From an uncultured Halobacteriales archaeon (GTDB taxonomy: Archaea > Thermoplasmatota > E2 > JACPAO01): DNA of 55,407 bases. Position numbers and translations under genes: made by a program. The notes beneath the pieces are model-generated. The model searched no databases. It was given only the letters and a program-made list of their open reading frames with translations, and had not been told where the DNA came from. Of this stretch, positions 1 to 55,407 are shown piece by piece (within the stretch, counting starts at the first letter, position 1; each line of letters starts with the position of its first letter). The stretch is taken from assembly GCA_964408365.1 (NCBI GenBank), contig CAYOZB010000003.1, forward strand, positions 1 through 55,407, read 5' to 3'.

Positions 1-74
1 AGGTCTGTGATGCTCATTCGGCCGTCTTGTTGGAGCAGTTCCAGCATGCGCAAGTTTGTCCGGTCAAGTTCCAT
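1..74 (-). CDS. Lrp/AsnC family transcriptional regulator (N-terminal part only; runs off the window edge)
   Basis: Manual translation of the minus strand from ATG at 74 gives MELDRTNLRMLELLQQDGRMSITDL, a typical AsnC HTH start and close to the paralog at 13703-14242. Not in the ORF track. Confidence 0.85.
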   Translation of the reverse strand, partial: MELDRTNLRMLELLQQDGRMSITD

Positions 75-142
75 TTTTTTCGACCTCCGCCGTCCCGTTT
101 CCCGCGGAACGAGCGGGCGTTACTTAACGCTTCAGAGAACCG

Positions 143-772
143 TCACGGAACTTCCGAAATGTCCGTGGATTCCGCGGGCTGTGGTGGTTGCTTCAGGCTT
201 GTCTCGCCAAGCAGGGACGAGGCTTCGAGACCGCGGAAGATGGGCGGCAAGGCCGCGGCATAGAGTAAGCCGTGCAGGAGCGCGGGCACGACGTTGAACG
301 CGAGGCCCAAGAGGACGAGTGTCGTCCACAAGGTTCCGCGCGCGGCGTCGGGCGCGTCGGCGAGGATCCAATTGTAGAACACCCACGAGACGGAGTCGGC
401 GACGATGCTGTAGAGGATCGTGACGGCGAGGCCGAGGTCGAAGAGGATGATCCGGGTCCACCAGGTCACGCGCGCGAAGAAACGTGGGACGTCGACGAAG
501 TGGCCCACGATGCCGAAGGCGAGGCCAAAGAGTGTTTCGACGAACGTCATCGGCAGGAGGATGGGGTTGACGCCGGAGATCAATAGGTCGCTCCCGAGTC
601 GTCCCAGGAATCCGACCGCGGCGCCGGTGCGAATTCCGTACGCGAGGCCGGCGACGGCAAGGACGAGAAACGAGAGGCTCACGTTGGGGATCCAGACGAA
701 TGCGAGGCGGCCCGCGATTGATAGACTTGCGAGCGATAGGATTATCGCGAGGCGCAACGCGGGCGACTTCAT
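143..772 (-). CDS. ECF transporter substrate-specific S component (CbrT-like, probably cobalamin)
   Basis: Hydrophobic 209 aa protein with the N-terminal GRLAFVWIPNV motif typical of CbrT-type S components. It overlaps the T component by ATGA and lies near DUF4430 genes. Confidence 0.8.
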   Translation of the reverse strand: MKSPALRLAIILSLASLSIAGRLAFVWIPNVSLSFLVLAVAGLAYGIRTGAAVGFLGRLGSDLLISGVNPILLPMTFVETLFGLAFGIVGHFVDVPRFFARVTWWTRIILFDLGLAVTILYSIVADSVSWVFYNWILADAPDAARGTLWTTLVLLGLAFNVVPALLHGLLYAAALPPIFRGLEASSLLGETSLKQPPQPAESTDISEVP

Positions 773-1356
773 GCGCGTCTCCGGCCGAAGCCCGCGAGTT
801 CGAGTGCGAGCGCCTGGTCGCGCGCGCGCCGGATGGCATTGACGAAGAGCGGGACGATGATGGGGAGGAACTGTGTGGGCCGCGCCCAGGCCCGTTTGAT
901 CTCAAGGCCGCGCGACATCTGGGTCCGTCGGATCCGGTCGAAGTCTTCGCGAAGCGCCGGGACCAGGCGCAGCAGGCTCGCCGTGACGTAGAGTGGGAAC
1001 GGTCGCCGGGAGACGAGCGGGAGGAAATCTTCGACGGGGATGAGCCGCGCTGCCAACATTCCGATGGAAAACAGGCCGAGGACGCGAAGCATCTCAAGCG
1101 CGCCGATCCAAGCGCCGCCGATGCCGAAGTCGATGGAGCCGACATGGAAGGGTTGCAGCGAAGGAAGCGTAAACCCGTAGACCGCGGCGCCGATGAGAAT
1201 GGTGGTTGCGCCGAACACGATCCATGGAATGCGGCTTCCCGTCGCGAGGCTTGCGAGGCAGAGCAAGTAGAGGACGGCGCCGAGGATCCGCGCTGGTTCC
1301 GCCGGGAGCATGAACAGGAGGATTCCGGCCGCGGCGAGGGTGGCGGCAACGATCAG
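769..1356 (-). CDS. ECF transporter transmembrane T component (CbiQ/EcfT family)
   Basis: Contains LLRLVPALREDFDRIRRTQMSRG and a C-terminal ALALELAGF, the EcfT coupling helices. The start is uncertain; a CTG overlapping the upstream stop is proposed (ORF track extends to 1491). Confidence 0.85.
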   Translation of the reverse strand: MIVAATLAAAGILLFMLPAEPARILGAVLYLLCLASLATGSRIPWIVFGATTILIGAAVYGFTLPSLQPFHVGSIDFGIGGAWIGALEMLRVLGLFSIGMLAARLIPVEDFLPLVSRRPFPLYVTASLLRLVPALREDFDRIRRTQMSRGLEIKRAWARPTQFLPIIVPLFVNAIRRARDQALALELAGFGRRRA

Positions 1357-2738
1357 GGAGCGCGTGGGCGCACCTCCACGATTGGTTGGATGGTTTGGTC
1401 GCGTTCGAGTCGCAGGTGGCCGTGTTCGATCCGGTGGACGGTGTCGCATCCGTCGATGAGTGCGTCGTCGTGGGTGGCGAGGACCACGCATGCTTGCTGC
1501 GCCGACCTGCGGAGGAACGAGAGAAGATCGGCGCGGCCCTTTTCGTCGAGACCATGCGTCGGTTCGTCAAGAAGCAACAAGTCGGCTCGGGCGGCGGACG
1601 TGCACGCGAGCGCGACCCGCTCCTGTTCCCCACCGGAAAGGGAGAGTGGGTGGCGATCTAGAAGCGAGTCGATCCCGAATTCCGCTGCGGCCGCCGTCGT
1701 GCGGCGTTCCGTCTCCTCTCTCGAGAAACCCGCGTTGGTCGGTTGGAAGCAGATCTCGTCGCGGCTTCTTTCCATGAAGAATGTCTCGCGCGGTTCTTCG
1801 ATGTGATGCGCGCGGAAACGTGCCAGCCCCGGGGGCGACATTTCGTGGACGGGTGCATCATCAAACGTCACTGTACCTGTGCGTGGCCGTTCGAGTCCTC
1901 CCAAGATGCGCAGCAAAGTGGACTTGCCGGAACCGTTGAGTCCGGCGATGGCGTGCAGACCCGTACCGAGTCGGAGCGTGGCGTGTTCGATCAGTCCACG
2001 GGCGTCGGCCAGATTCAACGCCACCAGACGAGCGTTGGCTGGTTGCGCTTGGGGACGCCGCCATTCTGCCGGCGCCGGGCCTGCGCCTGGTTTTGTGTTG
2101 CAGATTTCGCCGTCGGCGACGTGTAGCTGCAGCGTGGCGATAGGGTGCCATGGTTCGGGCTCGTGGGTGGCGACGACCACGAGGGCTTTCTCCGCGAAGC
2201 CCGAGATGTCGTTGATGACGACGTTTCGCCAGGCGGCGTCGAGATGGTTCAGAGGCTCATCAAGAAGCAGGAGGGATGGACCGTGGATGCGCGCGGCGAA
2301 AAGAGCCAACCGTCGGCGCTCGCCAGCGGACAGGCGATGGACCGGGACGCGGGCACGACCATCCAGGTGGATCTGTGCAAGGAGCCGCAGGGCTTCCTCT
2401 CGTGCGCCGCGGTATTTCCACCCATGCGCCTGGAGACGGAGCTGAAACTCCGTGACGGGGTCGTGGGCGAGGAACGCGTCGCGCGCGTCTTGGGGCACGA
2501 ACCCGATCTTCGCATCCTTGCCGCCCGCGTCTTGTGCTTCGACGGTGCCGCGCACATCGCCGCCTTGGAACTCGCGGAGCGTCCCGGTGAGTGCCTTGAG
2601 GAGGCTTGATTTGCCGGCGGCCGACGCGCCCGTGAGCAGCACGAGGCTCGGTCCTTCGAGTTCGAGTCGCGGGATGTTGAGGAGGTTCTTGCCGGCGCGG
2701 ATCCATTTGAGGTTTCGGACCTGGACGCGGATCGTCAG
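1353..2738 (-). CDS. ECF transporter ATPase with two fused ABC domains
   Basis: Two Walker A motifs (GASAAGKS, GLNGSGKST), two signature motifs (LSAGE, LSGGE) and two LLLLDEP Walker B motifs. Start uncertain (CTG 2738 or TTG 2807). Confidence 0.9.
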   Translation of the reverse strand: MTIRVQVRNLKWIRAGKNLLNIPRLELEGPSLVLLTGASAAGKSSLLKALTGTLREFQGGDVRGTVEAQDAGGKDAKIGFVPQDARDAFLAHDPVTEFQLRLQAHGWKYRGAREEALRLLAQIHLDGRARVPVHRLSAGERRRLALFAARIHGPSLLLLDEPLNHLDAAWRNVVINDISGFAEKALVVVATHEPEPWHPIATLQLHVADGEICNTKPGAGPAPAEWRRPQAQPANARLVALNLADARGLIEHATLRLGTGLHAIAGLNGSGKSTLLRILGGLERPRTGTVTFDDAPVHEMSPPGLARFRAHHIEEPRETFFMERSRDEICFQPTNAGFSREETERRTTAAAAEFGIDSLLDRHPLSLSGGEQERVALACTSAARADLLLLDEPTHGLDEKGRADLLSFLRRSAQQACVVLATHDDALIDGCDTVHRIEHGHLRLERDQTIQPIVEVRPRAP

Positions 2739-3517
2739 AGCTCCACGCTCCGGACCGTCAACGGCTGCGGCACGGAGCCGTTCGCCTGGCCGACCGCCGC
2801 CAAGCAATCGGGCAGGTTCCGAACAGGCACCCAGTACTGGACGGGGACGCCGCGCAACGCCGCCTCGATCGCGGCTTGCAAGGGGGCGAACTCGAAATGG
2901 ACGTCGCGGCCGAGTTCTTCCAGAAGCACGGCCGACGTGAGGTCATGGGCGCCGAGGCGGCCGGTGCCGTTGTTTCGACGAAGCATCGCGCTGGCGCGTC
3001 GTCGTTGTCCAGAGGTCAAGGACTCAGGGTGGGCGACGAACAGGAGGGGAGCGGGTTTCAACGCGACGATGCCACGCAACGCGCCGACGCGGACGAGCGC
3101 TCCTTTACGTGCGGCCGCTTTGGCGCGTCCCGTGGAGCCCGCGTACACCCTGGGCGCGGCGCGCAACCGTCCATCGCTCATGTAGAGGCCGACCTCGTCG
3201 CCTTCCTTGATGTTCGCTCCGGCCTGCGCGTCCGTCTCATCGATGAGCCGCAGGTTTCCGATCGCGTCGTCGACGAACCGCCGAAGGTCGCGCATCGAGC
3301 CGTGGAGCGCGTCGGTGCCGCGTGCGGTGGGCCGCCAGGCGCCTTCGCGGTTCTCGACGAGGGCGTCCTCGACGAGTCGTTTGAGGACGACGCTCACGGC
3401 TTGGACGCTGACGCCGAGCCGGTCGGCGAGCGTCTTGAGCTTCGCGTGACGCTGTCGGTGAAGCTCGAGGAGCAGCAGGATGCGGGTGGAGAGGCCTCTG
3501 GGCCGCGCGTCCGTCAC
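2735..3517 (-). CDS. Archaeal winged-HTH (MarR-like, COG1497-type) transcriptional regulator
   Basis: N-terminal LKTLADRLGVSVQAVSVVLKRLVEDALVE HTH followed by the IKEGDEVGLYMSDGRLRA domain seen in this archaeal family. First gene of the ECF operon. Confidence 0.8.
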   Translation of the reverse strand: MTDARPRGLSTRILLLLELHRQRHAKLKTLADRLGVSVQAVSVVLKRLVEDALVENREGAWRPTARGTDALHGSMRDLRRFVDDAIGNLRLIDETDAQAGANIKEGDEVGLYMSDGRLRAAPRVYAGSTGRAKAAARKGALVRVGALRGIVALKPAPLLFVAHPESLTSGQRRRASAMLRRNNGTGRLGAHDLTSAVLLEELGRDVHFEFAPLQAAIEAALRGVPVQYWVPVRNLPDCLAAVGQANGSVPQPLTVRSVEL

Positions 3518-3549
3518 GGTCGACGCTACGAGGCCCTGGTTTATGACGA

Positions 3550-3585
3550 TAATGCTCGCATTAAACTTGCATTGAAAAAATTCAA
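3550..3585. promoter_or_regulatory. Two palindromes in the AT-rich divergent promoter (candidate operators)
   Basis: TAATGC-tc-GCATTA at 3550-3563 and TTGAA-aaaa-TTCAA at 3572-3585, between divergent starts at 3517 and 3628. Confidence 0.45.
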
Positions 3586-3627
3586 CCGCGCTGAAAATTC
3601 ATATATGGGTGCCGTTTAGCGCCGTTC

Positions 3628-4578
3628 GTGCGCCTCGCGTTCCCGATCTTGTTTGTGGTCGCGGTTGCGGCGACGGCGGATGCGCGTTTTGCGGACACGC
3701 AGGGGTTCAGTGGCAAGCACGGGGTCACCTGCGTCTCGTGTCATTTTCCGGAAGTCGTCGAGCTGGGCACTCCGGCGGCGATCGCGGTCACGGGGTTGCC
3801 GACTGCGTGGGATTGGTCCACCGCGTACGATTTCACGATCACGGTTGAAGGCGGGCCGCCGGGGAACCCCGCGCCGGACACGCCGCAGGCCGGATTCGAC
3901 CTCGAGATCGACCTCGGAATCCTCGCGGCGGGCCACGACATGGATGGGCTCCTGCGGTTCCCGTCGGAACAGGAAGCGACCTACACAGGCATCGGCACCC
4001 AGGTGCGTTCGTGGAACGTCGTGTGGACAGCGCCGGCGCTCTCCGGCTATCCGAGCAACGCGACGTTCTGGATCGCGGTCATCGCGGCCAACGGCAACCA
4101 CGTCATGAACGGGCCCGACGTGACGGGCGAGCGCGGCGACCGAGGCGCAACGGCGCAATATGTTGTCGAACCGTCCGAGATGGCCCGCGAACGTTGGTCC
4201 CTGCAACCTCTGCCGCCGCCGATTCTCCAGCCCTACAATGTGACGGAGAGCGGCCCTTCCGTCCTCACAGGCACGGTCGCCGATTTCGCCGACGGCGCCG
4301 AAGTGCGGATCGACCACGGGGAATGGCAGGGCGCGACTGGATCACCCGGATTTTCCTTCCCTCTCCCACCCTGGACACCGGGTCGGCACACCATCGACGT
4401 GCGCGCGGTGTGGCAGAACCGCACGAGCGACCTGGTGTCGATCGCCGTCGACGTCGAAGATCCGCCCGGAGGGGCCTCCGCAACCTCCAGCACGGGTTCC
4501 GGCCTGGGTGTCTGGGTGTTCCTCGCGCTGCTTCTCGTCATTCCACTCGTTCCGTTCTTGTTGCGAATCCGAAGGTGA
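3628..4578 (+). CDS. Membrane-anchored surface protein with a CxxCH motif and Reeler-like (choice-of-anchor V-like) plus Ig-like domains
   Basis: Signal peptide, GVTCVSCH, WTAP and AANGN Reeler-like motifs, and a C-terminal TM helix with basic tail. Confidence 0.65.
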   Translation: MRLAFPILFVVAVAATADARFADTQGFSGKHGVTCVSCHFPEVVELGTPAAIAVTGLPTAWDWSTAYDFTITVEGGPPGNPAPDTPQAGFDLEIDLGILAAGHDMDGLLRFPSEQEATYTGIGTQVRSWNVVWTAPALSGYPSNATFWIAVIAANGNHVMNGPDVTGERGDRGATAQYVVEPSEMARERWSLQPLPPPILQPYNVTESGPSVLTGTVADFADGAEVRIDHGEWQGATGSPGFSFPLPPWTPGRHTIDVRAVWQNRTSDLVSIAVDVEDPPGGASATSSTGSGLGVWVFLALLLVIPLVPFLLRIRR

Positions 4579-4583
4579 AACCC

Positions 4584-5354
4584 ATGATGCGAACCTTACT
4601 GCTAGTGACTGCGTTGATTTTCGCCGGCTGCGTCGAACCGGCCGACAGGAACGTACAACCCACCGCTTTGCCCGAGACCTCGGCCGCGGCCCCCGCCAAT
4701 GCGACGCAGGAGATCATGGCCCCCGTCGTCACCGTCGCGACCGACGCCACCGTTACCCGGAGCGAGGCCGTCACCTTGTTCGTCAACACGACCGGAGCCG
4801 TCGACATCGTGGTGAAACTGGACGGCGCCGAAACCCTGCGCGAAGCGATCACCGCCTCCGTCCAACGAACGGTTCCGGTCGGCTTCGGCCTGAACCTGAT
4901 CGACGTCGTCGTCTCCTCGCCCGGTCATGAAGAAACGGTACCACTGTCCGTCGTGCGACTTGGGAAGACCACGATGAACATCGACTACGGCGTCTTCCAC
5001 CCGGCCTCGCAAGGCGCGCCGCGCGTCGACACCTTCGAGGTCTGGATCGACATCGATGCACGCCCCTCGGCCCCCGCGTACACGGACCAAGGCATCAGCC
5101 ACTTCGACGCGTTCACCGCACACGACCAGCTTGTTGTGTTCGAACAGGTCACCGGAAAAAAAGTCGTGTTCGAATATTTCCCGAGCTTCCAAGGGTACGC
5201 CGTGAGCCGCATCGACGGGGCCGGCGGCGCCATCAGCTCCGACGCGCCACCCTGGTGGTGCTACACGGTCAACGCGGCCTCCCCGGACGGCATCAGCATC
5301 CAACGCATTCTCCCCGGTGACGTCGTCGCGTGGGACCTCGGCGGCTGCGCGTAG
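4584..5354 (+). CDS. DUF4430 (transcobalamin C-terminal-like beta-grasp) lipoprotein
   Basis: Lipobox FAGC and C-terminal GYAVSRIDG...WWCYTVN...ILPGDVVAW. ATG at 4584 is in frame with ORF 4011..5354. Confidence 0.8.
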   Translation: MMRTLLLVTALIFAGCVEPADRNVQPTALPETSAAAPANATQEIMAPVVTVATDATVTRSEAVTLFVNTTGAVDIVVKLDGAETLREAITASVQRTVPVGFGLNLIDVVVSSPGHEETVPLSVVRLGKTTMNIDYGVFHPASQGAPRVDTFEVWIDIDARPSAPAYTDQGISHFDAFTAHDQLVVFEQVTGKKVVFEYFPSFQGYAVSRIDGAGGAISSDAPPWWCYTVNAASPDGISIQRILPGDVVAWDLGGCA

Positions 5355-5363
5355 GCCCAAACC

Positions 5364-6245
5364 ATGCGCCGAATGCTCTTACTCCTGGCCGTGTTCGTCG
5401 TCGCTTCCGGGTGCGTCGCCCTCGAAGCGCAATCCCCCCTGGTCCCTCGCGGGCTGGAATACCTACAATCGGTGCAGAATGAGGATGGTGGCTTCGCCGG
5501 AGCCGGAACGGGCCCGTCCGATTTTTCAACGAGCGCCTGGGTGGCCTTAGCGTTCGGAGCCGCGGACCCGGCGAACGACGCAGTGTCGGCACTGCGCGCG
5601 TACCTCGCGAACCAGTCGGAAGCCGTGCTGACCAACGCAACGGGTAGCTTCAGCCGCGCCAACGCGGTTTCTCTCTTCGTCCTCGCCAGCTTGGCGATCG
5701 ATGTGCCGGGACGCGACGAACACGTGGCCCGGCTACGTGTTTACCTCGACAACACGACTCTTGCCGCCAACGAACGCCTCTTCCTCCTCGGCGCCCTGGG
5801 ACGCACCGGCGAGACCGAGGCCGCGTCGGCCCTCGCCGCTGAGATCCACGCGAAGCTCCTTGACCCCAAGGACGCAGACCTCGCCAAAGACGCCTGGATG
5901 CGCTCCCACGCCGTGTTGGCGTTGCTCGCGAACAACCAGGCCAGCAATGACCGTGATCTTCGCGCCGCGGCACGGAGTCTGCTGCCGTTCCAAAAAGAAG
6001 ACGCGGGGTTCCGAAGCTCGCCGGAGTTCGAACCGGACGCGTCGACGACGGCCGCCGTCGTCGCGGTGTTGTCGCAGATCCGGTTCGTGTATTCTCACGA
6101 ACACGAGACCGGCTTGGACTTCATTCTCTCGTTGCAGCAACCTTCGGGCAAGGTCCGGTTCAGCGAAGAATTCGACTTTTCGCCCGTCAAGACCACGGCG
6201 GAAGCAATCCTCGCCGCGACGGGAACCGGGCCGTTCCGGAGTTAG
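5364..6245 (+). CDS. Prenyltransferase/squalene-oxidase-repeat (alpha/alpha barrel) lipoprotein
   Basis: Lipobox ASGC and repeated YLQSVQNEDGGF / FQKEDAGF / LQQPSG motifs, each followed by a D-x-S-T-T-A type helix. Confidence 0.8.
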   Translation: MRRMLLLLAVFVVASGCVALEAQSPLVPRGLEYLQSVQNEDGGFAGAGTGPSDFSTSAWVALAFGAADPANDAVSALRAYLANQSEAVLTNATGSFSRANAVSLFVLASLAIDVPGRDEHVARLRVYLDNTTLAANERLFLLGALGRTGETEAASALAAEIHAKLLDPKDADLAKDAWMRSHAVLALLANNQASNDRDLRAAARSLLPFQKEDAGFRSSPEFEPDASTTAAVVAVLSQIRFVYSHEHETGLDFILSLQQPSGKVRFSEEFDFSPVKTTAEAILAATGTGPFRS

Positions 6246-6670
6246 GTCTCGCAGCCCCAATGCCAACGGACCTCATCGCCGTCGACCACGGGAGCAAGGT
6301 CCGCCGCGCGGTCTCCGAGGATGCCGTTCTTTTCCCAGAGCCAGCCGCAATTGCCTTGGTTCCTGTGACCGCCGATCGACTCGACGAACGCCCCGCCGGC
6401 GAACCCGTAGGTCACCTCGACTGTGACGTTTCCGCGAGCCGCCGCGACGAGCAAAGCGTCGAGCACGTTGGCGCGCTCTGCCGGGAGGTTGACGGGGTCG
6501 ATGAAGAAGAGCAACGTCTTGTCCGGTGCTTCGGCGCCCACGGACACTTCTGCCGGCCCGACCGGGGCCTGGTTCTGACCGGACCAGACGTACAACAATG
6601 CGCCCAGGAGCAGCAGGGTTCCCCCAAGCAAGAGCACGCGTTGCATCGGCGGCGGACGTGTTCGCTCCAC
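6242..6670 (-). CDS. Small membrane-anchored DUF4430 domain protein
   Basis: N-terminal TM helix followed by AFVESIGG...GWLWEKNG...DGDEVRWHW, the DUF4430 signature. Confidence 0.8.
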   Translation of the reverse strand: MERTRPPPMQRVLLLGGTLLLLGALLYVWSGQNQAPVGPAEVSVGAEAPDKTLLFFIDPVNLPAERANVLDALLVAAARGNVTVEVTYGFAGGAFVESIGGHRNQGNCGWLWEKNGILGDRAADLAPVVDGDEVRWHWGCET

Positions 6671-6832
6671 GATGGGGCCCGGAAACCGGTGGCTGGTTAA
6701 GAACCGTCTTGCAGGGCGCGGCCTCGCCCATGCCTTGCTTTTGGTCCATGGCTTAAGGCGATGTTGGTAACCACGTTTACCTATCAGCCGACCCGCCGTC
6801 CGTAAGAAGCTGCACGCGCATCCAAGGTCCTG

Positions 6833-7219
6833 ATGGAGACGAAACGCGCCTACGCGTGGACTGGCGCGATTACCGGTTCCGGCGCCCTCGCCGTCTTAGG
6901 GCTTGGGTTTCTTTCGGCGATTCTCTCGTTCCAACTCTTTTTCTGGCTAACCATAGGGGCCGCAGTGCTCGTCACGTTCGCGGTCGGCTTCGCCGCCCCA
7001 AGAAAATGGCCCGCCCTGACGCTGGTGGTCGTGATTGCTCTCGTCACCGCCGCAGGGCCGGGCGGGAACGACGACACGCCGGCCTCCATGTGGGCCGCGT
7101 TCTTCCTCGCCTTCACGGGCATCCCGACGGTAATCGGCGCCACAGCAGGTATTCTGTATCGCCGCAAAGCAGGTGGCGAGTTCATCGAGCGTTTCAGCCG
7201 CGGCGCAGGATCAACGTGA
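6833..7219 (+). CDS. Hypothetical membrane protein (about 4 TM helices)
   Basis: 128 aa, mostly hydrophobic, and fills the gap between neighbours. Overlaps the convergent GTPase by 26 bp. Confidence 0.6.
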   Translation: METKRAYAWTGAITGSGALAVLGLGFLSAILSFQLFFWLTIGAAVLVTFAVGFAAPRKWPALTLVVVIALVTAAGPGGNDDTPASMWAAFFLAFTGIPTVIGATAGILYRRKAGGEFIERFSRGAGST

Positions 7220-8306
7220 GCACGTCCTCGTCGTGTAGCACGTGGTCCAGCCCGAGCGTCTGTCCGGGGAACTTTGCGCTCTTGCCCCAGACCTGCGCGT
7301 AACGGAAGTCGCGTCGCATGTCGCGGTGGAGCATGTCAGTGACCGCGCCGATGTCGCTGCCGTACTTCACGACGAGCGGGTCCTTGAAGTCGGTCTCTCC
7401 GCCTTGCGGTCGGAGGTAGATCCGGATGAACTTGAGTCTCTGGTAGATGGCCTCTTGAAGCGCGTCGATGCCAACGCCCTTACTCGCGCTCGTCGGGACC
7501 ACTTCCCAGCCCTGCTTCCGGAACGCTTCCACCCGCTCCTTGACCTCCGACGGCGTCAACCCGTCGATCTTGTTGCAGCAAAGGATCCCCGGCATGTAGA
7601 CCCGGTTCGCGGCGAAGATATCGATGAGTTCGTCCGGCGTGAGGTCCTTGCGGATGATGATGTTCGCGTTGTTGATCTTGAACTCGCCCGCGATCTCCTT
7701 CACGTAGTCGACGTCGAGCTGGGTCAGGGCGACCGTGCTTCGGACATCCAATCCGCCTTTGACGGTCCGGTAGATCGCCACGTCGGGCTTCTTTTTGTTG
7801 AGACGGATATTCGCTTCCTCGACCTCGTGCGTCACGACGGGCAACGTGTCGGGGTTGAGGATGTCGATGACAAGGATGATCAAGTCGACGCCACGCGCGA
7901 CGGAGAGGACTTCGCGGCCGCGGCCTTTTCCTTTGGCGGCTCCTTTGATGATCCCCGGCATGTCGAGGATCTGGATCTTGGCCCCACGGTACTCCATCAA
8001 GCCGGGGATGACGGTGAGCGTGGTGAACTCGTAGGCGGCGACCTCGGACTGCGTGCTTCCGGTGAGTTCGTTGAGGAGCGTCGATTTACCGACCGAGGGG
8101 AGACCGACGATGCCGCAGGTCGCGTGGCCGCTGCGTTTGACGTCGAAACTGACGCCGCCACCGCCGCCACTGCCGCGTTTGATCTGTTCGTCCTTTAGGC
8201 GAGCGACCTTCGCCTTCAGCTTCCCGATGTGGAACTGGGTCGCCTTGTTGTACTTCGTCTTGGCAATCTCGTCTTCGAGTGCCTTGATGTCGTCCGCGAT
8301 TCCCAT
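7194..8306 (-). CDS. drg: DRG/Obg-family GTP-binding protein with TGS domain
   Basis: N-terminal KYNKATQFHIGKLKAK, G1 GLPSVGKST, YEFTT, DMPG, NKID, and C-terminal WGKSAKFPGQ TGS domain. Confidence 0.95.
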   Translation of the reverse strand: MGIADDIKALEDEIAKTKYNKATQFHIGKLKAKVARLKDEQIKRGSGGGGGVSFDVKRSGHATCGIVGLPSVGKSTLLNELTGSTQSEVAAYEFTTLTVIPGLMEYRGAKIQILDMPGIIKGAAKGKGRGREVLSVARGVDLIILVIDILNPDTLPVVTHEVEEANIRLNKKKPDVAIYRTVKGGLDVRSTVALTQLDVDYVKEIAGEFKINNANIIIRKDLTPDELIDIFAANRVYMPGILCCNKIDGLTPSEVKERVEAFRKQGWEVVPTSASKGVGIDALQEAIYQRLKFIRIYLRPQGGETDFKDPLVVKYGSDIGAVTDMLHRDMRRDFRYAQVWGKSAKFPGQTLGLDHVLHDEDVLTLILRRG

Positions 8307-8409
8307 TGGGGGCGGGCGGGTCAATCCCGGACGCTCTTAAAGGGTTCGAGGCGAGCCTCGGAGGGGCTGGAAGCAAACCGGAACCCATTAATCGCGTCGG
8401 GAGACTGGT

Positions 8410-8940
8410 TTGTTCGGGATGCCGAAGATCGTCGATGCCATCGTGCACGCGCGGGAACCGACCGTGCTCGAACTCACCTTGTCCCGACCGTCGCGCATCC
8501 ACGGTTTGGTGTGGGATCCCGACGCTGAAGCTGCGCTCGAAGGTACCGAAGTGCGTTTGTTGACGACGGAAGGTAACGTCGTCCGGACCACGTACACGGA
8601 TGGGACCGGGAACTACACCTTCGATGGATTGCGCGCTGGTACGTACAAGGTCGATGTGGTGACGCCCATGGGGTACGTCACCTCCACGGGCACGAAACCC
8701 GCCGCCGTCGGACCCAACCAGGCGACGGAGGTCGATTTCGAACTCCGACCCGGCGGTGTCGTTCGGGGACGGGTCGTCGACGAAGACACCGGCGAACCCT
8801 TGCCCGACGTCCAAGTCGTCCTGCTTGATTCCAACGGCAAGCCGTTGCGCCGCGTGACCACGACCCGGACCGGCGAATACGAATTCATCAACCTGCCCGA
8901 GGACCGCTACCAGGTCACCGTCGGCGACAGCGCCCTTTAG
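8410..8940 (+). CDS. Protein with two carboxypeptidase-regulatory-like (CnaB/SdrD B-type) repeats
   Basis: Two repeats of G.V.D...G.PL..V.V.L...G......T...G.Y.F..L..G.Y.V. Confidence 0.75.
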   Translation: MFGMPKIVDAIVHAREPTVLELTLSRPSRIHGLVWDPDAEAALEGTEVRLLTTEGNVVRTTYTDGTGNYTFDGLRAGTYKVDVVTPMGYVTSTGTKPAAVGPNQATEVDFELRPGGVVRGRVVDEDTGEPLPDVQVVLLDSNGKPLRRVTTTRTGEYEFINLPEDRYQVTVGDSAL

Positions 8941-9719
8941 CGGCCTTTTCCCAGGATCACGGGGATCAATTGCCGTAGGTCTTGTCCTTCGACGACGACG
9001 TCGGCTTCCTGACGCGTATGCTCATCCATGGCGTCGAAGGCGATCCCCAGACCGCTGGACCAGAACATGGGGACGTCGGGGGCGGAGTTCCCGACCGACG
9101 CCACCTGGCCCAGTTTCAGCCCCAATTCTTTCGCAAAGCGTCGGACCGGGATCGATTTGTCGCGAAGCGGTGTGTTCACGATCCCTTCTCCACTCAACCG
9201 CCGATCATCAAGCGTGACGAGCTCGTTCGCCGCCACCAATGGAATGCCAAGATGTCGGGCCACGCGCCGTGCCGCGTTCGCGATGCCGCCGGACACGACC
9301 GCCGTTTTGACGCCCGCATCGTGCAGCGCCACAACGAGGTCCTTCGCGCCCGGATGAAGCACGATGTGCGAGAGGATCTCTTCGATGTCGTCGATCGTGA
9401 CGTTGGGGTTCTTCTGTTTCCAGAGCGCAACGTCGCGTCGGATGAATTCTTCTTCGCTGATCTCCCCGTGAAGGAACAGGCGAAGACTGTCTTCGTTGCG
9501 AACCCCGAACGCTTCGTGGACGGCGACCCAGGAGGATTTGGCCTCGATTAACACGCCGTCCAAGTCGAAGCAGACGAGTTTGATCGGACCGGACCGCACC
9601 GGCTTGGTTGGACGCACGAGTTGATCGACGAACCGCTGCCACGCGTCTGCTTCGTGAGCGTGTCCCGTTGCCACGAGAGCGCCCGAGCCGTCGGAGCCCC
9701 AAAAAGCATTCGTGTGCAT
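8937..9719 (-). CDS. HAD-IB phosphatase, phosphoserine phosphatase (SerB)-like
   Basis: FDLDGVL motif I, VVSGG motif II and VGNSAPD motif IV. Confidence 0.85.
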   Translation of the reverse strand: MHTNAFWGSDGSGALVATGHAHEADAWQRFVDQLVRPTKPVRSGPIKLVCFDLDGVLIEAKSSWVAVHEAFGVRNEDSLRLFLHGEISEEEFIRRDVALWKQKNPNVTIDDIEEILSHIVLHPGAKDLVVALHDAGVKTAVVSGGIANAARRVARHLGIPLVAANELVTLDDRRLSGEGIVNTPLRDKSIPVRRFAKELGLKLGQVASVGNSAPDVPMFWSSGLGIAFDAMDEHTRQEADVVVEGQDLRQLIPVILGKGR

Positions 9720-9725
9720 GGGAAC

Positions 9726-9747
9726 TCCATGGAAAATTTCCCATGGA
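9726..9747. promoter_or_regulatory. Near-perfect 22-bp palindrome just upstream of the HAD gene
   Basis: TCCATGGAAAATTTCCCATGGA has one mismatched pair; an extra CATGGGAA half-site lies at 9717. Confidence 0.4.
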
Positions 9748-9966
9748 AGGTCAGATTCTCACGAGCCGGATGAACACGGGACCCGGCAACGTGCCCGGGA
9801 CGTCGCACTCCACCATCGTCGGAATCGCGTTTCAGTAAAGCTTCGACCTCTACGTGACGATGTTCTACTGAGAGCACGCACCGCCCGATTATTCCGCCCT
9901 CGTGGACAACTGAGTCGCAAACTGGTTCCGGAACGGCTAAGAAGCGGTCCGCGTAAGTCGGGCCCT

Positions 9967-10284
9967 GGCCACGGAGCGGCAGCGCGACCGACGGTTGGCC
10001 CGGGAGTGATTCCGGGTTTCAGCTGAGGAACGTCCGCCCTCCACACAAAACGGGAGCCTCAAGAGAGGCGGCTGGGAGACTGGTCGCGGAGGCGCAGCTA
10101 CGACACAGCCGCGGGTTCAAGCGATGACGGGGACTGCCCCCGAGGTCGCCTGCGGACGTGATGAAACGGCCATCCGCCCCGGGAGCAAGCCCAGTATGGG
10201 TGCTCAGTAGAATGTCGCAAGCCGCTCCGGTCCTTCGGGATCGGGTCGGGGAACAGAAGGTGGCGTACTCGCCGCACCGTGGCC
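9967..10284 (+). ncRNA. rnpB: Archaeal RNase P RNA
   Basis: P1 GGCCACGG-a-GCGGC / GCCGC-a-CCGUGGCC; CR-I GAGGAACGUCCGCC; CR-V AACAGAAGGUGGCGUA forming P4 with a bulged U; UGAAAC (CR-III); GGAGCAAG; AGAAUG (CR-IV). Confidence 0.93.
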
Positions 10285-10315
10285 TCCTTATCCTTTGCGC
10301 CCTTCGCCGAAGCTG

Positions 10316-10537
10316 ATGGTCGCGGCGAAAAGACTCAAGGTCATCCCCAAACCGGGACCTGGTCGGCTCAATTTCATCAACGCGAGCGCCGGCTCCCAGG
10401 CGCCGCTCATGAAGGGTCCGGGCACGATCGACCTTAGCTGCGGCGGATGCGGCGAGGTGCTCGTCAAGGGCCTGGGATCCGAGGTCGAAGGGTTCGCCCT
10501 CCAATGCCCCTCGTGCCGCAAATATAACCAAGCGTAA
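10316..10537 (+). CDS. Small Zn-ribbon protein (CGGC...CPSC)
   Basis: 73 aa from ATG 10316 with two CxxC pairs; lies directly downstream of rnpB. Confidence 0.65.
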   Translation: MVAAKRLKVIPKPGPGRLNFINASAGSQAPLMKGPGTIDLSCGGCGEVLVKGLGSEVEGFALQCPSCRKYNQA

Positions 10538-10625
10538 GGGCAAAACGGCGTCGGACCCGGCGGGCGTCAACTATTATGTTTTCTCCCAACCCCCTAAATA
10601 TGCGCCCGCCGAGAGTCAAATAGGC

Positions 10626-12839
10626 TTGAGGCACGGCGAGGGGAGCGTTGGGTTCGTCAACTGGGCCGTAGCGGCCAACATCACCCTCCTCGCATTGTAC
10701 GTCCTCATCGCCACCGTGCCCGTCTTTCGCGACACAACGACCGTCGTCGGGGCCGCGTTCCTCATCCTCGGCTGCCTATTCGTCTCCCAAGAAGCGTGGA
10801 CGACAAGCCTCCGACACAACGCCACGGCCCGCGGCTGGTTCTTCATCGCCCTCACGTACCTCGCCTCGGCCACGGGTTGGCTCATCGCCTCCGTTCTCGT
10901 CGCCATCGAGGGCCGTCTCCCATCGTCCCCCCACTGGATCGAGCTGGTCTTCCTGTCCGCCTACGTGTTCGCGATGCTCGGCATCCTCTACTTCGGCGGC
11001 GGCACAGCGCGCCAAGGCACGTCTTGGAGCCGGATCCTGGATGGGGTCATCGTCACCAGTGCCCTCGGCGTCGCCGTCTGGGCACTCTTCCTCTCCAGGA
11101 TCCTCGACATCCCCGGATTGACCTTGGCGCAGCGCATCGGCGGTCTCGTTTTCCCCGCCGCCGACCTCATCCTTCTCACCGCCGTGATCCTTCTCATTTC
11201 TCGCGACCGACGTCGCATCAACGCGAGCCTCGCCTACGTCTGCGGCGCCATCCTTCTCATCGTCTGCGCCGATCTCACCACCTGGTACGTCTCCGTCCTC
11301 GAACCCACCGCCTCCCAGGCCGCCATCCCAGCCCTCTTCCTCGGATCGACACTCCTCATGACGTTGGGAGCGCGCGCTGCTCGACGCGCAACCACGCCGC
11401 CCGTTCCTGCGGGGGTCGAGGGACGCCGTCTCGTGTTCGTCCCGTACGTGCCGGTCGCCATGGCCTTCGCCTTCGCCCTGCCGCGCGTCATCTCCACCCA
11501 CAACGTCGACGTCGTCACATTGTCGGTCGGGATCTTGATGGTCGTCGCGGTGCTCGGCCGGCAATACATCGCGCTTAGCGACAACGCTCGGCTCGTGCGC
11601 GACGCCAACCAAGCGCTGCTGACCGCCGCGGCCCACGCCAACGAGGCCCGGGAGCGCGAACTGCACCACCGGCAAGTGCTGGATGCCCTCGACGACGTCG
11701 TCTGCATCGTCCGTCGCGGCGGCAAGGTCAGTTGGGCAAGCGGCGCCTTCGAACGCGTTTTTGGCGTGCCCAGCGAAGAAGCCGTCGGCCGACGCATCAC
11801 CGACTTCCTGGAACCCTTTTCCCCAAGCGACGGACCGATCCGAGTCGACGTGCCCTTCCAACGCGAAGCCCTCGCCAAGACGCTTGCCGGTGATCGGCTC
11901 CAGGTGGAACTTACCGTCCTCGACGCCGAATCCCCGGCGGCCGGACCCGGCGGACGCATCCTCATCCTACGCGACGTCACCGACCGCAAGCGCATGGAGG
12001 CCGAGCGCGCCAACGCGCTGCGGCAGCAAGGCGAACTCGACCGTCTCGAGGAAATGAACCGCTTCAAATCGTCGTTCCTCAACATGGCCGCCCATGAATT
12101 GGGAACGCCCCTCACCCCGTTGCGCATCCAGCTCCATCTTCTCCAACAACTCGGGACCCACCAACCCGAGCGCACCGCCCAATCCCTCGCGATGATCACG
12201 CGAAACGTCGACAGGCTCTCCGACCTGGTCCGTGACATCCTCGACGCCAGCCGCATCCAAGCCTCCCGCATCGCCCTACGGCCGCAGCACGTCAACCTTG
12301 CCACGCTGGCGCAAGAAACCCTGGAATCCTATCGTGTCGTCGCGGAGGCCGCAGGCGTCGAGGTACGGTTCTCCGGCGCCCCCGTTCCGTCGATCGTCTG
12401 CGACCCAGGACGCGTCGCCCAGGTCGTGTTGAACTTCCTTTCGAACGCCGTGAAATTCACCCCGAGCCGTGGTCTCATCCACGTCGCGGTCCAAGAACGC
12501 AGCGAAGGCGTCATGCTCACTGTCACCGACAACGGCGTCGGGCTCGACGACGCCCAGATGCAATTGTTGTTCAAACCCTTCAGCCAGGTGCATGCGCCCG
12601 ATCCTCGAAAGGGCGGCACGGGACTCGGTCTCTACATCTCGCGCGGGATCATCGAGGCCTCCGGCGGCCACGTATGGGCAGAAAGCCTCGGGCCCGGCAA
12701 CGGCACCACATTCGGGTTCTTCCTGCCGCGCGAACCCACCCCGTCGGCGCCAGCGTCCGCGCCGGTCGCCCAAGGGCAAGAGGAGCACCAACCCCTTGCC
12801 CGGAACGAACCACCGACGCAGGTCGCGCAGCCCTTTTGA
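10626..12839 (+). CDS. Multi-TM PAS-domain sensor histidine kinase
   Basis: About 10 N-terminal TM helices, a PAS domain ending RDVTDRK, H-box AAHELGTPL, N-box NFLSNAVKFT, DNGVG and GGTGLGL. Confidence 0.93.
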   Translation: MRHGEGSVGFVNWAVAANITLLALYVLIATVPVFRDTTTVVGAAFLILGCLFVSQEAWTTSLRHNATARGWFFIALTYLASATGWLIASVLVAIEGRLPSSPHWIELVFLSAYVFAMLGILYFGGGTARQGTSWSRILDGVIVTSALGVAVWALFLSRILDIPGLTLAQRIGGLVFPAADLILLTAVILLISRDRRRINASLAYVCGAILLIVCADLTTWYVSVLEPTASQAAIPALFLGSTLLMTLGARAARRATTPPVPAGVEGRRLVFVPYVPVAMAFAFALPRVISTHNVDVVTLSVGILMVVAVLGRQYIALSDNARLVRDANQALLTAAAHANEARERELHHRQVLDALDDVVCIVRRGGKVSWASGAFERVFGVPSEEAVGRRITDFLEPFSPSDGPIRVDVPFQREALAKTLAGDRLQVELTVLDAESPAAGPGGRILILRDVTDRKRMEAERANALRQQGELDRLEEMNRFKSSFLNMAAHELGTPLTPLRIQLHLLQQLGTHQPERTAQSLAMITRNVDRLSDLVRDILDASRIQASRIALRPQHVNLATLAQETLESYRVVAEAAGVEVRFSGAPVPSIVCDPGRVAQVVLNFLSNAVKFTPSRGLIHVAVQERSEGVMLTVTDNGVGLDDAQMQLLFKPFSQVHAPDPRKGGTGLGLYISRGIIEASGGHVWAESLGPGNGTTFGFFLPREPTPSAPASAPVAQGQEEHQPLARNEPPTQVAQPF

Positions 12840-12865
12840 GCCATCACTGACGTGCGCGGCGACGG

Positions 12866-13702
12866 ATGCGTCGCCGTCCATTCGGGCCCACGGGGATCGA
12901 GGTTCCCGTCATCGGCCAGGGAACCTGGAAACTGAAACGTCCCGACCAGGCGGAGCGAGCGCTGCACTTGGGCATCGAACTCGGCTTGACGCACATCGAC
13001 ACCGCCGAACTGTACCGTGGATCCGAAGAGGTCGTCGGACGCGCGATCAAAGGCCGAAGAGACGACGTGTTCCTGGTCAGCAAAGTCCTGCCCACGAACG
13101 CGTCGTACCAAGGGACCCTCGACGCGTGCGAACGATCCCTCAAACGACTCCAGACGGACCGCCTCGACGTGTACCTCCTCCACTGGTGGAGCTCGCAGCA
13201 TCCCATCGAGGATACGATGCGTGCCATGGGGGAACTCGTCGACGCGAAGAAGATCCGGTTCGTCGGCGTCAGTAACCTGATGGTCGATGAGCTTGAGAAA
13301 GCCCAAGCCGCCTTGGGTCCAAAAAAGATCGTCTGCAACCAGGTCTACTATGCGATGGACGCGCGGAACATCGAGAACGAACTCCTGCCTTACTGCAAAC
13401 AGAACGGTATCGCCATCGTCGGGTACTCTCCCTTCGGCAGCGGCAACTTTCCATCCTCCCGCACGGCGCGCGGGGGCAAGGTCCTCGAGGCGGTCGCCAA
13501 GGAACGCGGCCTCAGCGCCCACCAGGTCGTATTGTCGTTCCTCTCGCAGGACGGAAACGTGTTCCTGATCCCCAAAGCCGAGACGGAAGGGCACGTGCGC
13601 GAGAACGCGTCCGCATTCGAGCGACCGCTCACGCGCGGCGAGATCGACGAACTTGACGCGGCGTTCCCGCGCGGCCGGTCGACCCAGATCCAGTACGTGT
13701 GA
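12866..13702 (+). CDS. Aldo/keto reductase
   Basis: IGQGTW, IDTAELY, SKV, LDVYLLHW, GVSN, YSPFG and IPK motifs. Confidence 0.95.
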   Translation: MRRRPFGPTGIEVPVIGQGTWKLKRPDQAERALHLGIELGLTHIDTAELYRGSEEVVGRAIKGRRDDVFLVSKVLPTNASYQGTLDACERSLKRLQTDRLDVYLLHWWSSQHPIEDTMRAMGELVDAKKIRFVGVSNLMVDELEKAQAALGPKKIVCNQVYYAMDARNIENELLPYCKQNGIAIVGYSPFGSGNFPSSRTARGGKVLEAVAKERGLSAHQVVLSFLSQDGNVFLIPKAETEGHVRENASAFERPLTRGEIDELDAAFPRGRSTQIQYV

Positions 13703-14242
13703 TTATTGTCGGGTCTGAATGGTCGGCTGGAACGCCGAGGCCGGGGTTGGTTCCGGAGTCTGGGCGAACGTCGCGGGTTCGGGTTGGCCATCGGTGCGGG
13801 GAACCGTGCGGGGCTCGATGACGCTCTGCACGACGACGCGCAATTCGAGTCCCTCAAGCCGCAGGGGCGCAAGTTTCTGTTCCATGACGCGACCGAGGTG
13901 GTCGAGGTCCTTGACCATCAATGTAAGCACGAGGGGTTTCGGGCCGGAGGTGAGTTGGGCTTCGACGATCTCCGGGACGAGCTTGAGTTCGTTGGTGAGG
14001 CGGGGGACATCGCTAAGAGGGCAGTCTGCGCGGACCAAGGCGCGCACACGCAGGCCGAGGCGTTCGTTGTCGACGATCGCTCGGTAGCCCTTGACGATGC
14101 CGGCCGTTTCGAGGACGGACAACCGTTCGCGGACCGTGCTTTCGGCGCGTCGTACGTGCCGTGCGAGGTCTGTCACACTCATGCGTCCATCGCGCTCAAG
14201 GAGCTCGATGAGAGCGAGGTTGATCCGGTCGATGTTGGCCAT
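13703..14242 (-). CDS. Lrp/AsnC family transcriptional regulator
   Basis: IDRINLALIELLERDGRMSVTDLA...VRERLSVLETAGIVKGY followed by a RAM domain. ATG 14242 follows GAGG. Confidence 0.92.
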   Translation of the reverse strand: MANIDRINLALIELLERDGRMSVTDLARHVRRAESTVRERLSVLETAGIVKGYRAIVDNERLGLRVRALVRADCPLSDVPRLTNELKLVPEIVEAQLTSGPKPLVLTLMVKDLDHLGRVMEQKLAPLRLEGLELRVVVQSVIEPRTVPRTDGQPEPATFAQTPEPTPASAFQPTIQTRQ

Positions 14243-14408
14243 GCCTCGACCATCGCGGCTGAGCATATGAGGCTTCAGCCGAAAGCGAGGGCCCAAATGT
14301 TACCGCGGAATCCGCGTGGTTTGGTTCGAGTGGAGTATTTTCCCAAGAAAATCACGCAGTTTCCAGTGGAAATGAAGGTTTAGAGCCAGTGTCTCGGATT
14401 TTCGCTAT

Positions 14409-15341
14409 TCACGGCAACCGCAGCACGATAAGGGTCTCTTCCGTGCCATCGATGACGAACGGCGCGGCAATAGCCTCGACTTCCACGCTGGAACGACCTT
14501 CGGTGCGGAACCGCTCCCGACGACGGGCCCCATGGAGCGTCCGGCTGGGAACTCCGTGCAGAGGACAGTCGGCCGCGGGAACCGCAGAAATGCCGTCTGT
14601 ACCAAGATGGTACCGGGCATGGATGTCTTGGCCGACGAGTTGGGCGGATCTAAGCCCGAAGAGTTCTCCCGCCGATTCGTTGGCAAACGTCGCCCGGCCC
14701 AGGCGATCCACGATGTAGACGGGGTCTCGAAGTGCTTCAAAGAGGAGCTCTTGTTCGCGTCGTACCTTTCGGATCCGTCGTTCGACCTCACGAAAATGGA
14801 CGGCCGCGCCGACGATGTGGCCGAGATCGGCGAGGTACGCGACCTGGTCCTGACTGGGGTTGAATTCCTCGCGGGTGAAGAACTCGACAACGCCGTAGAG
14901 CTGACCGGCTGCGGAGATCGGGATGGCGACGAGGCCGCGCACGCCCAACGCGATTGCCTGTTTCGCGGCTTCGAATGTCGGTTCGACGGTGACGTTGGGG
15001 ATCCAGCGCGGTGCTCCCTCCCGGACGACCGCGGCGTCGAATTCTCCCCCGTTCTCTTCACGGGAGCGTTCCGATAGGCCGCGCAGTTGGTTTTGTTGGG
15101 GACCGTTGCTGGGAAACCGGATCTTCGTAGGGGTAAACGAACCGTTTCCTCGAACGTGCTCGAAGAACAATCCAATCGGCCAGCCGAAACCGTTGCAGAC
15201 GGCCGCGGTGAACGAGGAAATCGCTTCCTCCCCAGAAGTTTGCTGCCGGGTTCCGAGGAGAACGCCGCGAAGAACTTGGAAACGTCGCTGGTAACGCTCG
15301 ACTTGCGCCTGCAGGGTATCTCCGGTAAACGGCAACGGCAC
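14409..15341 (-). CDS. Stand-alone GAF + PAS domain sensory protein
   Basis: GAF features (LVAIPI...LYGVVEFF) then a PAS domain (DPVYIVDRLGRATFANESAGELFG). No output domain. Confidence 0.8.
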   Translation of the reverse strand: MPLPFTGDTLQAQVERYQRRFQVLRGVLLGTRQQTSGEEAISSFTAAVCNGFGWPIGLFFEHVRGNGSFTPTKIRFPSNGPQQNQLRGLSERSREENGGEFDAAVVREGAPRWIPNVTVEPTFEAAKQAIALGVRGLVAIPISAAGQLYGVVEFFTREEFNPSQDQVAYLADLGHIVGAAVHFREVERRIRKVRREQELLFEALRDPVYIVDRLGRATFANESAGELFGLRSAQLVGQDIHARYHLGTDGISAVPAADCPLHGVPSRTLHGARRRERFRTEGRSSVEVEAIAAPFVIDGTEETLIVLRLP

Positions 15342-15395
15342 CGGGCGTTGAAGGCGCGCAGTATCGCAATTATGGCTTGTGGGGCGGAGGTCGAT

Positions 15396-16844
15396 TCAAG
15401 ATTGAACTGGAACAGGTTTCACGACACTTTGCGCGGTGACGGTCGGCCAGTAGCGTCGCCATTTGCCTTCCTGCTTGATTGCAAGACGGCCCTTCGCGGC
15501 CAATTGTTTCGTGTGATAGGAGACCGATTCGCGTGGCAGGCCAAGGAGTTGCGAGAGTTCCTTCTGGGTCAGGCCGGGATTGGCGCCGATCGCTTCGACG
15601 AGTTGGATCTGGGTGCGCGTGAGGTAGGATTCCATCACGATCTTCGGGCCGCGCACGTAGAAGCGCGTGCGGAAACCGTCCCGGACGCCTTTGACGTATT
15701 CTTGGCCCTCGAGGATGCGCAAATGGTGGACCAATGTGCCGTTGGAGAGCGCGAGTTCGCGACGTAGGTCGGAGAAGCTCGGTCCCGGGTTCTGTTTGAT
15801 GAACCGGTAGAGTTCGTCGCGTTTGTTGTGTTCCAGCACTTCGTCCTTTTCGAGACGGCTGAAGCCGGGGATTAGGAAGAGGAGTTTCCAGAGTTGGAAG
15901 CGCCCATACTCCGTCGCGAGACCAGCGGCGAGCACCAGGAGGCCGCCACCCATGAAGGTGAACCCGACCGCGGCGCCGACGTCCTTGACGGTTCCGCTCA
16001 ACCCGGCGGAGCTGGATTGGACGGTGAACGTCACGAGGGAATCCATAAGCACCAGTTGTTCGCCGCGGGTCTCGGCGCGGATGCCGGTCCCGTCCCATAG
16101 CGCGGCGACCTTGGCAGGCTGGATGGAGCCTTGGTCGATCTTGTGTCCGACTTTGGGAAGGATCAGGAAGACCTGCGGATCGTCTCCTGCGTCCGAAGGT
16201 TCTTGGAAGTCGGCGCGATCGTTCTCGGCGGGCGACTGGAAAGGCCAGGCAAGATTGCCCGGGTCGACAGCCGGTGACGAGGAACGGGCCCACGGCGGAC
16301 CGGCTCCGCTCCAGCCGCCCCAGTCGTTTTCACCGAACGCTGTTCCCATGTAGCAGCCGATCGCTTCGCCGAACGAGTCCAATTCGTCGAATTCGACTTG
16401 GACCCGGTGTGACGCTCCGCGGGCCGTCGGATAGAGGAATGTGAACGCGGCCGTGACCGTGATCGGACTCGTCGAAGAGACCGCGCCTGTGGCGCGTTCC
16501 GCGCGGCCACTCATCAGGCTGAGGCGCTTGGGTGTCTTTTCATCGATCAGGGCAAGCTCGAAGGCGTCGAAACATTGCGGCGCGTCCTCCTCGAACTTCA
16601 TCGTGCCTTCGGCGCTGAAGCGGGAGACCTCGTCCATCGTGACGGTCCCGTCTCCGTTCCCGAAGTCGTCATCGATTTCGGTTCGCATTTCCACCGCGTC
16701 TTCAGCTGTCAGGACGGCGACCATGCGGACGACGACCTCATCGCTGTCTACGTCAACGGCGATCTGTTCGTCGATCTCGTCTGCGGAGGCGACCGGGCTC
16801 AGAGCCACCAAAATTGCCAAGGCGACCAGCGTCCACCGCGTCAT
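15396..16844 (-). CDS. Membrane-spanning regulator: signal peptide, extracellular domain, TM helix, cytoplasmic double winged-HTH (COG3398-type)
   Basis: MTRWTLVALAILVALSPVASA leader; TM near AAVGFTFMGGGLLVLAAG; VLEHNKRDELYRFIKQNPGPSFSDL...HHLRILE and a second NPGLTQKELS HTH. Confidence 0.88.
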   Translation of the reverse strand: MTRWTLVALAILVALSPVASADEIDEQIAVDVDSDEVVVRMVAVLTAEDAVEMRTEIDDDFGNGDGTVTMDEVSRFSAEGTMKFEEDAPQCFDAFELALIDEKTPKRLSLMSGRAERATGAVSSTSPITVTAAFTFLYPTARGASHRVQVEFDELDSFGEAIGCYMGTAFGENDWGGWSGAGPPWARSSSPAVDPGNLAWPFQSPAENDRADFQEPSDAGDDPQVFLILPKVGHKIDQGSIQPAKVAALWDGTGIRAETRGEQLVLMDSLVTFTVQSSSAGLSGTVKDVGAAVGFTFMGGGLLVLAAGLATEYGRFQLWKLLFLIPGFSRLEKDEVLEHNKRDELYRFIKQNPGPSFSDLRRELALSNGTLVHHLRILEGQEYVKGVRDGFRTRFYVRGPKIVMESYLTRTQIQLVEAIGANPGLTQKELSQLLGLPRESVSYHTKQLAAKGRLAIKQEGKWRRYWPTVTAQSVVKPVPVQS

Positions 16845-16970
16845 TCCAACCGTTCGACCTCTGCCCAGGATATATGCCGTCGATGGAGGGGGTTTATCCG
16901 CATTGTCGCCGCGGATTTGCCCTCGAGGCTCCAGATGAAGCGCGGAAACACTGGAAACATCGCTTCCAGA

Positions 16971-16983
16971 GAATGGTTTTATC
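16971..16983 (+). promoter_or_regulatory. BRE/TATA-like promoter of the structured RNA
   Basis: GAATGGTTTTATC lies about 25-30 nt upstream of the 5' end of the terminal helix (17008), the usual archaeal spacing. Confidence 0.55.
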
Positions 16984-17007
16984 GGCCAAGTGATTACAGA
17001 GGTTTCC

Positions 17008-17424
17008 GCGCAGGCCCTGTGGGGCGGCGCGGCTGGTCCCGCCCTCGCGGTGGGACCGACACAAAGGCTCCGGCCCATGGACCGGAACCTTGTGCAGTAC
17101 GCATCAGAACATCCATCGGCCCGGACTCGCTGCCTCGGTGGCGGGCCCGGCTTCCGCGCCACGAAAGTGGCCGGACCGCCCGACTCGACGGAGAAACAGG
17201 GCGGCTCGACCGGCAACGGTCGGGAGAACGAGCCGAAGTCGAAAGGCTTCGGCCGGATGCCAGAAGGAACTCCGACCCAGGACGGGGCGACCCGACCGGG
17301 GCCCGATCTCGAAAGGGATTAGGCGCAAGCGGAGGCCGGCGCCAACCGCCGAACAGGCGGGACGCGGACCGGCTCACGATGCGGAAAGGGCGCTGTAATG
17401 CCCGGCCGCCCCACAGACCTTCGC
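17008..17424 (+). ncRNA. Large structured non-coding RNA of unknown family (~415 nt)
   Basis: Perfect 12-bp closing helix 17017-17028/17405-17416, more than ten internal helices, five GNRA tetraloops, G-U pairs on the + strand, upstream TATA-like box, downstream T-tract, and no credible ORF. Confidence 0.8.
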
Positions 17425-17425
17425 G

Positions 17426-17445
17426 ACTTCTTCGCGATTTTTGTT
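17426..17445 (+). terminator. Pyrimidine-rich / oligo-T terminator after the structured RNA
   Basis: ACTTCTTCGCGATTTTTGTT (T5 at 17438-17442) immediately follows the closing helix. Confidence 0.45.
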
Positions 17446-17457
17446 CCAAAGCGGACG

Positions 17458-18165
17458 CTACTTTCCGCCCGCGGCTTTGAGGTCCGCGCGGTCATCCGTG
17501 TCGAAATCGTTCGGGATGCCGCCCGTGAGCGTGGACAGGCCCAGCGTGTTCTCGACGGCCCAATACATCACAGATTGGGAATTGGAGCTGTGCTTCTCGT
17601 GCGCGTCGTCCTCGTGGTCCGTTTGCATGGGAATGCCGAGGTTGACCAAACCGATCGCGTGACCAAACTCGTGCACGAGCACCGCCCGCTCGATGTCCGA
17701 TGCGCCGAAGCCGAGAAGTCCGCCTCCATTGATCGCGTCCGGGAACACGGCGATGCGACCCTTTTGGAAGAACACGCCCAACACCTTGCCGTTGCTCGTG
17801 TCGCCGTCACTGTTCCCGTCGACGTACAACACCGTCAGAACGGCGCGACCTCCGGTGGATGAGGTGGAGGAGCGATCGTCGGCGAGGTTGGAGAGATCGC
17901 GCGACGACCACGTTCTCGAATCACCGTCAAAGGCATGACGTTGGACCTCGATCCCGCCGGGCTTGGACAGGCGTTCGTGCGCGCGCTGCTCGAGAAGCTC
18001 GATCGCCGCGTCGCGGGGCGCGGCGTTCTCGTCGTAAAAGACCTCGATCAGCATCGAACTGTAGCGCGAATCCGAGACGAAGTCCCTCGGCCCAGGCCCC
18101 CCGAGGCCAAAACAGCCGGACACGGCGGGAAGGGTGGCAATCAAGATAACGAGAGAGATGCGCAC
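17458..18165 (-). CDS. Zinc metalloprotease lipoprotein (metzincin-like)
   Basis: Lipobox VSGC, HEFGHAIGLVN zinc motif, and SVMY Met-turn. Confidence 0.88.
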   Translation of the reverse strand: MRISLVILIATLPAVSGCFGLGGPGPRDFVSDSRYSSMLIEVFYDENAAPRDAAIELLEQRAHERLSKPGGIEVQRHAFDGDSRTWSSRDLSNLADDRSSTSSTGGRAVLTVLYVDGNSDGDTSNGKVLGVFFQKGRIAVFPDAINGGGLLGFGASDIERAVLVHEFGHAIGLVNLGIPMQTDHEDDAHEKHSSNSQSVMYWAVENTLGLSTLTGGIPNDFDTDDRADLKAAGGK

Positions 18166-18203
18166 GCGCGGTCAATCCTGGACTCAGCGAAAACCTTTCT
18201 CGT

Positions 18204-18240
18204 ACACCTAGGCTTGGACTCTACACACCTAGGCTTGGAC
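18204..18240. repeat. Perfect 16-bp direct repeat with 21-bp period
   Basis: ACACCTAGGCTTGGAC at 18204-18219 and 18225-18240. Confidence 0.9.
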
Positions 18241-18254
18241 CGAAAGACAGAAAT

Positions 18255-18343
18255 CGGCGGCGGAGGGATTCGAACCCTCGAGTTGGTTCGCACCAATGCG
18301 TCCGGTTCGCAACCGGCCGCCCTAACCACTAGGCAACGCCGCC
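18255..18343 (-). tRNA. tRNA with anticodon GCG (Arg) and an unusually long, class II-like variable region
   Basis: Acceptor GGCGGCG/CGCCGCC with G73; D arm GCCUAGUGGUUAGGGC; anticodon loop UUGCGAA; 21-nt variable region; T arm GAGGG-UUCGAAU-CCCUC. CCA not encoded. Confidence 0.9.
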
Positions 18344-18383
18344 GAGTCCGGGCGGGGACTTCGCACCCCCGCCCTATTCTCTT

Positions 18384-18656
18384 TCAGAATTTCGCCGCCG
18401 CCAGGTGGCCCACGCCCGCATCGTGCAGGGTCTGGATCCATTTCGGGCCGGTCGCTTGCGCGACGAACTTCGGCAAGCGCAGCTGGTTCCACTCTTGCAC
18501 CGTGACGTCGCGCACGCCATACCCAAGGGCGCCATGGTCCGGGCACGTGTAGATTTCGCGCATTCGGCCATGGAGGCTCGTCACGAGTCGGGGAACGTCG
18601 ATTCCGCAGACCGGGCACGAGCCGCGGTCCTTGAGCATTGCCGGCATTTGGGGCAC
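18384..18656 (-). CDS. Small CPxCG-type zinc-finger protein
   Basis: CPVCG...CPDHG ligand set in a protein of about 85-90 aa. Start uncertain. Confidence 0.65.
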   Translation of the reverse strand: MPQMPAMLKDRGSCPVCGIDVPRLVTSLHGRMREIYTCPDHGALGYGVRDVTVQEWNQLRLPKFVAQATGPKWIQTLHDAGVGHLAAAKF

Positions 18657-18801
18657 CGAACCGTTGGAGGCGCCCCGACCATATCCCTCTCACGGGGGGT
18701 TGGGTGAAAGTAGTGAAAGTCGCCAACGTATGTGCGGCGACGTCCCCAGAGCGCGGCTCGGCAGGGCTTTAATAATCGAGACCTTCGGCGACGGAAGGCC
18801 C

Positions 18802-20157
18802 ATGTACGTCGTACTGTCGGGCGCCGGCGAGGTCGGCCACCACGTCGCCAAGGCGCTTCGCCTCGAAGGACACGACGTCGCCATCATCGAAAAGTCGAAA
18901 GCCGTCCTCGACACGATCACCGATCTGGATGCCTTGTTGATCCAAGGAAACGGTGCGAGTCAGATCAGTCTTGAGCAGGCGAACATCGCCCGGGCGGACG
19001 TCTTCATCGGCGCCAGCGGTTCCGACGAAGCTAACATGATCGGTTGTGGCATCGCCAAGAGTTATGGTGTGAAGACCGTCGCGCGAATCACCGACGAGAC
19101 CTATCTCGACGAGGTCGTCTCCCACCGTTACCAGAGCATCGGCATCGACGTCGCCGTCTGCCCGGAACTTGTCGCCGCGACCAAAGTTGCCAACCTTCTG
19201 CGTGCACCGGCGTTGGCATCGGCGGACATCCTCGCCCAAGGTCAGATCGCCATGGTCGAGTCGAAAGTCCTTGCGAACAGTCCCATCGACGGCAAGACGC
19301 TATCGCAGATCAAGCCGCCTTCCGGAATCAACATCGTGACGATCTTCCATGGCGAGGAGATCATCATCCCGCGCGGCAAGGACACGCTTCACGCTGGGGA
19401 CCGGATCCTCATGGCCGTCCTCACGCCGGAAGCGATGAAGGAGGCCGAGGACAAACTCGGGCTTCGCGCAGGAAGCCGCACAGGCAAGATGCGCAAGGTC
19501 GTCATCGCGGGCGGGACCCGCATCGGCGTACGCCTCGCGCGGCTCCTCGAGAAACACATGGAAGTCGTCATCATCGAGAAGGACAAGATCCGTGCCCAGG
19601 AAGCGTTCGAGAAAGTCAAGGACACGTTGGTCATCACGGGCGATGCGACCGATCTTGCCGTGCTTCGAGGGGAAGGCATCGAGACCGCGGACGCCTTCGT
19701 GGGCGCCGAGCGGGTCGAGGAGTACAACATCCTCTCCTGCCTCGTCGCGAAGAAGCTCGGCGTGCGCAACACGATCGCGTTCATCAACCAGCCACAATTG
19801 AAGAACCTCGTCGAAGACATCGGTATCGACCTCGCGTTGACGGTCCGTCAGACGACCGTGTCGAGCCTCTTGCAGTGGACGCTCAAGATGGATGCCGTCG
19901 ACATGGCCCTCGTGGGTGGGGGCGAGGTCCAGGTGATCGATGTCCGCGTGCGGGTCGGCTCCAAGATCGCAGGCAAGGCCTTGCGCAAGATCGAGTTCCC
20001 GCGTTCCAGCATCGTCGGCGCCATCATCCGAGGCAACGACGTGCTGATTCCGCGAGGAGACGACGAAGTGCGGGAGAACGATCGGCTGATCATCGTGGCG
20101 TTGACGGAAGCGATTCCGCGCGTGGAACGCGTTCTCCGGGGCGGCAGCGCGGGATGA
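18802..20157 (+). CDS. trkA: Trk potassium transporter NAD-binding subunit TrkA
   Basis: Two RCK_N domains (GAGEVG; GGTRIG) and two RCK_C domains (IIIPRG..). TATA-like TTTAATA upstream. Confidence 0.95.
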   Translation: MYVVLSGAGEVGHHVAKALRLEGHDVAIIEKSKAVLDTITDLDALLIQGNGASQISLEQANIARADVFIGASGSDEANMIGCGIAKSYGVKTVARITDETYLDEVVSHRYQSIGIDVAVCPELVAATKVANLLRAPALASADILAQGQIAMVESKVLANSPIDGKTLSQIKPPSGINIVTIFHGEEIIIPRGKDTLHAGDRILMAVLTPEAMKEAEDKLGLRAGSRTGKMRKVVIAGGTRIGVRLARLLEKHMEVVIIEKDKIRAQEAFEKVKDTLVITGDATDLAVLRGEGIETADAFVGAERVEEYNILSCLVAKKLGVRNTIAFINQPQLKNLVEDIGIDLALTVRQTTVSSLLQWTLKMDAVDMALVGGGEVQVIDVRVRVGSKIAGKALRKIEFPRSSIVGAIIRGNDVLIPRGDDEVRENDRLIIVALTEAIPRVERVLRGGSAG

Positions 20158-21668
20158 AGGTCCTACGGCTCGCGCGCATCTTCGGTTCCCTGCTTCGCGT
20201 GTTCTCCGTATTTTTCCTCATCCCCCTTGCCGCAAGCCTGTACTGGGACCAGGACATCCCGAACGAGACACCGTTCGGCGACGGGACCATCCCTGTGAAG
20301 GTCACGACGTTCGCGTTCTTCGGCGGCTTCGTCGTTACACTCCTCACCGGGTACGCCGCGAGTGCTCTCGCCGCGGGCCATGAAGGGGAACTGCGAGAAC
20401 GCGAATCGTTGTTCGTGGTCGGAACGTCGTGGCTCATCTGCGCCCTGATGGGTGGGATTCCGTTCATCGTAAGCGGCGCCACGCGCGATCCATCCATTGC
20501 CTTCTTCGAGTCGATGAGCGGTCTCACGACGACCGGATACAGCGCGTTGGCATTGCCGCTCGAACGGTATGCGGAAAGCATTCACGTGTGGCGCGCCACG
20601 CTCCACCTCTTCGGTGGCATGGGAATCGTCCTCATCGCCTTCGCCATCGTTTCGAGACTCACCGAAGGAGGCGCCCGCATGGCGGGGGGCGAAGCGGGCG
20701 GCGACGTCGAACGCCTTCGACCGAAACTATCCCACACTGCGAGGAGCCTTGCCTTCGTCTATATGGGACTCAACTTCGTGGCGTTCGTGGCATTTTGGTT
20801 CGCGTTCCGCTTCTCCCCCGTCGTCGGAAGCTGGAAGGAAGCTGCTTACGAAGCGTACGTGCACAGCGTCGCGAGTGTTGCGACGGGCGGATTCTCCACA
20901 CGCACGGCCAGCCTCGCCGCCTTCGATTCGCACACCGTCATCATCGTGGGAACCGTCGCCATGCTATTGGGCGGAATCAGTTTCCCGCTCTATTTCAGAG
21001 CCGTCAGGCAAGGAATCGGCATCATTCTTCGGAACCATGAATTTCGTTTCTTCATCACCGTGATTCTCCTGGCGTTCCTCGGCGTCGCCTTGTTCCTGTA
21101 TCGGCAGGGCCAGGAACCGTGGTTCATCATCGAACATGGTCTGTTCCAGGTCATCAGCGCCATCGTCACGTGCGGGTTCACCTCCACTGACCCCGGTGCG
21201 TTCCCCGACGGCGCGAAACTCATCATGTTGTTTCTCATGTTCACGGGAGCGATGGTCGGCTCAACGACGGGCGCGATCAAGATCTCACGCATCGAACTTC
21301 TCATTCGGATGACCCTCGACGAAATCCAGCGACTCTTGCACCCTCGTGCCGTCACCGTTGCACGCTTCGCAGGTCGCATCATTCCAGAAGGTTCCCAGCG
21401 TCGCGTCATCGCGTTCTTTTTCGCATACGTCACTACGTTCATCGCAGGCGCCCTGGCCCTGAACCTTCTTGGGTTCGACTTCTCCTCCAGCATTGTGGCG
21501 TCCGCCGCCAGCCTCGGAGGCGTCGGCTTCGGCTGGGGCATGGCGGGCGGCTTCGCGGATCCCATCCTGCCAGCAGCCCGCGTCGTCGGTGTGCTTCTCA
21601 TGTGGATGGGCCGTCTCGAGATCTTCACCGTCATCATCCTGTTCTTCCCACGCACCTATCGTGATTAG
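20154..21668 (+). CDS. trkH: Trk potassium uptake membrane protein TrkH
   Basis: FFESMSGLTTTG, TGGFS, GSTTGAIK and MWMGRLEI motifs; ATGA overlap with trkA. Confidence 0.95.
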   Translation: MKVLRLARIFGSLLRVFSVFFLIPLAASLYWDQDIPNETPFGDGTIPVKVTTFAFFGGFVVTLLTGYAASALAAGHEGELRERESLFVVGTSWLICALMGGIPFIVSGATRDPSIAFFESMSGLTTTGYSALALPLERYAESIHVWRATLHLFGGMGIVLIAFAIVSRLTEGGARMAGGEAGGDVERLRPKLSHTARSLAFVYMGLNFVAFVAFWFAFRFSPVVGSWKEAAYEAYVHSVASVATGGFSTRTASLAAFDSHTVIIVGTVAMLLGGISFPLYFRAVRQGIGIILRNHEFRFFITVILLAFLGVALFLYRQGQEPWFIIEHGLFQVISAIVTCGFTSTDPGAFPDGAKLIMLFLMFTGAMVGSTTGAIKISRIELLIRMTLDEIQRLLHPRAVTVARFAGRIIPEGSQRRVIAFFFAYVTTFIAGALALNLLGFDFSSSIVASAASLGGVGFGWGMAGGFADPILPAARVVGVLLMWMGRLEIFTVIILFFPRTYRD

Positions 21669-21732
21669 GGCAGCATCGCCGCGTCCGGCCGAGGGTTACG
21701 CTTAAGTCCGGCCCCAACCTCCGCCGCGAACC

Positions 21733-21984
21733 GTGACCCAGCAGAGCAACTGGTACATCCGACGACTGGAGAAGGGCGTTGTCAAGCGTGAGAAGCAGAT
21801 CACGAAGCTGCGCGCCAAGATCGAAACGTTCGAGCAGCGTCATGAAGCCGGCAAGATCACCCGCGCCAAATACGAGATCAAGAAAGCGCAGATCGAATCC
21901 AAGATCCGCGTCTTGGCCGCACGCGTCAGCACGTACAGAGGCGCGATCGGCAAAGAGCGACGCAAACTCGAGAAAGGCGAATAA
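21733..21984 (+). CDS. Small basic coiled-coil hypothetical protein
   Basis: 83 aa K/R/E-rich helical sequence with host-like codon usage; TATA-like CTTAAG upstream. Confidence 0.7.
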   Translation: MTQQSNWYIRRLEKGVVKREKQITKLRAKIETFEQRHEAGKITRAKYEIKKAQIESKIRVLAARVSTYRGAIGKERRKLEKGE

Positions 21985-21990
21985 ATCCGC

Positions 21991-22314
21991 TTAGGTGGGT
22001 CGCCACCGGACCCGATCGAACTCCCGCACGCGGCCTTCGCTGATCGGCACGCCCTCTTTGCGGAGCAACGCGATCTTTCCCGCTACGCCCCGTTTTCCCG
22101 AATAGTTCCCGATCACGCCGCTCGACGCAACCACCCGATGGCACGGCGTCGTGGGCGCGTCGGGGTTGAGCCGCATCGCCGTACCTACGGCCCGCGCCGC
22201 GCCCGGCTTGCCGATGCAGAGCGCCACATCACCGTACGTCATCACGCGACCTTGCGGGATCTGGCGGATGAGTTCGTAGCAACGCTCGCGGAAGCCCAAC
22301 GAAGGCCGGTTCAT
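21991..22314 (-). CDS. ogt: Methylated-DNA-protein-cysteine methyltransferase (MGMT family, single domain)
   Basis: IPQGRVMTYGDVA, ARAVGTAM and active-site PCHRV. Confidence 0.9.
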   Translation of the reverse strand: MNRPSLGFRERCYELIRQIPQGRVMTYGDVALCIGKPGAARAVGTAMRLNPDAPTTPCHRVVASSGVIGNYSGKRGVAGKIALLRKEGVPISEGRVREFDRVRWRPT

Positions 22315-22425
22315 GACCGGTCTTAGGCCGGGCTCCCGTTTTCAAGATTTGGCTCCCGTTGCGCCTGGAACATCGATCGCCCTCGCCAAACCGTTAAATC
22401 ACCCGCCGACAACGAGGCCGCGGGC

Positions 22426-23364
22426 ATGGTCAACAGTCTCACCCTCGGCGTCGCTTCATTATTCCTCGTTTCCTTGTCCGCCTGCGTCGACGACGGCAGC
22501 TTGACGTCGACCGACGACACCGCGCCCGTGCCGATCGAGTCGGGCACCGGCGGCATCGAAGGAACGGTCGTGGACGCAAGCCTCGCGCCCATCGAAGGCG
22601 CCCAGGTGGGCATTGTCGCGCTCGGCCTTCTCGCGATGAGCGGGGTGGATGGATCGTTCCGACTCGACGGGATCCAACCGGGACGTCACGAAGTCGCCGC
22701 CCAAAAACTCGGGTTCACCTCTGCCGTCGTCTCGATCGAGGTCCTCGAGGGCCAACGCGTCCCAGCGACACTTACCCTGGACCCACTGCCGACCCTTGAC
22801 CCGTACCACGTCATCATCATCGAACGCGGCTCGTTCGGTTGCGGCATCGCCTACCGTCCCCAACAAGCGGGCATTGTCGGCGCATCCGTGTGCGGCGCCA
22901 TCACCGCTTACGCTGGTGAGAACCAGGTCGACAAGTTCCTCATCCTGTGGGACCTCGTCGGCCCGTACACGGGTTGGCAAGGCGCGGCCTACGAGATGGA
23001 ATGGACGACGACCCAAGCCCTCGGTTCCGGGCTCTGGGTCCGCTTCGAAACCAACCTATGCTCTGGTAGCCTCGAATCGACGTTCACCAGCATTCGCGGC
23101 AAAAGCCCGCTGCGCGAGGTCCAGAACGCGCAGGTTGTCGCAGAGAAGCTTACGAGCAACGAAGGAAGCTCCTGCGGAACGGCCGAGGATTGCTCCGAGA
23201 CCGCGTGCCTGATCCAATCCCGGGTCTTTCCACATACCGAAGTGTTCGGCGACGCGTACCCGGCCGACATCGGCGACACCATCCAGCAGCCATTCACCCA
23301 ATACTTCACCCAGTTCTTCCACGGCGAACCCGCCGCGGAGTATTCGGCCCTGGCCGACTCGTAG
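22426..23364 (+). CDS. Lipoprotein with carboxypeptidase-regulatory-like domain
   Basis: Lipobox LSAC, then GGIEGTVVD...PIEGAQV...DGSFRLDGIQPG. Confidence 0.8.
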   Translation: MVNSLTLGVASLFLVSLSACVDDGSLTSTDDTAPVPIESGTGGIEGTVVDASLAPIEGAQVGIVALGLLAMSGVDGSFRLDGIQPGRHEVAAQKLGFTSAVVSIEVLEGQRVPATLTLDPLPTLDPYHVIIIERGSFGCGIAYRPQQAGIVGASVCGAITAYAGENQVDKFLILWDLVGPYTGWQGAAYEMEWTTTQALGSGLWVRFETNLCSGSLESTFTSIRGKSPLREVQNAQVVAEKLTSNEGSSCGTAEDCSETACLIQSRVFPHTEVFGDAYPADIGDTIQQPFTQYFTQFFHGEPAAEYSALADS

Positions 23365-23389
23365 CAAGACGTGTTAAGGAGATGACAAG

Positions 23390-25204
23390 ATGCGAAACCC
23401 GATGTCCGGACGCCTTCTGACGCTCGCAGCGTGGCTTCTCGTGGGGATCCTCGGTAGCGGATGCCTGAGTGGACCCGCCGCAAACAGCGAGGATCAATCG
23501 CCGGAACTCGTGAAGATCCGCGCGCAAGGAACCGCCAAACCCGTGCCTGCGGGCACGTACAAGTTCGACGGAGCGTTCGCCCAGGTCCTTGCGGAAGGAC
23601 CGTTCAAGGAACTCGGATTCACCAAGACCTTCCTGCCATCCGCCATCGACGGCGTGGAAATCGAGATCGGCGTGTGGCGACCCGACGTGCCGGAAGGCAC
23701 GAAGGTCCCCGTCATCGCCGACGCCGGACCGTACTATGGCAACCTCGAAGGCCGGATGGACACCCGTTCCCGATACATCCTCATGATGACGACGAACTAC
23801 ATCAGCCACGGGTACGCGGTCGCCGCGATCGCGGTGCGCGGAACGGGCGGTTCCGGCGGCTGCATGGATCTCATGGGCCCCAAGGAGGTCGCCGACCTCG
23901 ACCAGGCCGTCACCTGGCTCGGCACACAGGACTGGAGCAACGGCGCGGTCGGCATGATCGGCCGGAGCTACGACGGCTCGACGCCGTGGAGCGCGGCGTC
24001 CAAGGGCAACCCCTACCTCAAGACTGTGGTCCCCGTGTCGGGCGTGCCGGATGTGTACGGCTTGATGTTCCGCAACGGCAGCGCCGAAGACCGAGGACCC
24101 TTCCTTCTCAATGCCCTCTACTACGTGTTCTTCGCGCGCACGGACCCCGCCGTGGATGCGCGCGAAGCCCAGCACGTCGTCCAAGGCGTGGTGTGCCCTG
24201 ACTCGTGGGTCGGCCTCGGCGCGTCCATGTACTCCGGCGTTACCGGTGCACGCGACGGGATCGGCTGGTGGGCGGAACGCAACCACAAGCCCCACGTCGA
24301 AGCCACATGGAACGGAAGCGTCCTCATGGTCCAAGGATTGCAAGATTGGAACGTCGACCCCGGCATGAACCTCCCTTGGGCCGACGACCTCGAGCAGAAC
24401 GGGCTCGTCGTCCATCAGATGCTCGGGCAATGGGGACACGAGTTCCCGGACCAGCGCACGAACCCTGGAACCGATTCCAGCATGCGCTGGGACTGGGCCG
24501 AGATCCTCCTCAACTGGTGGGACTACTGGCTCAAGGGCAAGACCACCGTGGACCTCGGACCCGCCGTTCAGATCGAAGACACCTCCGGACGATGGCACTA
24601 CGACGACCACTACCCGCCGCGCGACGCCAACTGGACCACTCTTCACCTCGGAACAGGCAACCGCCTCACGGAAGAACCCACAGACGCCGGCAGCGTCCTT
24701 CTCCTGCCGAACCAGGTCGGCGACACGGGAGCGGAGCAGCTTCGCGAAACGCCCGGATTCAAAGCCGACTTCATGCTTCCGACGCTGCACGAGAACCTCA
24801 CGTTCTCCGGACTGCCGCGCGTCCACATCACCGTCACACCCCAAGGCCCGACGGGACACTTGGCGGCGTGGCTTTACTCGGTGACGCCCGATGGCGAAGA
24901 GACTGCCGTCGGCTGGGCCACCATGAACCTCCAGTTCGCCGACGGCACCGAGACCCCACGCACATTGGTCCCCAACCAGCCGATTCTCGCCAAGATGCAG
25001 ATCCAGCCCCTCGACGTCAACATCGAAGCCGGAAACCGCCTCATGTTGCGCATCTGGCAATACGGCGACAACGGCCGACTCCCCGCGATCCCGCCGGAGC
25101 CGGTGACCCTCAACTTCGGCGGCCAGACCAAGAGCACCCTGGAACTCCCGATCATCGACCGCGACGAATCCTACTACTTCGAGCCACCGCGACCGAGCCC
25201 GTGA
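23390..25204 (+). CDS. CocE/NonD family (peptidase S15) serine hydrolase lipoprotein
   Basis: RGTGGSGG, WSNGAVGMIGRSYDG nucleophile motif, GLQDWNV, and a C-terminal PepX_C-like domain. Confidence 0.92.
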   Translation: MRNPMSGRLLTLAAWLLVGILGSGCLSGPAANSEDQSPELVKIRAQGTAKPVPAGTYKFDGAFAQVLAEGPFKELGFTKTFLPSAIDGVEIEIGVWRPDVPEGTKVPVIADAGPYYGNLEGRMDTRSRYILMMTTNYISHGYAVAAIAVRGTGGSGGCMDLMGPKEVADLDQAVTWLGTQDWSNGAVGMIGRSYDGSTPWSAASKGNPYLKTVVPVSGVPDVYGLMFRNGSAEDRGPFLLNALYYVFFARTDPAVDAREAQHVVQGVVCPDSWVGLGASMYSGVTGARDGIGWWAERNHKPHVEATWNGSVLMVQGLQDWNVDPGMNLPWADDLEQNGLVVHQMLGQWGHEFPDQRTNPGTDSSMRWDWAEILLNWWDYWLKGKTTVDLGPAVQIEDTSGRWHYDDHYPPRDANWTTLHLGTGNRLTEEPTDAGSVLLLPNQVGDTGAEQLRETPGFKADFMLPTLHENLTFSGLPRVHITVTPQGPTGHLAAWLYSVTPDGEETAVGWATMNLQFADGTETPRTLVPNQPILAKMQIQPLDVNIEAGNRLMLRIWQYGDNGRLPAIPPEPVTLNFGGQTKSTLELPIIDRDESYYFEPPRPSP

Positions 25205-25587
25205 CGGTGGCCACCAACCTCTACCTCGTCGCAAGCGGCCTCCTTATCCTCGGACTCGGGGTGTTCCACTCGCTCCTCGGCGAGATCTACATCATCCGAC
25301 GCCTACTGCGACGCGAGGACCTGCCGCACCTCTTCGGGAACGATTCGTTCACCCGGCTCACGATCCGGTACGCGTGGCACCTCCTCACCCTCGTCTGTGT
25401 CGGGGCAGCGGCAACGTTGTTCGCCGTCTCCACTCGAGACATCTCGATGTTTGCGCCCGTCGTCTGGATCCTCGTCGTGACGTTCTTCGCCGCGGGCATA
25501 TGGGGCATTGCCTCGACCCACGGCCGCCATCTCTCGTGGATTGTGCTCTTGTTGGCCGCCGCGCTTGCCGCCATCGGCGCGCGGTAG
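25201..25587 (+). CDS. Hypothetical 4-TM membrane protein
   Basis: GTG start overlaps the CocE stop (GTGA); hydrophobic with HSLLGE, WH and GRH motifs. Confidence 0.75.
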   Translation: MTVATNLYLVASGLLILGLGVFHSLLGEIYIIRRLLRREDLPHLFGNDSFTRLTIRYAWHLLTLVCVGAAATLFAVSTRDISMFAPVVWILVVTFFAAGIWGIASTHGRHLSWIVLLLAAALAAIGAR

Positions 25588-25631
25588 CCGCTACGTTCTC
25601 CTGTTCGCCCTTTGTGCTTTAAGGAGGGCCA

Positions 25632-26768
25632 ATGTTGGGACGCCTCGTGAAGGCCGTCATCCTGGCACACGACAAGTTCGGACCGCTAACGAGCAAGACC
25701 GGCGTCTGCATCCTTCGGTACTCGAAGGACTACCAGACCGTCGCCGTCATCGACCGCTCCAAAGCAGGAAAAAGCGCCGAAGAATTCGTCGGCAACGTCG
25801 GAAAAGGCGTGCCGATCGTCGCGAACCTCAAGGACGCACTGAAATTCAAACCCGAAGTCATCATCATCGGCATCGCCCCCATGGGCGGCGGCCTGCCCCA
25901 AGAGTGGCGACCCGAGCTCCGTCTCGCTCTCGAGAACAAGATGCAGATCATCAGCGGACTCCACTTCTTCATGGGCGACGACCCCGAACTCTCCCAACTC
26001 GCCGCGAAGAACAAGGTCAACATCTGGGACGTCCGAAAACCCCAACGCCCCAACCGAATCGCCACCGCGGACGGCGCTAAGGTCAAGGGCTTCGTCGTCC
26101 ACACCATGGGAACCGACTGCAACAGCGGCAAAATGACGACGTCCGTCGAGATCGCACGGGAAGCGCAGCGACGCGGCATCAACGCCGCCTTCGCCGCAAC
26201 GGGTCAGACCGGCATCATGATCGGCTGCGAAGCCGGGGCGCCCATCGACCGCATCATCAGCGACTTCGTCGCCGGCGCAGCCGAAGAACTTTTGCTCGAA
26301 TGCGACAAGAAGGGAAGCGACCTCATCGTCGTCGAAGGCCAGGGCTCGTTGGACCATTTCGCCTACTCTGGCGTCACCCTTGGGCTCATGCACGGCTGCT
26401 ACCCCGACCTCGTGGTGCTTTGCCACCAAGCCGGGCGGCAATATTTGGGCGAATACGCCCGTGACGAGGAACCTGCGCAAAAGATCCCGCCGCTCAAGTG
26501 GCACATCGACCTCATCGAACACCTTACCAAACCCGTGTACCCGACCAAAGTGGTGGCCGTGAGCCTTGCGACGTTCACCATGAACGAAGCCGACGCCAAG
26601 AAAGCCATCGCGCACGTCGAGAAAGAAACCGGCCTTCCCGTCACGGACCCGGTCCGCTTCGGACCCGGCAAACTCCTCGAAGCCATCGCCAAGGCCGCCG
26701 CCACCTCGAAGAAACCCGGCGCAGCGAAGTTGGCTCGACTCAACACGGTCGCCGCCAAGGCGAAGTAA
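25632..26768 (+). CDS. DUF1611 family protein (D-glutamate N-acetyltransferase DgcN-like)
   Basis: ISGLH, GTDCNSGKMTT, ATGQTGI and VEGQGS motifs. Confidence 0.9.
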   Translation: MLGRLVKAVILAHDKFGPLTSKTGVCILRYSKDYQTVAVIDRSKAGKSAEEFVGNVGKGVPIVANLKDALKFKPEVIIIGIAPMGGGLPQEWRPELRLALENKMQIISGLHFFMGDDPELSQLAAKNKVNIWDVRKPQRPNRIATADGAKVKGFVVHTMGTDCNSGKMTTSVEIAREAQRRGINAAFAATGQTGIMIGCEAGAPIDRIISDFVAGAAEELLLECDKKGSDLIVVEGQGSLDHFAYSGVTLGLMHGCYPDLVVLCHQAGRQYLGEYARDEEPAQKIPPLKWHIDLIEHLTKPVYPTKVVAVSLATFTMNEADAKKAIAHVEKETGLPVTDPVRFGPGKLLEAIAKAAATSKKPGAAKLARLNTVAAKAK

Positions 26769-26777
26769 TCGCCCACG

Positions 26778-28319
26778 TCACGGACTGTGGATCCACGGCA
26801 CGGCGCTGTTGAACGCATCGTGCTTCATCGGATCCATGGGTTCTCCGGTCACGAGCGGCAGGAGGATCAGGAACGCGAACAAGGCACCGGTCATGTACAG
26901 GGTGGCGAGCAACCGCCATCCGCCGGGACGCGACCACGCTTCGGCGACCAAGCCGCCCGCGAAGATGGCGAAGAACGGCACGATGAACGTCATGTAATAC
27001 AGGAACATCGTCCGATCGATCAGGAACCAAGGCAAGTACGCGCACCAGAACAATCCGGCCGCGAGCAACACGAACAGATCGCGCGAATACGGGAACCGGC
27101 TGAAGACCACGTCTGCCAAGAACCGCGTCGTGAACACCCGGCGCAGGACGTCCCGGTTGCGAACCAGGATCCGGGCCGGTGCGATGATCAGTGCAAGGGT
27201 CGCCGTCCACCACAGGAACGGGTTGCCGATGGCGTAGATGTCGGAGACCTTGTCGCCGAAGAACTGTGCGAAGTACCGCATGGGTCGGATCATCGGGATC
27301 CATTCGATCGGTTGGCTTGAGTGGAAATGGTCAAAGTAGACCGAACGGTGGAACAGCACGGCGTCTTGCTGGACGAACCACCATTGCTTCCACGCGAATC
27401 CCCAGCCGCCTCGCGCTTCCAAGGCGCGAAGGATCTGGTAATAACTCGCCACGTAGACGAGAGCGGGGATGATGATCGCGAATAGAAGGGTGGTACCGAT
27501 GCGCAGGAGCCAAGGCCGGAATTGTTGCCACGTCGAGTCGTCGCGACGCGCGGATGGGATCGGCGCGCGAAGGAACAGGATCAGGGCGATCGCGGGCAGG
27601 AGGAAGAGGCTGTTCACTTTGGTCGCCACGGCGGCGCCAAACGCCAGTCCCGCAACCAGTCGCGACCAGTGGCGACGCGGGAACGCCAATGCGACCGACA
27701 TCAGGGCGAACGAGACTGCGATGAGATCCAGCATCGCGATCCGGGCATGCAGATAGTACATGCCGTCGAGGTGAAGCAGCACGGCGGCCGCGATGCCGGC
27801 GGAGAGTCGGTGGAACAATCGCAGCGCGATAACGTAGGCGGCGACGACCCCGGCGGCCCCGAGGACCGTGTTCGCCAACCGCCACGTGCGGGCGTCGTCG
27901 CGGCAGTCGGGGTTGTAGTAGCCGCACGCGTCGCCGGTCTTGCCGTGAATGTACTGTGCGTTGGCGGCGCCCGGGTCGGGGCCGTGGATGTATTCGTTGT
28001 TGGGTTTGCCCTGGACGAGTAGTCCCGCGGCGATGACGAGTTTCCCGAGCGGTGGGTGGACATGGTTTTGCGGACGCGGTCCTTGTTGGGAGTCTTCGAG
28101 GAACACGCCGTTGGTCATGTTGCGGGCGACTTTCACGTACGTGTCTTCGTCGCCGATGACGACGGGCGGTTCGCCGAGATTGATTTGGTAAATCGAGAAC
28201 GAGGCGAGCAACAGGGCGAGTCCAACGATGAGGATCCGATGCGTCGCCCACCACGTGCCGGGCTGTGGAGGGGCGGGACCTGTTGGCGTGTCTTGAGGCC
28301 CCATCGACGCGCGGCCCAT
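26778..28319 (-). CDS. Protein O-mannosyltransferase-like glycosyltransferase (GT39/PMT family)
   Basis: GDEDTYV, HPPLGKLVIA, RIAMLD, IGNPFLWW and RTMFLYY motifs; multi-TM. Confidence 0.9.
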   Translation of the reverse strand: MGRASMGPQDTPTGPAPPQPGTWWATHRILIVGLALLLASFSIYQINLGEPPVVIGDEDTYVKVARNMTNGVFLEDSQQGPRPQNHVHPPLGKLVIAAGLLVQGKPNNEYIHGPDPGAANAQYIHGKTGDACGYYNPDCRDDARTWRLANTVLGAAGVVAAYVIALRLFHRLSAGIAAAVLLHLDGMYYLHARIAMLDLIAVSFALMSVALAFPRRHWSRLVAGLAFGAAVATKVNSLFLLPAIALILFLRAPIPSARRDDSTWQQFRPWLLRIGTTLLFAIIIPALVYVASYYQILRALEARGGWGFAWKQWWFVQQDAVLFHRSVYFDHFHSSQPIEWIPMIRPMRYFAQFFGDKVSDIYAIGNPFLWWTATLALIIAPARILVRNRDVLRRVFTTRFLADVVFSRFPYSRDLFVLLAAGLFWCAYLPWFLIDRTMFLYYMTFIVPFFAIFAGGLVAEAWSRPGGWRLLATLYMTGALFAFLILLPLVTGEPMDPMKHDAFNSAVPWIHSP

Positions 28320-28361
28320 GAGCCGCGCGCGAATAAGCGCTGTGCCTCAACGGCGCCCACG

Positions 28362-29513
28362 ATGGCGCGTCTGCCCGGTCTATTTAAGGAATCGTGGACT
28401 CCTGGCGACCCGAGGGGAACCAACACGCACGTCGCCGGCTACCGCGCACCATTGAAGCTTTCGCGAGCCTTTACCATCTCGACCGGCAGCACCAACGTCG
28501 AGGAGAACCTGTTCCTCCAACTGACCGACGACGAAGGCGGAGTCGGCTGGGGCGAAGCATCCCCCTCGAAACGCGTCTGCAACGAAAGCCTCGACGACGC
28601 GATCCGCGCGACGCGTGAATTCGAGAAGAACCCCGACTGGGTCGAACGCATCCTCGAAGACGCCGAACACCTCCCGGGCGGGACCCGCGAACCCTCCGTG
28701 CGCAACGCCTTGTTGACGGCGTACCTCGACGCGCAAGGAAAACGCCGCGGTATCCCCATGCACAAACTCCTCAACGTCCCCGAAGGACGACTCCACAGTT
28801 CGGTCACCATCTCCGTCGGCCCCACGGCCGCGGTCCTCAAGGAAGCCGCCGAGTGGGACGCGCAGAAATGGAAGATCTTCAAGGTCAAACTCGGCAGCAA
28901 GAACGACGAAGCCGCCCTCAAAGCTTTGCGCGACCAGTACCCGGACAAGACGATCCGCGTCGACGCCAACACGGCGTGGAGCTACGAAGAATCCCGCAAA
29001 CGCCTCGCGTTCTTGGAGAAACTGGAAGTGGAGTTCGTCGAGCAACCGATGCCCGCCGACAAACTCGCCGACATGCGCAAACTGCAGAAGGAATTCGAGA
29101 TCCCGATCATCCTCGACGAAAGCGTCCTCGACACCGACGACGCGATGCGCGTCATCCGCGAAGAAGCCGGCGACGGCATCAACATCAAACTCAACAAATG
29201 TGGCGGCCCGTACGAAGCGCGACGCATCGCCAAGATCGCCAAGGACCACGACTGGAAAGTCATGATGGGTTGCATGCTCGAGACCCGACTCGGCTGCGCC
29301 GCCGGCGCGGCCTTCGCTGGCCTCCTCGACTACGCGGACCTTGACGGGTACGTTCTCATGACGAACGATCCGTTCTCCGGATTCCAAATCCAAAACGGAT
29401 TGGTCGAGACCCCGGAGAAACCGGGCGCAGGCGTGACCGCGTCGGCCGCCATCAAGAAGTTCGAACCATTAGCGACCGCATCGCACGAGTTCAGTGCGCA
29501 AGCCGGTCGGTAA
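28362..29513 (+). CDS. Enolase-superfamily dipeptide epimerase / N-acyl-amino-acid racemase (AEE/DgcA-like)
   Basis: GWGEA, FKVKLG, VDAN, EQP, LDES, NIKLNKCGG, GCMLE and DLDG motifs. Start uncertain. Confidence 0.92.
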   Translation: MARLPGLFKESWTPGDPRGTNTHVAGYRAPLKLSRAFTISTGSTNVEENLFLQLTDDEGGVGWGEASPSKRVCNESLDDAIRATREFEKNPDWVERILEDAEHLPGGTREPSVRNALLTAYLDAQGKRRGIPMHKLLNVPEGRLHSSVTISVGPTAAVLKEAAEWDAQKWKIFKVKLGSKNDEAALKALRDQYPDKTIRVDANTAWSYEESRKRLAFLEKLEVEFVEQPMPADKLADMRKLQKEFEIPIILDESVLDTDDAMRVIREEAGDGINIKLNKCGGPYEARRIAKIAKDHDWKVMMGCMLETRLGCAAGAAFAGLLDYADLDGYVLMTNDPFSGFQIQNGLVETPEKPGAGVTASAAIKKFEPLATASHEFSAQAGR

Positions 29514-29615
29514 CCCGGTTTTTCTGCGCGTCCACGCGCAACTTCGACCCACTCCTTTATCGGGGGAGCCGGGTCTTGAACCCCGATGGGAGGCACCGGG
29601 CCAACGGGCGTAGCC

Positions 29616-32600
29616 ATGTCGCCCGAGCAGAAGGCGTACTTCGAACGCCTCGAGAAGGACGCCCATCGCATCCTCGACATCGCCAAGACCGCCCGCAAAG
29701 CCGGCCTCGATCCAAGCCTCAATGTGGAGATCCCGCTCGCTCCCGACTTGGCCGCCCGCGTCGAAGAACAGGTCCAGATCAAAGGCGTCGCCGACCGCGT
29801 GCGCGAACTTTCCAAACAATACTCGTCGCGCGAACTCGTCGCGCTCCACTGCGCCAAAGAAGTCGCGACCGGCAAATTCGGCGCCTGGCCCAGCAAAGAG
29901 CAGGCCCTCGACAAATCCGTCCGCACTGGATTGTCGATCCTCACCGAAGGAATCCTCGTCGCTCCGCTCGAAGGCATCGCCAAAGTGCTCATCGGGAAGA
30001 ACAACGACGGCACGGACTACGTCGACCTGTACTTCGCCGGACCGATCCGCGCAGCCGGCGGAACCGCCCAAGCCATGAGCGTCCTCATCGCCGACGTCGT
30101 GCGTCGCGAACTCGGCGTCGGACGCTACCACGCCACGCAGGCCGAGATCGAACGCATGAAGGAAGAGGTCCCCGCGTACAAACGCGCGCAACACCTCCAA
30201 TACGCGCCCGAAGGCGACGAGATCGAGCACATCATGCGACAATGCCCGGTCTGCATCAACGGCGAAGGCACCGAGCAGGAAGAAGTCACAGGACACCGCG
30301 ACCTTCCACGCATCGAAGGCAACCGACTCCGCGGCGGCGCCGTCCTGGTCCTCGCCGAAGGCTTGACGCAGAAAGCGCCCAAGATCATGAAGGTCGTCTC
30401 GGCCCTGAAAGTGCCCGAATGGGACTTCTTGGAACGGTTCATCAAGAAAGCCCCCGAAGCATCCAGGGAAAAGGGCGACGACATCGAGGAGATCGAAGCC
30501 TCCGACAAGTTCATGGTAGACCTCATCGGCGGCCGACCTGTCTTCAGCCACGCGTCGCGCCCGGGCGGGTTCCGGTTACGCTACGGACGTTCGCGCACCG
30601 GCGGCCTCGCATCGACCTCGGTGTCGCCCGTCGCCATGCACGTCGTCGATGATTTCCTCGCGATCGGCACCCAGATGAAACTCGAGCGGCCTGGCAAAGG
30701 GACCATTGCTACGCCCTGCAGCGAACTCGAATCCCCCATCCTCCTCCTAAGAAACGGCGACCTTGTCCAACCCAAGAACATCGAAGCTTGGCGAGCCTTG
30801 CCGTCCCCCGTCGCGCAGATCGTCGACCTCGGGGAGATCCTCATCCCGTTCGGCGAGTTCCTCGAGAACAACGCGCTCCTTTCCGACGCCAGTTTCACCG
30901 TCGAATGGTGGCTCGCCGAACTCCGAAACGCCGCCGGAGACGACGTCGCCAAAGAATGGCTCCTCAAACACCCCGACTTCCCCGAAGCCGTCCAACTCGC
31001 CCACACCCACAAAGTCCCGCTCCACCCCGATCATAACCTGTTCTGGCACGACCTTACGTGGGAGGCATACACCGGCCTCAGCCTCGCCCTCGAATCCGCC
31101 ACCCTCGACCACGGCATCCTCTGCGTACCCAAAGGCGTCGGCGGAAAGAACACCCTCGTCACCCTCGGCGTCCTCCACCGCGAAACACCCACCCACTACG
31201 AGATCCGCGAACGCATCCTCCCCCTCCTTGCCGGCTTGGGACTCTGGTCCGACGGCGCAAGCATCAAACCCACCAGCCAACGCGACCCCGTCCACGCCGT
31301 TGCTGCCACCAAACACGCGGTGCTCGGCGCCGTCACTCGACTCACCGGCGTCACCGTCAAAGCACGCGCACCGACCCGCATCGGCGCACGCATGGGCCGA
31401 CCCGAAAAAGCCGACAAACGCGCCATGTCCCCACCCGTCCACGTCCTCTTCCCCATCGGACAAGACGGCGGCGCGCAACGCGACATCGAAGCCGCCGCCG
31501 AAAAAGGCACGACCCGCGTCAAGGTGGGCATCCGACGCTGTCCCACGTGCGGCCGCGAAGCCTACATGGTCCGCTGCACCTGCGGCTCACGCACCGACCC
31601 GACCGGCTCCGCGCCCGCCGACCGTGACTTCCCCGTCCGCGAAGAATTCACCCAAGCACTGGGACGACTCCGCGGCGTCCGACGGCCCGACAAACTCAAG
31701 GGAGTCGAAGGGCTCATCAGCGCCGCCAAGACGCCCGAGCCGTTGGAGAAAGGGATCCTGCGCGCGCTCCACGACGTGTGGGTCTTCAAGGACGGCACCT
31801 TGCGCTTCGACGCCACCGATGCACCGCTCACCCATGTCAAACCGTCAGAGATCGGCACGTCCATTCCGAGGATGCACGAGCTCGGCTACACGCTCGACGC
31901 CCACGGCGGCGCCTTGGAGCGGCAGGATCAGGTCGTCGAGATGAGGGTCCAGGACGTTGTGTTGCCGCGGTCGGCGGGTGAATATTTTGTCCGTTGCGCC
32001 AAGTTCATCGACGATCTCCTCGAGCGGTTCTACAATCTTCCTCCGTTCTACCTCGCCAAGGAACCCGCGGACTTGGTCGGCCATCTCATCGCGGGCCTCG
32101 CGCCGCATACGTCCGGCGCGGTACTCGGCCGGATCATCGGATTTACCAAAGCGAACGTGTGGTACAATCACCCGTTCTACATCGCGGCGCGCAGAAGAAA
32201 CGCGGATGGGGATGAAGACTCGTGCATGCTTCTGCTGGATGCGTTCCTGAATTTCAGCCGCGCGTTCGTTCCGGACCGTCGCGGCGGGCTCATGGATCTG
32301 CCGCTCGTCCTGGCGACGCGCGTCGATCCGAGTGAGATCGACAAGGAAGCGCTCAACGTCGACGTCGGCTGGTCCTACCCGCTCGAGCTTTACCGCGCAT
32401 CGGAGCAACATCTCTCTGCCAAGGAGCTGGCCAAGAAAGTCGAGAGTGTCGGCCACCGGATCGGGACGCCGCGTCAGTTCGAAGGCTTCGGATACACCCT
32501 CGACTCCAACTCGATCCACGAGGGGCCGTTGGATTCGAGTTACAAGACACTCGGCTCCATGCCGGAGAAGATGTCGGCCCAGCTCGCGTTGGCCGACAAG

Positions 32601-32969
32601 CTGCGGGGCGTGGACGCGGCGGACGTCGCCGGGCGCGTGATCAGTCACCATTTGCTCCCAGACCTGATCGGGAACCTGAAGGCGTTCGCGAAGCAGAAAG
32701 TGCGCTGCACCAAATGCAACACGTCCTACCGACGGATGCCGGTCACTGGGAAATGTACGAAGGTGCTCGCGAACGGCCGCGACCAGTGCGGGAACCCGGT
32801 CACGTTGACGGTGCATCAGGCGTCGGTCCGAAAATACATGGACCTGTGTCTGCAATTGTCGGAGCGGTATGCGATTCCGGAGTACACGCGTCAGCACATT
32901 CGGCTTGTGCAGCAGTTCTTGGATGACACGTTCCGTTTGCGCGACATGAAACTCGCCTCGTTCGGTTGA
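29616..32969 (+). CDS. polC: DNA polymerase D large subunit (DP2)
   Basis: AGPIRAAGGTAQA, GGFRLRYGRSR, RMGRPEKA, catalytic DGDED and C-terminal Zn finger. No intein. Confidence 0.98.
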   Translation: MSPEQKAYFERLEKDAHRILDIAKTARKAGLDPSLNVEIPLAPDLAARVEEQVQIKGVADRVRELSKQYSSRELVALHCAKEVATGKFGAWPSKEQALDKSVRTGLSILTEGILVAPLEGIAKVLIGKNNDGTDYVDLYFAGPIRAAGGTAQAMSVLIADVVRRELGVGRYHATQAEIERMKEEVPAYKRAQHLQYAPEGDEIEHIMRQCPVCINGEGTEQEEVTGHRDLPRIEGNRLRGGAVLVLAEGLTQKAPKIMKVVSALKVPEWDFLERFIKKAPEASREKGDDIEEIEASDKFMVDLIGGRPVFSHASRPGGFRLRYGRSRTGGLASTSVSPVAMHVVDDFLAIGTQMKLERPGKGTIATPCSELESPILLLRNGDLVQPKNIEAWRALPSPVAQIVDLGEILIPFGEFLENNALLSDASFTVEWWLAELRNAAGDDVAKEWLLKHPDFPEAVQLAHTHKVPLHPDHNLFWHDLTWEAYTGLSLALESATLDHGILCVPKGVGGKNTLVTLGVLHRETPTHYEIRERILPLLAGLGLWSDGASIKPTSQRDPVHAVAATKHAVLGAVTRLTGVTVKARAPTRIGARMGRPEKADKRAMSPPVHVLFPIGQDGGAQRDIEAAAEKGTTRVKVGIRRCPTCGREAYMVRCTCGSRTDPTGSAPADRDFPVREEFTQALGRLRGVRRPDKLKGVEGLISAAKTPEPLEKGILRALHDVWVFKDGTLRFDATDAPLTHVKPSEIGTSIPRMHELGYTLDAHGGALERQDQVVEMRVQDVVLPRSAGEYFVRCAKFIDDLLERFYNLPPFYLAKEPADLVGHLIAGLAPHTSGAVLGRIIGFTKANVWYNHPFYIAARRRNADGDEDSCMLLLDAFLNFSRAFVPDRRGGLMDLPLVLATRVDPSEIDKEALNVDVGWSYPLELYRASEQHLSAKELAKKVESVGHRIGTPRQFEGFGYTLDSNSIHEGPLDSSYKTLGSMPEKMSAQLALADKLRGVDAADVAGRVISHHLLPDLIGNLKAFAKQKVRCTKCNTSYRRMPVTGKCTKVLANGRDQCGNPVTLTVHQASVRKYMDLCLQLSERYAIPEYTRQHIRLVQQFLDDTFRLRDMKLASFG

Positions 32970-32972
32970 ATC

Positions 32973-34379
32973 TTAGCCGGTTCGTCGTTCGGCGAGTCGG
33001 CCGAGCCACGTTCCGAGGACCATCAGCACGAATCCGAAGAGGAAGAGGGCCAGGAGCATGGGTGCTCCGTCGGCGAAGTCGAATCCCCGGAGCATCGAGC
33101 CACGCAACCCTTCCACCGTGTACGTGAGTGGGAAGAGCCTTGCGAGGATCTGCGCGCCTTCCGGCATGAAACTCACGGGGTAGAAGAGTCCGCTGACGAA
33201 CAGCATCGGGAACGTGGTGAGGACTGCAAGGAGGACGGTGCCGTTGACGTCTTTGCTGATGCCGCCGAGGAAGATGCCCAATCCGATCGATGCGAAGGTG
33301 CTCATCGTGACGAGGATGACGGTGAGTGGGAAATTGTCGATGCGCGTGTCCCATGCGAGGGCGGCGGCGATGAGGATGAAGATGCTTTGGAGCAGGATGA
33401 TGAATGTGGTGAGGACCATTTTGGAGCCCACGATGGTCCATCGTCCTGTGGGTGTGATGCCGAGCCGCCGGTAGGCGAAGGCTTCGCGTTCGTACACGAT
33501 GAGGCTCGACGTTGCAAGGCTTCCCGTCCAGAAGATCGATAATCCGAGCGCGGCGGGAACGATGAGGTCCCGGACGAACAAGTGTCCGGATTTTTCGCCT
33601 TCTGTGCGGGCTTGGACGGGTTTGGCGACGGAGTCGACGATTCCGCGGCTGTCAGCTAATACGTCATCGACTTCGCTGAGAAACGCAATGATGGCGTCCA
33701 CGTTGCGGACTTCTTCGCCGCTAAGCTCTGCGGAGTTGTTGTTCTTGACCTCGGTGAGCCACGCCGCGCCCCGGCTAAACCCAGGGTACAATCGCTGCCC
33801 CGGAAGGGGGTTGATGGACTGGTCGATGGCGTCCACGACGAACGTGACCTTCTGTTGGACGTAACGTTCCTGGAGTTCTTGCATGACGCCGCGCACGAGG
33901 ATCTCGGTGACGTTTGCGCGCACGACGTCCGATTGGTCGACGATGATCCGCACGCTTGCCGATTCCGAGAACCCGATCAACGCATCCACGAAACCCAAGG
34001 GGAACACGACGAGGGCTTGGACTTCGCCGCGAAGCAGGAGTCGTCGGCCTTCTTCTTCGTCCGCGACCGGCACGAGTTCGGCGAATTCGCGTAGCCCCGG
34101 GACCCCTTCCGAGGGGACGCCTTCGATGAGTTGCGTCGTTGAGACCAGGATGCCTTGCTGGCTGGGGTCGAGGGGGTTTTGGATGTAGCCGACGTCGATG
34201 TCGCCGTTCTGGTCGAGGTCTTTGTTCAACACGGCGATCGGGATGCGGTCGGTGGGTTCGCTGAACGCGTACCCGATGATGCCGACGATGATGAGTGGGT
34301 AAATGACGAGGGTCACGAGGAGGAGCCGGCTTCGTGCGATGACCTTGGCGTCCTTCTTGAGGAGGGTCCACAGTCTCAT
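32973..34379 (-). CDS. ABC-2 type transporter permease
   Basis: N-terminal TM, large extracellular loop, and C-terminal SGLFYPVSFMP...FPLTY. Confidence 0.9.
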   Translation of the reverse strand: MRLWTLLKKDAKVIARSRLLLVTLVIYPLIIVGIIGYAFSEPTDRIPIAVLNKDLDQNGDIDVGYIQNPLDPSQQGILVSTTQLIEGVPSEGVPGLREFAELVPVADEEEGRRLLLRGEVQALVVFPLGFVDALIGFSESASVRIIVDQSDVVRANVTEILVRGVMQELQERYVQQKVTFVVDAIDQSINPLPGQRLYPGFSRGAAWLTEVKNNNSAELSGEEVRNVDAIIAFLSEVDDVLADSRGIVDSVAKPVQARTEGEKSGHLFVRDLIVPAALGLSIFWTGSLATSSLIVYEREAFAYRRLGITPTGRWTIVGSKMVLTTFIILLQSIFILIAAALAWDTRIDNFPLTVILVTMSTFASIGLGIFLGGISKDVNGTVLLAVLTTFPMLFVSGLFYPVSFMPEGAQILARLFPLTYTVEGLRGSMLRGFDFADGAPMLLALFLFGFVLMVLGTWLGRLAERRTG

Positions 34380-35137
34380 GTCTTCCTCCGGGGACCCGTC
34401 GGCGAGTCGATCGTCGTGCATTTGAAGAAGATCTCTTCCAACGATTTGCCCATCTTCTTCGGGTTGCCCAACGCCACGATGCGTCCTTGGTTGAGGATCG
34501 CGACCCGGTCGCACAACGCTTCGGCCTCTTGCATGTAGTGCGTCGTCAGCACGATGGTCTTGCCCGCGCGTTGCAGGATTCGGATGATCTCCCAGAGTTC
34601 GTTGCGGGCGATGGGATCCAACCCGGTCGTGGGTTCGTCGAAGAAAATGATCTGCGGGTCGTGGATGAGCCCGAGGATGATGTTGAGGCGATGCTTCATG
34701 CCGCCCGAGAATCCTTTGACGAGGTCGTTTCGGCGATCGTGGAGGCTCACCATGCGAAGCAGTTCGTTGGTGCGTTGCTGCGCGATCCGGGTGTCGACCT
34801 TGTAGAGGTCAGCGAAGACGCGAAGGTTCTCGGCCGCGGTGAGTTTCTCGTAGGCGGCGACGTCCTGCGGGACGATCCCGATGATCTGCTTGACCCGTTT
34901 GGCTTCGCGGGTGACGCTGAAGCCGCCGACGAAGGCCTGTCCGGCGGTGGGTTTGAGTTGGGTCGAGAGGATGTTGAACAACGTGCTTTTGCCGGCGCCG
35001 TTGGGACCCAAAAGTCCGAAGAGTTCCCCGCGCGGGATCTCCAAGGTGACGTTGTCGCAAGCAAGGAGGGACCCGTAGCGTCGGGTGAGATTGGCCGTGC
35101 GGACTGCGAATCCGTTCCCGGCCACCCGCTCCGCCAA
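34376..35137 (-). CDS. ABC transporter ATP-binding protein (DrrA-like)
   Basis: GPNGAGKST, FSGGMK, DEPTTGLD and TTHYM motifs. Confidence 0.95.
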   Translation of the reverse strand: MAERVAGNGFAVRTANLTRRYGSLLACDNVTLEIPRGELFGLLGPNGAGKSTLFNILSTQLKPTAGQAFVGGFSVTREAKRVKQIIGIVPQDVAAYEKLTAAENLRVFADLYKVDTRIAQQRTNELLRMVSLHDRRNDLVKGFSGGMKHRLNIILGLIHDPQIIFFDEPTTGLDPIARNELWEIIRILQRAGKTIVLTTHYMQEAEALCDRVAILNQGRIVALGNPKKMGKSLEEIFFKCTTIDSPTGPRRKT

Positions 35138-35266
35138 CCGTGGTTCCTCGCCTCGTTCGATGCCTGGGTTTCTAGATAAGTTTGTTGCGTCTAAACCGAA
35201 ACAGAATCGTTCGATTCAAGATTCGCGTGAAAAGCCATTTGTAATTCGCCCGAGTCGATACCTTTC

Positions 35267-36139
35267 GTGAAGCGGGCGCTCCTGGCATTGGCGGCAATCG
35301 CGATACTGCCACTTTCTGCCACGGCTGTGGACGCGCAGAATACCTGCGTGACCACCAGTTGGGTCGATACGGGACCCGTGCGCAACGTCGTTCGGCCGGG
35401 GGTCGACGAGTATCGCGGTCGAGTCACGTTCACGCGCCAAGCCGGTTGCCCGTTGGCCGGTTGCCCCGATGGCACTGCAGCCGACGCCACGTTCCGGCTG
35501 GGAAACGGGCAACAACCGTGGGTGGTTGGCAATTTCACGCAGAATCCCGTGCCGGTTAACGGCTCAACGCAACCTTTGTCGGTGCGTACGACGCAGAACG
35601 AGTTGTTCTTTCGGTTGAATCGCAGCGCGCCGGCAGAGTCCTCGTTCACCATCCAGGTCTTTGTCGAATGCGGGTCTCCTAACACCCGGTCCGTTGCGAC
35701 CAAAAGCTTCCGCGTGGGACCTTTGGTCGATGTCGCTGCGGACGTCGTTGCCGCCGCCCCCATCGATAATGGTGCCCAATGGGTCATCCGGATCACGAAC
35801 AGCGGGAACGTCCCCGTGATCGCCGAGTTCGAGCCGCACCCCAGCGAATCGGAGGCCGGCATCAATTGGACGGTCCCCGATTTCCAACTCGTGCCCGTCG
35901 CCGAGGGCGACGCGGAGTCTTTGGCGGTGGCCGTCACTGTGTTGGTTCAAGGGGAGAACATCTCTGGGAACCTTTCCTTGACGCTTCGGATGCGGGAGGC
36001 TGACGATGAGCAGGCCCCGCCCTTCGAGTTCGAATTGCCGTTGCCCTACACGGTGTTCACGGGCAAGTCCACGCCGACCGTTCCTGTGGCGTGGCTGCTG
36101 ATCGCCTTGATCGCGGTCTTCGTGGCCCGGCGACGTTAG
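35267..36139 (+). CDS. Secreted surface protein with C-terminal sorting-signal-like anchor
   Basis: Signal peptide, ITNSGNV Ig-like motif, and C-terminal KSTP-TM-RRR. Confidence 0.7.
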   Translation: MKRALLALAAIAILPLSATAVDAQNTCVTTSWVDTGPVRNVVRPGVDEYRGRVTFTRQAGCPLAGCPDGTAADATFRLGNGQQPWVVGNFTQNPVPVNGSTQPLSVRTTQNELFFRLNRSAPAESSFTIQVFVECGSPNTRSVATKSFRVGPLVDVAADVVAAAPIDNGAQWVIRITNSGNVPVIAEFEPHPSESEAGINWTVPDFQLVPVAEGDAESLAVAVTVLVQGENISGNLSLTLRMREADDEQAPPFEFELPLPYTVFTGKSTPTVPVAWLLIALIAVFVARRR

Positions 36140-37350
36140 GTCAACGCGTAGCGGAGCACTTTCGGCGCGAACTTCAGAAGCCGCGGCTCCGCCAAAAGAA
36201 GCGGCGCCAAGAGATGCGACGGGTGATCGATGTCCCCGAACCGATCCAGGACCGCCAATGATCGCCGGTTGGAGAACAAGCGGAACGCTTCTTCGATCTC
36301 GTTGGCGGACATGTGAAGGAACGCTTTTCGCAGTTTCCAACCGATGCGGATCTCGCGTCCGATCTTCGAACGACGGAACCGGTCATCATAGGCGCGAAGC
36401 CGTCGTCGGCTCGTGTCGCCGCGTTTGAGCGCGTCGCTGGCGACGTCGGCTGCGATGACGCTTCCTTCGAGACCCGTGTAGATGCCACCGCCGGAGCTTG
36501 GTTTGGGCATCGCGCACGCGTCCCCGACGAGGAGGATGCCGTCGTCCGTGAACCGTTCCGGCATCCCGAGGGGAACGGTGCCGACGATGGGTCGAGTGAT
36601 CGTCGCGGCCTCGGGGATGTAGGGGGCGACGAACTCGTTCTTTCGGAATTCTTTGAAATGTTCGTACGCGCTTTTTCGGCGCGGTCGCATGCAGAGCCCG
36701 GCGCGTCCCGTCGTCCTGGTGACGGGAATGACCCAGGAGAAGAAGCCTGGGGCAAGGGTGGGGTCCGTGAAGACGGGGATCATGTCCGAGCGGGGCAGCG
36801 TGAGGCCTTCGAGTTCGGCTTCGAATCCGGGCAGGAATTCTTTGGGTCGGGGCATGTTGAAGGCGCGTCCGACGTTGGTCTGGACGCCGTCGGCTCCGAT
36901 CAGGATCCGCGAGTGGACCTTGACTTCTGAGGTGCCTCCGGGTTCTTTTCGGAGGATGGTGGAGTGGAATCCGTCGCCGTTTCTTTGGGCGGACATCCAC
37001 TTGGCGTTCGTCCAGAGTTCCACGCCGGCGTCGGTCGCGGTCTTGGCGACGCGTCGGTCGAATTCACAACGGTCCATGAGCAAGGCGTGGTCGGCGCCCG
37101 AGTCGAGTTCGATCATGCGGCCCTTGGGGGAGAAAATGTAGGCTCCGCGGATCTTGTTGATCACGACGTCGCTTTGCGGGAACGCGATGAGTTTGGCGAG
37201 TTTGTTCGTGACGAGGCCGGCGCATTGCATGGGTTCGCCGACGACGTCGTCCTCCTCGAGGAGCAAGGTGCGGTGGCCCTCCCGGGCGAGCAAACGAGCC
37301 GTGTTGGAGCCAGCGGGTCCGGCGCCGACGACGAGCGCGTCGACCCGCAT
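36136..37350 (-). CDS. Geranylgeranyl reductase family (digeranylgeranylglycerophospholipid reductase-like)
   Basis: VGAGPAGS, PMQCAG, DRCEFD, GADG, FSWVIP and VGDA...P.SGGGI motifs. Confidence 0.9.
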   Translation of the reverse strand: MRVDALVVGAGPAGSNTARLLAREGHRTLLLEEDDVVGEPMQCAGLVTNKLAKLIAFPQSDVVINKIRGAYIFSPKGRMIELDSGADHALLMDRCEFDRRVAKTATDAGVELWTNAKWMSAQRNGDGFHSTILRKEPGGTSEVKVHSRILIGADGVQTNVGRAFNMPRPKEFLPGFEAELEGLTLPRSDMIPVFTDPTLAPGFFSWVIPVTRTTGRAGLCMRPRRKSAYEHFKEFRKNEFVAPYIPEAATITRPIVGTVPLGMPERFTDDGILLVGDACAMPKPSSGGGIYTGLEGSVIAADVASDALKRGDTSRRRLRAYDDRFRRSKIGREIRIGWKLRKAFLHMSANEIEEAFRLFSNRRSLAVLDRFGDIDHPSHLLAPLLLAEPRLLKFAPKVLRYALT

Positions 37351-37427
37351 GTGGGAATCCATTGGAACGCGTCGAACTCGGACCAACATATTAAAGGAAC
37401 CGCGGAGGTTGCGCGAACCGGAACCGA

Positions 37428-37823
37428 ATGGTCGACTGGGCCGTTGTGTTGTATCTCGTCGCGTTCGCGATCATCCTGGTCTTGCTCGTGCGGTTGGCCA
37501 CGAAGGCCCGCAGCGCGACCACCATGCAGCAAGAAGGGGAAAACCCGCATGAGGCGATGCTGCTGCGGTTCATCGATGACGAATCCGGCGCCCGCGTCGG
37601 CGAGACCGTAGCGGTCGAAGGCAGCGATTTCATCGTCAAGGATCCCAAAGGGTTCCTCGCGGTGCCGACGACGAGCGTCCGCGAAGAAGGCAAAGGCCTC
37701 CGGTTGACGCAGGGGTTCGACGAGGTCGAGGCCCGACGTAAGGGCGAAGCGTGGCGCGAGAAGTCCCACAAGGTCATCACCTACTCCGAATCCGAGCTTC
37801 CGAAGGACGAACCCGGGGGCTGA
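37428..37823 (+). CDS. Membrane-anchored archaeal hypothetical protein (possible DUF5749/PRC-barrel-like)
   Basis: N-terminal TM, GARVGETV...FIVK...FLAVP, and EARRKGEAW. Confidence 0.65.
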   Translation: MVDWAVVLYLVAFAIILVLLVRLATKARSATTMQQEGENPHEAMLLRFIDDESGARVGETVAVEGSDFIVKDPKGFLAVPTTSVREEGKGLRLTQGFDEVEARRKGEAWREKSHKVITYSESELPKDEPGG

Positions 37824-37832
37824 ACCCCGCCT

Positions 37833-38198
37833 TTGGACGACGGTTTTTCTCACAAAATGGTCATCGTCGTCCGCCGCGACCTCAAACTATCGGCGGGGAA
37901 GATGTCCGCCCAGGTCGCTCACGCGGCGGTCGACTGCGCGTTGAAGTCGAAGGCCGACGCGGAGAAAGCGTTCAAGAAATGGAAGAGCGAAGGCCAGAAG
38001 AAAGTCGTCGTCCGGGTGGATTCCGAGCGCGACCTTCACGATTTGAAAATGGCCGCGGAAGGTCGCGGGCTCGTGACGAGCCTCATCTCCGACGCCGGAT
38101 TGACCGAGGTCGCGCCGGGCACCGTCACCGTGTTGGGCATCGGCCCTGGCCCGAACGCTCAGGTCGACCAGGTCACCGGCAAACTGCCGTTGCTCTGA
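37833..38198 (+). CDS. pth2: Peptidyl-tRNA hydrolase Pth2
   Basis: KMVIVVRRDLKLSAGKMSAQVAHA, GQKKVV, DAGLTEV and GIGP motifs. Confidence 0.97.
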   Translation: MDDGFSHKMVIVVRRDLKLSAGKMSAQVAHAAVDCALKSKADAEKAFKKWKSEGQKKVVVRVDSERDLHDLKMAAEGRGLVTSLISDAGLTEVAPGTVTVLGIGPGPNAQVDQVTGKLPLL

Positions 38199-38235
38199 GT
38201 AGCTTCAAACGCCGCAAAACCTTCTTCGTGACCCG

Positions 38236-38808
38236 TTGAAGTCGGACGTCCGGTTCTTGGGATTCGACGATTCGCCATTCACCTTCAAGGATCCTGAGGT
38301 GCGCGTTGTCGGCGTCGTGACCCGCGGCGCTTCGTACGTCGAAGGCGTCCTTTCACATCACGTGACGACGGATGGTGCCGATGCGACGGCCACGTTGATC
38401 CGAATCGTGTCGGAGTCGCGGTTCCGACCGATGCTTCGCGCCATGTTTCTCAACGGCGTCACATTGGCCGGGTTCAACATCGTCGATCTCGAGACGTTTC
38501 ACCAAAACACGGGAGTGCCGGTCGTATCCGTCGTCCGCGATGAGCCGGATTACAAGAAATCCGAGGCGGCGCTTCGAAAACATTTCCCGGACGCGGATGC
38601 CCGCGTGGATTTGCTCGCGCGTCAACGTCCTGTGGCGGTGAAGAACGGAACGTTCACCGTGTGGTGCTTCGCGCGTGGCTTGGAAACGCGAGAACTGACG
38701 ACGTTGCTCGAGGCGGCGACGATCCGTGGCGCCATCCCAGAACCGATCCGCTTGGCCCATGTCATCGCGTCGGGGATCGCGCGCGGGCACAGCCGCGGTC
38801 CCGCGTGA
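38236..38808 (+). CDS. DUF99 family (endonuclease V-like) protein
   Basis: LGFDD, DGADAT, GVTLAGFNIVD and PEPIRLAHVIASG motifs. Confidence 0.9.
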   Translation: MKSDVRFLGFDDSPFTFKDPEVRVVGVVTRGASYVEGVLSHHVTTDGADATATLIRIVSESRFRPMLRAMFLNGVTLAGFNIVDLETFHQNTGVPVVSVVRDEPDYKKSEAALRKHFPDADARVDLLARQRPVAVKNGTFTVWCFARGLETRELTTLLEAATIRGAIPEPIRLAHVIASGIARGHSRGPA

Positions 38809-38809
38809 C

Positions 38810-39883
38810 CTACAATCCGAGGCGTTTTCGCACGTCGACGGCCAAGCCGTCGCGTTCGAGCCGTTGCTTGAGTTGCGTGATGACGGGTACGGGCGTCGGG
38901 TCCACGTGGCGAAGAACGGCTGTGTAGACGCTCGTGTAGTCGGCGAACATGATGTGCTCGAGGCATTGCCCCAGGGGTGTGCGGCATTCCGCGCGGATCT
39001 GTTCGACGGGGACTTTTTCCTTGGTGGCGACGTCGGCGAGGAAATCGAACCGGGCGGCGACTTCTTTTGGTTCGCGGTTGCGTCGAAGGAGGATCATGGC
39101 GTCGACGGAATGCTTCGGCGTCTGGGCCCACGGGACGATGTCGTTGTGGTTCATTTCCGGCAAGTGTTCGGCGCGCGCGAAGATCTTCGAGTTCTCGTTG
39201 AGTTGCGCTTTCCATCGCATCGCGGCCGGCCAGAGGTGTCCTTCGCCGACGATGGTGGGCTGCGCGTTACGGATGTGCTCGGCCAACAGCAACGCGCGAT
39301 CTTCTGTGCCGGAGAGTTTGGGTTGGAGTTGGACGTGGAGGTTCTGCAGGATGTTCTCGTCGAGCGGGTCGAGCTCAAGTCTGCCGAGGCCGGCGCGGTC
39401 GAGCATGCCGGCGAGTCCGCCAAACAGCAACGGCAACGCGGCTCGGGGTTGGCGCGCGGAAGGGACGTTGAAGATGGGGAGTCTGTTTTTTGTGAGGTAC
39501 TTTGCCAAGTGCCCGCCGGACGTGATGCCGGCGACCATTGCGCCGCGGTCCTTTGCGTCGGCGACGCACGCCAAGGTCTCCTCCGTGTTGCCGCTGTACG
39601 AGGTGGCGATGACGAATGTGCGCGCGGACGCCCATGTTGGCAGGCGGTAGTCCTTGACGACGAAGATCGGTTTCGGAGAGGTCGGTTGGAGAAGGGCTTC
39701 GACGAGGCTGGCGCCGATGCCGCTTCCGCCCATTCCGGTGAGGACAACGTTGTCGAACTGGGTGGTCGACGGCAGGGGCAAGGCGCGCGCCGTGGCGTAG
39801 GCTTCCTTGTAATCCTTGATGAAAGTCGCCATCGCCTGGAACATGTCAGCGCCGAGGGATTCGGATTTCGTGACCACAGGCAT
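38810..39883 (-). CDS. Bifunctional phosphoglucose/phosphomannose isomerase
   Basis: GMGGSG, SYSGNTEET, QPRAA, RWKAQLNENSK and PEMNHN motifs. Confidence 0.95.
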   Translation of the reverse strand: MPVVTKSESLGADMFQAMATFIKDYKEAYATARALPLPSTTQFDNVVLTGMGGSGIGASLVEALLQPTSPKPIFVVKDYRLPTWASARTFVIATSYSGNTEETLACVADAKDRGAMVAGITSGGHLAKYLTKNRLPIFNVPSARQPRAALPLLFGGLAGMLDRAGLGRLELDPLDENILQNLHVQLQPKLSGTEDRALLLAEHIRNAQPTIVGEGHLWPAAMRWKAQLNENSKIFARAEHLPEMNHNDIVPWAQTPKHSVDAMILLRRNREPKEVAARFDFLADVATKEKVPVEQIRAECRTPLGQCLEHIMFADYTSVYTAVLRHVDPTPVPVITQLKQRLERDGLAVDVRKRLGL

Positions 39884-39972
39884 GGGCTCCCTCCAAATGA
39901 ACCCCGACCATATGAACGCGACTCGCGAGAGGCACGTTGAAGACCCGCCGGAGCCTCCGAATCGCGTTCCCG

Positions 39973-40959
39973 ATGGGCAACGGCCGCTGGACCTTGGGTC
40001 TTTACAATTCGTACGACCCGCACCATTTCCATGAGGCGATGCGACGCGCCGTTTCCCGGGCGGCGCCGCTCTGCCGGGCCTTCGAGTTCAACCTCGCCCC
40101 GATCGGGTTCCCGTTCCACGCGTTCAAGGACAAGAAAGGCAAGATCCCGGAACGTCCTACCCCGAATGTACTTGCCGAAATGTTGGCCGACGCAACGACC
40201 ATCGGCGAAGGCGGCGAATACTTGGTCGAACTCGCCAAGGAAGGCCGGTTCACCCCGATCGGGTTCCCGGACCGAGGGTTTCCCCCCCAATACGGGACGC
40301 CGGTGCTCGCAACGCGGAACCCGGACCCGAAGAAAACGATCGATCTGCGCGAAATCATCTTCCAGACCGTTGCGGGGAAATCGTTCTTGTTCATCGTCGG
40401 TCTCGGTCCGCGAGGCGTTCCGAAAGACGTCCAAAAAGAGGCCGAGTACCATCTCGAACTCACCGGCCACCAATATTCACTCGAGACCGCGACCGCCTTG
40501 GGCGCGCTTGTCGGCCGTTTGTGGGAATGCTTAGACCAAGTGCGTCGCCCCCGCGGCCCTTCATTGACCGTCGACGCAGCGGTCGTCCGCGGGAAGGAGA
40601 TACTGCTCGTCAAACGCGGACGCGAACCGTACAAGGGCACCTGGAGCCTTCCGGGCGGATTCGTCTCCTCGGGCGAGACCGTCGAGGCCGCGACGTTGCG
40701 AGAACTCGAGGAGGAGACTGGGATCAAAGGAACCATCGGCCCGCTCGTAGGTGTGTATTCGGATCCACGTCGTGACCCGCGAGGACACACCTGCGGGATC
40801 GTGCATCTCGTACACGCGCCGGACGGCGCGCCCAAGGGCGCGGACGATGCCGAGGATGCCCGGTTCTGGCCGTTGGACGCTCCGCCGACCTTGGCGTTCG
40901 ACCATGGCCGCATCATCCAAGACGTACGACGCGCCCTTTTCGAGAAACCGCAACCTTAA
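39973..40959 (+). CDS. DUF531 domain fused to a Nudix hydrolase (ADP-ribose pyrophosphatase-like)
   Basis: N-terminal TLGLYNSYD...RAAP...GLGPRG...SLETATALG (DUF531) and a C-terminal Nudix box PGGFVSSGETVEAATLRELEEETG with RDPRGH and LAFDH. Confidence 0.88.
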   Translation: MGNGRWTLGLYNSYDPHHFHEAMRRAVSRAAPLCRAFEFNLAPIGFPFHAFKDKKGKIPERPTPNVLAEMLADATTIGEGGEYLVELAKEGRFTPIGFPDRGFPPQYGTPVLATRNPDPKKTIDLREIIFQTVAGKSFLFIVGLGPRGVPKDVQKEAEYHLELTGHQYSLETATALGALVGRLWECLDQVRRPRGPSLTVDAAVVRGKEILLVKRGREPYKGTWSLPGGFVSSGETVEAATLRELEEETGIKGTIGPLVGVYSDPRRDPRGHTCGIVHLVHAPDGAPKGADDAEDARFWPLDAPPTLAFDHGRIIQDVRRALFEKPQP

Positions 40960-40990
40960 ACACGTTCGTCGGAATGAGATGGGTCCTTCG

Positions 40991-41305
40991 ATGCCATTCT
41001 GTCCCAACGACAAATCCATGTTGATGCTCGTCGGCGGCAAATTCACCTGCAAAAAATGCGGATACTCACCCGCGGGTCCCGCAAAGTCGCACAAGATCAC
41101 GCATGCGTCCGAGGGCAAGGACATGTTGATCCTGGACAAGGAAGCGCAAGAGAAGCTCGAGGTGATGCCGAGGATCCAGGCGGAATGTTCCAAGTGTGGG
41201 AACAACGAGGCGTGGTACCGGACGCAGCAGACGCGGAAATCGGACGAGCCGGAGACAATGTTCCTTCGGTGCACCAAGTGCGACAACCGGTGGCGAAAAT
41301 ATTAG
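40991..41305 (+). CDS. tfs: Transcription factor S (TFS/RpoM)
   Basis: N-terminal Zn-ribbon-like region and C-terminal CSKC...QTRKSDEPET...CTKC. Confidence 0.95.
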   Translation: MPFCPNDKSMLMLVGGKFTCKKCGYSPAGPAKSHKITHASEGKDMLILDKEAQEKLEVMPRIQAECSKCGNNEAWYRTQQTRKSDEPETMFLRCTKCDNRWRKY

Positions 41306-41315
41306 GTCCGCGCCG

Positions 41316-41942
41316 GTGGCCGTCCTGTTGGCCCTCTTCGTATGGAGCGGGTGCGTATCGGCCCCAGCGCTGGGCGGGCCGAGCGACTCCGGATCGCCGA
41401 CGCCCTCGCCGTTGCGGTCCGTTCCAGTCCACATGGTCTTCGCAGATGGGCACGTCAACGGGACATCCAATCGAACCGTAGAAGGCGGAATCGCTTGCGC
41501 GTTGCCGCAGCCAAATGCGAGAGTCGATTTGGCGAATGAAACCGTTTGGACCCGTGATGATCTGTGGCCCGTCGGCGGGCTTGTGGTATTGCTCCGGATC
41601 CAGTTCCATGATCCTGGCGATTATTGCAACCCCCATCAGGCCGTTTGGCCCCTCGAGAACACTTTCGCTTGGAGGCTTCATTCATACGAATTCGCTGTCG
41701 CCATCGAGCAGGAAGGCTCCTCGCTGCATTTCGACGACGAAACATACGTCGTCGGTGCGAACCGCACCTGGCACGTCCAATTCACGGAGTCCTTTACGAC
41801 CCGGCATGTGGACTACGAGGGAAACATCACGTTGACGAACGCCGGCCCGGATTGGGTCATGAACGCCGTCGCGAACTTGGAGTCTGTTCGCGGCTACGGG
41901 GCATTGGCGAATGGTTTTCCACGAGCGCCCAGCACGTCGTAG
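41316..41942 (+). CDS. Hypothetical lipoprotein
   Basis: Lipobox-like WSGC after a hydrophobic stretch; fills the tfs-pcn gap. Start uncertain. Confidence 0.55.
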   Translation: MAVLLALFVWSGCVSAPALGGPSDSGSPTPSPLRSVPVHMVFADGHVNGTSNRTVEGGIACALPQPNARVDLANETVWTRDDLWPVGGLVVLLRIQFHDPGDYCNPHQAVWPLENTFAWRLHSYEFAVAIEQEGSSLHFDDETYVVGANRTWHVQFTESFTTRHVDYEGNITLTNAGPDWVMNAVANLESVRGYGALANGFPRAPSTS

Positions 41943-41995
41943 CCGCGTTTCCACTGCAACTTTCCAAGTGAAAATCCGCGATCGGCCTCCAGCGA

Positions 41996-42003
41996 TTTTA
42001 TAA
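41996..42003 (+). promoter_or_regulatory. TATA box upstream of PCNA
   Basis: TTTTATAA in an otherwise GC-rich context, about 35 nt before the first in-frame ATG (42038). Confidence 0.6.
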
Positions 42004-42076
42004 GTCGCCGTTCTCTGGAACCCCCAGCAGGTTCGGGATGCCATCCGAAACAGCTGTTATCACGAAGGGAACGACC

Positions 42077-42814
42077 ATGTTCAAAGCGAAAGTGAAGGCG
42101 AGCGTCCTCAAGGGGATCATCGACGCCACCACGACGCTCGTTGATGAGGTCAAGATCCACATCACAGCCGAAGGCATCAGCCTGAAAGCCGTCGACCCCG
42201 CCCACGTCGCGATGGTCGACCTGTCCCTCGGCTCCAAAGCGTTCTCCGAGTTCAAGGCCTCCGACCTCGAACTGGGCCTCGACCTTGACAAACTGAAAGA
42301 GATCCTCAAACTCGCGAGCAACGAAGACACGATCGGTCTCGAGTACAAGGAAGACCAGAACCGGCTCGTCGTCACGGTCGGCAACCTCGTCCGCCGTATG
42401 TCCCTCACCGACACCGCCGGCATGCCCGACCCCAAAGTGCCGAACCTTAACCTCCCCAACCGCGTCAAGATCAAGGCCTCCGAACTCGCCCAGGGCATCA
42501 AGGCGAGCGAATCCGTATCGGACCACATCTCGCTCGTGTGCGACGACAACGCGTTCGAACTCAACGCCGAAGGCGACACGGACACGGTCAACCTCAAACT
42601 CACGAAGAACCAACTCGTGGAGCTCAAGGCGAGCGAGCGGACCAAGTCGCTCTTTTCCCTTGATTACTTCAGCAACATGGTGAAGGCCGCCGACAGCGGA
42701 TCGGACATCAGCCTCGCGTTGGGCAGCGATTACCCCGTGCGCGTCGAATTCGACTTCGCCGACGGCCACGGGCACGTCACCTACCTCTTGGCGCCTCGGA
42801 TCGAGAGCGACTAA
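42077..42814 (+). CDS. pcn: DNA polymerase sliding clamp PCNA
   Basis: MFKAKV...AVDPAHVAMVDL, FSLDYF and YLLAPRIE motifs. Confidence 0.98.
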   Translation: MFKAKVKASVLKGIIDATTTLVDEVKIHITAEGISLKAVDPAHVAMVDLSLGSKAFSEFKASDLELGLDLDKLKEILKLASNEDTIGLEYKEDQNRLVVTVGNLVRRMSLTDTAGMPDPKVPNLNLPNRVKIKASELAQGIKASESVSDHISLVCDDNAFELNAEGDTDTVNLKLTKNQLVELKASERTKSLFSLDYFSNMVKAADSGSDISLALGSDYPVRVEFDFADGHGHVTYLLAPRIESD

Positions 42815-42869
42815 ACCCATCGAGGCAAGCGCCTCAACGGTAAAATAGGCGTTAGCGGAAGTCCCGCCG

Positions 42870-43751
42870 ATGCGTTTTGCCTCCGTGGTCGCCGTCCTGC
42901 TGGCGTTGATGCTGGCAGGCTGCTTGGGCGCAGGCGGCGCGTCGAAGACCGCTCCCACCTCGGCCGTTCCACCTGTTGCGGAGGAACGCGACGAGCCCTG
43001 TCTTGTCTTCACCGTCGTCGACGAAGAACTCGTCCCCATCCAGAACGCAAACGTCACCTTCGATGAGCTCAACCTGGTCGTGCCCACCGACGCGGCCGGG
43101 CAAGTCGAAGTGTGCGGCATCCCCAACGGTTCCTACCACATCGCCGTCGCGGCCAAAGGGTACGACACGGCACGAAAGACCGTCACGTTCCCGAGCAACG
43201 ACGCAGTCCGGCTCACCTTGCGACTCCTGCCCGTCCTTGTCCCCTACAGCGAGGTCCTTCCGAAGAGCCTCTTCTACACGTTCAGCCTCAGCACGGTCGA
43301 CGCGACGATCTCCCGCTACGCGTCGCTCAACCAGGTCGCTTGCAGCCCGTGCGCGTTGGATTTCGTGACGCCCACCATGCCCGACTTCGTCTACTGGGAA
43401 GCCTCCTGGCAACGTTCCGCCATGCTTCTTCCCTCCGAGGACCAGATGTACCACGTGTTCCGAGGCGGGGCGCCATTCGAGAACAGTCCGGGCGACACGA
43501 CCAACCGCGACATCGGCATGGGAGCGATGGCCCAACCGTTCGCGTTCCAATACCACCGCAACGACATGGTCACCTCGCCGCCGGTGGCTCAGGCGCGAGA
43601 CGTGGGGGGCGAAGTGGCGTTCTCGGGCGCCATGTATTGTTGGGGTGACCCGCCCGCGCCTTGCGTCAACCAGCGGATCGACGTGTTCCTCACCGTCTGG
43701 TACAACATCCTCAAGGTGCCCGAAGGCTACACGGCGCTTCCGCCACCGTAG
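42870..43751 (+). CDS. Lipoprotein with carboxypeptidase-regulatory-like domain (paralog of 22426-23364)
   Basis: Lipobox LAGC, VVDEELVPIQNANV and a similar C-terminal GYTALP. Confidence 0.8.
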   Translation: MRFASVVAVLLALMLAGCLGAGGASKTAPTSAVPPVAEERDEPCLVFTVVDEELVPIQNANVTFDELNLVVPTDAAGQVEVCGIPNGSYHIAVAAKGYDTARKTVTFPSNDAVRLTLRLLPVLVPYSEVLPKSLFYTFSLSTVDATISRYASLNQVACSPCALDFVTPTMPDFVYWEASWQRSAMLLPSEDQMYHVFRGGAPFENSPGDTTNRDIGMGAMAQPFAFQYHRNDMVTSPPVAQARDVGGEVAFSGAMYCWGDPPAPCVNQRIDVFLTVWYNILKVPEGYTALPPP

Positions 43752-43862
43752 CGTTTCCTGTGCGGACCTTGGTCGCGCCCTGTGGATTCCACGGGCTTTG
43801 CCGCCGTATCTCTGGTCTGACGCGCAAAGAACTCATCAAAACCCGCGTGAAACGTTAACAAT

Positions 43863-44306
43863 TCACGTGACGCGCGGCGTGAAACTTTCCTTCACGACCG
43901 ACAACACGAGATGCGTGCTGGTTCGCAGGATGAATTTGTTCGTGAGCATACGCTTCACGAAGCCATTGAGGTCATCGATGTCGCGGAACTTCGCGACGAC
44001 CACCGCGTCGTATTCCCCGGTCACGTCGTAGATGCTGCACACGTGCGGGTCGCGGGTGATGTCCTGCTCCACTTCCTGCAAATGGCCGCCTTGGATCTGG
44101 AACTGGATCAACGCGGTGACACTGTAGCCGAGTTTCTTGGCGTCGAGCTCCGGGATCATCCGTTTGATGATACCGTCGTCCTTCAGGCGCTTGATCCGGT
44201 TGTGGACCGTCCCCACGGTGGTCTTGCAACGCTCCGCGATGGTCTTGAAATTGGTCTGCGCGTCGCCTTGGAGGATCTTGAGGATGTTCCGGTCGAGGTC
44301 GTCCAT
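43863..44306 (-). CDS. Lrp/AsnC family transcriptional regulator
   Basis: MDDLDRNILKILQGDA...VHNRIKRL and YDVTGEYD motifs. Confidence 0.95.
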   Translation of the reverse strand: MDDLDRNILKILQGDAQTNFKTIAERCKTTVGTVHNRIKRLKDDGIIKRMIPELDAKKLGYSVTALIQFQIQGGHLQEVEQDITRDPHVCSIYDVTGEYDAVVVAKFRDIDDLNGFVKRMLTNKFILRTSTHLVLSVVKESFTPRVT

Positions 44307-44417
44307 CTTCTAGACCCGGCAAACGGCCCCCGTCGTTAAAAGACGGGCGCAAACGACGCGACCGTTTCAACGACGTGACCCAAAGGCGTTTGAAGGCCTT
44401 GCGGACCTGGAGAAACC

Positions 44418-45707
44418 GTGCGGAGTCGCGTTTGCCTGTTGAGCACGGTGCTGCTCCTCCTTGTCCCGGCCGCCTCGGCTCATCCCGACTTCTTCGAAAC
44501 GCCGATCCTGGAGGATCCTGCCGATTACGGGGCGCAGCCGGGACTCGACGTCGTGACGCTCGGCCATTGGACGACCTACTACTACGACGCGCAGAACAAA
44601 GTCCACCGAGGATTCTACCTCAACGTCTGCGTGGGCTTCGTCGATCTGACAACGGCCGAAGGTGTCCGCGTGCACCTGTTCGCGACGATCAATGGCACGA
44701 TGCGTGAGTTTTGGGCCGACGTCGGATTCGTGGGCGCAAAAGTAGTCATCGTCGACCGCAACACCAACGCGACCGCGAACCAGACCAGCGTGACCTTCAA
44801 TCTACCCTTCCACGAAAACGATGTGGCAGAGGGCGTCCACGTCTCGGATCTCTTCGTCGCAACCTCGACAAACCATAAGGAAGCATTCGCGACGCAAGGT
44901 CCGTTCAACCGTATCTTCCATGACCTCATGCCATTCGACAACGAAGACAAACCCACACTGTACCTCGTGACCCCTGAGGTCCGCGGATCCATTGTCGTCG
45001 AAAAGCCATGGCCGTTCTTCCGGCTCGATCCATCGACGCCGCTGGCAGTGTACATGGTGCCCCGAGACGAGGCGCGGTTCCGCATCTTGTTTACTCCTGC
45101 CGAGGGCCTCAAGGACGACGTCGTCCGGTTTTTTCCCGCATTGACGGCCGGTTGGAACCTGTCGTCGAATTACCAGTTCCTTGGACCGTTCGGCGACCAG
45201 CCCATGGAAGTCTCCTTCTCCCTGGGTCGCGACAATGCCACGGTCGGCGAAACCGGCACCGCATTGATCCGGGCCATCTCCAACCGCGGCGGGTACCAAA
45301 CCATCGAGCTCAACGCGAAGGTGATTTCCCCACAATTATGGGCGCCCGAGAGGTTCTTGTTCGTCCCCGCCGCTCCAACCGTTGGTCGGGAAGAAGCGTT
45401 ACGCGTCCATGTGCTAGGCGCCGACGGAACGCCAGCCTCGCATTCGGCCGTCGTCTGGGAACTGCGCCATGACGGCGCACTGGTCGCGAGCAATCAAACG
45501 ATCACCGATGCCGATGGAGTCGCGACCTTGGTACACCTCTTCGACCGGCCCGGTCGCTGGACTCTTGCCGTCTCCCTACCGAATGAGTCTCCAGCGCCCT
45601 TGGCAGAGTTTGGCTTCGAGGTCGTTTCGCCGAGCGTGCCATTGACTGGCGGTTGGGCCGTCGCGGCGATCGTGGCCGCTCTCGTGTTGGGTCGCCGACG
45701 TCACTGA
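44418..45707 (+). CDS. Secreted surface protein with Ig-like C-terminal domain and TM anchor
   Basis: Signal peptide ending ASA, TDADGVA Ig-like motif, and C-terminal TM-RRRH. Confidence 0.7.
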   Translation: MRSRVCLLSTVLLLLVPAASAHPDFFETPILEDPADYGAQPGLDVVTLGHWTTYYYDAQNKVHRGFYLNVCVGFVDLTTAEGVRVHLFATINGTMREFWADVGFVGAKVVIVDRNTNATANQTSVTFNLPFHENDVAEGVHVSDLFVATSTNHKEAFATQGPFNRIFHDLMPFDNEDKPTLYLVTPEVRGSIVVEKPWPFFRLDPSTPLAVYMVPRDEARFRILFTPAEGLKDDVVRFFPALTAGWNLSSNYQFLGPFGDQPMEVSFSLGRDNATVGETGTALIRAISNRGGYQTIELNAKVISPQLWAPERFLFVPAAPTVGREEALRVHVLGADGTPASHSAVVWELRHDGALVASNQTITDADGVATLVHLFDRPGRWTLAVSLPNESPAPLAEFGFEVVSPSVPLTGGWAVAAIVAALVLGRRRH

Positions 45708-45718
45708 CCCGACGGGCC

Positions 45719-46813
45719 TTAGCGCAGCAAGAACAGCAAGGCCAGGTCGACGATGAAGAGCAGCACGATCATGACCTCGAGGACCAAGTTGCGTCGGCTG
45801 TCGCCTTCCTCCGTCGCCAACTGATACAAACCGTTGAGGACACGGAGCTTCTCGTCGACCGTCTCCCGCCATGCGGCGAGGTGGAACTTTTCCTGGGCCG
45901 CCGCGTAGACGCGCGCCAGGAACCAGTCTCCGAGGAACTTGGTGATGTTGTCGACTTCGTCGGCGAACTCGGCGATCTCCATCCGGACGAGTCCGAGTTC
46001 GTGGGCGGTCTTTCGCGCGCTTCGGTAGAAAAACGGTCGCCGGTACAGTTCCGCGAGCTCGTCGTACGCCTTGGCGAGCCCATCGTCGAGGTAATCGTCA
46101 TACGCTCGGAACTCGAGAAGCTGAAGGTTCGCGATCTCGAACACGAAGAGGATGTCCTCGTAGGCGGGGGTGGGGTCGAGGATGAAGGCGGCGTCCCAGT
46201 CGATGACGACGAGATCGTCGGTGTAGTAGCTGAACCATTTTCGGAGCGATTCGCGGACCTCCTTTTCGTGCAGGCGGGTCCCGTCTTCTCCGGAGAGTAA
46301 ACCGGCGATCTCGCGGTCGTGGCGATCAAGGAACCCGACGGGCGATTCATCGACGTCGGACAATGCGAACACGGTGTACGCCTCATCGAGCACATTCTCC
46401 GTGTATCGTCCGCGGACCGCAGGCTCCCAAGCGGCTTTTTCCCGGTCGAAGATCGCGCGCCCTGCCTCCCGCAACGGCATGCGCACGCCGTCGATCACCA
46501 CGAAGGAATCATCGAAGCCTTGCAAGAACGCGAGGGATGGCACGTCAACGGGGATGCGCAACCGGACGCTCACGACCCCAAGTTGGTAAAAGTGGAGCCG
46601 GACCTCCGCTTGGGCGGAGCCCCATTTCCCGTCCACCTGGATGGCGGGACTCCCGAACAGGATCGGCCGCGGGAATTCCACATACGCCGGCGTCCCCTTG
46701 CCGACCTCGGGCGCTTTCAGCGTGCCCCGGGTCGCGGCCGTCCGGCTCAGCGCGGTCATGTCGAACGTGCCGCCCACGTCGAAGAACCGGTAGCTCACGA
46801 CTTCGCCGCGCAA
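45719..46813 (-). CDS. Conserved hypothetical protein, RMD1/DUF155-like, with C-terminal TM
   Basis: SYYTDDLVVIDWDAAF, EIANLQLLEFRAYD, GDWFLARVY and LEVMIVLLF motifs. Confidence 0.7.
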   Translation of the reverse strand: MRGEVVSYRFFDVGGTFDMTALSRTAATRGTLKAPEVGKGTPAYVEFPRPILFGSPAIQVDGKWGSAQAEVRLHFYQLGVVSVRLRIPVDVPSLAFLQGFDDSFVVIDGVRMPLREAGRAIFDREKAAWEPAVRGRYTENVLDEAYTVFALSDVDESPVGFLDRHDREIAGLLSGEDGTRLHEKEVRESLRKWFSYYTDDLVVIDWDAAFILDPTPAYEDILFVFEIANLQLLEFRAYDDYLDDGLAKAYDELAELYRRPFFYRSARKTAHELGLVRMEIAEFADEVDNITKFLGDWFLARVYAAAQEKFHLAAWRETVDEKLRVLNGLYQLATEEGDSRRNLVLEVMIVLLFIVDLALLFLLR

Positions 46814-46882
46814 GTCCTTAGGATTCCCTGTTGGCCGTGATAATGCCTTCGAAGCATCCCAATAAACCGGTAACCGCGCCCC

Positions 46883-48088
46883 TTGTCGATAACAAGTTTT
46901 TTATGCCGACCCAGGTCCTCGACGCCTTCCTTGCCCCTCACGACCCTCGGCACGAACTTCTGGAACGGACGCCTCAGCAAGGGCTGCGAGTTGTGCCGCG
47001 AGGGCAAGAAAATGGTCGTCTACGTCAGCGGGCTCTGCGACTCCCACTGCTTCTACTGCCCCGTCGGGCGCGACCGGATGTACACCGACGTCACCTTCGC
47101 GAACGAGCGGAAGATCCAACCCGACGACGTCGCGTCGCTCATCGCCGAGGCCAAGAGCATGGACGCCAAGGGGGTCGGCATCACGGGCGGCGACCCCCTC
47201 AAGGTCCCTGACCGCGTTGCGGAATATTGCCGGGCCTTGAAGGCCGAGTTCGGACCCAAATTCCACATTCACCTCTACACCCAAGCCGTCACGGATCCAG
47301 CGAACTACCAGAAACTCGCGCAGGCCGGTTTGGATGAGATCCGGCTCCACCCGCCCGTCGGCTGGTGGGACAAGATGGAGAAAAGCCCCTACGACGCCCT
47401 CTTCAAGGCCGCCTTGAAGACCGGCATGATCGTGGGCTGCGAAGTCCCGGCCATCCCCGACAAGGAAGACGCGCTCCTCGCGCTGGCCACGTACCTCAAC
47501 GGCATCGGCGTCCCGTTCGTCAACCTCAACGAGTTGGAATTCAGTGAAGCCAACATCGACCAACTCTCCGCGCGCGGTCACCAACTCATGAACGACCAAA
47601 GCAACGTTGTGCTCGGCAGCCGCGACACGGCTTGGAAAGTGGTCGGCGCGGCGATGAAAGCCAAACTCAAGACCACGGTCCACTTCTGCGCGTCCACCTA
47701 CAAGGACTCGGTCCAACTCCGCAAACGTCTCATCCGACAAGCCGAGACGAAGGAACGCGACCTCGACGTCACCACCAAGGACGGGACGTTGCTCTTCGGC
47801 ATCATCGATGCACCCGCTGTCGAACTCGAAGCGCTGTTCGAACGGCTCGTCGCACACGAAAGAGTCCCGCTCAACCTTTTGCAGATCAACCGCGCCAAAG
47901 CCCGAATCGAGATCGCGCCCTGGCTCCTTGAAGAGATCCACGGGCGCCTGCCCGCTGGATCCTCCTTTGTGGTCGAAATCTACCCGACCTCCAGCGCACT
48001 CGAGGTCGAGCGAACCCCCTTGCCGTTCCCGGACGGGGCCTGGGACGACGAAGAAACGGAAACGCCGATCGTCAAACGCGTGCGCTAA
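46883..48088 (+). CDS. Archaeal radical SAM protein (COG2108-like)
   Basis: GCELC, CDSHCFYC (CxxxCxxC), ITGGDP, HIHLYT, GLDEIRLH and NLNELE motifs. Confidence 0.92.
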   Translation: MSITSFLCRPRSSTPSLPLTTLGTNFWNGRLSKGCELCREGKKMVVYVSGLCDSHCFYCPVGRDRMYTDVTFANERKIQPDDVASLIAEAKSMDAKGVGITGGDPLKVPDRVAEYCRALKAEFGPKFHIHLYTQAVTDPANYQKLAQAGLDEIRLHPPVGWWDKMEKSPYDALFKAALKTGMIVGCEVPAIPDKEDALLALATYLNGIGVPFVNLNELEFSEANIDQLSARGHQLMNDQSNVVLGSRDTAWKVVGAAMKAKLKTTVHFCASTYKDSVQLRKRLIRQAETKERDLDVTTKDGTLLFGIIDAPAVELEALFERLVAHERVPLNLLQINRAKARIEIAPWLLEEIHGRLPAGSSFVVEIYPTSSALEVERTPLPFPDGAWDDEETETPIVKRVR

Positions 48089-48126
48089 CGAGGCGTTATA
48101 TCGTCTAGCGTAATCGAGACGAACGA

Positions 48127-49641
48127 ATGGCAAGGCGGTGGGTGGCCTACGCGGCATTGTTGTTCAGCGCAGTCCTCGCGGCGAGCCCGCTCGTCCTCGC
48201 CCAAGCCCTTCCCCCGGACGTTTCGTTCACCTGGGACCCCGAGCAGCCGTTCGTGGGCGAAGACGTCCAGTTCCACGACACGACCGAACCCGGCGAAACG
48301 ACGATCAATGAGTGGCGCTGGGAATTCGGCGACGGCACCACCAGCAATGAACAGAATCCTCGGCACGCCTTCCCTCACGTAGGACTTTTTGCGGTCACCC
48401 TGACGGTCCTCGACGCGAACGGCGTCGCCCACAGAGACTCCGCCACGCTCAACATCGCAAAGGCCCCGAGCTTCTCCCTGAATCTTCCCGCCTGGCTCCA
48501 CTGGCTCATGCCGGCGCTCTCGAGCACCGTCCTGCTCACGCTCGGCGTGTTCGTGCTCGCGCGCGGCCAACCAACGATCTACAACCGCGTCTTCTTCCTC
48601 CTCTGCCTCGCGAGCTCCGTCAAAGGATACACCGAAGGGTTCCTCCTGTTCCTTGGCGAGGTCGGTGCGGCACAGTCCACGTTCGCCGACTTCCTCGCAA
48701 TCATGAATCTGTTCACGGCGTTCTTCTACGCGCCCATCTTCGTGTGGTTCGTCCTGGTCTTTCCCCGACCCGTCCGGCCGTGGCTCAAGAACGGGTCGCG
48801 CGGCGCTTGGGTGCTCCTGCTGGCCCTTCCCTTCTTCGTGCTCCTCGGCGTCCCCGCCCTCGCCGGGACGTTCAACGCGATCTTCAACGTGTACGTCTCC
48901 ATCCTGACGCTCGGCGCGTTGGGCGTCCTGGTCTACCACGCTTGGGAGACCGACAGCGACGAGGAGCGCCACCGGCTCCGGTTGTTGGCCGCCACGTTCT
49001 TCATCATCGTCTTCGAGACGATCCTCATCGCCATCATGGACGTCGCCGGCACAAGGGCCGCGCAACTTGGCCACGCAACCATCGCGCAGACCTACGACGA
49101 CCTAGGGAACGTGTTCGGCACCATCGTCGCCCCGATGCTCGAGATCATCGGTCTCTTCCTCGTGATGTACGGCATCCTGCGCTACCAACTCCTGGGTGTG
49201 GAGCGCGTCGTCAAACGCGTGACGCGGGGCGCGATGTTCGGCATCACCATTTTCGTCACCTTCGTCACGGTCGGCAACACGGCGGAATACTTCATCGAAG
49301 CACGGCTCCCCGGGGACGTTCCCGCCGGGTTCTTGATCGCGGGCTTCGTCGCCGCGCTCGTCATGATCCCGATCCAAAAAGGAACGGAGAAGCTTGCGAA
49401 CCGCTGGTTCCCCGATGCCGGCTCCAAGGCCCCGGATTACCTTGCGCAGCGACGCATGGAGATCTACGAATCCCAGTTGCGGTACGCGTTGTTGGATGGC
49501 CACCTCAAGGCCAAGGAGCTCTCCATGTTGCGCGCGTTATCGGAATCGATCGGGATCCTGCCGCAAGAACTGCAGTTGGTGGCGAAGAAGTTCCCGAACC
49601 TGGATCCGACGCGGCTTGCGCCAGGTCCGATGCCGGCCTAG
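48127..49641 (+). CDS. PKD-domain multi-TM membrane protein
   Basis: WRWEFGDGTTSNEQNPRHAF PKD motif, about 9 TM helices ending YGILRYQLL, and a short cytoplasmic tail with no kinase motifs. Confidence 0.8.
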   Translation: MARRWVAYAALLFSAVLAASPLVLAQALPPDVSFTWDPEQPFVGEDVQFHDTTEPGETTINEWRWEFGDGTTSNEQNPRHAFPHVGLFAVTLTVLDANGVAHRDSATLNIAKAPSFSLNLPAWLHWLMPALSSTVLLTLGVFVLARGQPTIYNRVFFLLCLASSVKGYTEGFLLFLGEVGAAQSTFADFLAIMNLFTAFFYAPIFVWFVLVFPRPVRPWLKNGSRGAWVLLLALPFFVLLGVPALAGTFNAIFNVYVSILTLGALGVLVYHAWETDSDEERHRLRLLAATFFIIVFETILIAIMDVAGTRAAQLGHATIAQTYDDLGNVFGTIVAPMLEIIGLFLVMYGILRYQLLGVERVVKRVTRGAMFGITIFVTFVTVGNTAEYFIEARLPGDVPAGFLIAGFVAALVMIPIQKGTEKLANRWFPDAGSKAPDYLAQRRMEIYESQLRYALLDGHLKAKELSMLRALSESIGILPQELQLVAKKFPNLDPTRLAPGPMPA

Positions 49642-49829
49642 GTCGCCCGAAAAGCGTCCAAAATGGAAGCCAGTCCCAACAACTACGAACTTCGCGTTCC
49701 GACCCGCCGGAGCCAAACTCGTCGGCGAAGCGGCCGGACCCCCCCGCAGCACACTTCGCAAAACGTGTCAATCCAATATTCGGAAGCCAAGCCATTGTCT
49801 ATATTCGTGGGCATCGTTCGGACTGTCGA

Positions 49830-50492
49830 ATGGCCCCCACCATCGCGAGGTCGCAGAGGAGAATGGGCCTCGTTTTGTTCATTTGTCTTCTGGTAGGGAT
49901 TCCAGCGTCGGCGTCAGCCCAGTCTGACGAGTCCACAATCATTCATCTCTCGCCGATCGTCGCGCCGACCGAGCGGGAAACCTTTCGTGATCCAGAAGGG
50001 GACACAGACGCCGCGATGATCGATATGAGCCGAATCTGGATTGATAGAGGTGGTTCTGGCACCGTCGTCGTTTTACAACTCAGGCAGGTTTCCCGCCCCT
50101 TGCCCGAGGACCTAGATTGGAGGCTCGGATTTACGTTCGAGTTGGATACACTGTTCCGAGACCCGTATTACGCTCGTCTCGAGGCCGGCGTGAGCGAAGT
50201 CCGGGACGGAACCCACCGAGGTTCCGCACGGTTTGTCAAGGACGGTGCGGTCATGCCCGCAACCTTCGAGATGTCCGACGGCGCGCCCGGCTATGTGCGG
50301 TTCACCTTCGAGAATCGTTTGGAGCCCTGGGTCGATTCCGGCTCCCGGCGTTTTTCCGGTCGTATTTCTCTCAGTGGTGGAGGTTCCGTTTCTGAAGATC
50401 AGTTTTCAAGCGGCGGAGGGATTCCGGGGATTGGGGCGCCGCTTACCATAATGGTGCTCATCGGCTCCGTTGTATGGCGGCCACGCCTTTAA
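49830..50492 (+). CDS. Small surface protein with PGF-CTERM-like anchor
   Basis: Signal peptide (ASASA), DPEGD motif, and C-terminal GIPGIG-TM-RPRL. Confidence 0.6.
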   Translation: MAPTIARSQRRMGLVLFICLLVGIPASASAQSDESTIIHLSPIVAPTERETFRDPEGDTDAAMIDMSRIWIDRGGSGTVVVLQLRQVSRPLPEDLDWRLGFTFELDTLFRDPYYARLEAGVSEVRDGTHRGSARFVKDGAVMPATFEMSDGAPGYVRFTFENRLEPWVDSGSRRFSGRISLSGGGSVSEDQFSSGGGIPGIGAPLTIMVLIGSVVWRPRL

Positions 50493-50507
50493 CGAGGGTT
50501 TCCTACG

Positions 50508-51266
50508 CTAGAGGCGGCGTTGCGCGCCAACCACGAGGAGTAGACCCACAATTAGGGTTACGAAGCCTGCGCTAGATGAGGCCGCCGCGTCTGCCGAATC
50601 CGCCCCGGATTCAAGGCGGCGGCTGCCGAAGGATTCCTGATTCGAGAACATGTATGTTGGCTGAGTCGGGTCTTCCGACGCCGCGAAGTCGGCCATCCAA
50701 AGCGTGGACGGCAATTGAAGTTCAGCAATAACTTGAATGAACAATACGTCGCCGGCGTCGGTCCCCGGCAACAACGACTTTGGTATAATCAATCGAATGG
50801 AATTTGATGCGTCGTCCACACTACCTTGCAACGACGCTCTTCCCTCTTGTGATTGGTTCCAGTTCGCAGGGATGAAGGTGAACTCCCAGTGTTCGCTCCG
50901 AAACTCTGCGCGCGCGTGCGCATAATCGTTCGGATCGTTTGGGACGCGAAACGCACTAGGCGAGATGGCCACCGAGTAGACGGCGCTGGATTCAGGGATT
51001 CGTCCAACGGTAGCAATTTCTTGAAGGCTCACCACGCCCACTGTCAACGCGAGCGACGTGGAGGTTTCATCGCTTAACCAAACCGCCACGAGGTCGGTAG
51101 CGCTCGGGTCGTAAGGAGAGTCCACCCATGTTGCGCTGACGTCTCCGGACGGGTCGACAATCTCGGGGTTCGATGCCGTTCCAGCAAGTACGCCGGGAAG
51201 CAAAGGGATAATCAGACCGCTGAGGGCGACGCACCACGTGGCGACGGCTTTCAAGCCAATCGACAT
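50508..51266 (-). CDS. Small surface protein with C-terminal TM anchor
   Basis: Signal-like N-terminus, GTASNPEIVDPSGD motif, and C-terminal AGF-TM-RRL. Confidence 0.65.
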   Translation of the reverse strand: MSIGLKAVATWCVALSGLIIPLLPGVLAGTASNPEIVDPSGDVSATWVDSPYDPSATDLVAVWLSDETSTSLALTVGVVSLQEIATVGRIPESSAVYSVAISPSAFRVPNDPNDYAHARAEFRSEHWEFTFIPANWNQSQEGRASLQGSVDDASNSIRLIIPKSLLPGTDAGDVLFIQVIAELQLPSTLWMADFAASEDPTQPTYMFSNQESFGSRRLESGADSADAAASSSAGFVTLIVGLLLVVGAQRRL

Positions 51267-51349
51267 ACGTTGCGCCGTATAACTGGGTTCGTGGCGCCGT
51301 TTCCACGGCCAACGCCTATGACGTTTAGAGGTTTGCACCGCGCGGGAAG

Positions 51350-54217
51350 GTGTCAAGCGTGGTGGTCGCCAAGGGCTCTTATGCGGTTTACGAAGTGCTG
51401 TTCGTTTCGTTGATTCTCGGTGCGGTCAGCGTTCCAACCGGCCTTGCAGGGACATTGACGGGGCTGAACCAGAGCGTTCCAGCAGCCACGCCGTTGGGTC
51501 TTGAGTCTGATTTCGCAAGCCGGGTTGTCGAGGCGATAACGGAAGTTGAAGGCGGGGCGCGGGTGGGTTTGAATGCCTGGTCCCCAACGTTGCCGCCGTC
51601 GTCTGAGGGCCTGCAGGGTCTATTCGCCTTAGACGAAGCGTTCATTGGTGAACAGCGGCAGGTAACGGGGGACCTCATCATCCTGGCCCGTGAGTCAATA
51701 ACAATCGGTGCACCACTTACCGCGGTCCAGCGGTCAGGTCCGAACGGAGGAGTGTCGATTGCTCTGATTAGCATGGGATCATTGGAAGTTTCCGCCGACA
51801 TATCCGCTGGCGACGGAGGTACGTATGGCATTACGCGAGAGAATGACGCGGGGCGCCCCGGCGTTCCTGGGGGGCATCTCATTTTGATTGCCCGCGAGAA
51901 GACGATTCTCACAATTGTAAGTGCCAACGCTACGATCACGGGCGGCCGTGGTGGAGACGGCCAAGGAGTGGCGCGGCTAGGTTCCTTTGATCGCGCGGAT
52001 GCCCGAAGCTTCGGGGGCGTCGGCGGTCAGGGCGGCAACGTCGTGCTAGGCCTCGCAGCGACCGCCCTTGGGCACCTTAGCAAGCCGGGCGACGGCGGTG
52101 CGGGCGGGACCGCGTTTGCCGCAGGTCACGAGGCAACGGTTGCAGGCACGGACGGCGGAAACGCCACTGCCGCTGGAGGGCCGGGTGGGAATGGCGGCCA
52201 AGCATTACTTTTCTCGAGTCTTCCGCCACTATTCGCGGCGCTCGGGTCCTCAATGGCTCAGAGTGCCGAATGTGATGCCGATCCGGTCGACCATACCGGT
52301 TCACCCGGCACGGGCGACGGCGGCCACGGCGAACCGGGGGATGCGGTGCCAGATCCTGGAGGGAATTCGTGCCAAGGGGGGAATGCCGGGTCTGATGCGA
52401 AGGCTGCGAGTGGCGCAAGCGGCGGGAATGGGGGCGAAGCGACAGCAACCGGAGGACGAGGAGCGGATGGCAATCTGCGAGGAGGGAACGGCGGTGCTGC
52501 GGCCGCCGTAGGCGGAGCCGGCGGCATCGGGGGGTCCGGCGCGAACGGGACGGCCGGCACCAACACCGCGGCTACGGGCGGATGCCATGCGTTTAACAGC
52601 GCTAAGGCCGGGACTGGTCAGGAGGGCGGAAATGGAGGAAGCGGCGGATCAGGCGGCGGCGCAGGGGCGCTTGGGGGCGCCGGGGGAGACACCTTGTCGC
52701 CATTCGGATACAACGCGGGCCAGGGTGGGAGCGCGAACGCGGGCGGTGGGCAAGGCGTTTCCGGAGAACGCGGAGGAGATGGTGGACCCGGCGGCAGCGG
52801 CGTTTGTAACGGAGCGGCGGACAACGGTGACGGCGGGGATGGAGGTGCCGGAGGACTCGGAGGCGACGGAGGAAATGGCGGTAGCTGCACTTACATGGAA
52901 GGACCCCCGGGCGCGAGCAAAGTCACCGGCGGACGCGGTTGGACCGGCTTCGCGAGAGGGAATCCTGGCGGCTTTGGGATTGGAAATTCGGGCGGCAAGC
53001 CGGGAATCCCGGGTCCTGGCGAGAAAAGCGGCGAGCTCGGAGGCCGTCCCGACCCACCACGTGGTCAGGACGGCACTCATGGAACATGTGAAATTGGCCC
53101 ACCTGACTTTATGTTGCTCGCGGAGGGGATAACCGATGGTGCGTTGGGTCTCATCGACGTTGCCTGCAGCGAGTTGAATGAATGCTCGACCGACCCTTGC
53201 GACTACGTCCTCGACGGCGAGAACTGTCCGCCATCGACGGAGCTTTGCGACTACAATGACGACCTGCCAGGCCGATGCGGTAATCCCACGCCCTCCACTG
53301 ACCCATGCGATTACTCTGTGTTCCAGGTGGACTCGGACGGCGATCCGGAAACGCCTCCGGAATGCACTTTCCCGCCCTCAACTGAAGCATGCGATTATCC
53401 TATGTTCCAGGAGGACCCGGACGGCGATCCGGAAACGCCACCGGAATGCACCTTCCCGCCTGAAGTGTCTACGGAACCGTGCGACTACTTGGAGCCAGGG
53501 AACCCGGATTGTGAGTTCCCGCCTGAAGTGTCGACGGAACCGTGCGACTACTTGGAGCCGGAGAACCCGGATTGTGAGTTCCCGCCTGAAGTGTCCACGG
53601 AACCGTGCGATTACTTGGAGCCAGGGAACCCGGATTGTGAGTTCCCGCCAGATGTTCCGACGGACCCGTGCGAACTTCCGTTGCTTGAGGGTGAGGATTG
53701 CGAATTCCCACCGGACGTGCCTGTGGGCGAACTGATTGCTGACGCGGAGGATTGCCTCGACTTGACCACGCCCGACGCGCCCCGGGACGAAGCGCAATGC
53801 CCTCTCGATTGCATCACCAACGGACCCTGCGACGACGAATCGCAGGCAGGAGGCCAATCGGAGCCCGAGTCGGCCAACGAAACATCGGCGTTGAATCCGG
53901 GCGATGCGGAAGGCGATTCGGCTCCGTCAGAGAATTCCACGGCTGGAACGTCCGAGGAATCCGAAGCGGCGGAACCGACAACTCAATCCAGCGAAGAGCC
54001 GACCTCGGACGCCACCGCGGCGGATAGTGAATCGGGCGCGTCCAATCCGGATCCGGCCCCGGAATCGACGAGCGAAGCAGGCGAAGACCCTTCTTCCGCC
54101 AGCGCGAATGCGTCGGAAGAAACGCCGCCGACCAGCGAATCTAGCAACAACGCAACCGAATCAGGGTACGACCAATCGACGCAAGGTGCGGCAACCGAGG
54201 CGGAATCTCCGGGCTGA
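51350..54217 (+). CDS. Large secreted Gly-rich (PGRS-like) protein with acidic Cys/Pro repeats and a Ser/Glu-rich tail
   Basis: 955-codon ORF with GGxGGxG runs and STEPCDYLEPGNPDCEFPPEV repeats. The true start may be GTG 51395. Confidence 0.8.
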   Translation: MSSVVVAKGSYAVYEVLFVSLILGAVSVPTGLAGTLTGLNQSVPAATPLGLESDFASRVVEAITEVEGGARVGLNAWSPTLPPSSEGLQGLFALDEAFIGEQRQVTGDLIILARESITIGAPLTAVQRSGPNGGVSIALISMGSLEVSADISAGDGGTYGITRENDAGRPGVPGGHLILIAREKTILTIVSANATITGGRGGDGQGVARLGSFDRADARSFGGVGGQGGNVVLGLAATALGHLSKPGDGGAGGTAFAAGHEATVAGTDGGNATAAGGPGGNGGQALLFSSLPPLFAALGSSMAQSAECDADPVDHTGSPGTGDGGHGEPGDAVPDPGGNSCQGGNAGSDAKAASGASGGNGGEATATGGRGADGNLRGGNGGAAAAVGGAGGIGGSGANGTAGTNTAATGGCHAFNSAKAGTGQEGGNGGSGGSGGGAGALGGAGGDTLSPFGYNAGQGGSANAGGGQGVSGERGGDGGPGGSGVCNGAADNGDGGDGGAGGLGGDGGNGGSCTYMEGPPGASKVTGGRGWTGFARGNPGGFGIGNSGGKPGIPGPGEKSGELGGRPDPPRGQDGTHGTCEIGPPDFMLLAEGITDGALGLIDVACSELNECSTDPCDYVLDGENCPPSTELCDYNDDLPGRCGNPTPSTDPCDYSVFQVDSDGDPETPPECTFPPSTEACDYPMFQEDPDGDPETPPECTFPPEVSTEPCDYLEPGNPDCEFPPEVSTEPCDYLEPENPDCEFPPEVSTEPCDYLEPGNPDCEFPPDVPTDPCELPLLEGEDCEFPPDVPVGELIADAEDCLDLTTPDAPRDEAQCPLDCITNGPCDDESQAGGQSEPESANETSALNPGDAEGDSAPSENSTAGTSEESEAAEPTTQSSEEPTSDATAADSESGASNPDPAPESTSEAGEDPSSASANASEETPPTSESSNNATESGYDQSTQGAATEAESPG
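53294..53719 (+). repeat. Coding tandem repeats: 2 x 84 bp, then 3 x 63 bp plus one degenerate copy
   Basis: 84-bp units start at 53294 and 53378; 63-bp units start at 53468, 53531 and 53594. Confidence 0.9.
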
Positions 54218-54218
54218 T

Positions 54219-55407
54219 TTAGATCGGCACCGCGGACGTGGCCGTCGCGGGCTCGTGGCCGTTGCTTCCGATCAGGTACTTGTGCACCGTGGCGGCGCCT
54301 TTCTTGGCTTGTCCGACCGCTTCGATGATCGAGCTGGGTCCGAGGACGATGTCGCCCGCGGCGAAGACGCCGGGCGTTTTGGTGGAGAGGTCGGGGTTGG
54401 TGATGATGCCGCCGTACTTGTCCATGTCAACAAAACCAGTCACCGCTTGCTTGACGGGGGACGCGTTCTGCCCGATGGCGACGATGGCGAGGTCGCAGCG
54501 CAACAAGAATTCGGTGTGCGCGACGGGTACGGGGCTTTGGCGTCCGGATTCGTCGGCGGGTCCGAGTTCCATCTGGATGCATTCGACGTACTTGATCTTC
54601 CCATCGTCGTCGCCGATGAGTCGGGTCGGGTTGCTGAGCATGATGAATTTGATGCCTTCGTCGCGGGCTTGGTCGAGTTCTTCGGGGCTCGCGGTCATTT
54701 GACGCTTGGCGCGACGGTACACGACGTGGACGGTCGCTGCGCCCAAGCGGAGGGCGTTTCGGGCCGCGTCCATGCCGACGGATCCGCCGCCGATGATGAC
54801 GACGCGGGCGCCTTCGAGGTTGCCCATGGGTTCGCCGAGTTCGAACCGTCGGAGCCAGTCGACGGCGGGTTCGACGCCTTTGAGGTCTTCGCCGGGGCAG
54901 CCGATCTTTCGCGCGCTGTGGGTGCCGACCGCGAGGAACACAGCGTCGTTCGCGGCGACCAGGTCTTTCATGTGGACGTTTTCGCCGAGGCTTTTCTCGG
55001 TCTGGAATTCGACGCCCCATTGTCGCATGTAGTCGAGTTCGCGTTTCACGACGTCACGGGGCAATCGGTAGCCGGGGATGCCGACCGTGAGGTACCCGCC
55101 GAGGACGGGGAGTTTTTCGTAGATGGTGACTTTGTGTCCGCGCTTGGCGAGGTCGGTCGCCGCGGCCAAGCCGGCGGGTCCGGAGCCGATCACGGCGACC
55201 TTTTTTCCAGAAGGCGCGGGAAGGGTGATGTCGGCGGGGCCGGGCCAGATGCCGTAGTCGTCGGCGGCGCGTTTGAGCATCATGATGGCGACGGGTTGGC
55301 CTTTCTTGCCGACGACGCACGCGTCTTCACACGGGTGGAAGCAGGTGCGTCCGAGGGAACCGCTGATGGGGTACGTCTCGAGGGAAATGCGGAGGGCCTT
55401 GCTGAAG
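54219..55407 (-). CDS. GltD/SudA-like NAD(P)H-dependent Fe-S flavin oxidoreductase (5' end outside the window)
   Basis: GRTCFHPCEDAC Fe-S motif, IGSGPAG, GIPGYRLP, IGGG...MDAAR and FAAGD. The frame stays open to the window edge. Confidence 0.92.
   Translation of the reverse strand, partial: FSKALRISLETYPISGSLGRTCFHPCEDACVVGKKGQPVAIMMLKRAADDYGIWPGPADITLPAPSGKKVAVIGSGPAGLAAATDLAKRGHKVTIYEKLPVLGGYLTVGIPGYRLPRDVVKRELDYMRQWGVEFQTEKSLGENVHMKDLVAANDAVFLAVGTHSARKIGCPGEDLKGVEPAVDWLRRFELGEPMGNLEGARVVIIGGGSVGMDAARNALRLGAATVHVVYRRAKRQMTASPEELDQARDEGIKFIMLSNPTRLIGDDDGKIKYVECIQMELGPADESGRQSPVPVAHTEFLLRCDLAIVAIGQNASPVKQAVTGFVDMDKYGGIITNPDLSTKTPGVFAAGDIVLGPSSIIEAVGQAKKGAATVHKYLIGSNGHEPATATSAVPI

Follow-up and report, generated by a model that had tools for sequence, protein, structure and literature searches.

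Does the gap between two protein genes in an uncultured archaeon hold a large RNA gene of its own, and what kind of RNA would it be? To our knowledge, very few large structured RNAs are known in archaea beyond rRNA, RNase P RNA and SRP RNA. The question is raised by an intergenic region in contig CAYOZB010000003.1 of an uncultured Halobacteriales archaeon (GenBank assembly GCA_964408365.1), of which we analysed positions 1 to 55,407 of the forward strand; this whole stretch of 55,407 nucleotides is called the window below. A first-pass annotation, made from the letters alone, had claimed here a free-standing, compactly folded archaeal ncRNA of no class that it could name. On the whole, the comparison with Rfam, the homologs, the shuffled sequences and the contigs of RNA libraries all favour that claim, and we are highly confident that the region encodes a real, novel and stable structured ncRNA. 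It is likely, moreover, that 17006-17425 on the + strand is a stand-alone gene for a stable and highly expressed ncRNA of ~420 nt, of an uncatalogued class restricted to one family. The features of the locus are as follows.

16961-16966, +: upstream box CGCTTC, ~40-60 nt before the RNA, read upstream of all five homologs
16977-16983, +: TATA-like box TTTTATC, ~25 nt upstream of the first conserved base
17006-17425, +: structured ncRNA, ~420 nt, by fold z score, homolog conservation and RNA contig cover
17007-17014, +: 5' strand of helix P0, pairing with 17418-17425; forms in all four full-length sequences and covaries
17017-17028, +: 5' strand of helix P1, pairing with 17405-17416
17035-17057, +: hairpin P2 (helix 2; 9 pairs, 97% of cells paired)
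17060-17094, +: hairpin P3, with the invariant palindrome CCAUGG (17075-17080) as its apex
17095-17105, +: conserved single-stranded CAGUACG, then the 5' strand of P4
17100-17105 / 17378-17383, +: long-range helix P4, a duplex in all four full-length sequences, in three sequence versions
17112-17268, +: core multi-helix junction domain, in which P5 (17112-17120 / 17259-17268) encloses the next five elements
17121-17150, +: core hairpin with a YNCG loop
17153-17175, +: core hairpin with an invariant GAAA loop
17176-17204, +: core element
17206-17223, +: core hairpin with an invariant GCAA loop
17232-17253, +: core hairpin with a GNRA loop
17269-17377, +: 3' domain, with GNRA-capped hairpins 17283-17294 and 17305-17320 and hairpin 17346-17360
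17388-17403, +: last hairpin, before the 3' strand of P1 (helix 17; 5 pairs, 100% paired)
17405-17416 and 17418-17425, +: 3' strands of P1 and P0
17438-17442, +: T5 run, 13 nt downstream of the RNA

The boundaries are drawn from the homolog comparison, in which the conserved sequence starts at 17006, and from the terminal helix, which extends to 17007/17425. The annotation had placed a TATA-like box about 25-30 nt upstream and a T-tract downstream, and direct reading finds both, as TTTTATC at 16977-16983 and as the T5 run. Judged by archaeal promoter geometry, the former is a putative promoter, and the homologs in G001 and G003 have AT-rich boxes at comparable upstream distance. The CGCTTC box is found at a similar upstream distance at both the ncRNA and the SRP RNA genes of this genome, and it may be a promoter-associated element. 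The T5 run is likely the transcription stop, with the mature 3' end probably upstream of it, near 17418-17425. The gene is single copy, and its neighbourhood is kept in this genome (G000), in G003 and in the metagenome contig L137 as TrkA, a small zinc-ribbon gene, the ncRNA and then the RNase P RNA; G001 and G002 have the same synteny as far as their contigs extend.

The fold is far more stable than expected from composition. The minimum free energy of 17006-17425 (+) is -241.9 kcal/mol, compared with -195.2 ± 7.6 for 100 dinucleotide shuffles (z = -6.15), and none of the 100 folds as well, a result that speaks for the dense folding described in the annotation. The minus strand gives a z of -4.49, and the G002 homolog a z of -6.28, again with 0 of 100 shuffles as good. 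All the hairpins proposed from the sequence are found by direct reading where they had been placed, together with the closing helix 17017-17028 / 17405-17416; among them are GCCAC-GAAA-GUGGC (17158-17171), GACCG-GCAA-CGGUC (17208-17221), GCCGAAGUC-GAAA-GGCUUCGGC (17232-17253), CGGG-GCGA-CCCG (17283-17294) and GAUCUC-GAAA-GGGAUU (17305-17320). The relatives also uphold the extension of the closing helix by GCG/CGC and AGG/CCU, where AGG/CCU becomes GGG/CCC in G003 and nine perfect pairs form in L137, and the long-range pairing 17100-17105 / 17378-17383, where CGCAUC/GAUGCG becomes CGACCC/GGGUCG in G002 and L137. Two other suggested pairings find no support in the relatives. In place of CAUCC/GGAUG (17110/17255), the conserved helix is 17112-17120 / 17259-17268, with both sides changed in 6 of 8 pairs; the alternative 11-bp helix 17147-17157 / 17329-17339 is present only in the single-sequence fold of this genome and competes with the covarying hairpins 17121-17150 and 17153-17175. 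Overall, the two ends pair as a long terminal helix P0/P1, which encloses two 5' hairpins, P4, a five-helix core junction and a variable 3' domain. Helix P1 has 10 pairs, with 97.5% of cells paired and 3 pairs changed on both sides, and 2 pairs are so changed in hairpin 17388-17403. The 3' domain varies in length among relatives, with a 28-nt insertion in G002 and L137, and its helices 11-15 have 75-100% of cells paired in a region where the alignment is less certain. The single-stranded stretches CAGUACG and GGAA, the latter preceding the last hairpin, are strictly conserved.

Homologs are present in all four genomes of the window's family and in L137, five sequences in total, one of them truncated and all close kin. 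As the annotation had anticipated for a real RNA, they covary strongly. Based on the four full-length sequences, 93.6% of 454 cells are paired over 115 pairs, and 53 of the 115 pairs are changed on both sides, versus 21.6 ± 3.5 in shuffles (0 of 500 reach 53), while controls with the structure slid along the alignment give 3-16 such pairs and 33-47% of cells paired; these controls overstate the significance, since there are only five sequences, all closely related, and the structure was derived from the same sequences on which it is scored, with alignment A5 fitted to it. For the core domain (models R1 and R2, five sequences), 97.8% of cells are paired over 48 pairs, of which 30 are changed on both sides, compared with 33-47% of cells in slid controls. 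In total, ~17 helices are supported by compensatory changes. The + strand, proposed from GNRA loops and G-U pairs, is also the favoured one here: the consensus helices contain 41 G-U cells versus 8 A-C cells, so that 93.6% of cells pair on the + strand and 86.3% on the - strand, and the GNRA and YNCG tetraloops read correctly only on +. Between G000 and G002, the gaps are 1, 1, 3, 2, 28, 2 and 1 columns long, and therefore no reading frame is kept.

The RNA is also visible in metatranscriptomes. In all four runs mapped, from three studies, the contigs cover only 17014-17418, in line with the discrete transcript that was predicted, and depth is 0 over the flanks 16800-16985 and 17420-17636. The ncRNA is a gene transcribed separately from its neighbours. 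Best-bin word depths range from 292 (X4) to 4386 (X9), and the ends are deduced from the limits of cover and from adapter letters, which adjoin the sequence at 17014, 17019 and 17026 (5' end) and at 17396, 17414 and 17418 (3' end); all these values come from assembled contigs, which by their nature prove neither strand, exact ends nor expression level. Among the 21 runs listed, 20 hold part of the stretch; these come from 15 studies and 11 of them are RNA runs, with the RNA signal coming from soil and ice samples. The RNA is abundant enough to be assembled from such samples while the neighbouring genes are silent, and we attribute this abundance to a long life, which its closed ends and compact fold would confer. 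Ordinary soil RNA data still contain abundant and unnamed RNA species. Natural variation follows the fold: the variants 17126 C>T and 17145 G>A fall on paired positions with equal depths in X9, as do 17207 C>T and 17222 G>A in X9 and X7, and the loop variants 17243 A>G, 17312 A>C and 17313 A>G all retain the GNRA pattern. Such variants in public metatranscriptomes could quickly yield a deep alignment.

As a separate observation, one X9 contig joins 17388 back to 17026, and one X4 contig goes from 17418 back into 17130-17159. A circular or permuted form is not supported by them; the two junctions are inconsistent with each other and neither joins the mapped ends, so they are taken as artefacts of reverse transcription or assembly.

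We then ask whether the RNA belongs to a catalogued family. Among the 4227 families of Rfam 15, none matches the ncRNA at its gathering score or at E up to 10 (16800-17600), as the annotation had expected; up to that E value, the search lists nothing but a miRNA model (E 9.1) and, beyond the RNA and on the opposite strand, a tRNA-Sec (E 0.14). In L005, L012, L137 and L002, the loci of homologs, the ncRNA likewise has no match at E up to 5. The same searches recover true RNase P RNAs at 134.5, 136.5 and 124.7 bits. The first of these is in the window at 9972-10279, a canonical copy that the annotation had also noticed; it matches the full model RF00373 (gathering score 84 bits) and shows the P4 blocks in its alignment. 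The ncRNA is of a size similar to RNase P RNA and, like it, is stable and abundant, pairs its 5' end with its 3' end and has a long-range helix in a fold of several domains; their genes are neighbours on one strand. However, RF00373 gives it no score, the P4 blocks GAGGAA.GUCC and ACAGAAGG..GGC.UAC are absent on reading 17006-17425, and the genome has its own full-length copy. As in SRP (7S) RNA, the two ends of the ncRNA pair in a terminal helix and two 5' hairpins come next, and it is likewise free-standing and abundant, but RF01857 (threshold 96.5 bits) does not match at the ncRNA, which has neither the long helix 5 nor the helix 8 arrangement; the SRP RNA of this genome lies on another contig (G000:C42:20552-20864, 201.6 bits). 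For tmRNA, ARAGORN reports only a tRNA-Arg in the window, Rfam gives no tmRNA match and no reading frame is conserved. Group I and group II introns have no Rfam match at E up to 10, and the ncRNA is intergenic, splitting no coding or RNA gene, with no flanking exons or intron-type ORF.

The large bacterial RNAs OLE, ROOL, GOLLD, HEARO and raiA, which we take to be included in Rfam release 15, give no model match at the ncRNA. HEARO and the omega RNAs of IscB/TnpB lie directly next to such a nuclease gene and mostly occur in several copies, whereas here no such gene adjoins and the RNA is single copy. OLE is a bacterial RNA of ~600 nt tied to partner protein genes. The present RNA resembles it in being large and intricately folded, in sitting on the chromosome of a restricted lineage and in its very high expression, and for neither is a biochemical activity known; it differs in being archaeal, ~420 nt long, stand-alone and unmatched in Rfam. 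OLE is reported to be highly expressed and to have a protein partner (PMC3413148). ROOL and GOLLD share with it an ornate multi-helix structure and differ in that the RNA here keeps a conserved chromosomal synteny, matches no model and has no match in phages, plasmids or viruses. They are bacterial or phage-associated and larger. Both are reported to form RNA-only homo-oligomers (PMC12286853). In addition, a literature search covering result listings and the beginnings of abstracts returned no comparable archaeal RNA.

The distribution is narrow. Model R1, run over 38 genomes of the order, finds the RNA in 4, all of family f1, and in 0 of 32 genomes of sister family f2 and 0 of 2 of f3. Model R2 at E up to 1 lists 20 of the 38, where only the four f1 genomes reach 114-179 bits and the best other match has 26.2 bits. 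The top two matches outside f1 are rejected, the one in G004 lying within an array of repeated tRNA-gene fragments and the one in G020 within a stretch reading as coding sequence. When R1 is run with filters off on 27 loci of f2 and f3 that surround the syntenic zinc-ribbon gene, the best E is 0.32. The ORF immediately after this gene in G004 is lipoprotein-like. A BLAST-type search of 61 relatives returns G001 and G002 together with five short matches of 24-29 nt, which are taken as chance, the one in L003 sitting, when read, amid no other resemblance. The class search (151 genomes) says little, since its stricter filters missed even the true copy in G003; the phylum sample (151 genomes) gives nothing credible, with two weak matches of 29.2 and 22.4 bits, both inside stretches reading as coding sequence. 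A scan of genome contigs with a 19-nt degenerate pattern of the 5' end finds at least 120 loci, almost all in G+C-rich bacteria. Among the 120 listed, R2 finds one true copy, L115 (178.6 bits), which is not an independent copy because its score and coordinates equal those of the G002 copy; L070 (21.6 bits) matches away from the pattern and is taken as chance. A three-part pattern scan of metagenome contigs gives 10 loci, including the L137 homolog (136 bits), and the other nine are unrelated on reading. As far as detectable, the ncRNA is restricted to one family of uncultured archaea from soil and permafrost, and a core cellular role is disfavoured by this narrow range. The neighbouring zinc-ribbon protein matches no Pfam or NCBIfam family above cut-off. 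As a specific partner it is rejected, for its gene occurs in 32 of the order's 38 genomes. Of the 34 sister-family genomes, which lack the ncRNA, 28 carry the gene: 26 of 32 in f2 and 2 of 2 in f3.

Several other explanations need to be weighed against a new stand-alone ncRNA. The RNA might have diverged so far from a known large family (RNase P, SRP, tmRNA, group I/II intron or OLE/ROOL/GOLLD/HEARO/raiA) that the Rfam models miss it, as its paired ends, 5' hairpins, long-range helix and GNRA loops form an architecture of the RNase P and SRP type; at four loci the RNase P RNA gene is found 0.75-6.7 kb upstream of it in the same orientation, so that an origin by tandem duplication is even conceivable. 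The failure of all 4227 models to match the ncRNA here and in the homolog loci, the canonical RNase P and SRP RNAs already present, and the missing tmRNA and intron hallmarks make this very improbable. Still less credible is a role in cis for a flanking gene, as its leader, trailer or antisense RNA, or a role as the mRNA of a small protein. Long ORFs can indeed be drawn across the ncRNA on both strands, but these are a usual by-product of 69% G+C and every frame is broken by indels. The upstream neighbour, an HTH regulator gene, is divergent, and the downstream protease gene, with a weak metalloprotease-like match in the domain search, is convergent, so the ncRNA is no gene's 5' leader; besides, RNA cover on the flanks is zero and the RNA is kept although the neighbours differ between genomes.

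Membership of a mobile element or virus is scarcely more plausible for this RNA; the models here would be ROOL and GOLLD, which are phage-linked, and the guide RNAs of IscB/TnpB transposons. tRNA genes are common integration sites, and ARAGORN places a tRNA-Arg gene 830 nt downstream in this genome; yet this tRNA gene and the protease gene are absent at the matching spot in G002, G003 and L137, the single-copy RNA keeps its chromosomal neighbours across genera, searches of viral contigs, of 50,697 phage records and of 72,556 plasmid records find no match, and the flanking ORFs have no transposase, IscB or TnpB domain. A catalytic RNA of a new ribozyme class, whose compact and GNRA-rich fold would form an active site, fits the size and complexity of large ribozymes and the strict conservation of CAGUACG, of the GGAA before the last hairpin and of two tetraloops. 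It is nevertheless unlikely, as neither a substrate nor a cleavage site or processing junction can be seen, and contigs from the RNA libraries run through the full molecule with no break that recurs.

The preferred reading is still the stand-alone, uncatalogued ncRNA, whose action would be in trans, as a scaffold made of RNA or of RNA and protein, or possibly as a catalyst, rather than as an mRNA or cis-regulator. RNAs of this profile have repeatedly proved to be ribozymes, RNP cores or self-assembling RNA architectures. A scaffold or assembly role is a serious candidate, somewhat below an even chance. Contact surfaces may be provided by the CCAUGG at the tip of P3, which is invariant, and by the GNRA loops that are likewise invariant, either for binding a partner or for self-association into a kissing-loop dimer or higher assembly. 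The latter idea is modelled on ROOL and GOLLD because the RNA has a palindromic loop and GNRA loops; self-association through CCAUGG, argued by this analogy, is rather doubtful. Equally speculative is the wider proposal that this RNA would give archaea their first equivalent of the ornate RNAs of bacteria, as a homodimer held by CCAUGG and GNRA-receptor contacts, or a larger RNA-only or RNA-dominated assembly, with a structural or catalytic task undescribed in archaea. Its ~420-nt size suits chemical probing and cryo-EM.

CCATGG is identical in all five sequences while the stem beneath it varies, and each RNA has a single copy of it, placed in every case at the apex of the hairpin. Retroviral dimerisation-initiation hairpins carry 6-nt palindromic kissing loops, and the likeness consists in a G+C-rich 6-nt palindrome at the tip, followed by a 3' purine and invariant over a varying stem; the molecules are wholly unrelated, and dimerisation of the ncRNA is a proposal only. 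It is one reading among several, because CCAUGG can close its own hairpin tip, and such self-pairing is predicted in three of four sequences. In all five sequences a purine follows the palindrome on its 3' side; it is G in G003 and A in the others.

Read as single-stranded RNA, the plus strand of the structured region at 17006-17425 (about 420 nt; hereafter the new RNA) has a minimum free energy of -241.9 kcal/mol, far better than 100 dinucleotide-preserving shuffles (-195.2 ± 7.6 kcal/mol; z -6.15), none of which folds as well. The minus strand gives z -4.49, and the homolog of G002, another genome of the same family, gives z -6.28 alone. The closing helix of 12 bp and all five hairpins with GNRA caps sit in the sequence where the first-pass annotation had placed them. 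The ORFs crossing the region on both strands are a chance product of the 69% G+C sequence, and a conserved reading frame is ruled out because the indels between homologs are of 1, 1, 3, 2, 28, 2 and 1 columns. The surrounding features are as follows.

9972-10279 (+), archaeal RNase P RNA (Rfam 15, 134.5 bits; canonical over the full model)
15396-16847 (-), HVO_0163-type and MarR-type HTH gene, divergent from the new RNA
17458-18165 (-), convergent ORF of 235 aa with HExxH; a matrixin-like match at the HExxH region, sub-threshold only
18254-18344 (-), tRNA-Arg(GCG) gene, 91 nt
18459-18650 (-), zinc-ribbon protein gene (CPxCG ... CPxHG; 64-83 aa among loci)

The earlier proposal that the RNA belongs to no catalogued family is borne out by Rfam 15, both at gathering score and in permissive scans. 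At gathering thresholds the whole window yields two RNAs, the RNase P RNA and a tRNA (18255-18343). With E up to 10, the scan of 16800-17600 gives two rows and no known family for the new RNA: a tRNA-Sec-like row on the other strand, outside the new RNA (E 0.14), and a miRNA model (E 9.1). Permissive scans of four homologous loci give no match on it either. The SRP RNA of the same genome lies on another contig (201.6 bits), and ARAGORN reports no tmRNA. By model search and context, the new RNA falls into none of the following groups: RNase P RNA, SRP RNA, tmRNA, introns, ornate bacterial RNAs and transposon guide RNAs.

Overall, the known range of the new RNA is narrow, comprising one family and environmental relatives. 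It is single-copy in the assembly (3.4 Mb, 297 contigs, 82% complete). BLAST against 61 relatives finds it in G002 and in G001, which is of the same genus and has its copy cut by a contig end. R1, a covariance model of 172 positions of the core domain, detects it in all four family genomes (the window's own, G000, to G003), and in none of the genomes of two sister families (0 of 32; 0 of 2). One more full-length copy, L137, is found on a 9-kb contig in a metagenome scan; that at L115 is the same copy as in G002. With the rebuilt model R2 the four family genomes reach 114-179 bits and nothing else in the order rises above 26 bits, the best two being non-homologous when inspected. A phylum sample of 151 genomes gives two weak matches only, both within coding-looking sequence, and the phage collection, plasmid collection and viral contigs give no match; these absences hold for these models and the genomes searched, many of them incomplete. 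A false R2 match in G004, of a sister family, lies in a tRNA-fragment array (contig C9; L173:1450-1900, minus strand), where one fragment of a tRNA gene recurs several times behind that gene, a pattern resembling the scars of nested integration at a tRNA gene.

These homologs also covary. From 2, 3 and 4 full-length sequences RNAalifold predicts 108, 124 and 117 pairs, of which 29, 57 and 53 are kept through two-sided changes. In the four-sequence consensus (115 pairs, 454 cells) 93.6% of cells are paired, against 77.7 ± 1.4% in shuffles (0 of 500 reach the observed value) and 33-47% with slid partners. Two-sided changes occur there in 53 pairs, against 21.6 ± 3.5 in shuffles and 3-16 with slid partners, and for the core domain in five sequences they occur in 30 of 48 pairs, with 97.8% of cells pairing; all these counts come from few, related sequences, with the structure derived from the same sequences and the alignment A5 fitted to it. 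The terminal helix P0 and the long-range helix P4, both misaligned by MAFFT, were checked directly. All four sequences form P0 (17007-17014/17418-17425), with AGG/CCU becoming GGG/CCC in G003 and 9 perfect pairs in L137; P4 (17100-17105/17378-17383) likewise forms in all four, in three sequence versions, and has stronger support than helix 16 of the consensus, its local alternative. The plus-strand orientation proposed at first pass agrees with 41 G-U cells vs 8 A-C cells and with tetraloops that are GNRA or YNCG on that strand only. The first-pass reading stands overall, except for two proposed pairings that are not conserved. The invariant elements, all on the plus strand, are these; the P3 stem beneath CCAUGG varies among the five sequences.

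17075-17080 (+), CCAUGG, a palindrome capping hairpin P3; all five sequences have it, one copy per RNA
17095-17101 (+), single-stranded CAGUACG
17163-17166 (+), GAAA loop
17213-17216 (+), GCAA loop

Part of a 901-nt query is contained in 20 of the 21 public runs listed, labelled soil, permafrost, ice, sediment or wastewater (15 studies), eleven being on record as RNA. The expression evidence is from four metatranscriptome runs of 3 studies, as assembled contigs of at least 88% likeness, which cannot fix strand, exact ends or expression level. Contigs cover 17014 to 17418, with summed word depths of about 90 to 4400 within the new RNA and depth 0 in all four runs for bins 16800-16985 and 17420-17636; this lack of cover in the flanks speaks against carry-over of DNA. 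Library adapter letters abut 17014, 17019 and 17026 (5' side) as well as 17396, 17414 and 17418 (3' side), and no loose contig end at the boundaries extends into other genomic sequence, as a discrete RNA with ends near 17014-17026 and 17396-17418 would give. Each soil run has 45-50 contigs, whose many variant letters reveal related RNAs existing as a population. These variants are compatible with the fold: two base pairs of the model change on both sides (17126 C>T with 17145 G>A; 17207 C>T with 17222 G>A), three loop variants retain the GNRA pattern, and none of the variants listed falls in CCAUGG. Two contigs are joined back, 17388 to 17026 in run X9 and, in a cyclic contig of run X4, 17418 to 17130; they disagree, do not join the RNA ends and probably arose as artefacts, the template being highly structured.

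Conserved and structured, the new RNA comes from a single-copy chromosomal ncRNA gene that is expressed separately and has no catalogued relatives. Comparative and expression evidence strongly supports it as a large archaeal ncRNA of a new class. Its paired ends and compact fold may confer stability and hence abundance, and it would act in trans, presumably in a scaffold or assembly, RNA-protein or RNA-only, with the invariant CCAUGG, GAAA and GCAA loops as putative contact surfaces. The most specific of the testable ideas, that the RNA self-associates through its CCAUGG palindrome, is tentative, and we consider it rather doubtful. The new RNA being a ribozyme is a live alternative, a candidate to which we give a low probability; the scaffold or assembly role is our preferred reading.

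The following elements may serve as promoter (the first three) and terminator.

16961-16966, CGCTTC box, upstream of the RNA in 5 of 5 loci
16977-16983, TTTTATC box; the first conserved base follows after ~25 nt
about -10, A/T-rich ATTA
13 nt after P0, T5 run

CGCTTC also lies ~40-45 nt upstream of the SRP RNA gene (L008:1458-1463, on contig C42 of G000), as for the new RNA, and its reverse complement ~25-30 nt upstream of RNase P RNA (9943-9948); it may be a promoter element that stable-RNA genes share, or its recurrence may be accidental. Immediately ahead of the T5 run, CGCGA-CUUCU-UCGCG (17422-17436) can form a small hairpin, in competition with the 3' strand of P0, which could be a terminator hairpin or an alternative pairing in the primary transcript; it is not obvious in relatives.

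The neighbourhood is conserved within the family, with the genes immediately upstream differing between genomes. The zinc-ribbon gene, also at L005:832-1083 (+), L012:22-246 (+) and L137:4018-4182 (+), matches no family of Pfam or NCBIfam above the cut-off; it is convergent on the 3' end of the new RNA, directly adjoins it in G002, G003 and L137, and is followed by TrkA. In G000 it is 1 kb away, and only there do the HExxH ORF and the tRNA-Arg(GCG) gene, which is probably intron-bearing since 91 nt exceeds plain tRNA length, lie between. Of the 38 genomes of the order 32 have this gene, most of them without the new RNA, so its linkage to the new RNA seems to be no more than synteny. Also on the strand of the new RNA, and upstream of it, is the RNase P RNA gene, at these distances.

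L012:1422-1727 (-), G003, 0.75 kb
L137:7065-7358 (-), 2.4 kb
G001:C1:4265-4558 (-), 4.0 kb
window 9972-10279 (+), G000, 6.7 kb

RNase P matches in G002 are weak and sub-threshold (29.7 and 21.2 bits), one of which shares the contig of the new RNA and lies 4 kb upstream; in G004 the RNase P RNA and zinc-ribbon genes are on separate contigs. The window also encodes a full-length archaeal DNA polymerase D large subunit (29586-32969, +; three DP2 domains, E 1e-113 to 1e-131), which supports an archaeal host of PolD-bearing lineages.

Follow-up and report, generated by a model that had tools for sequence, protein, structure and literature searches.

The window, i.e. the whole stretch of 55,407 nucleotides that was analyzed, is a 55-kb contig carrying an archaeal RNase P RNA (9972-10279) and PolD, whose homologues are labelled Thermoplasmata or Thermoplasmatota. 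On the minus strand at 18255..18343, we identified a class II tRNA gene, i.e. one with a long variable arm, with anticodon GCG and discriminator G73 (89 nt without CCA). The gene was called as tRNA-Arg(gcg) by ARAGORN at 18254-18344 on the minus strand, was detected at 18343-18255 by the Rfam tRNA model RF00005 (54.5 bits compared with a gathering score of 29, E 5e-9), scored 84.8 bits with the family covariance model R1, and was also found in a contig from the sequencing run X1. The tRNA is referred to here as C3, and its host genome, that of an uncultured soil archaeon, as G000.

C3 has an acceptor stem of 7 bp (GGCGGCG/CGCCGCC) followed by U8 and U9. The D arm, GCCU-AGUGGUUA-GGGC, has a 4-bp stem, carries U and not A after G18G19, and is followed by G26. 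The anticodon arm (18301..18317, minus strand) reads GCCGG-UUGCGAA-CCGGA, with G27·A43 left unpaired, and the anticodon G34 C35 G36 (18308..18310, minus strand) lies within the loop UUGCGAA and is followed by A37. The variable region of 21 nt (18280..18300, minus strand) consists of CGCA, the hairpin UUGGU-GCGA-ACCAA (18283-18296) and CUC. The tetraloop of this hairpin is of the GNRA form, and the hairpin was predicted both for the arm alone and in the fold of the whole molecule. The 5-bp T arm, GAGGG-UUCGAAU-CCCUC (18263..18279, minus strand), is identical in paralogues from the sister genomes G001 and G003, and the discriminator G73 is located at 18255. C3 retains every universal tRNA position (U8, A14, G18G19, A21, U33, A37, G53-U54-U55-C56, A58 and C61). 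The minimum-energy fold is cloverleaf-like, with -44.2 kcal/mol and a z-score of -2.5, and 2 of 200 shuffled sequences folded equally well. Every feature listed in the original prediction, namely the 7/5 cloverleaf, the UU-GCG-AA loop, the 21-nt variable region, G73, U20, A37 and the G27-A43 mismatch, is present. The likeness between the variable arm and the anticodon arm, which had been taken as a hint of a local duplication, also proved real in that GCGAACC is common to the two arms, and a hairpin just upstream has a third UGCGAA in its loop. The duplication itself is unproven, since this likeness is absent from the other members of the tRNA family described below; as a family trait it was rejected, being seen in C3 and in 0 of 10 other members.

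The gene is embedded in a compact set of features on the minus strand. A leader hairpin, GGGCGGGG-(G)UGCGAAGU-CCCCGCCC (18350..18374), whose loop contains the repeated UGCGAA, is located 7 nt upstream of the tRNA. Further upstream, P0001 (18384..18656) encodes a small Cys-rich protein of 90 amino acids and ends 41 nt before the tRNA. The GC content of its three codon positions is 0.68/0.47/0.81, and searches against Pfam, NCBIfam and PADLOC gave no match. Judged from this arrangement, co-transcription of P0001 and the tRNA is possible. Behind the tRNA come a T-rich trailer (18240..18254; RNA strand AUUUCUGUCUUUCGG) that resembles the trailers of canonical tRNA genes, and a tandem pair of GUCCAAGCCUAGGUGU copies at a spacing of 21 nt (18204..18238), found only here in the genome. 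The leader hairpin is likewise unique in the genome, and the hairpin and the 21-nt tandem repeat were therefore rejected as a mobile-element signature. Downstream, P0002 (17458..18165) encodes a lipoprotein-like protein of 235 amino acids with an HExxH motif, and is a paralogue of a protease gene located behind tRNA-Arg(CCU) in members of this taxonomic order.

In order to examine base 36 and the integrity of the locus, the X1 contig from Logan (19,613 letters) was compared with window positions 17300-19300, and no differing letters and no gaps were observed. X1 is possibly the source run of the window, and the comparison thus represents a check by a different assembler rather than independent DNA. 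G at position 36 thus cannot be put down to a single assembler. In three other runs, representing two further samples, the order protease, tRNA, TrkA is kept at 85-95% identity, and among the 40 of 381 differing positions listed for the contigs of these other runs, none is located inside the tRNA. The relative found in run X2 differs from C3 at only 2 of 66 letters in the 3' half. Its anticodon arm reads CCCGG-CUACGAA-CCGGG, i.e. the anticodon ACG on a perfect stem, with loop differences at positions 32 and 34. The window copy has thus lost one G, while C35-G36 has been kept at the locus. The 30-kb X2 contig has 135 letters in place of the 157 letters of 18152-18310. In run X3, the block 18237-18660 shows 20 differences in 424 letters, and the protease gene next to it 84 in 551. 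With a bin of 297 contigs that is 82% complete, misassembly, a chimera or bin contamination is conceivable, but is barely credible given the second assembler giving the same 2 kb, the archaeal RNase P RNA and PolD on the same contig, the gene order retained by relatives in other samples, and a contamination estimate of 1.9%.

ARAGORN identified 45 intron-less tRNAs in G000, in addition to intron-bearing ones. The canonical tRNA-Arg(GCG), of 76 nt, is located on contig C8, and the other four Arg isoacceptors are also present. All four tRNA-Ser were found, with anticodons UGA and, in genes with canonical introns, CGA, GGA and GCU. The separate, ordinary tRNA-Arg(GCG) and tRNA-Ser(GCU) genes, whose presence was to be checked according to the original prediction, thus both exist. 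There are five tRNA-Leu, all with A73. Beyond this set, we identified four long-arm tRNAs with G73: C3, the 93-nt C51 on another contig, also with GCG, and two on contig C1 (C1a and C1b), both with GAG. C1a and C1b have the acceptor stem of tRNA-Ser(GCU), and in C1a the stem comprises 6 bp. The genome encodes one SerRS, with the N-terminal arm domain Seryl_tRNA_N, and no member of the SepSecS family was identified in the 82% of the genome that is covered. The gene in the window is a real, structurally intact and surplus tRNA.

A covariance model was built from six of these odd genes and used to search 60 relatives, and then three genomes of the same family. ARAGORN analysis of the fetched loci assigned the anticodons GAG and GAA to genes of the sister genome G001, GAA to a gene with U73 in G002, GAA (two genes) and CAG to genes of G003, and GAU to a gene of G040, which belongs to another family. 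In total, the odd family comprises 11 genes with five different non-Ser anticodons (GCG, GAG, CAG, GAA and GAU). Ordinary tRNAs for Ser and Leu are also present in each of G001, G002 and G003, as is a tRNA-Phe of 73 nt in G002. The odd anticodons correspond to the Arg, Leu, Phe and Ile codons that these GC-rich genomes use most, and GCG, GAA and GAU are each one substitution away from the Ser anticodons GGA or GCU. Archaea usually have one gene per tRNA, and a surplus family of long-arm tRNAs aimed at the commonest sense codons was therefore unexpected.

The distribution of the family is narrow. Among 197 genomes of the class, a long-arm G73 pattern with GCG was found only in the window, a further match in G015 not being a tRNA. 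The corresponding GAG pattern was found only in G000 and G001, together with a tRNA-like oddity of 105 nt in G015, and the remaining matches were ordinary tRNA-Ser(GGA). Both scans undercount, since the patterns require the T arm GGGUUCRAAUCCC and C51 was missed. A pattern of the D arm and anticodon stem, searched over all GTDB species, matched solely an unrelated tRNA cluster of Kribbella. In a global scan for GCG, a long spacer and G73, most of the 80 loci listed were ordinary bacterial tRNA-Ser with TGCGAA elsewhere, and a Ser-like tRNA with GCG from Lysobacter (L146) was among the matches listed. Viral contigs with the T-arm motif (31 loci) gave no link to an archaeal virus; ARAGORN identified 25 of these loci as ordinary tRNA-Ser, and L270 holds a bacterial, Ser-like tRNA with GAA whose acceptor stem is broken. 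No shared partner, second SerRS or defence-family match was found among the neighbours of all the odd tRNAs. These neighbours are housekeeping genes, encoding ThrRS, an Hcp-like protein, aldehyde dehydrogenase, QRPTase, S8e and DUF6015.

Across the 11 genes, standard pairs make up 93.9% of the cells, and in 13 of the 21 pairs both sides vary. The covariation score was reached by 0 of 500 shuffles, for an alignment fitted to the model, which favours structure. All 11 anticodon loops are canonical, with 7 nt, U33 and a purine at position 37, and all variable arms form a stable hairpin that differs in sequence in each paralogue. Gene locations are not conserved. The TrkA neighbourhoods of G001, G002, G003 and G007 hold no tRNA, and in G002 the P0001 ortholog adjoins TrkA with no tRNA downstream. 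A GAA gene is located beside DUF6015 in both G001 and G002, and the corresponding spot in G000 lacks it. The family is thus lineage-restricted and turns over rapidly, with a cloverleaf kept by compensatory changes and with locations that differ between species.

This turnover bears on whether C3 functions in translation at all. The degenerate or non-translational tRNA put forward in the original prediction would be either a slowly decaying duplicate or a decoy, regulator or processing signal, in both cases uncharged or barely expressed. Such a reading is consistent with the G27·A43 mismatch where the X2 relative has a perfect stem, with the loop differences at positions 32 and 34 between otherwise near-identical relatives, and with the rapid gain and loss at the TrkA/P0001 and DUF6015 locations. 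It also agrees with the defects of siblings, i.e. the 6-bp acceptor stem of C1a and U73 in G002. Furthermore, a TATA-like box was found upstream of 13 of 37 canonical tRNA genes (19 of 5000 random 42-nt windows) but of 0 of 4 odd genes. However, the universal tRNA positions of C3 are all intact, compensatory changes keep the stems across the family, and all 11 anticodon loops are canonical. In addition, the locus and its flanking genes persist in the other runs and samples, and the tRNA block in X3 has diverged considerably less than the protease gene. Judged from these sequence features, a non-translational paralogue is a serious but somewhat doubtful alternative.

The original prediction had also considered a tRNA-Arg with a ~16-nt intron at a variable-loop site. 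The splicing endonuclease would remove such an intron from the precursor. Introns of this kind do exist in thaumarchaeal tRNA-Arg(GCG) (L141, L155, L171, L172 and L204), where 14-16 extra bases form a CUGG/CCAG helix between 3-nt bulges, and where removal restores an AGAUC loop. These loci resemble C3 in having GCG and a length of ~90 nt, and in being called by ARAGORN as a long tRNA-Arg(gcg). Unlike C3, they have a body of the Arg/Lys type and a clear bulge-helix-bulge, through which a loop of 5 nt is restored. BHB and BHL motifs were sought in C3 and C51 by hand reading, and none that would leave a 4-5 nt loop was found. The only 4-bp helices of C3 are UUGG/CCAA and CGCA/UGCG, with loops of 6 and 4 nt and no room for a second bulge, and any cut leaves 11 nt or more. 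The same applies to C51; across the two genes, the 4-bp helices close loops of 4-7 nt. Moreover, the arm is a stable hairpin of different sequence in each of the 11 paralogues, and these bodies also bear Leu, Phe and Ile anticodons. The intron reading is thus not borne out by the motif search, and we consider it very unlikely.

The identity of the tRNA body was analyzed by comparison with tRNAs of the same lineage. tRNA-Sec, with its 9/4 fold, long D stem and UCA anticodon, was rejected, as C3 has a 7/5 fold, a 4-bp D stem and GCG. The tRNA-Leu here combine A73 with an arm of the UCCUUAGUGGUUC type in 9 of 9 aligned, and C3 has G73 and a different arm. G73 separates C3 only from Leu, and not Ser from Arg, since it is found in all Arg tRNAs of the lineage. 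In a tree based on 63 core columns, C3, C51 and the GAG tRNA of G001 form a clade (support 99/99) located within a clade of all Ser and Leu tRNAs (93/95). The GAA/CAG subgroup is placed among Arg UCU/CCU in the same tree, in an unsettled position, which counts against a serine identity. A Ser model was built from 27 genuine Ser and a Leu model from 9 genuine Leu tRNAs. C3 scored 53.1 bits with the Ser model and 38.2 bits with the Leu model, and 10 of the 11 odd tRNAs scored higher with the Ser model. For comparison, the Ser model gave 82.5 bits for a genuine Ser tRNA outside the training set, 53.7 bits for the thaumarchaeal intron-bearing tRNA-Arg and 44.9-59.9 bits for genuine Leu. The Ser score of C3 thus falls within the range of genuine Leu, and this too counts against serine. 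C51 closely resembles tRNA-Ser(GCU) in its 5' half.

The geometry of the variable arm is a further point against serine. Counted as unpaired bases, stem and unpaired bases, the arm is 4/5 bp/3 in C3 and 3/6 bp/4 in C51, compared with 1/3-4 bp/2 in 12 of 15 genuine Ser tRNAs. All 15 genuine Ser arms begin with UGG, and that of C3 begins with CGCA. SerRS is sensitive to the orientation of the arm in the systems studied. The canonical tRNA-Ser of the same genomes resemble C3 in being class II, in G73, in the 7/5 fold and in 'UC' before the T stem. They differ from C3 in that their arm of 13-15 nt has one unpaired base before the stem, as opposed to 21 nt and four unpaired bases, in their anticodons, and in that the local GCU, CGA and GGA genes carry introns, while C3 has none. 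According to two reviews, serine identity in the systems studied resides in the long arm and G73, the anticodon being ignored (PMC9976931, PMC7609411). In E. coli, plants and mammals, arginine identity is described as depending mainly on A20, and Table 1 of the same paper lists the archaeal Ser and Arg identity sets as undetermined (PMC9976931).

Several of these observations would also fit a class II tRNA-Arg, charged by ArgRS through C35, G36 and G73, in which the arm is a tolerated insertion and the tRNA a harmless extra isoacceptor. C3 has C35 with G36, in line with the C35 and G/U36 criterion for tRNA-Arg, and C35-G36 is kept in C51 (GCG) and in the X2 relative (ACG). G73 is common to all Arg tRNAs here, and the maximum core identity of C3 to Arg equals that to Ser (0.68 for both). 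With the arm removed, the best-matching tRNAs of the genome are Arg CCU and Arg UCG, ~1 point above a non-Arg tRNA. In addition, the downstream P0002 is a paralogue of the protease encoded after tRNA-Arg(CCU) in G000 (contig C212), G001, G002, G003 and the metagenomic locus L104. A metagenome scan with P0002 gave four distant loci, of which only L104 has a tRNA, the class I Arg CCU. Derivation of C3 from tRNA-Arg(CCU), as suggested by this synteny of the protease paralogues, was rejected because the two sequences are not specifically alike. Against an arginine identity, position 20 (after G18G19) is A in 6 of 6 genuine Arg tRNAs aligned but U in C3, C51 and the GAG tRNA of G001, and the local Arg tRNAs are class I, with a variable loop of 4-5 nt compared with 21 nt in C3. 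A normal tRNA-Arg(GCG) is already present in the genome. Furthermore, the nearest relative of C3, by core identity as well as in the tree, carries GAG, and other members of the family carry GAA, CAG and GAU. Such a range of anticodons on one type of body is more readily explained by charging that is blind to the anticodon than by charging directed by it. On the sequence evidence, a class II tRNA-Arg appears rather unlikely, yet is a serious alternative.

The meaning of the codons was examined in PolD DP2 aligned with 45 homologues, using columns conserved to at least 80%. CGC is found at columns conserved as R in 25 of 29 conserved columns, and never at a column conserved as S. Similarly, CTC is found at L in 37 of 46 and TTC at F in 21 of 26 conserved columns. 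Wholesale recoding, already considered unlikely in the original prediction from CGC at Arg sites in PolD, is excluded by these alignments, and CGC still encodes Arg.

Taken together, C3 is best read as a serine-type tRNA of hybrid identity and a potential Arg-to-Ser missense tRNA, a tentative assignment based on sequence comparison to which we give a probability of roughly 40%. C3 is most likely serylated, since the genome encodes one arm-type SerRS and serine identity, in the systems studied, resides in the arm and G73, blind to the anticodon. The single arm-bearing SerRS would charge C3 regardless of its anticodon, and the serylated tRNA would compete with the normal tRNA-Arg(GCG) and decode CGC/CGU as Ser. 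The Ser-charged missense tRNA of the original prediction thus remains the best reading, strengthened by the family of 11 genes with five non-Ser anticodons, and weakened by a G73 that is shared with Arg, by the geometry of the arm and by a Ser-model score no better than that of Leu. Ser at the commonest Arg codon should also be harmful, which counts against serylation. The activity of C3 is probably low or conditional, considering that the anticodon stem is weakened, that the base of the variable arm is atypical and that a canonical promoter box is lacking.

If serylated, C3 may be the archaeal 7/5 counterpart of the bacterial allo-tRNAs. As described by Mukai et al. (2017, Nucleic Acids Res 45:2776; PMC5389517), allo-tRNAs are found in Clostridia, Proteobacteria and Acidobacteria, often near toxin-antitoxin genes, and GCG is one of their three predominant anticodons. 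They share with C3 a long arm, SerRS-type elements combined with a non-serine anticodon, a surplus position relative to the normal tRNA set and a patchy distribution. In contrast to C3, which is archaeal, has a 7/5 fold and is located among housekeeping genes, allo-tRNAs have 8/4 or 9/3 acceptor/T arms and a D arm like that of tRNA-Sec. A mismatch between body and anticodon is also known from tRNA-Ser(CAG) of the CUG-clade yeasts and from tRNA-ProX of Streptomyces, and allows a sense codon to be translated as a different residue. For both of these, charging and decoding have been shown by experiment; for C3 they are predicted from sequence. tRNA-ProX has its own synthetase, whereas the genome of C3 holds no second SerRS, and CUG in the yeasts is a case of codon reassignment, whereas CGC here keeps its Arg meaning (reviewed in PMC11415595). 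In its available part, this 2024 review treats only bacterial and eukaryotic mismatched tRNAs, and our own literature search, which covered articles without their supplements, gave no archaeal example of such a mismatch.

For genome annotation, the results imply that tRNA finders label genes of this kind as Arg, Leu, Phe or Ile by the anticodon alone. Charging of the odd tRNAs by anticodon would make them the first class II tRNAs for Arg, Phe or Ile. If serylated, they would offer a natural setting in archaea in which to study mistranslation that is tolerated or regulated, and the drift of tRNA identity under anticodon-blind synthetases. In its widest form, which we regard as speculative and on balance unlikely, the serine reading would mean that a Thermoplasmata family from soil and groundwater maintains 7/5 missense tRNAs, charged by SerRS, that insert serine at its most frequent Arg, Leu, Phe and Ile codons. 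Single changes in the anticodon of tRNA-Ser would give rise to such genes again and again, with turnover between species, and the genes may serve a deliberate, probably conditional, proteome-wide mistranslation, or act as a tRNA-based toxin or stress device.

Two genes on contig C1 of the window's own genome, annotated as tRNA-Leu(GAG) and located on the minus strand at C1:45231-45319 and C1:52153-52240 (2232-2320 and 9154-9241 of the fetched locus L032), both have G73 as discriminator and contain the acceptor stem of tRNA-Ser(GCU). Both also score higher with the covariance model built from genuine tRNA-Ser than with the one built from genuine tRNA-Leu. One of the two, C1a, has either an acceptor stem of just 6 bp or a 3-nt linker. 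On contig C51 of the same genome, a second long-arm GCG tRNA lies ~1.3 kb from a threonyl-tRNA synthetase gene (57-1718 of locus L031), with an Hcp-domain gene in between; the nearness of the synthetase gene is probably coincidental.

The window's tRNA is flanked by a leader hairpin (18350-18374), in whose loop the UGCGAA present in the anticodon and variable loops occurs again, and, downstream, by a 21-nt tandem duplication (18204-18238) containing two copies of GUCCAAGCCUAGGUGU. Neither element was found elsewhere in the genome. At the corresponding place in the sister genome G001, the contig adjoining TrkA (G001:C8, 1-440; L100 / L096) starts with a UvrB-like coding fragment fused to the start (~20 codons) of the ortholog of P0001, the gene for a 90-aa Cys-rich protein upstream of the window's tRNA. 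The junction is at the exact place of the tRNA in the window, and is explained either by a rearrangement or by chimerism of the contig.

A 105-nt tRNA-like sequence (L303) on the minus strand of a relative in the same class (G015:C10, around 28462-28566) closely resembles the window's tRNA in its acceptor stem and T arm, but its central part is disordered; in ARAGORN it is forced to fit a 'Ser(aga)' with a 32-nt intron. Bacterial tRNA-Ser-like bodies combined with anticodons other than those for serine were seen in a Lysobacter sp. MAG (L146; anticodon GCG, CCA encoded) and at the prophage border of a viral contig (L270; anticodon GAA, broken acceptor stem). Among the matches listed, the tRNA-Arg(GCG) genes at five loci in Thaumarchaeota / Nitrososphaerales genomes (L141, L155, L171, L172, and L204) contain a variable-loop intron of 14-16 nt with a CUGG/CCAG bulge-helix-bulge, and in some of them the anticodon stem is interrupted by a second intron.

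The window also encodes an archaeal RNase P RNA (9972-10279, plus strand; 134.5 bits) that carries two large insertions compared with the Rfam model. ARAGORN identified three tRNA-Val(CAC) genes in the genome (C6:12191-12263, C6:17483-17555, and C33:14543-14616), an unusual redundancy in an archaeon. A tRNA-Arg(CCU) gene and, directly after it, an HExxH lipoprotein-like gene form a unit conserved across the order, located at C212:85-160 with 296-1027 in the window's genome, at 1307-1381 with 1501-2166 in the metagenome locus L104, and on G001 C132, G002 C96, and G003 C208 of the sister genomes. The HExxH gene has three paralogues in the window's genome (C3, C212, and C4).
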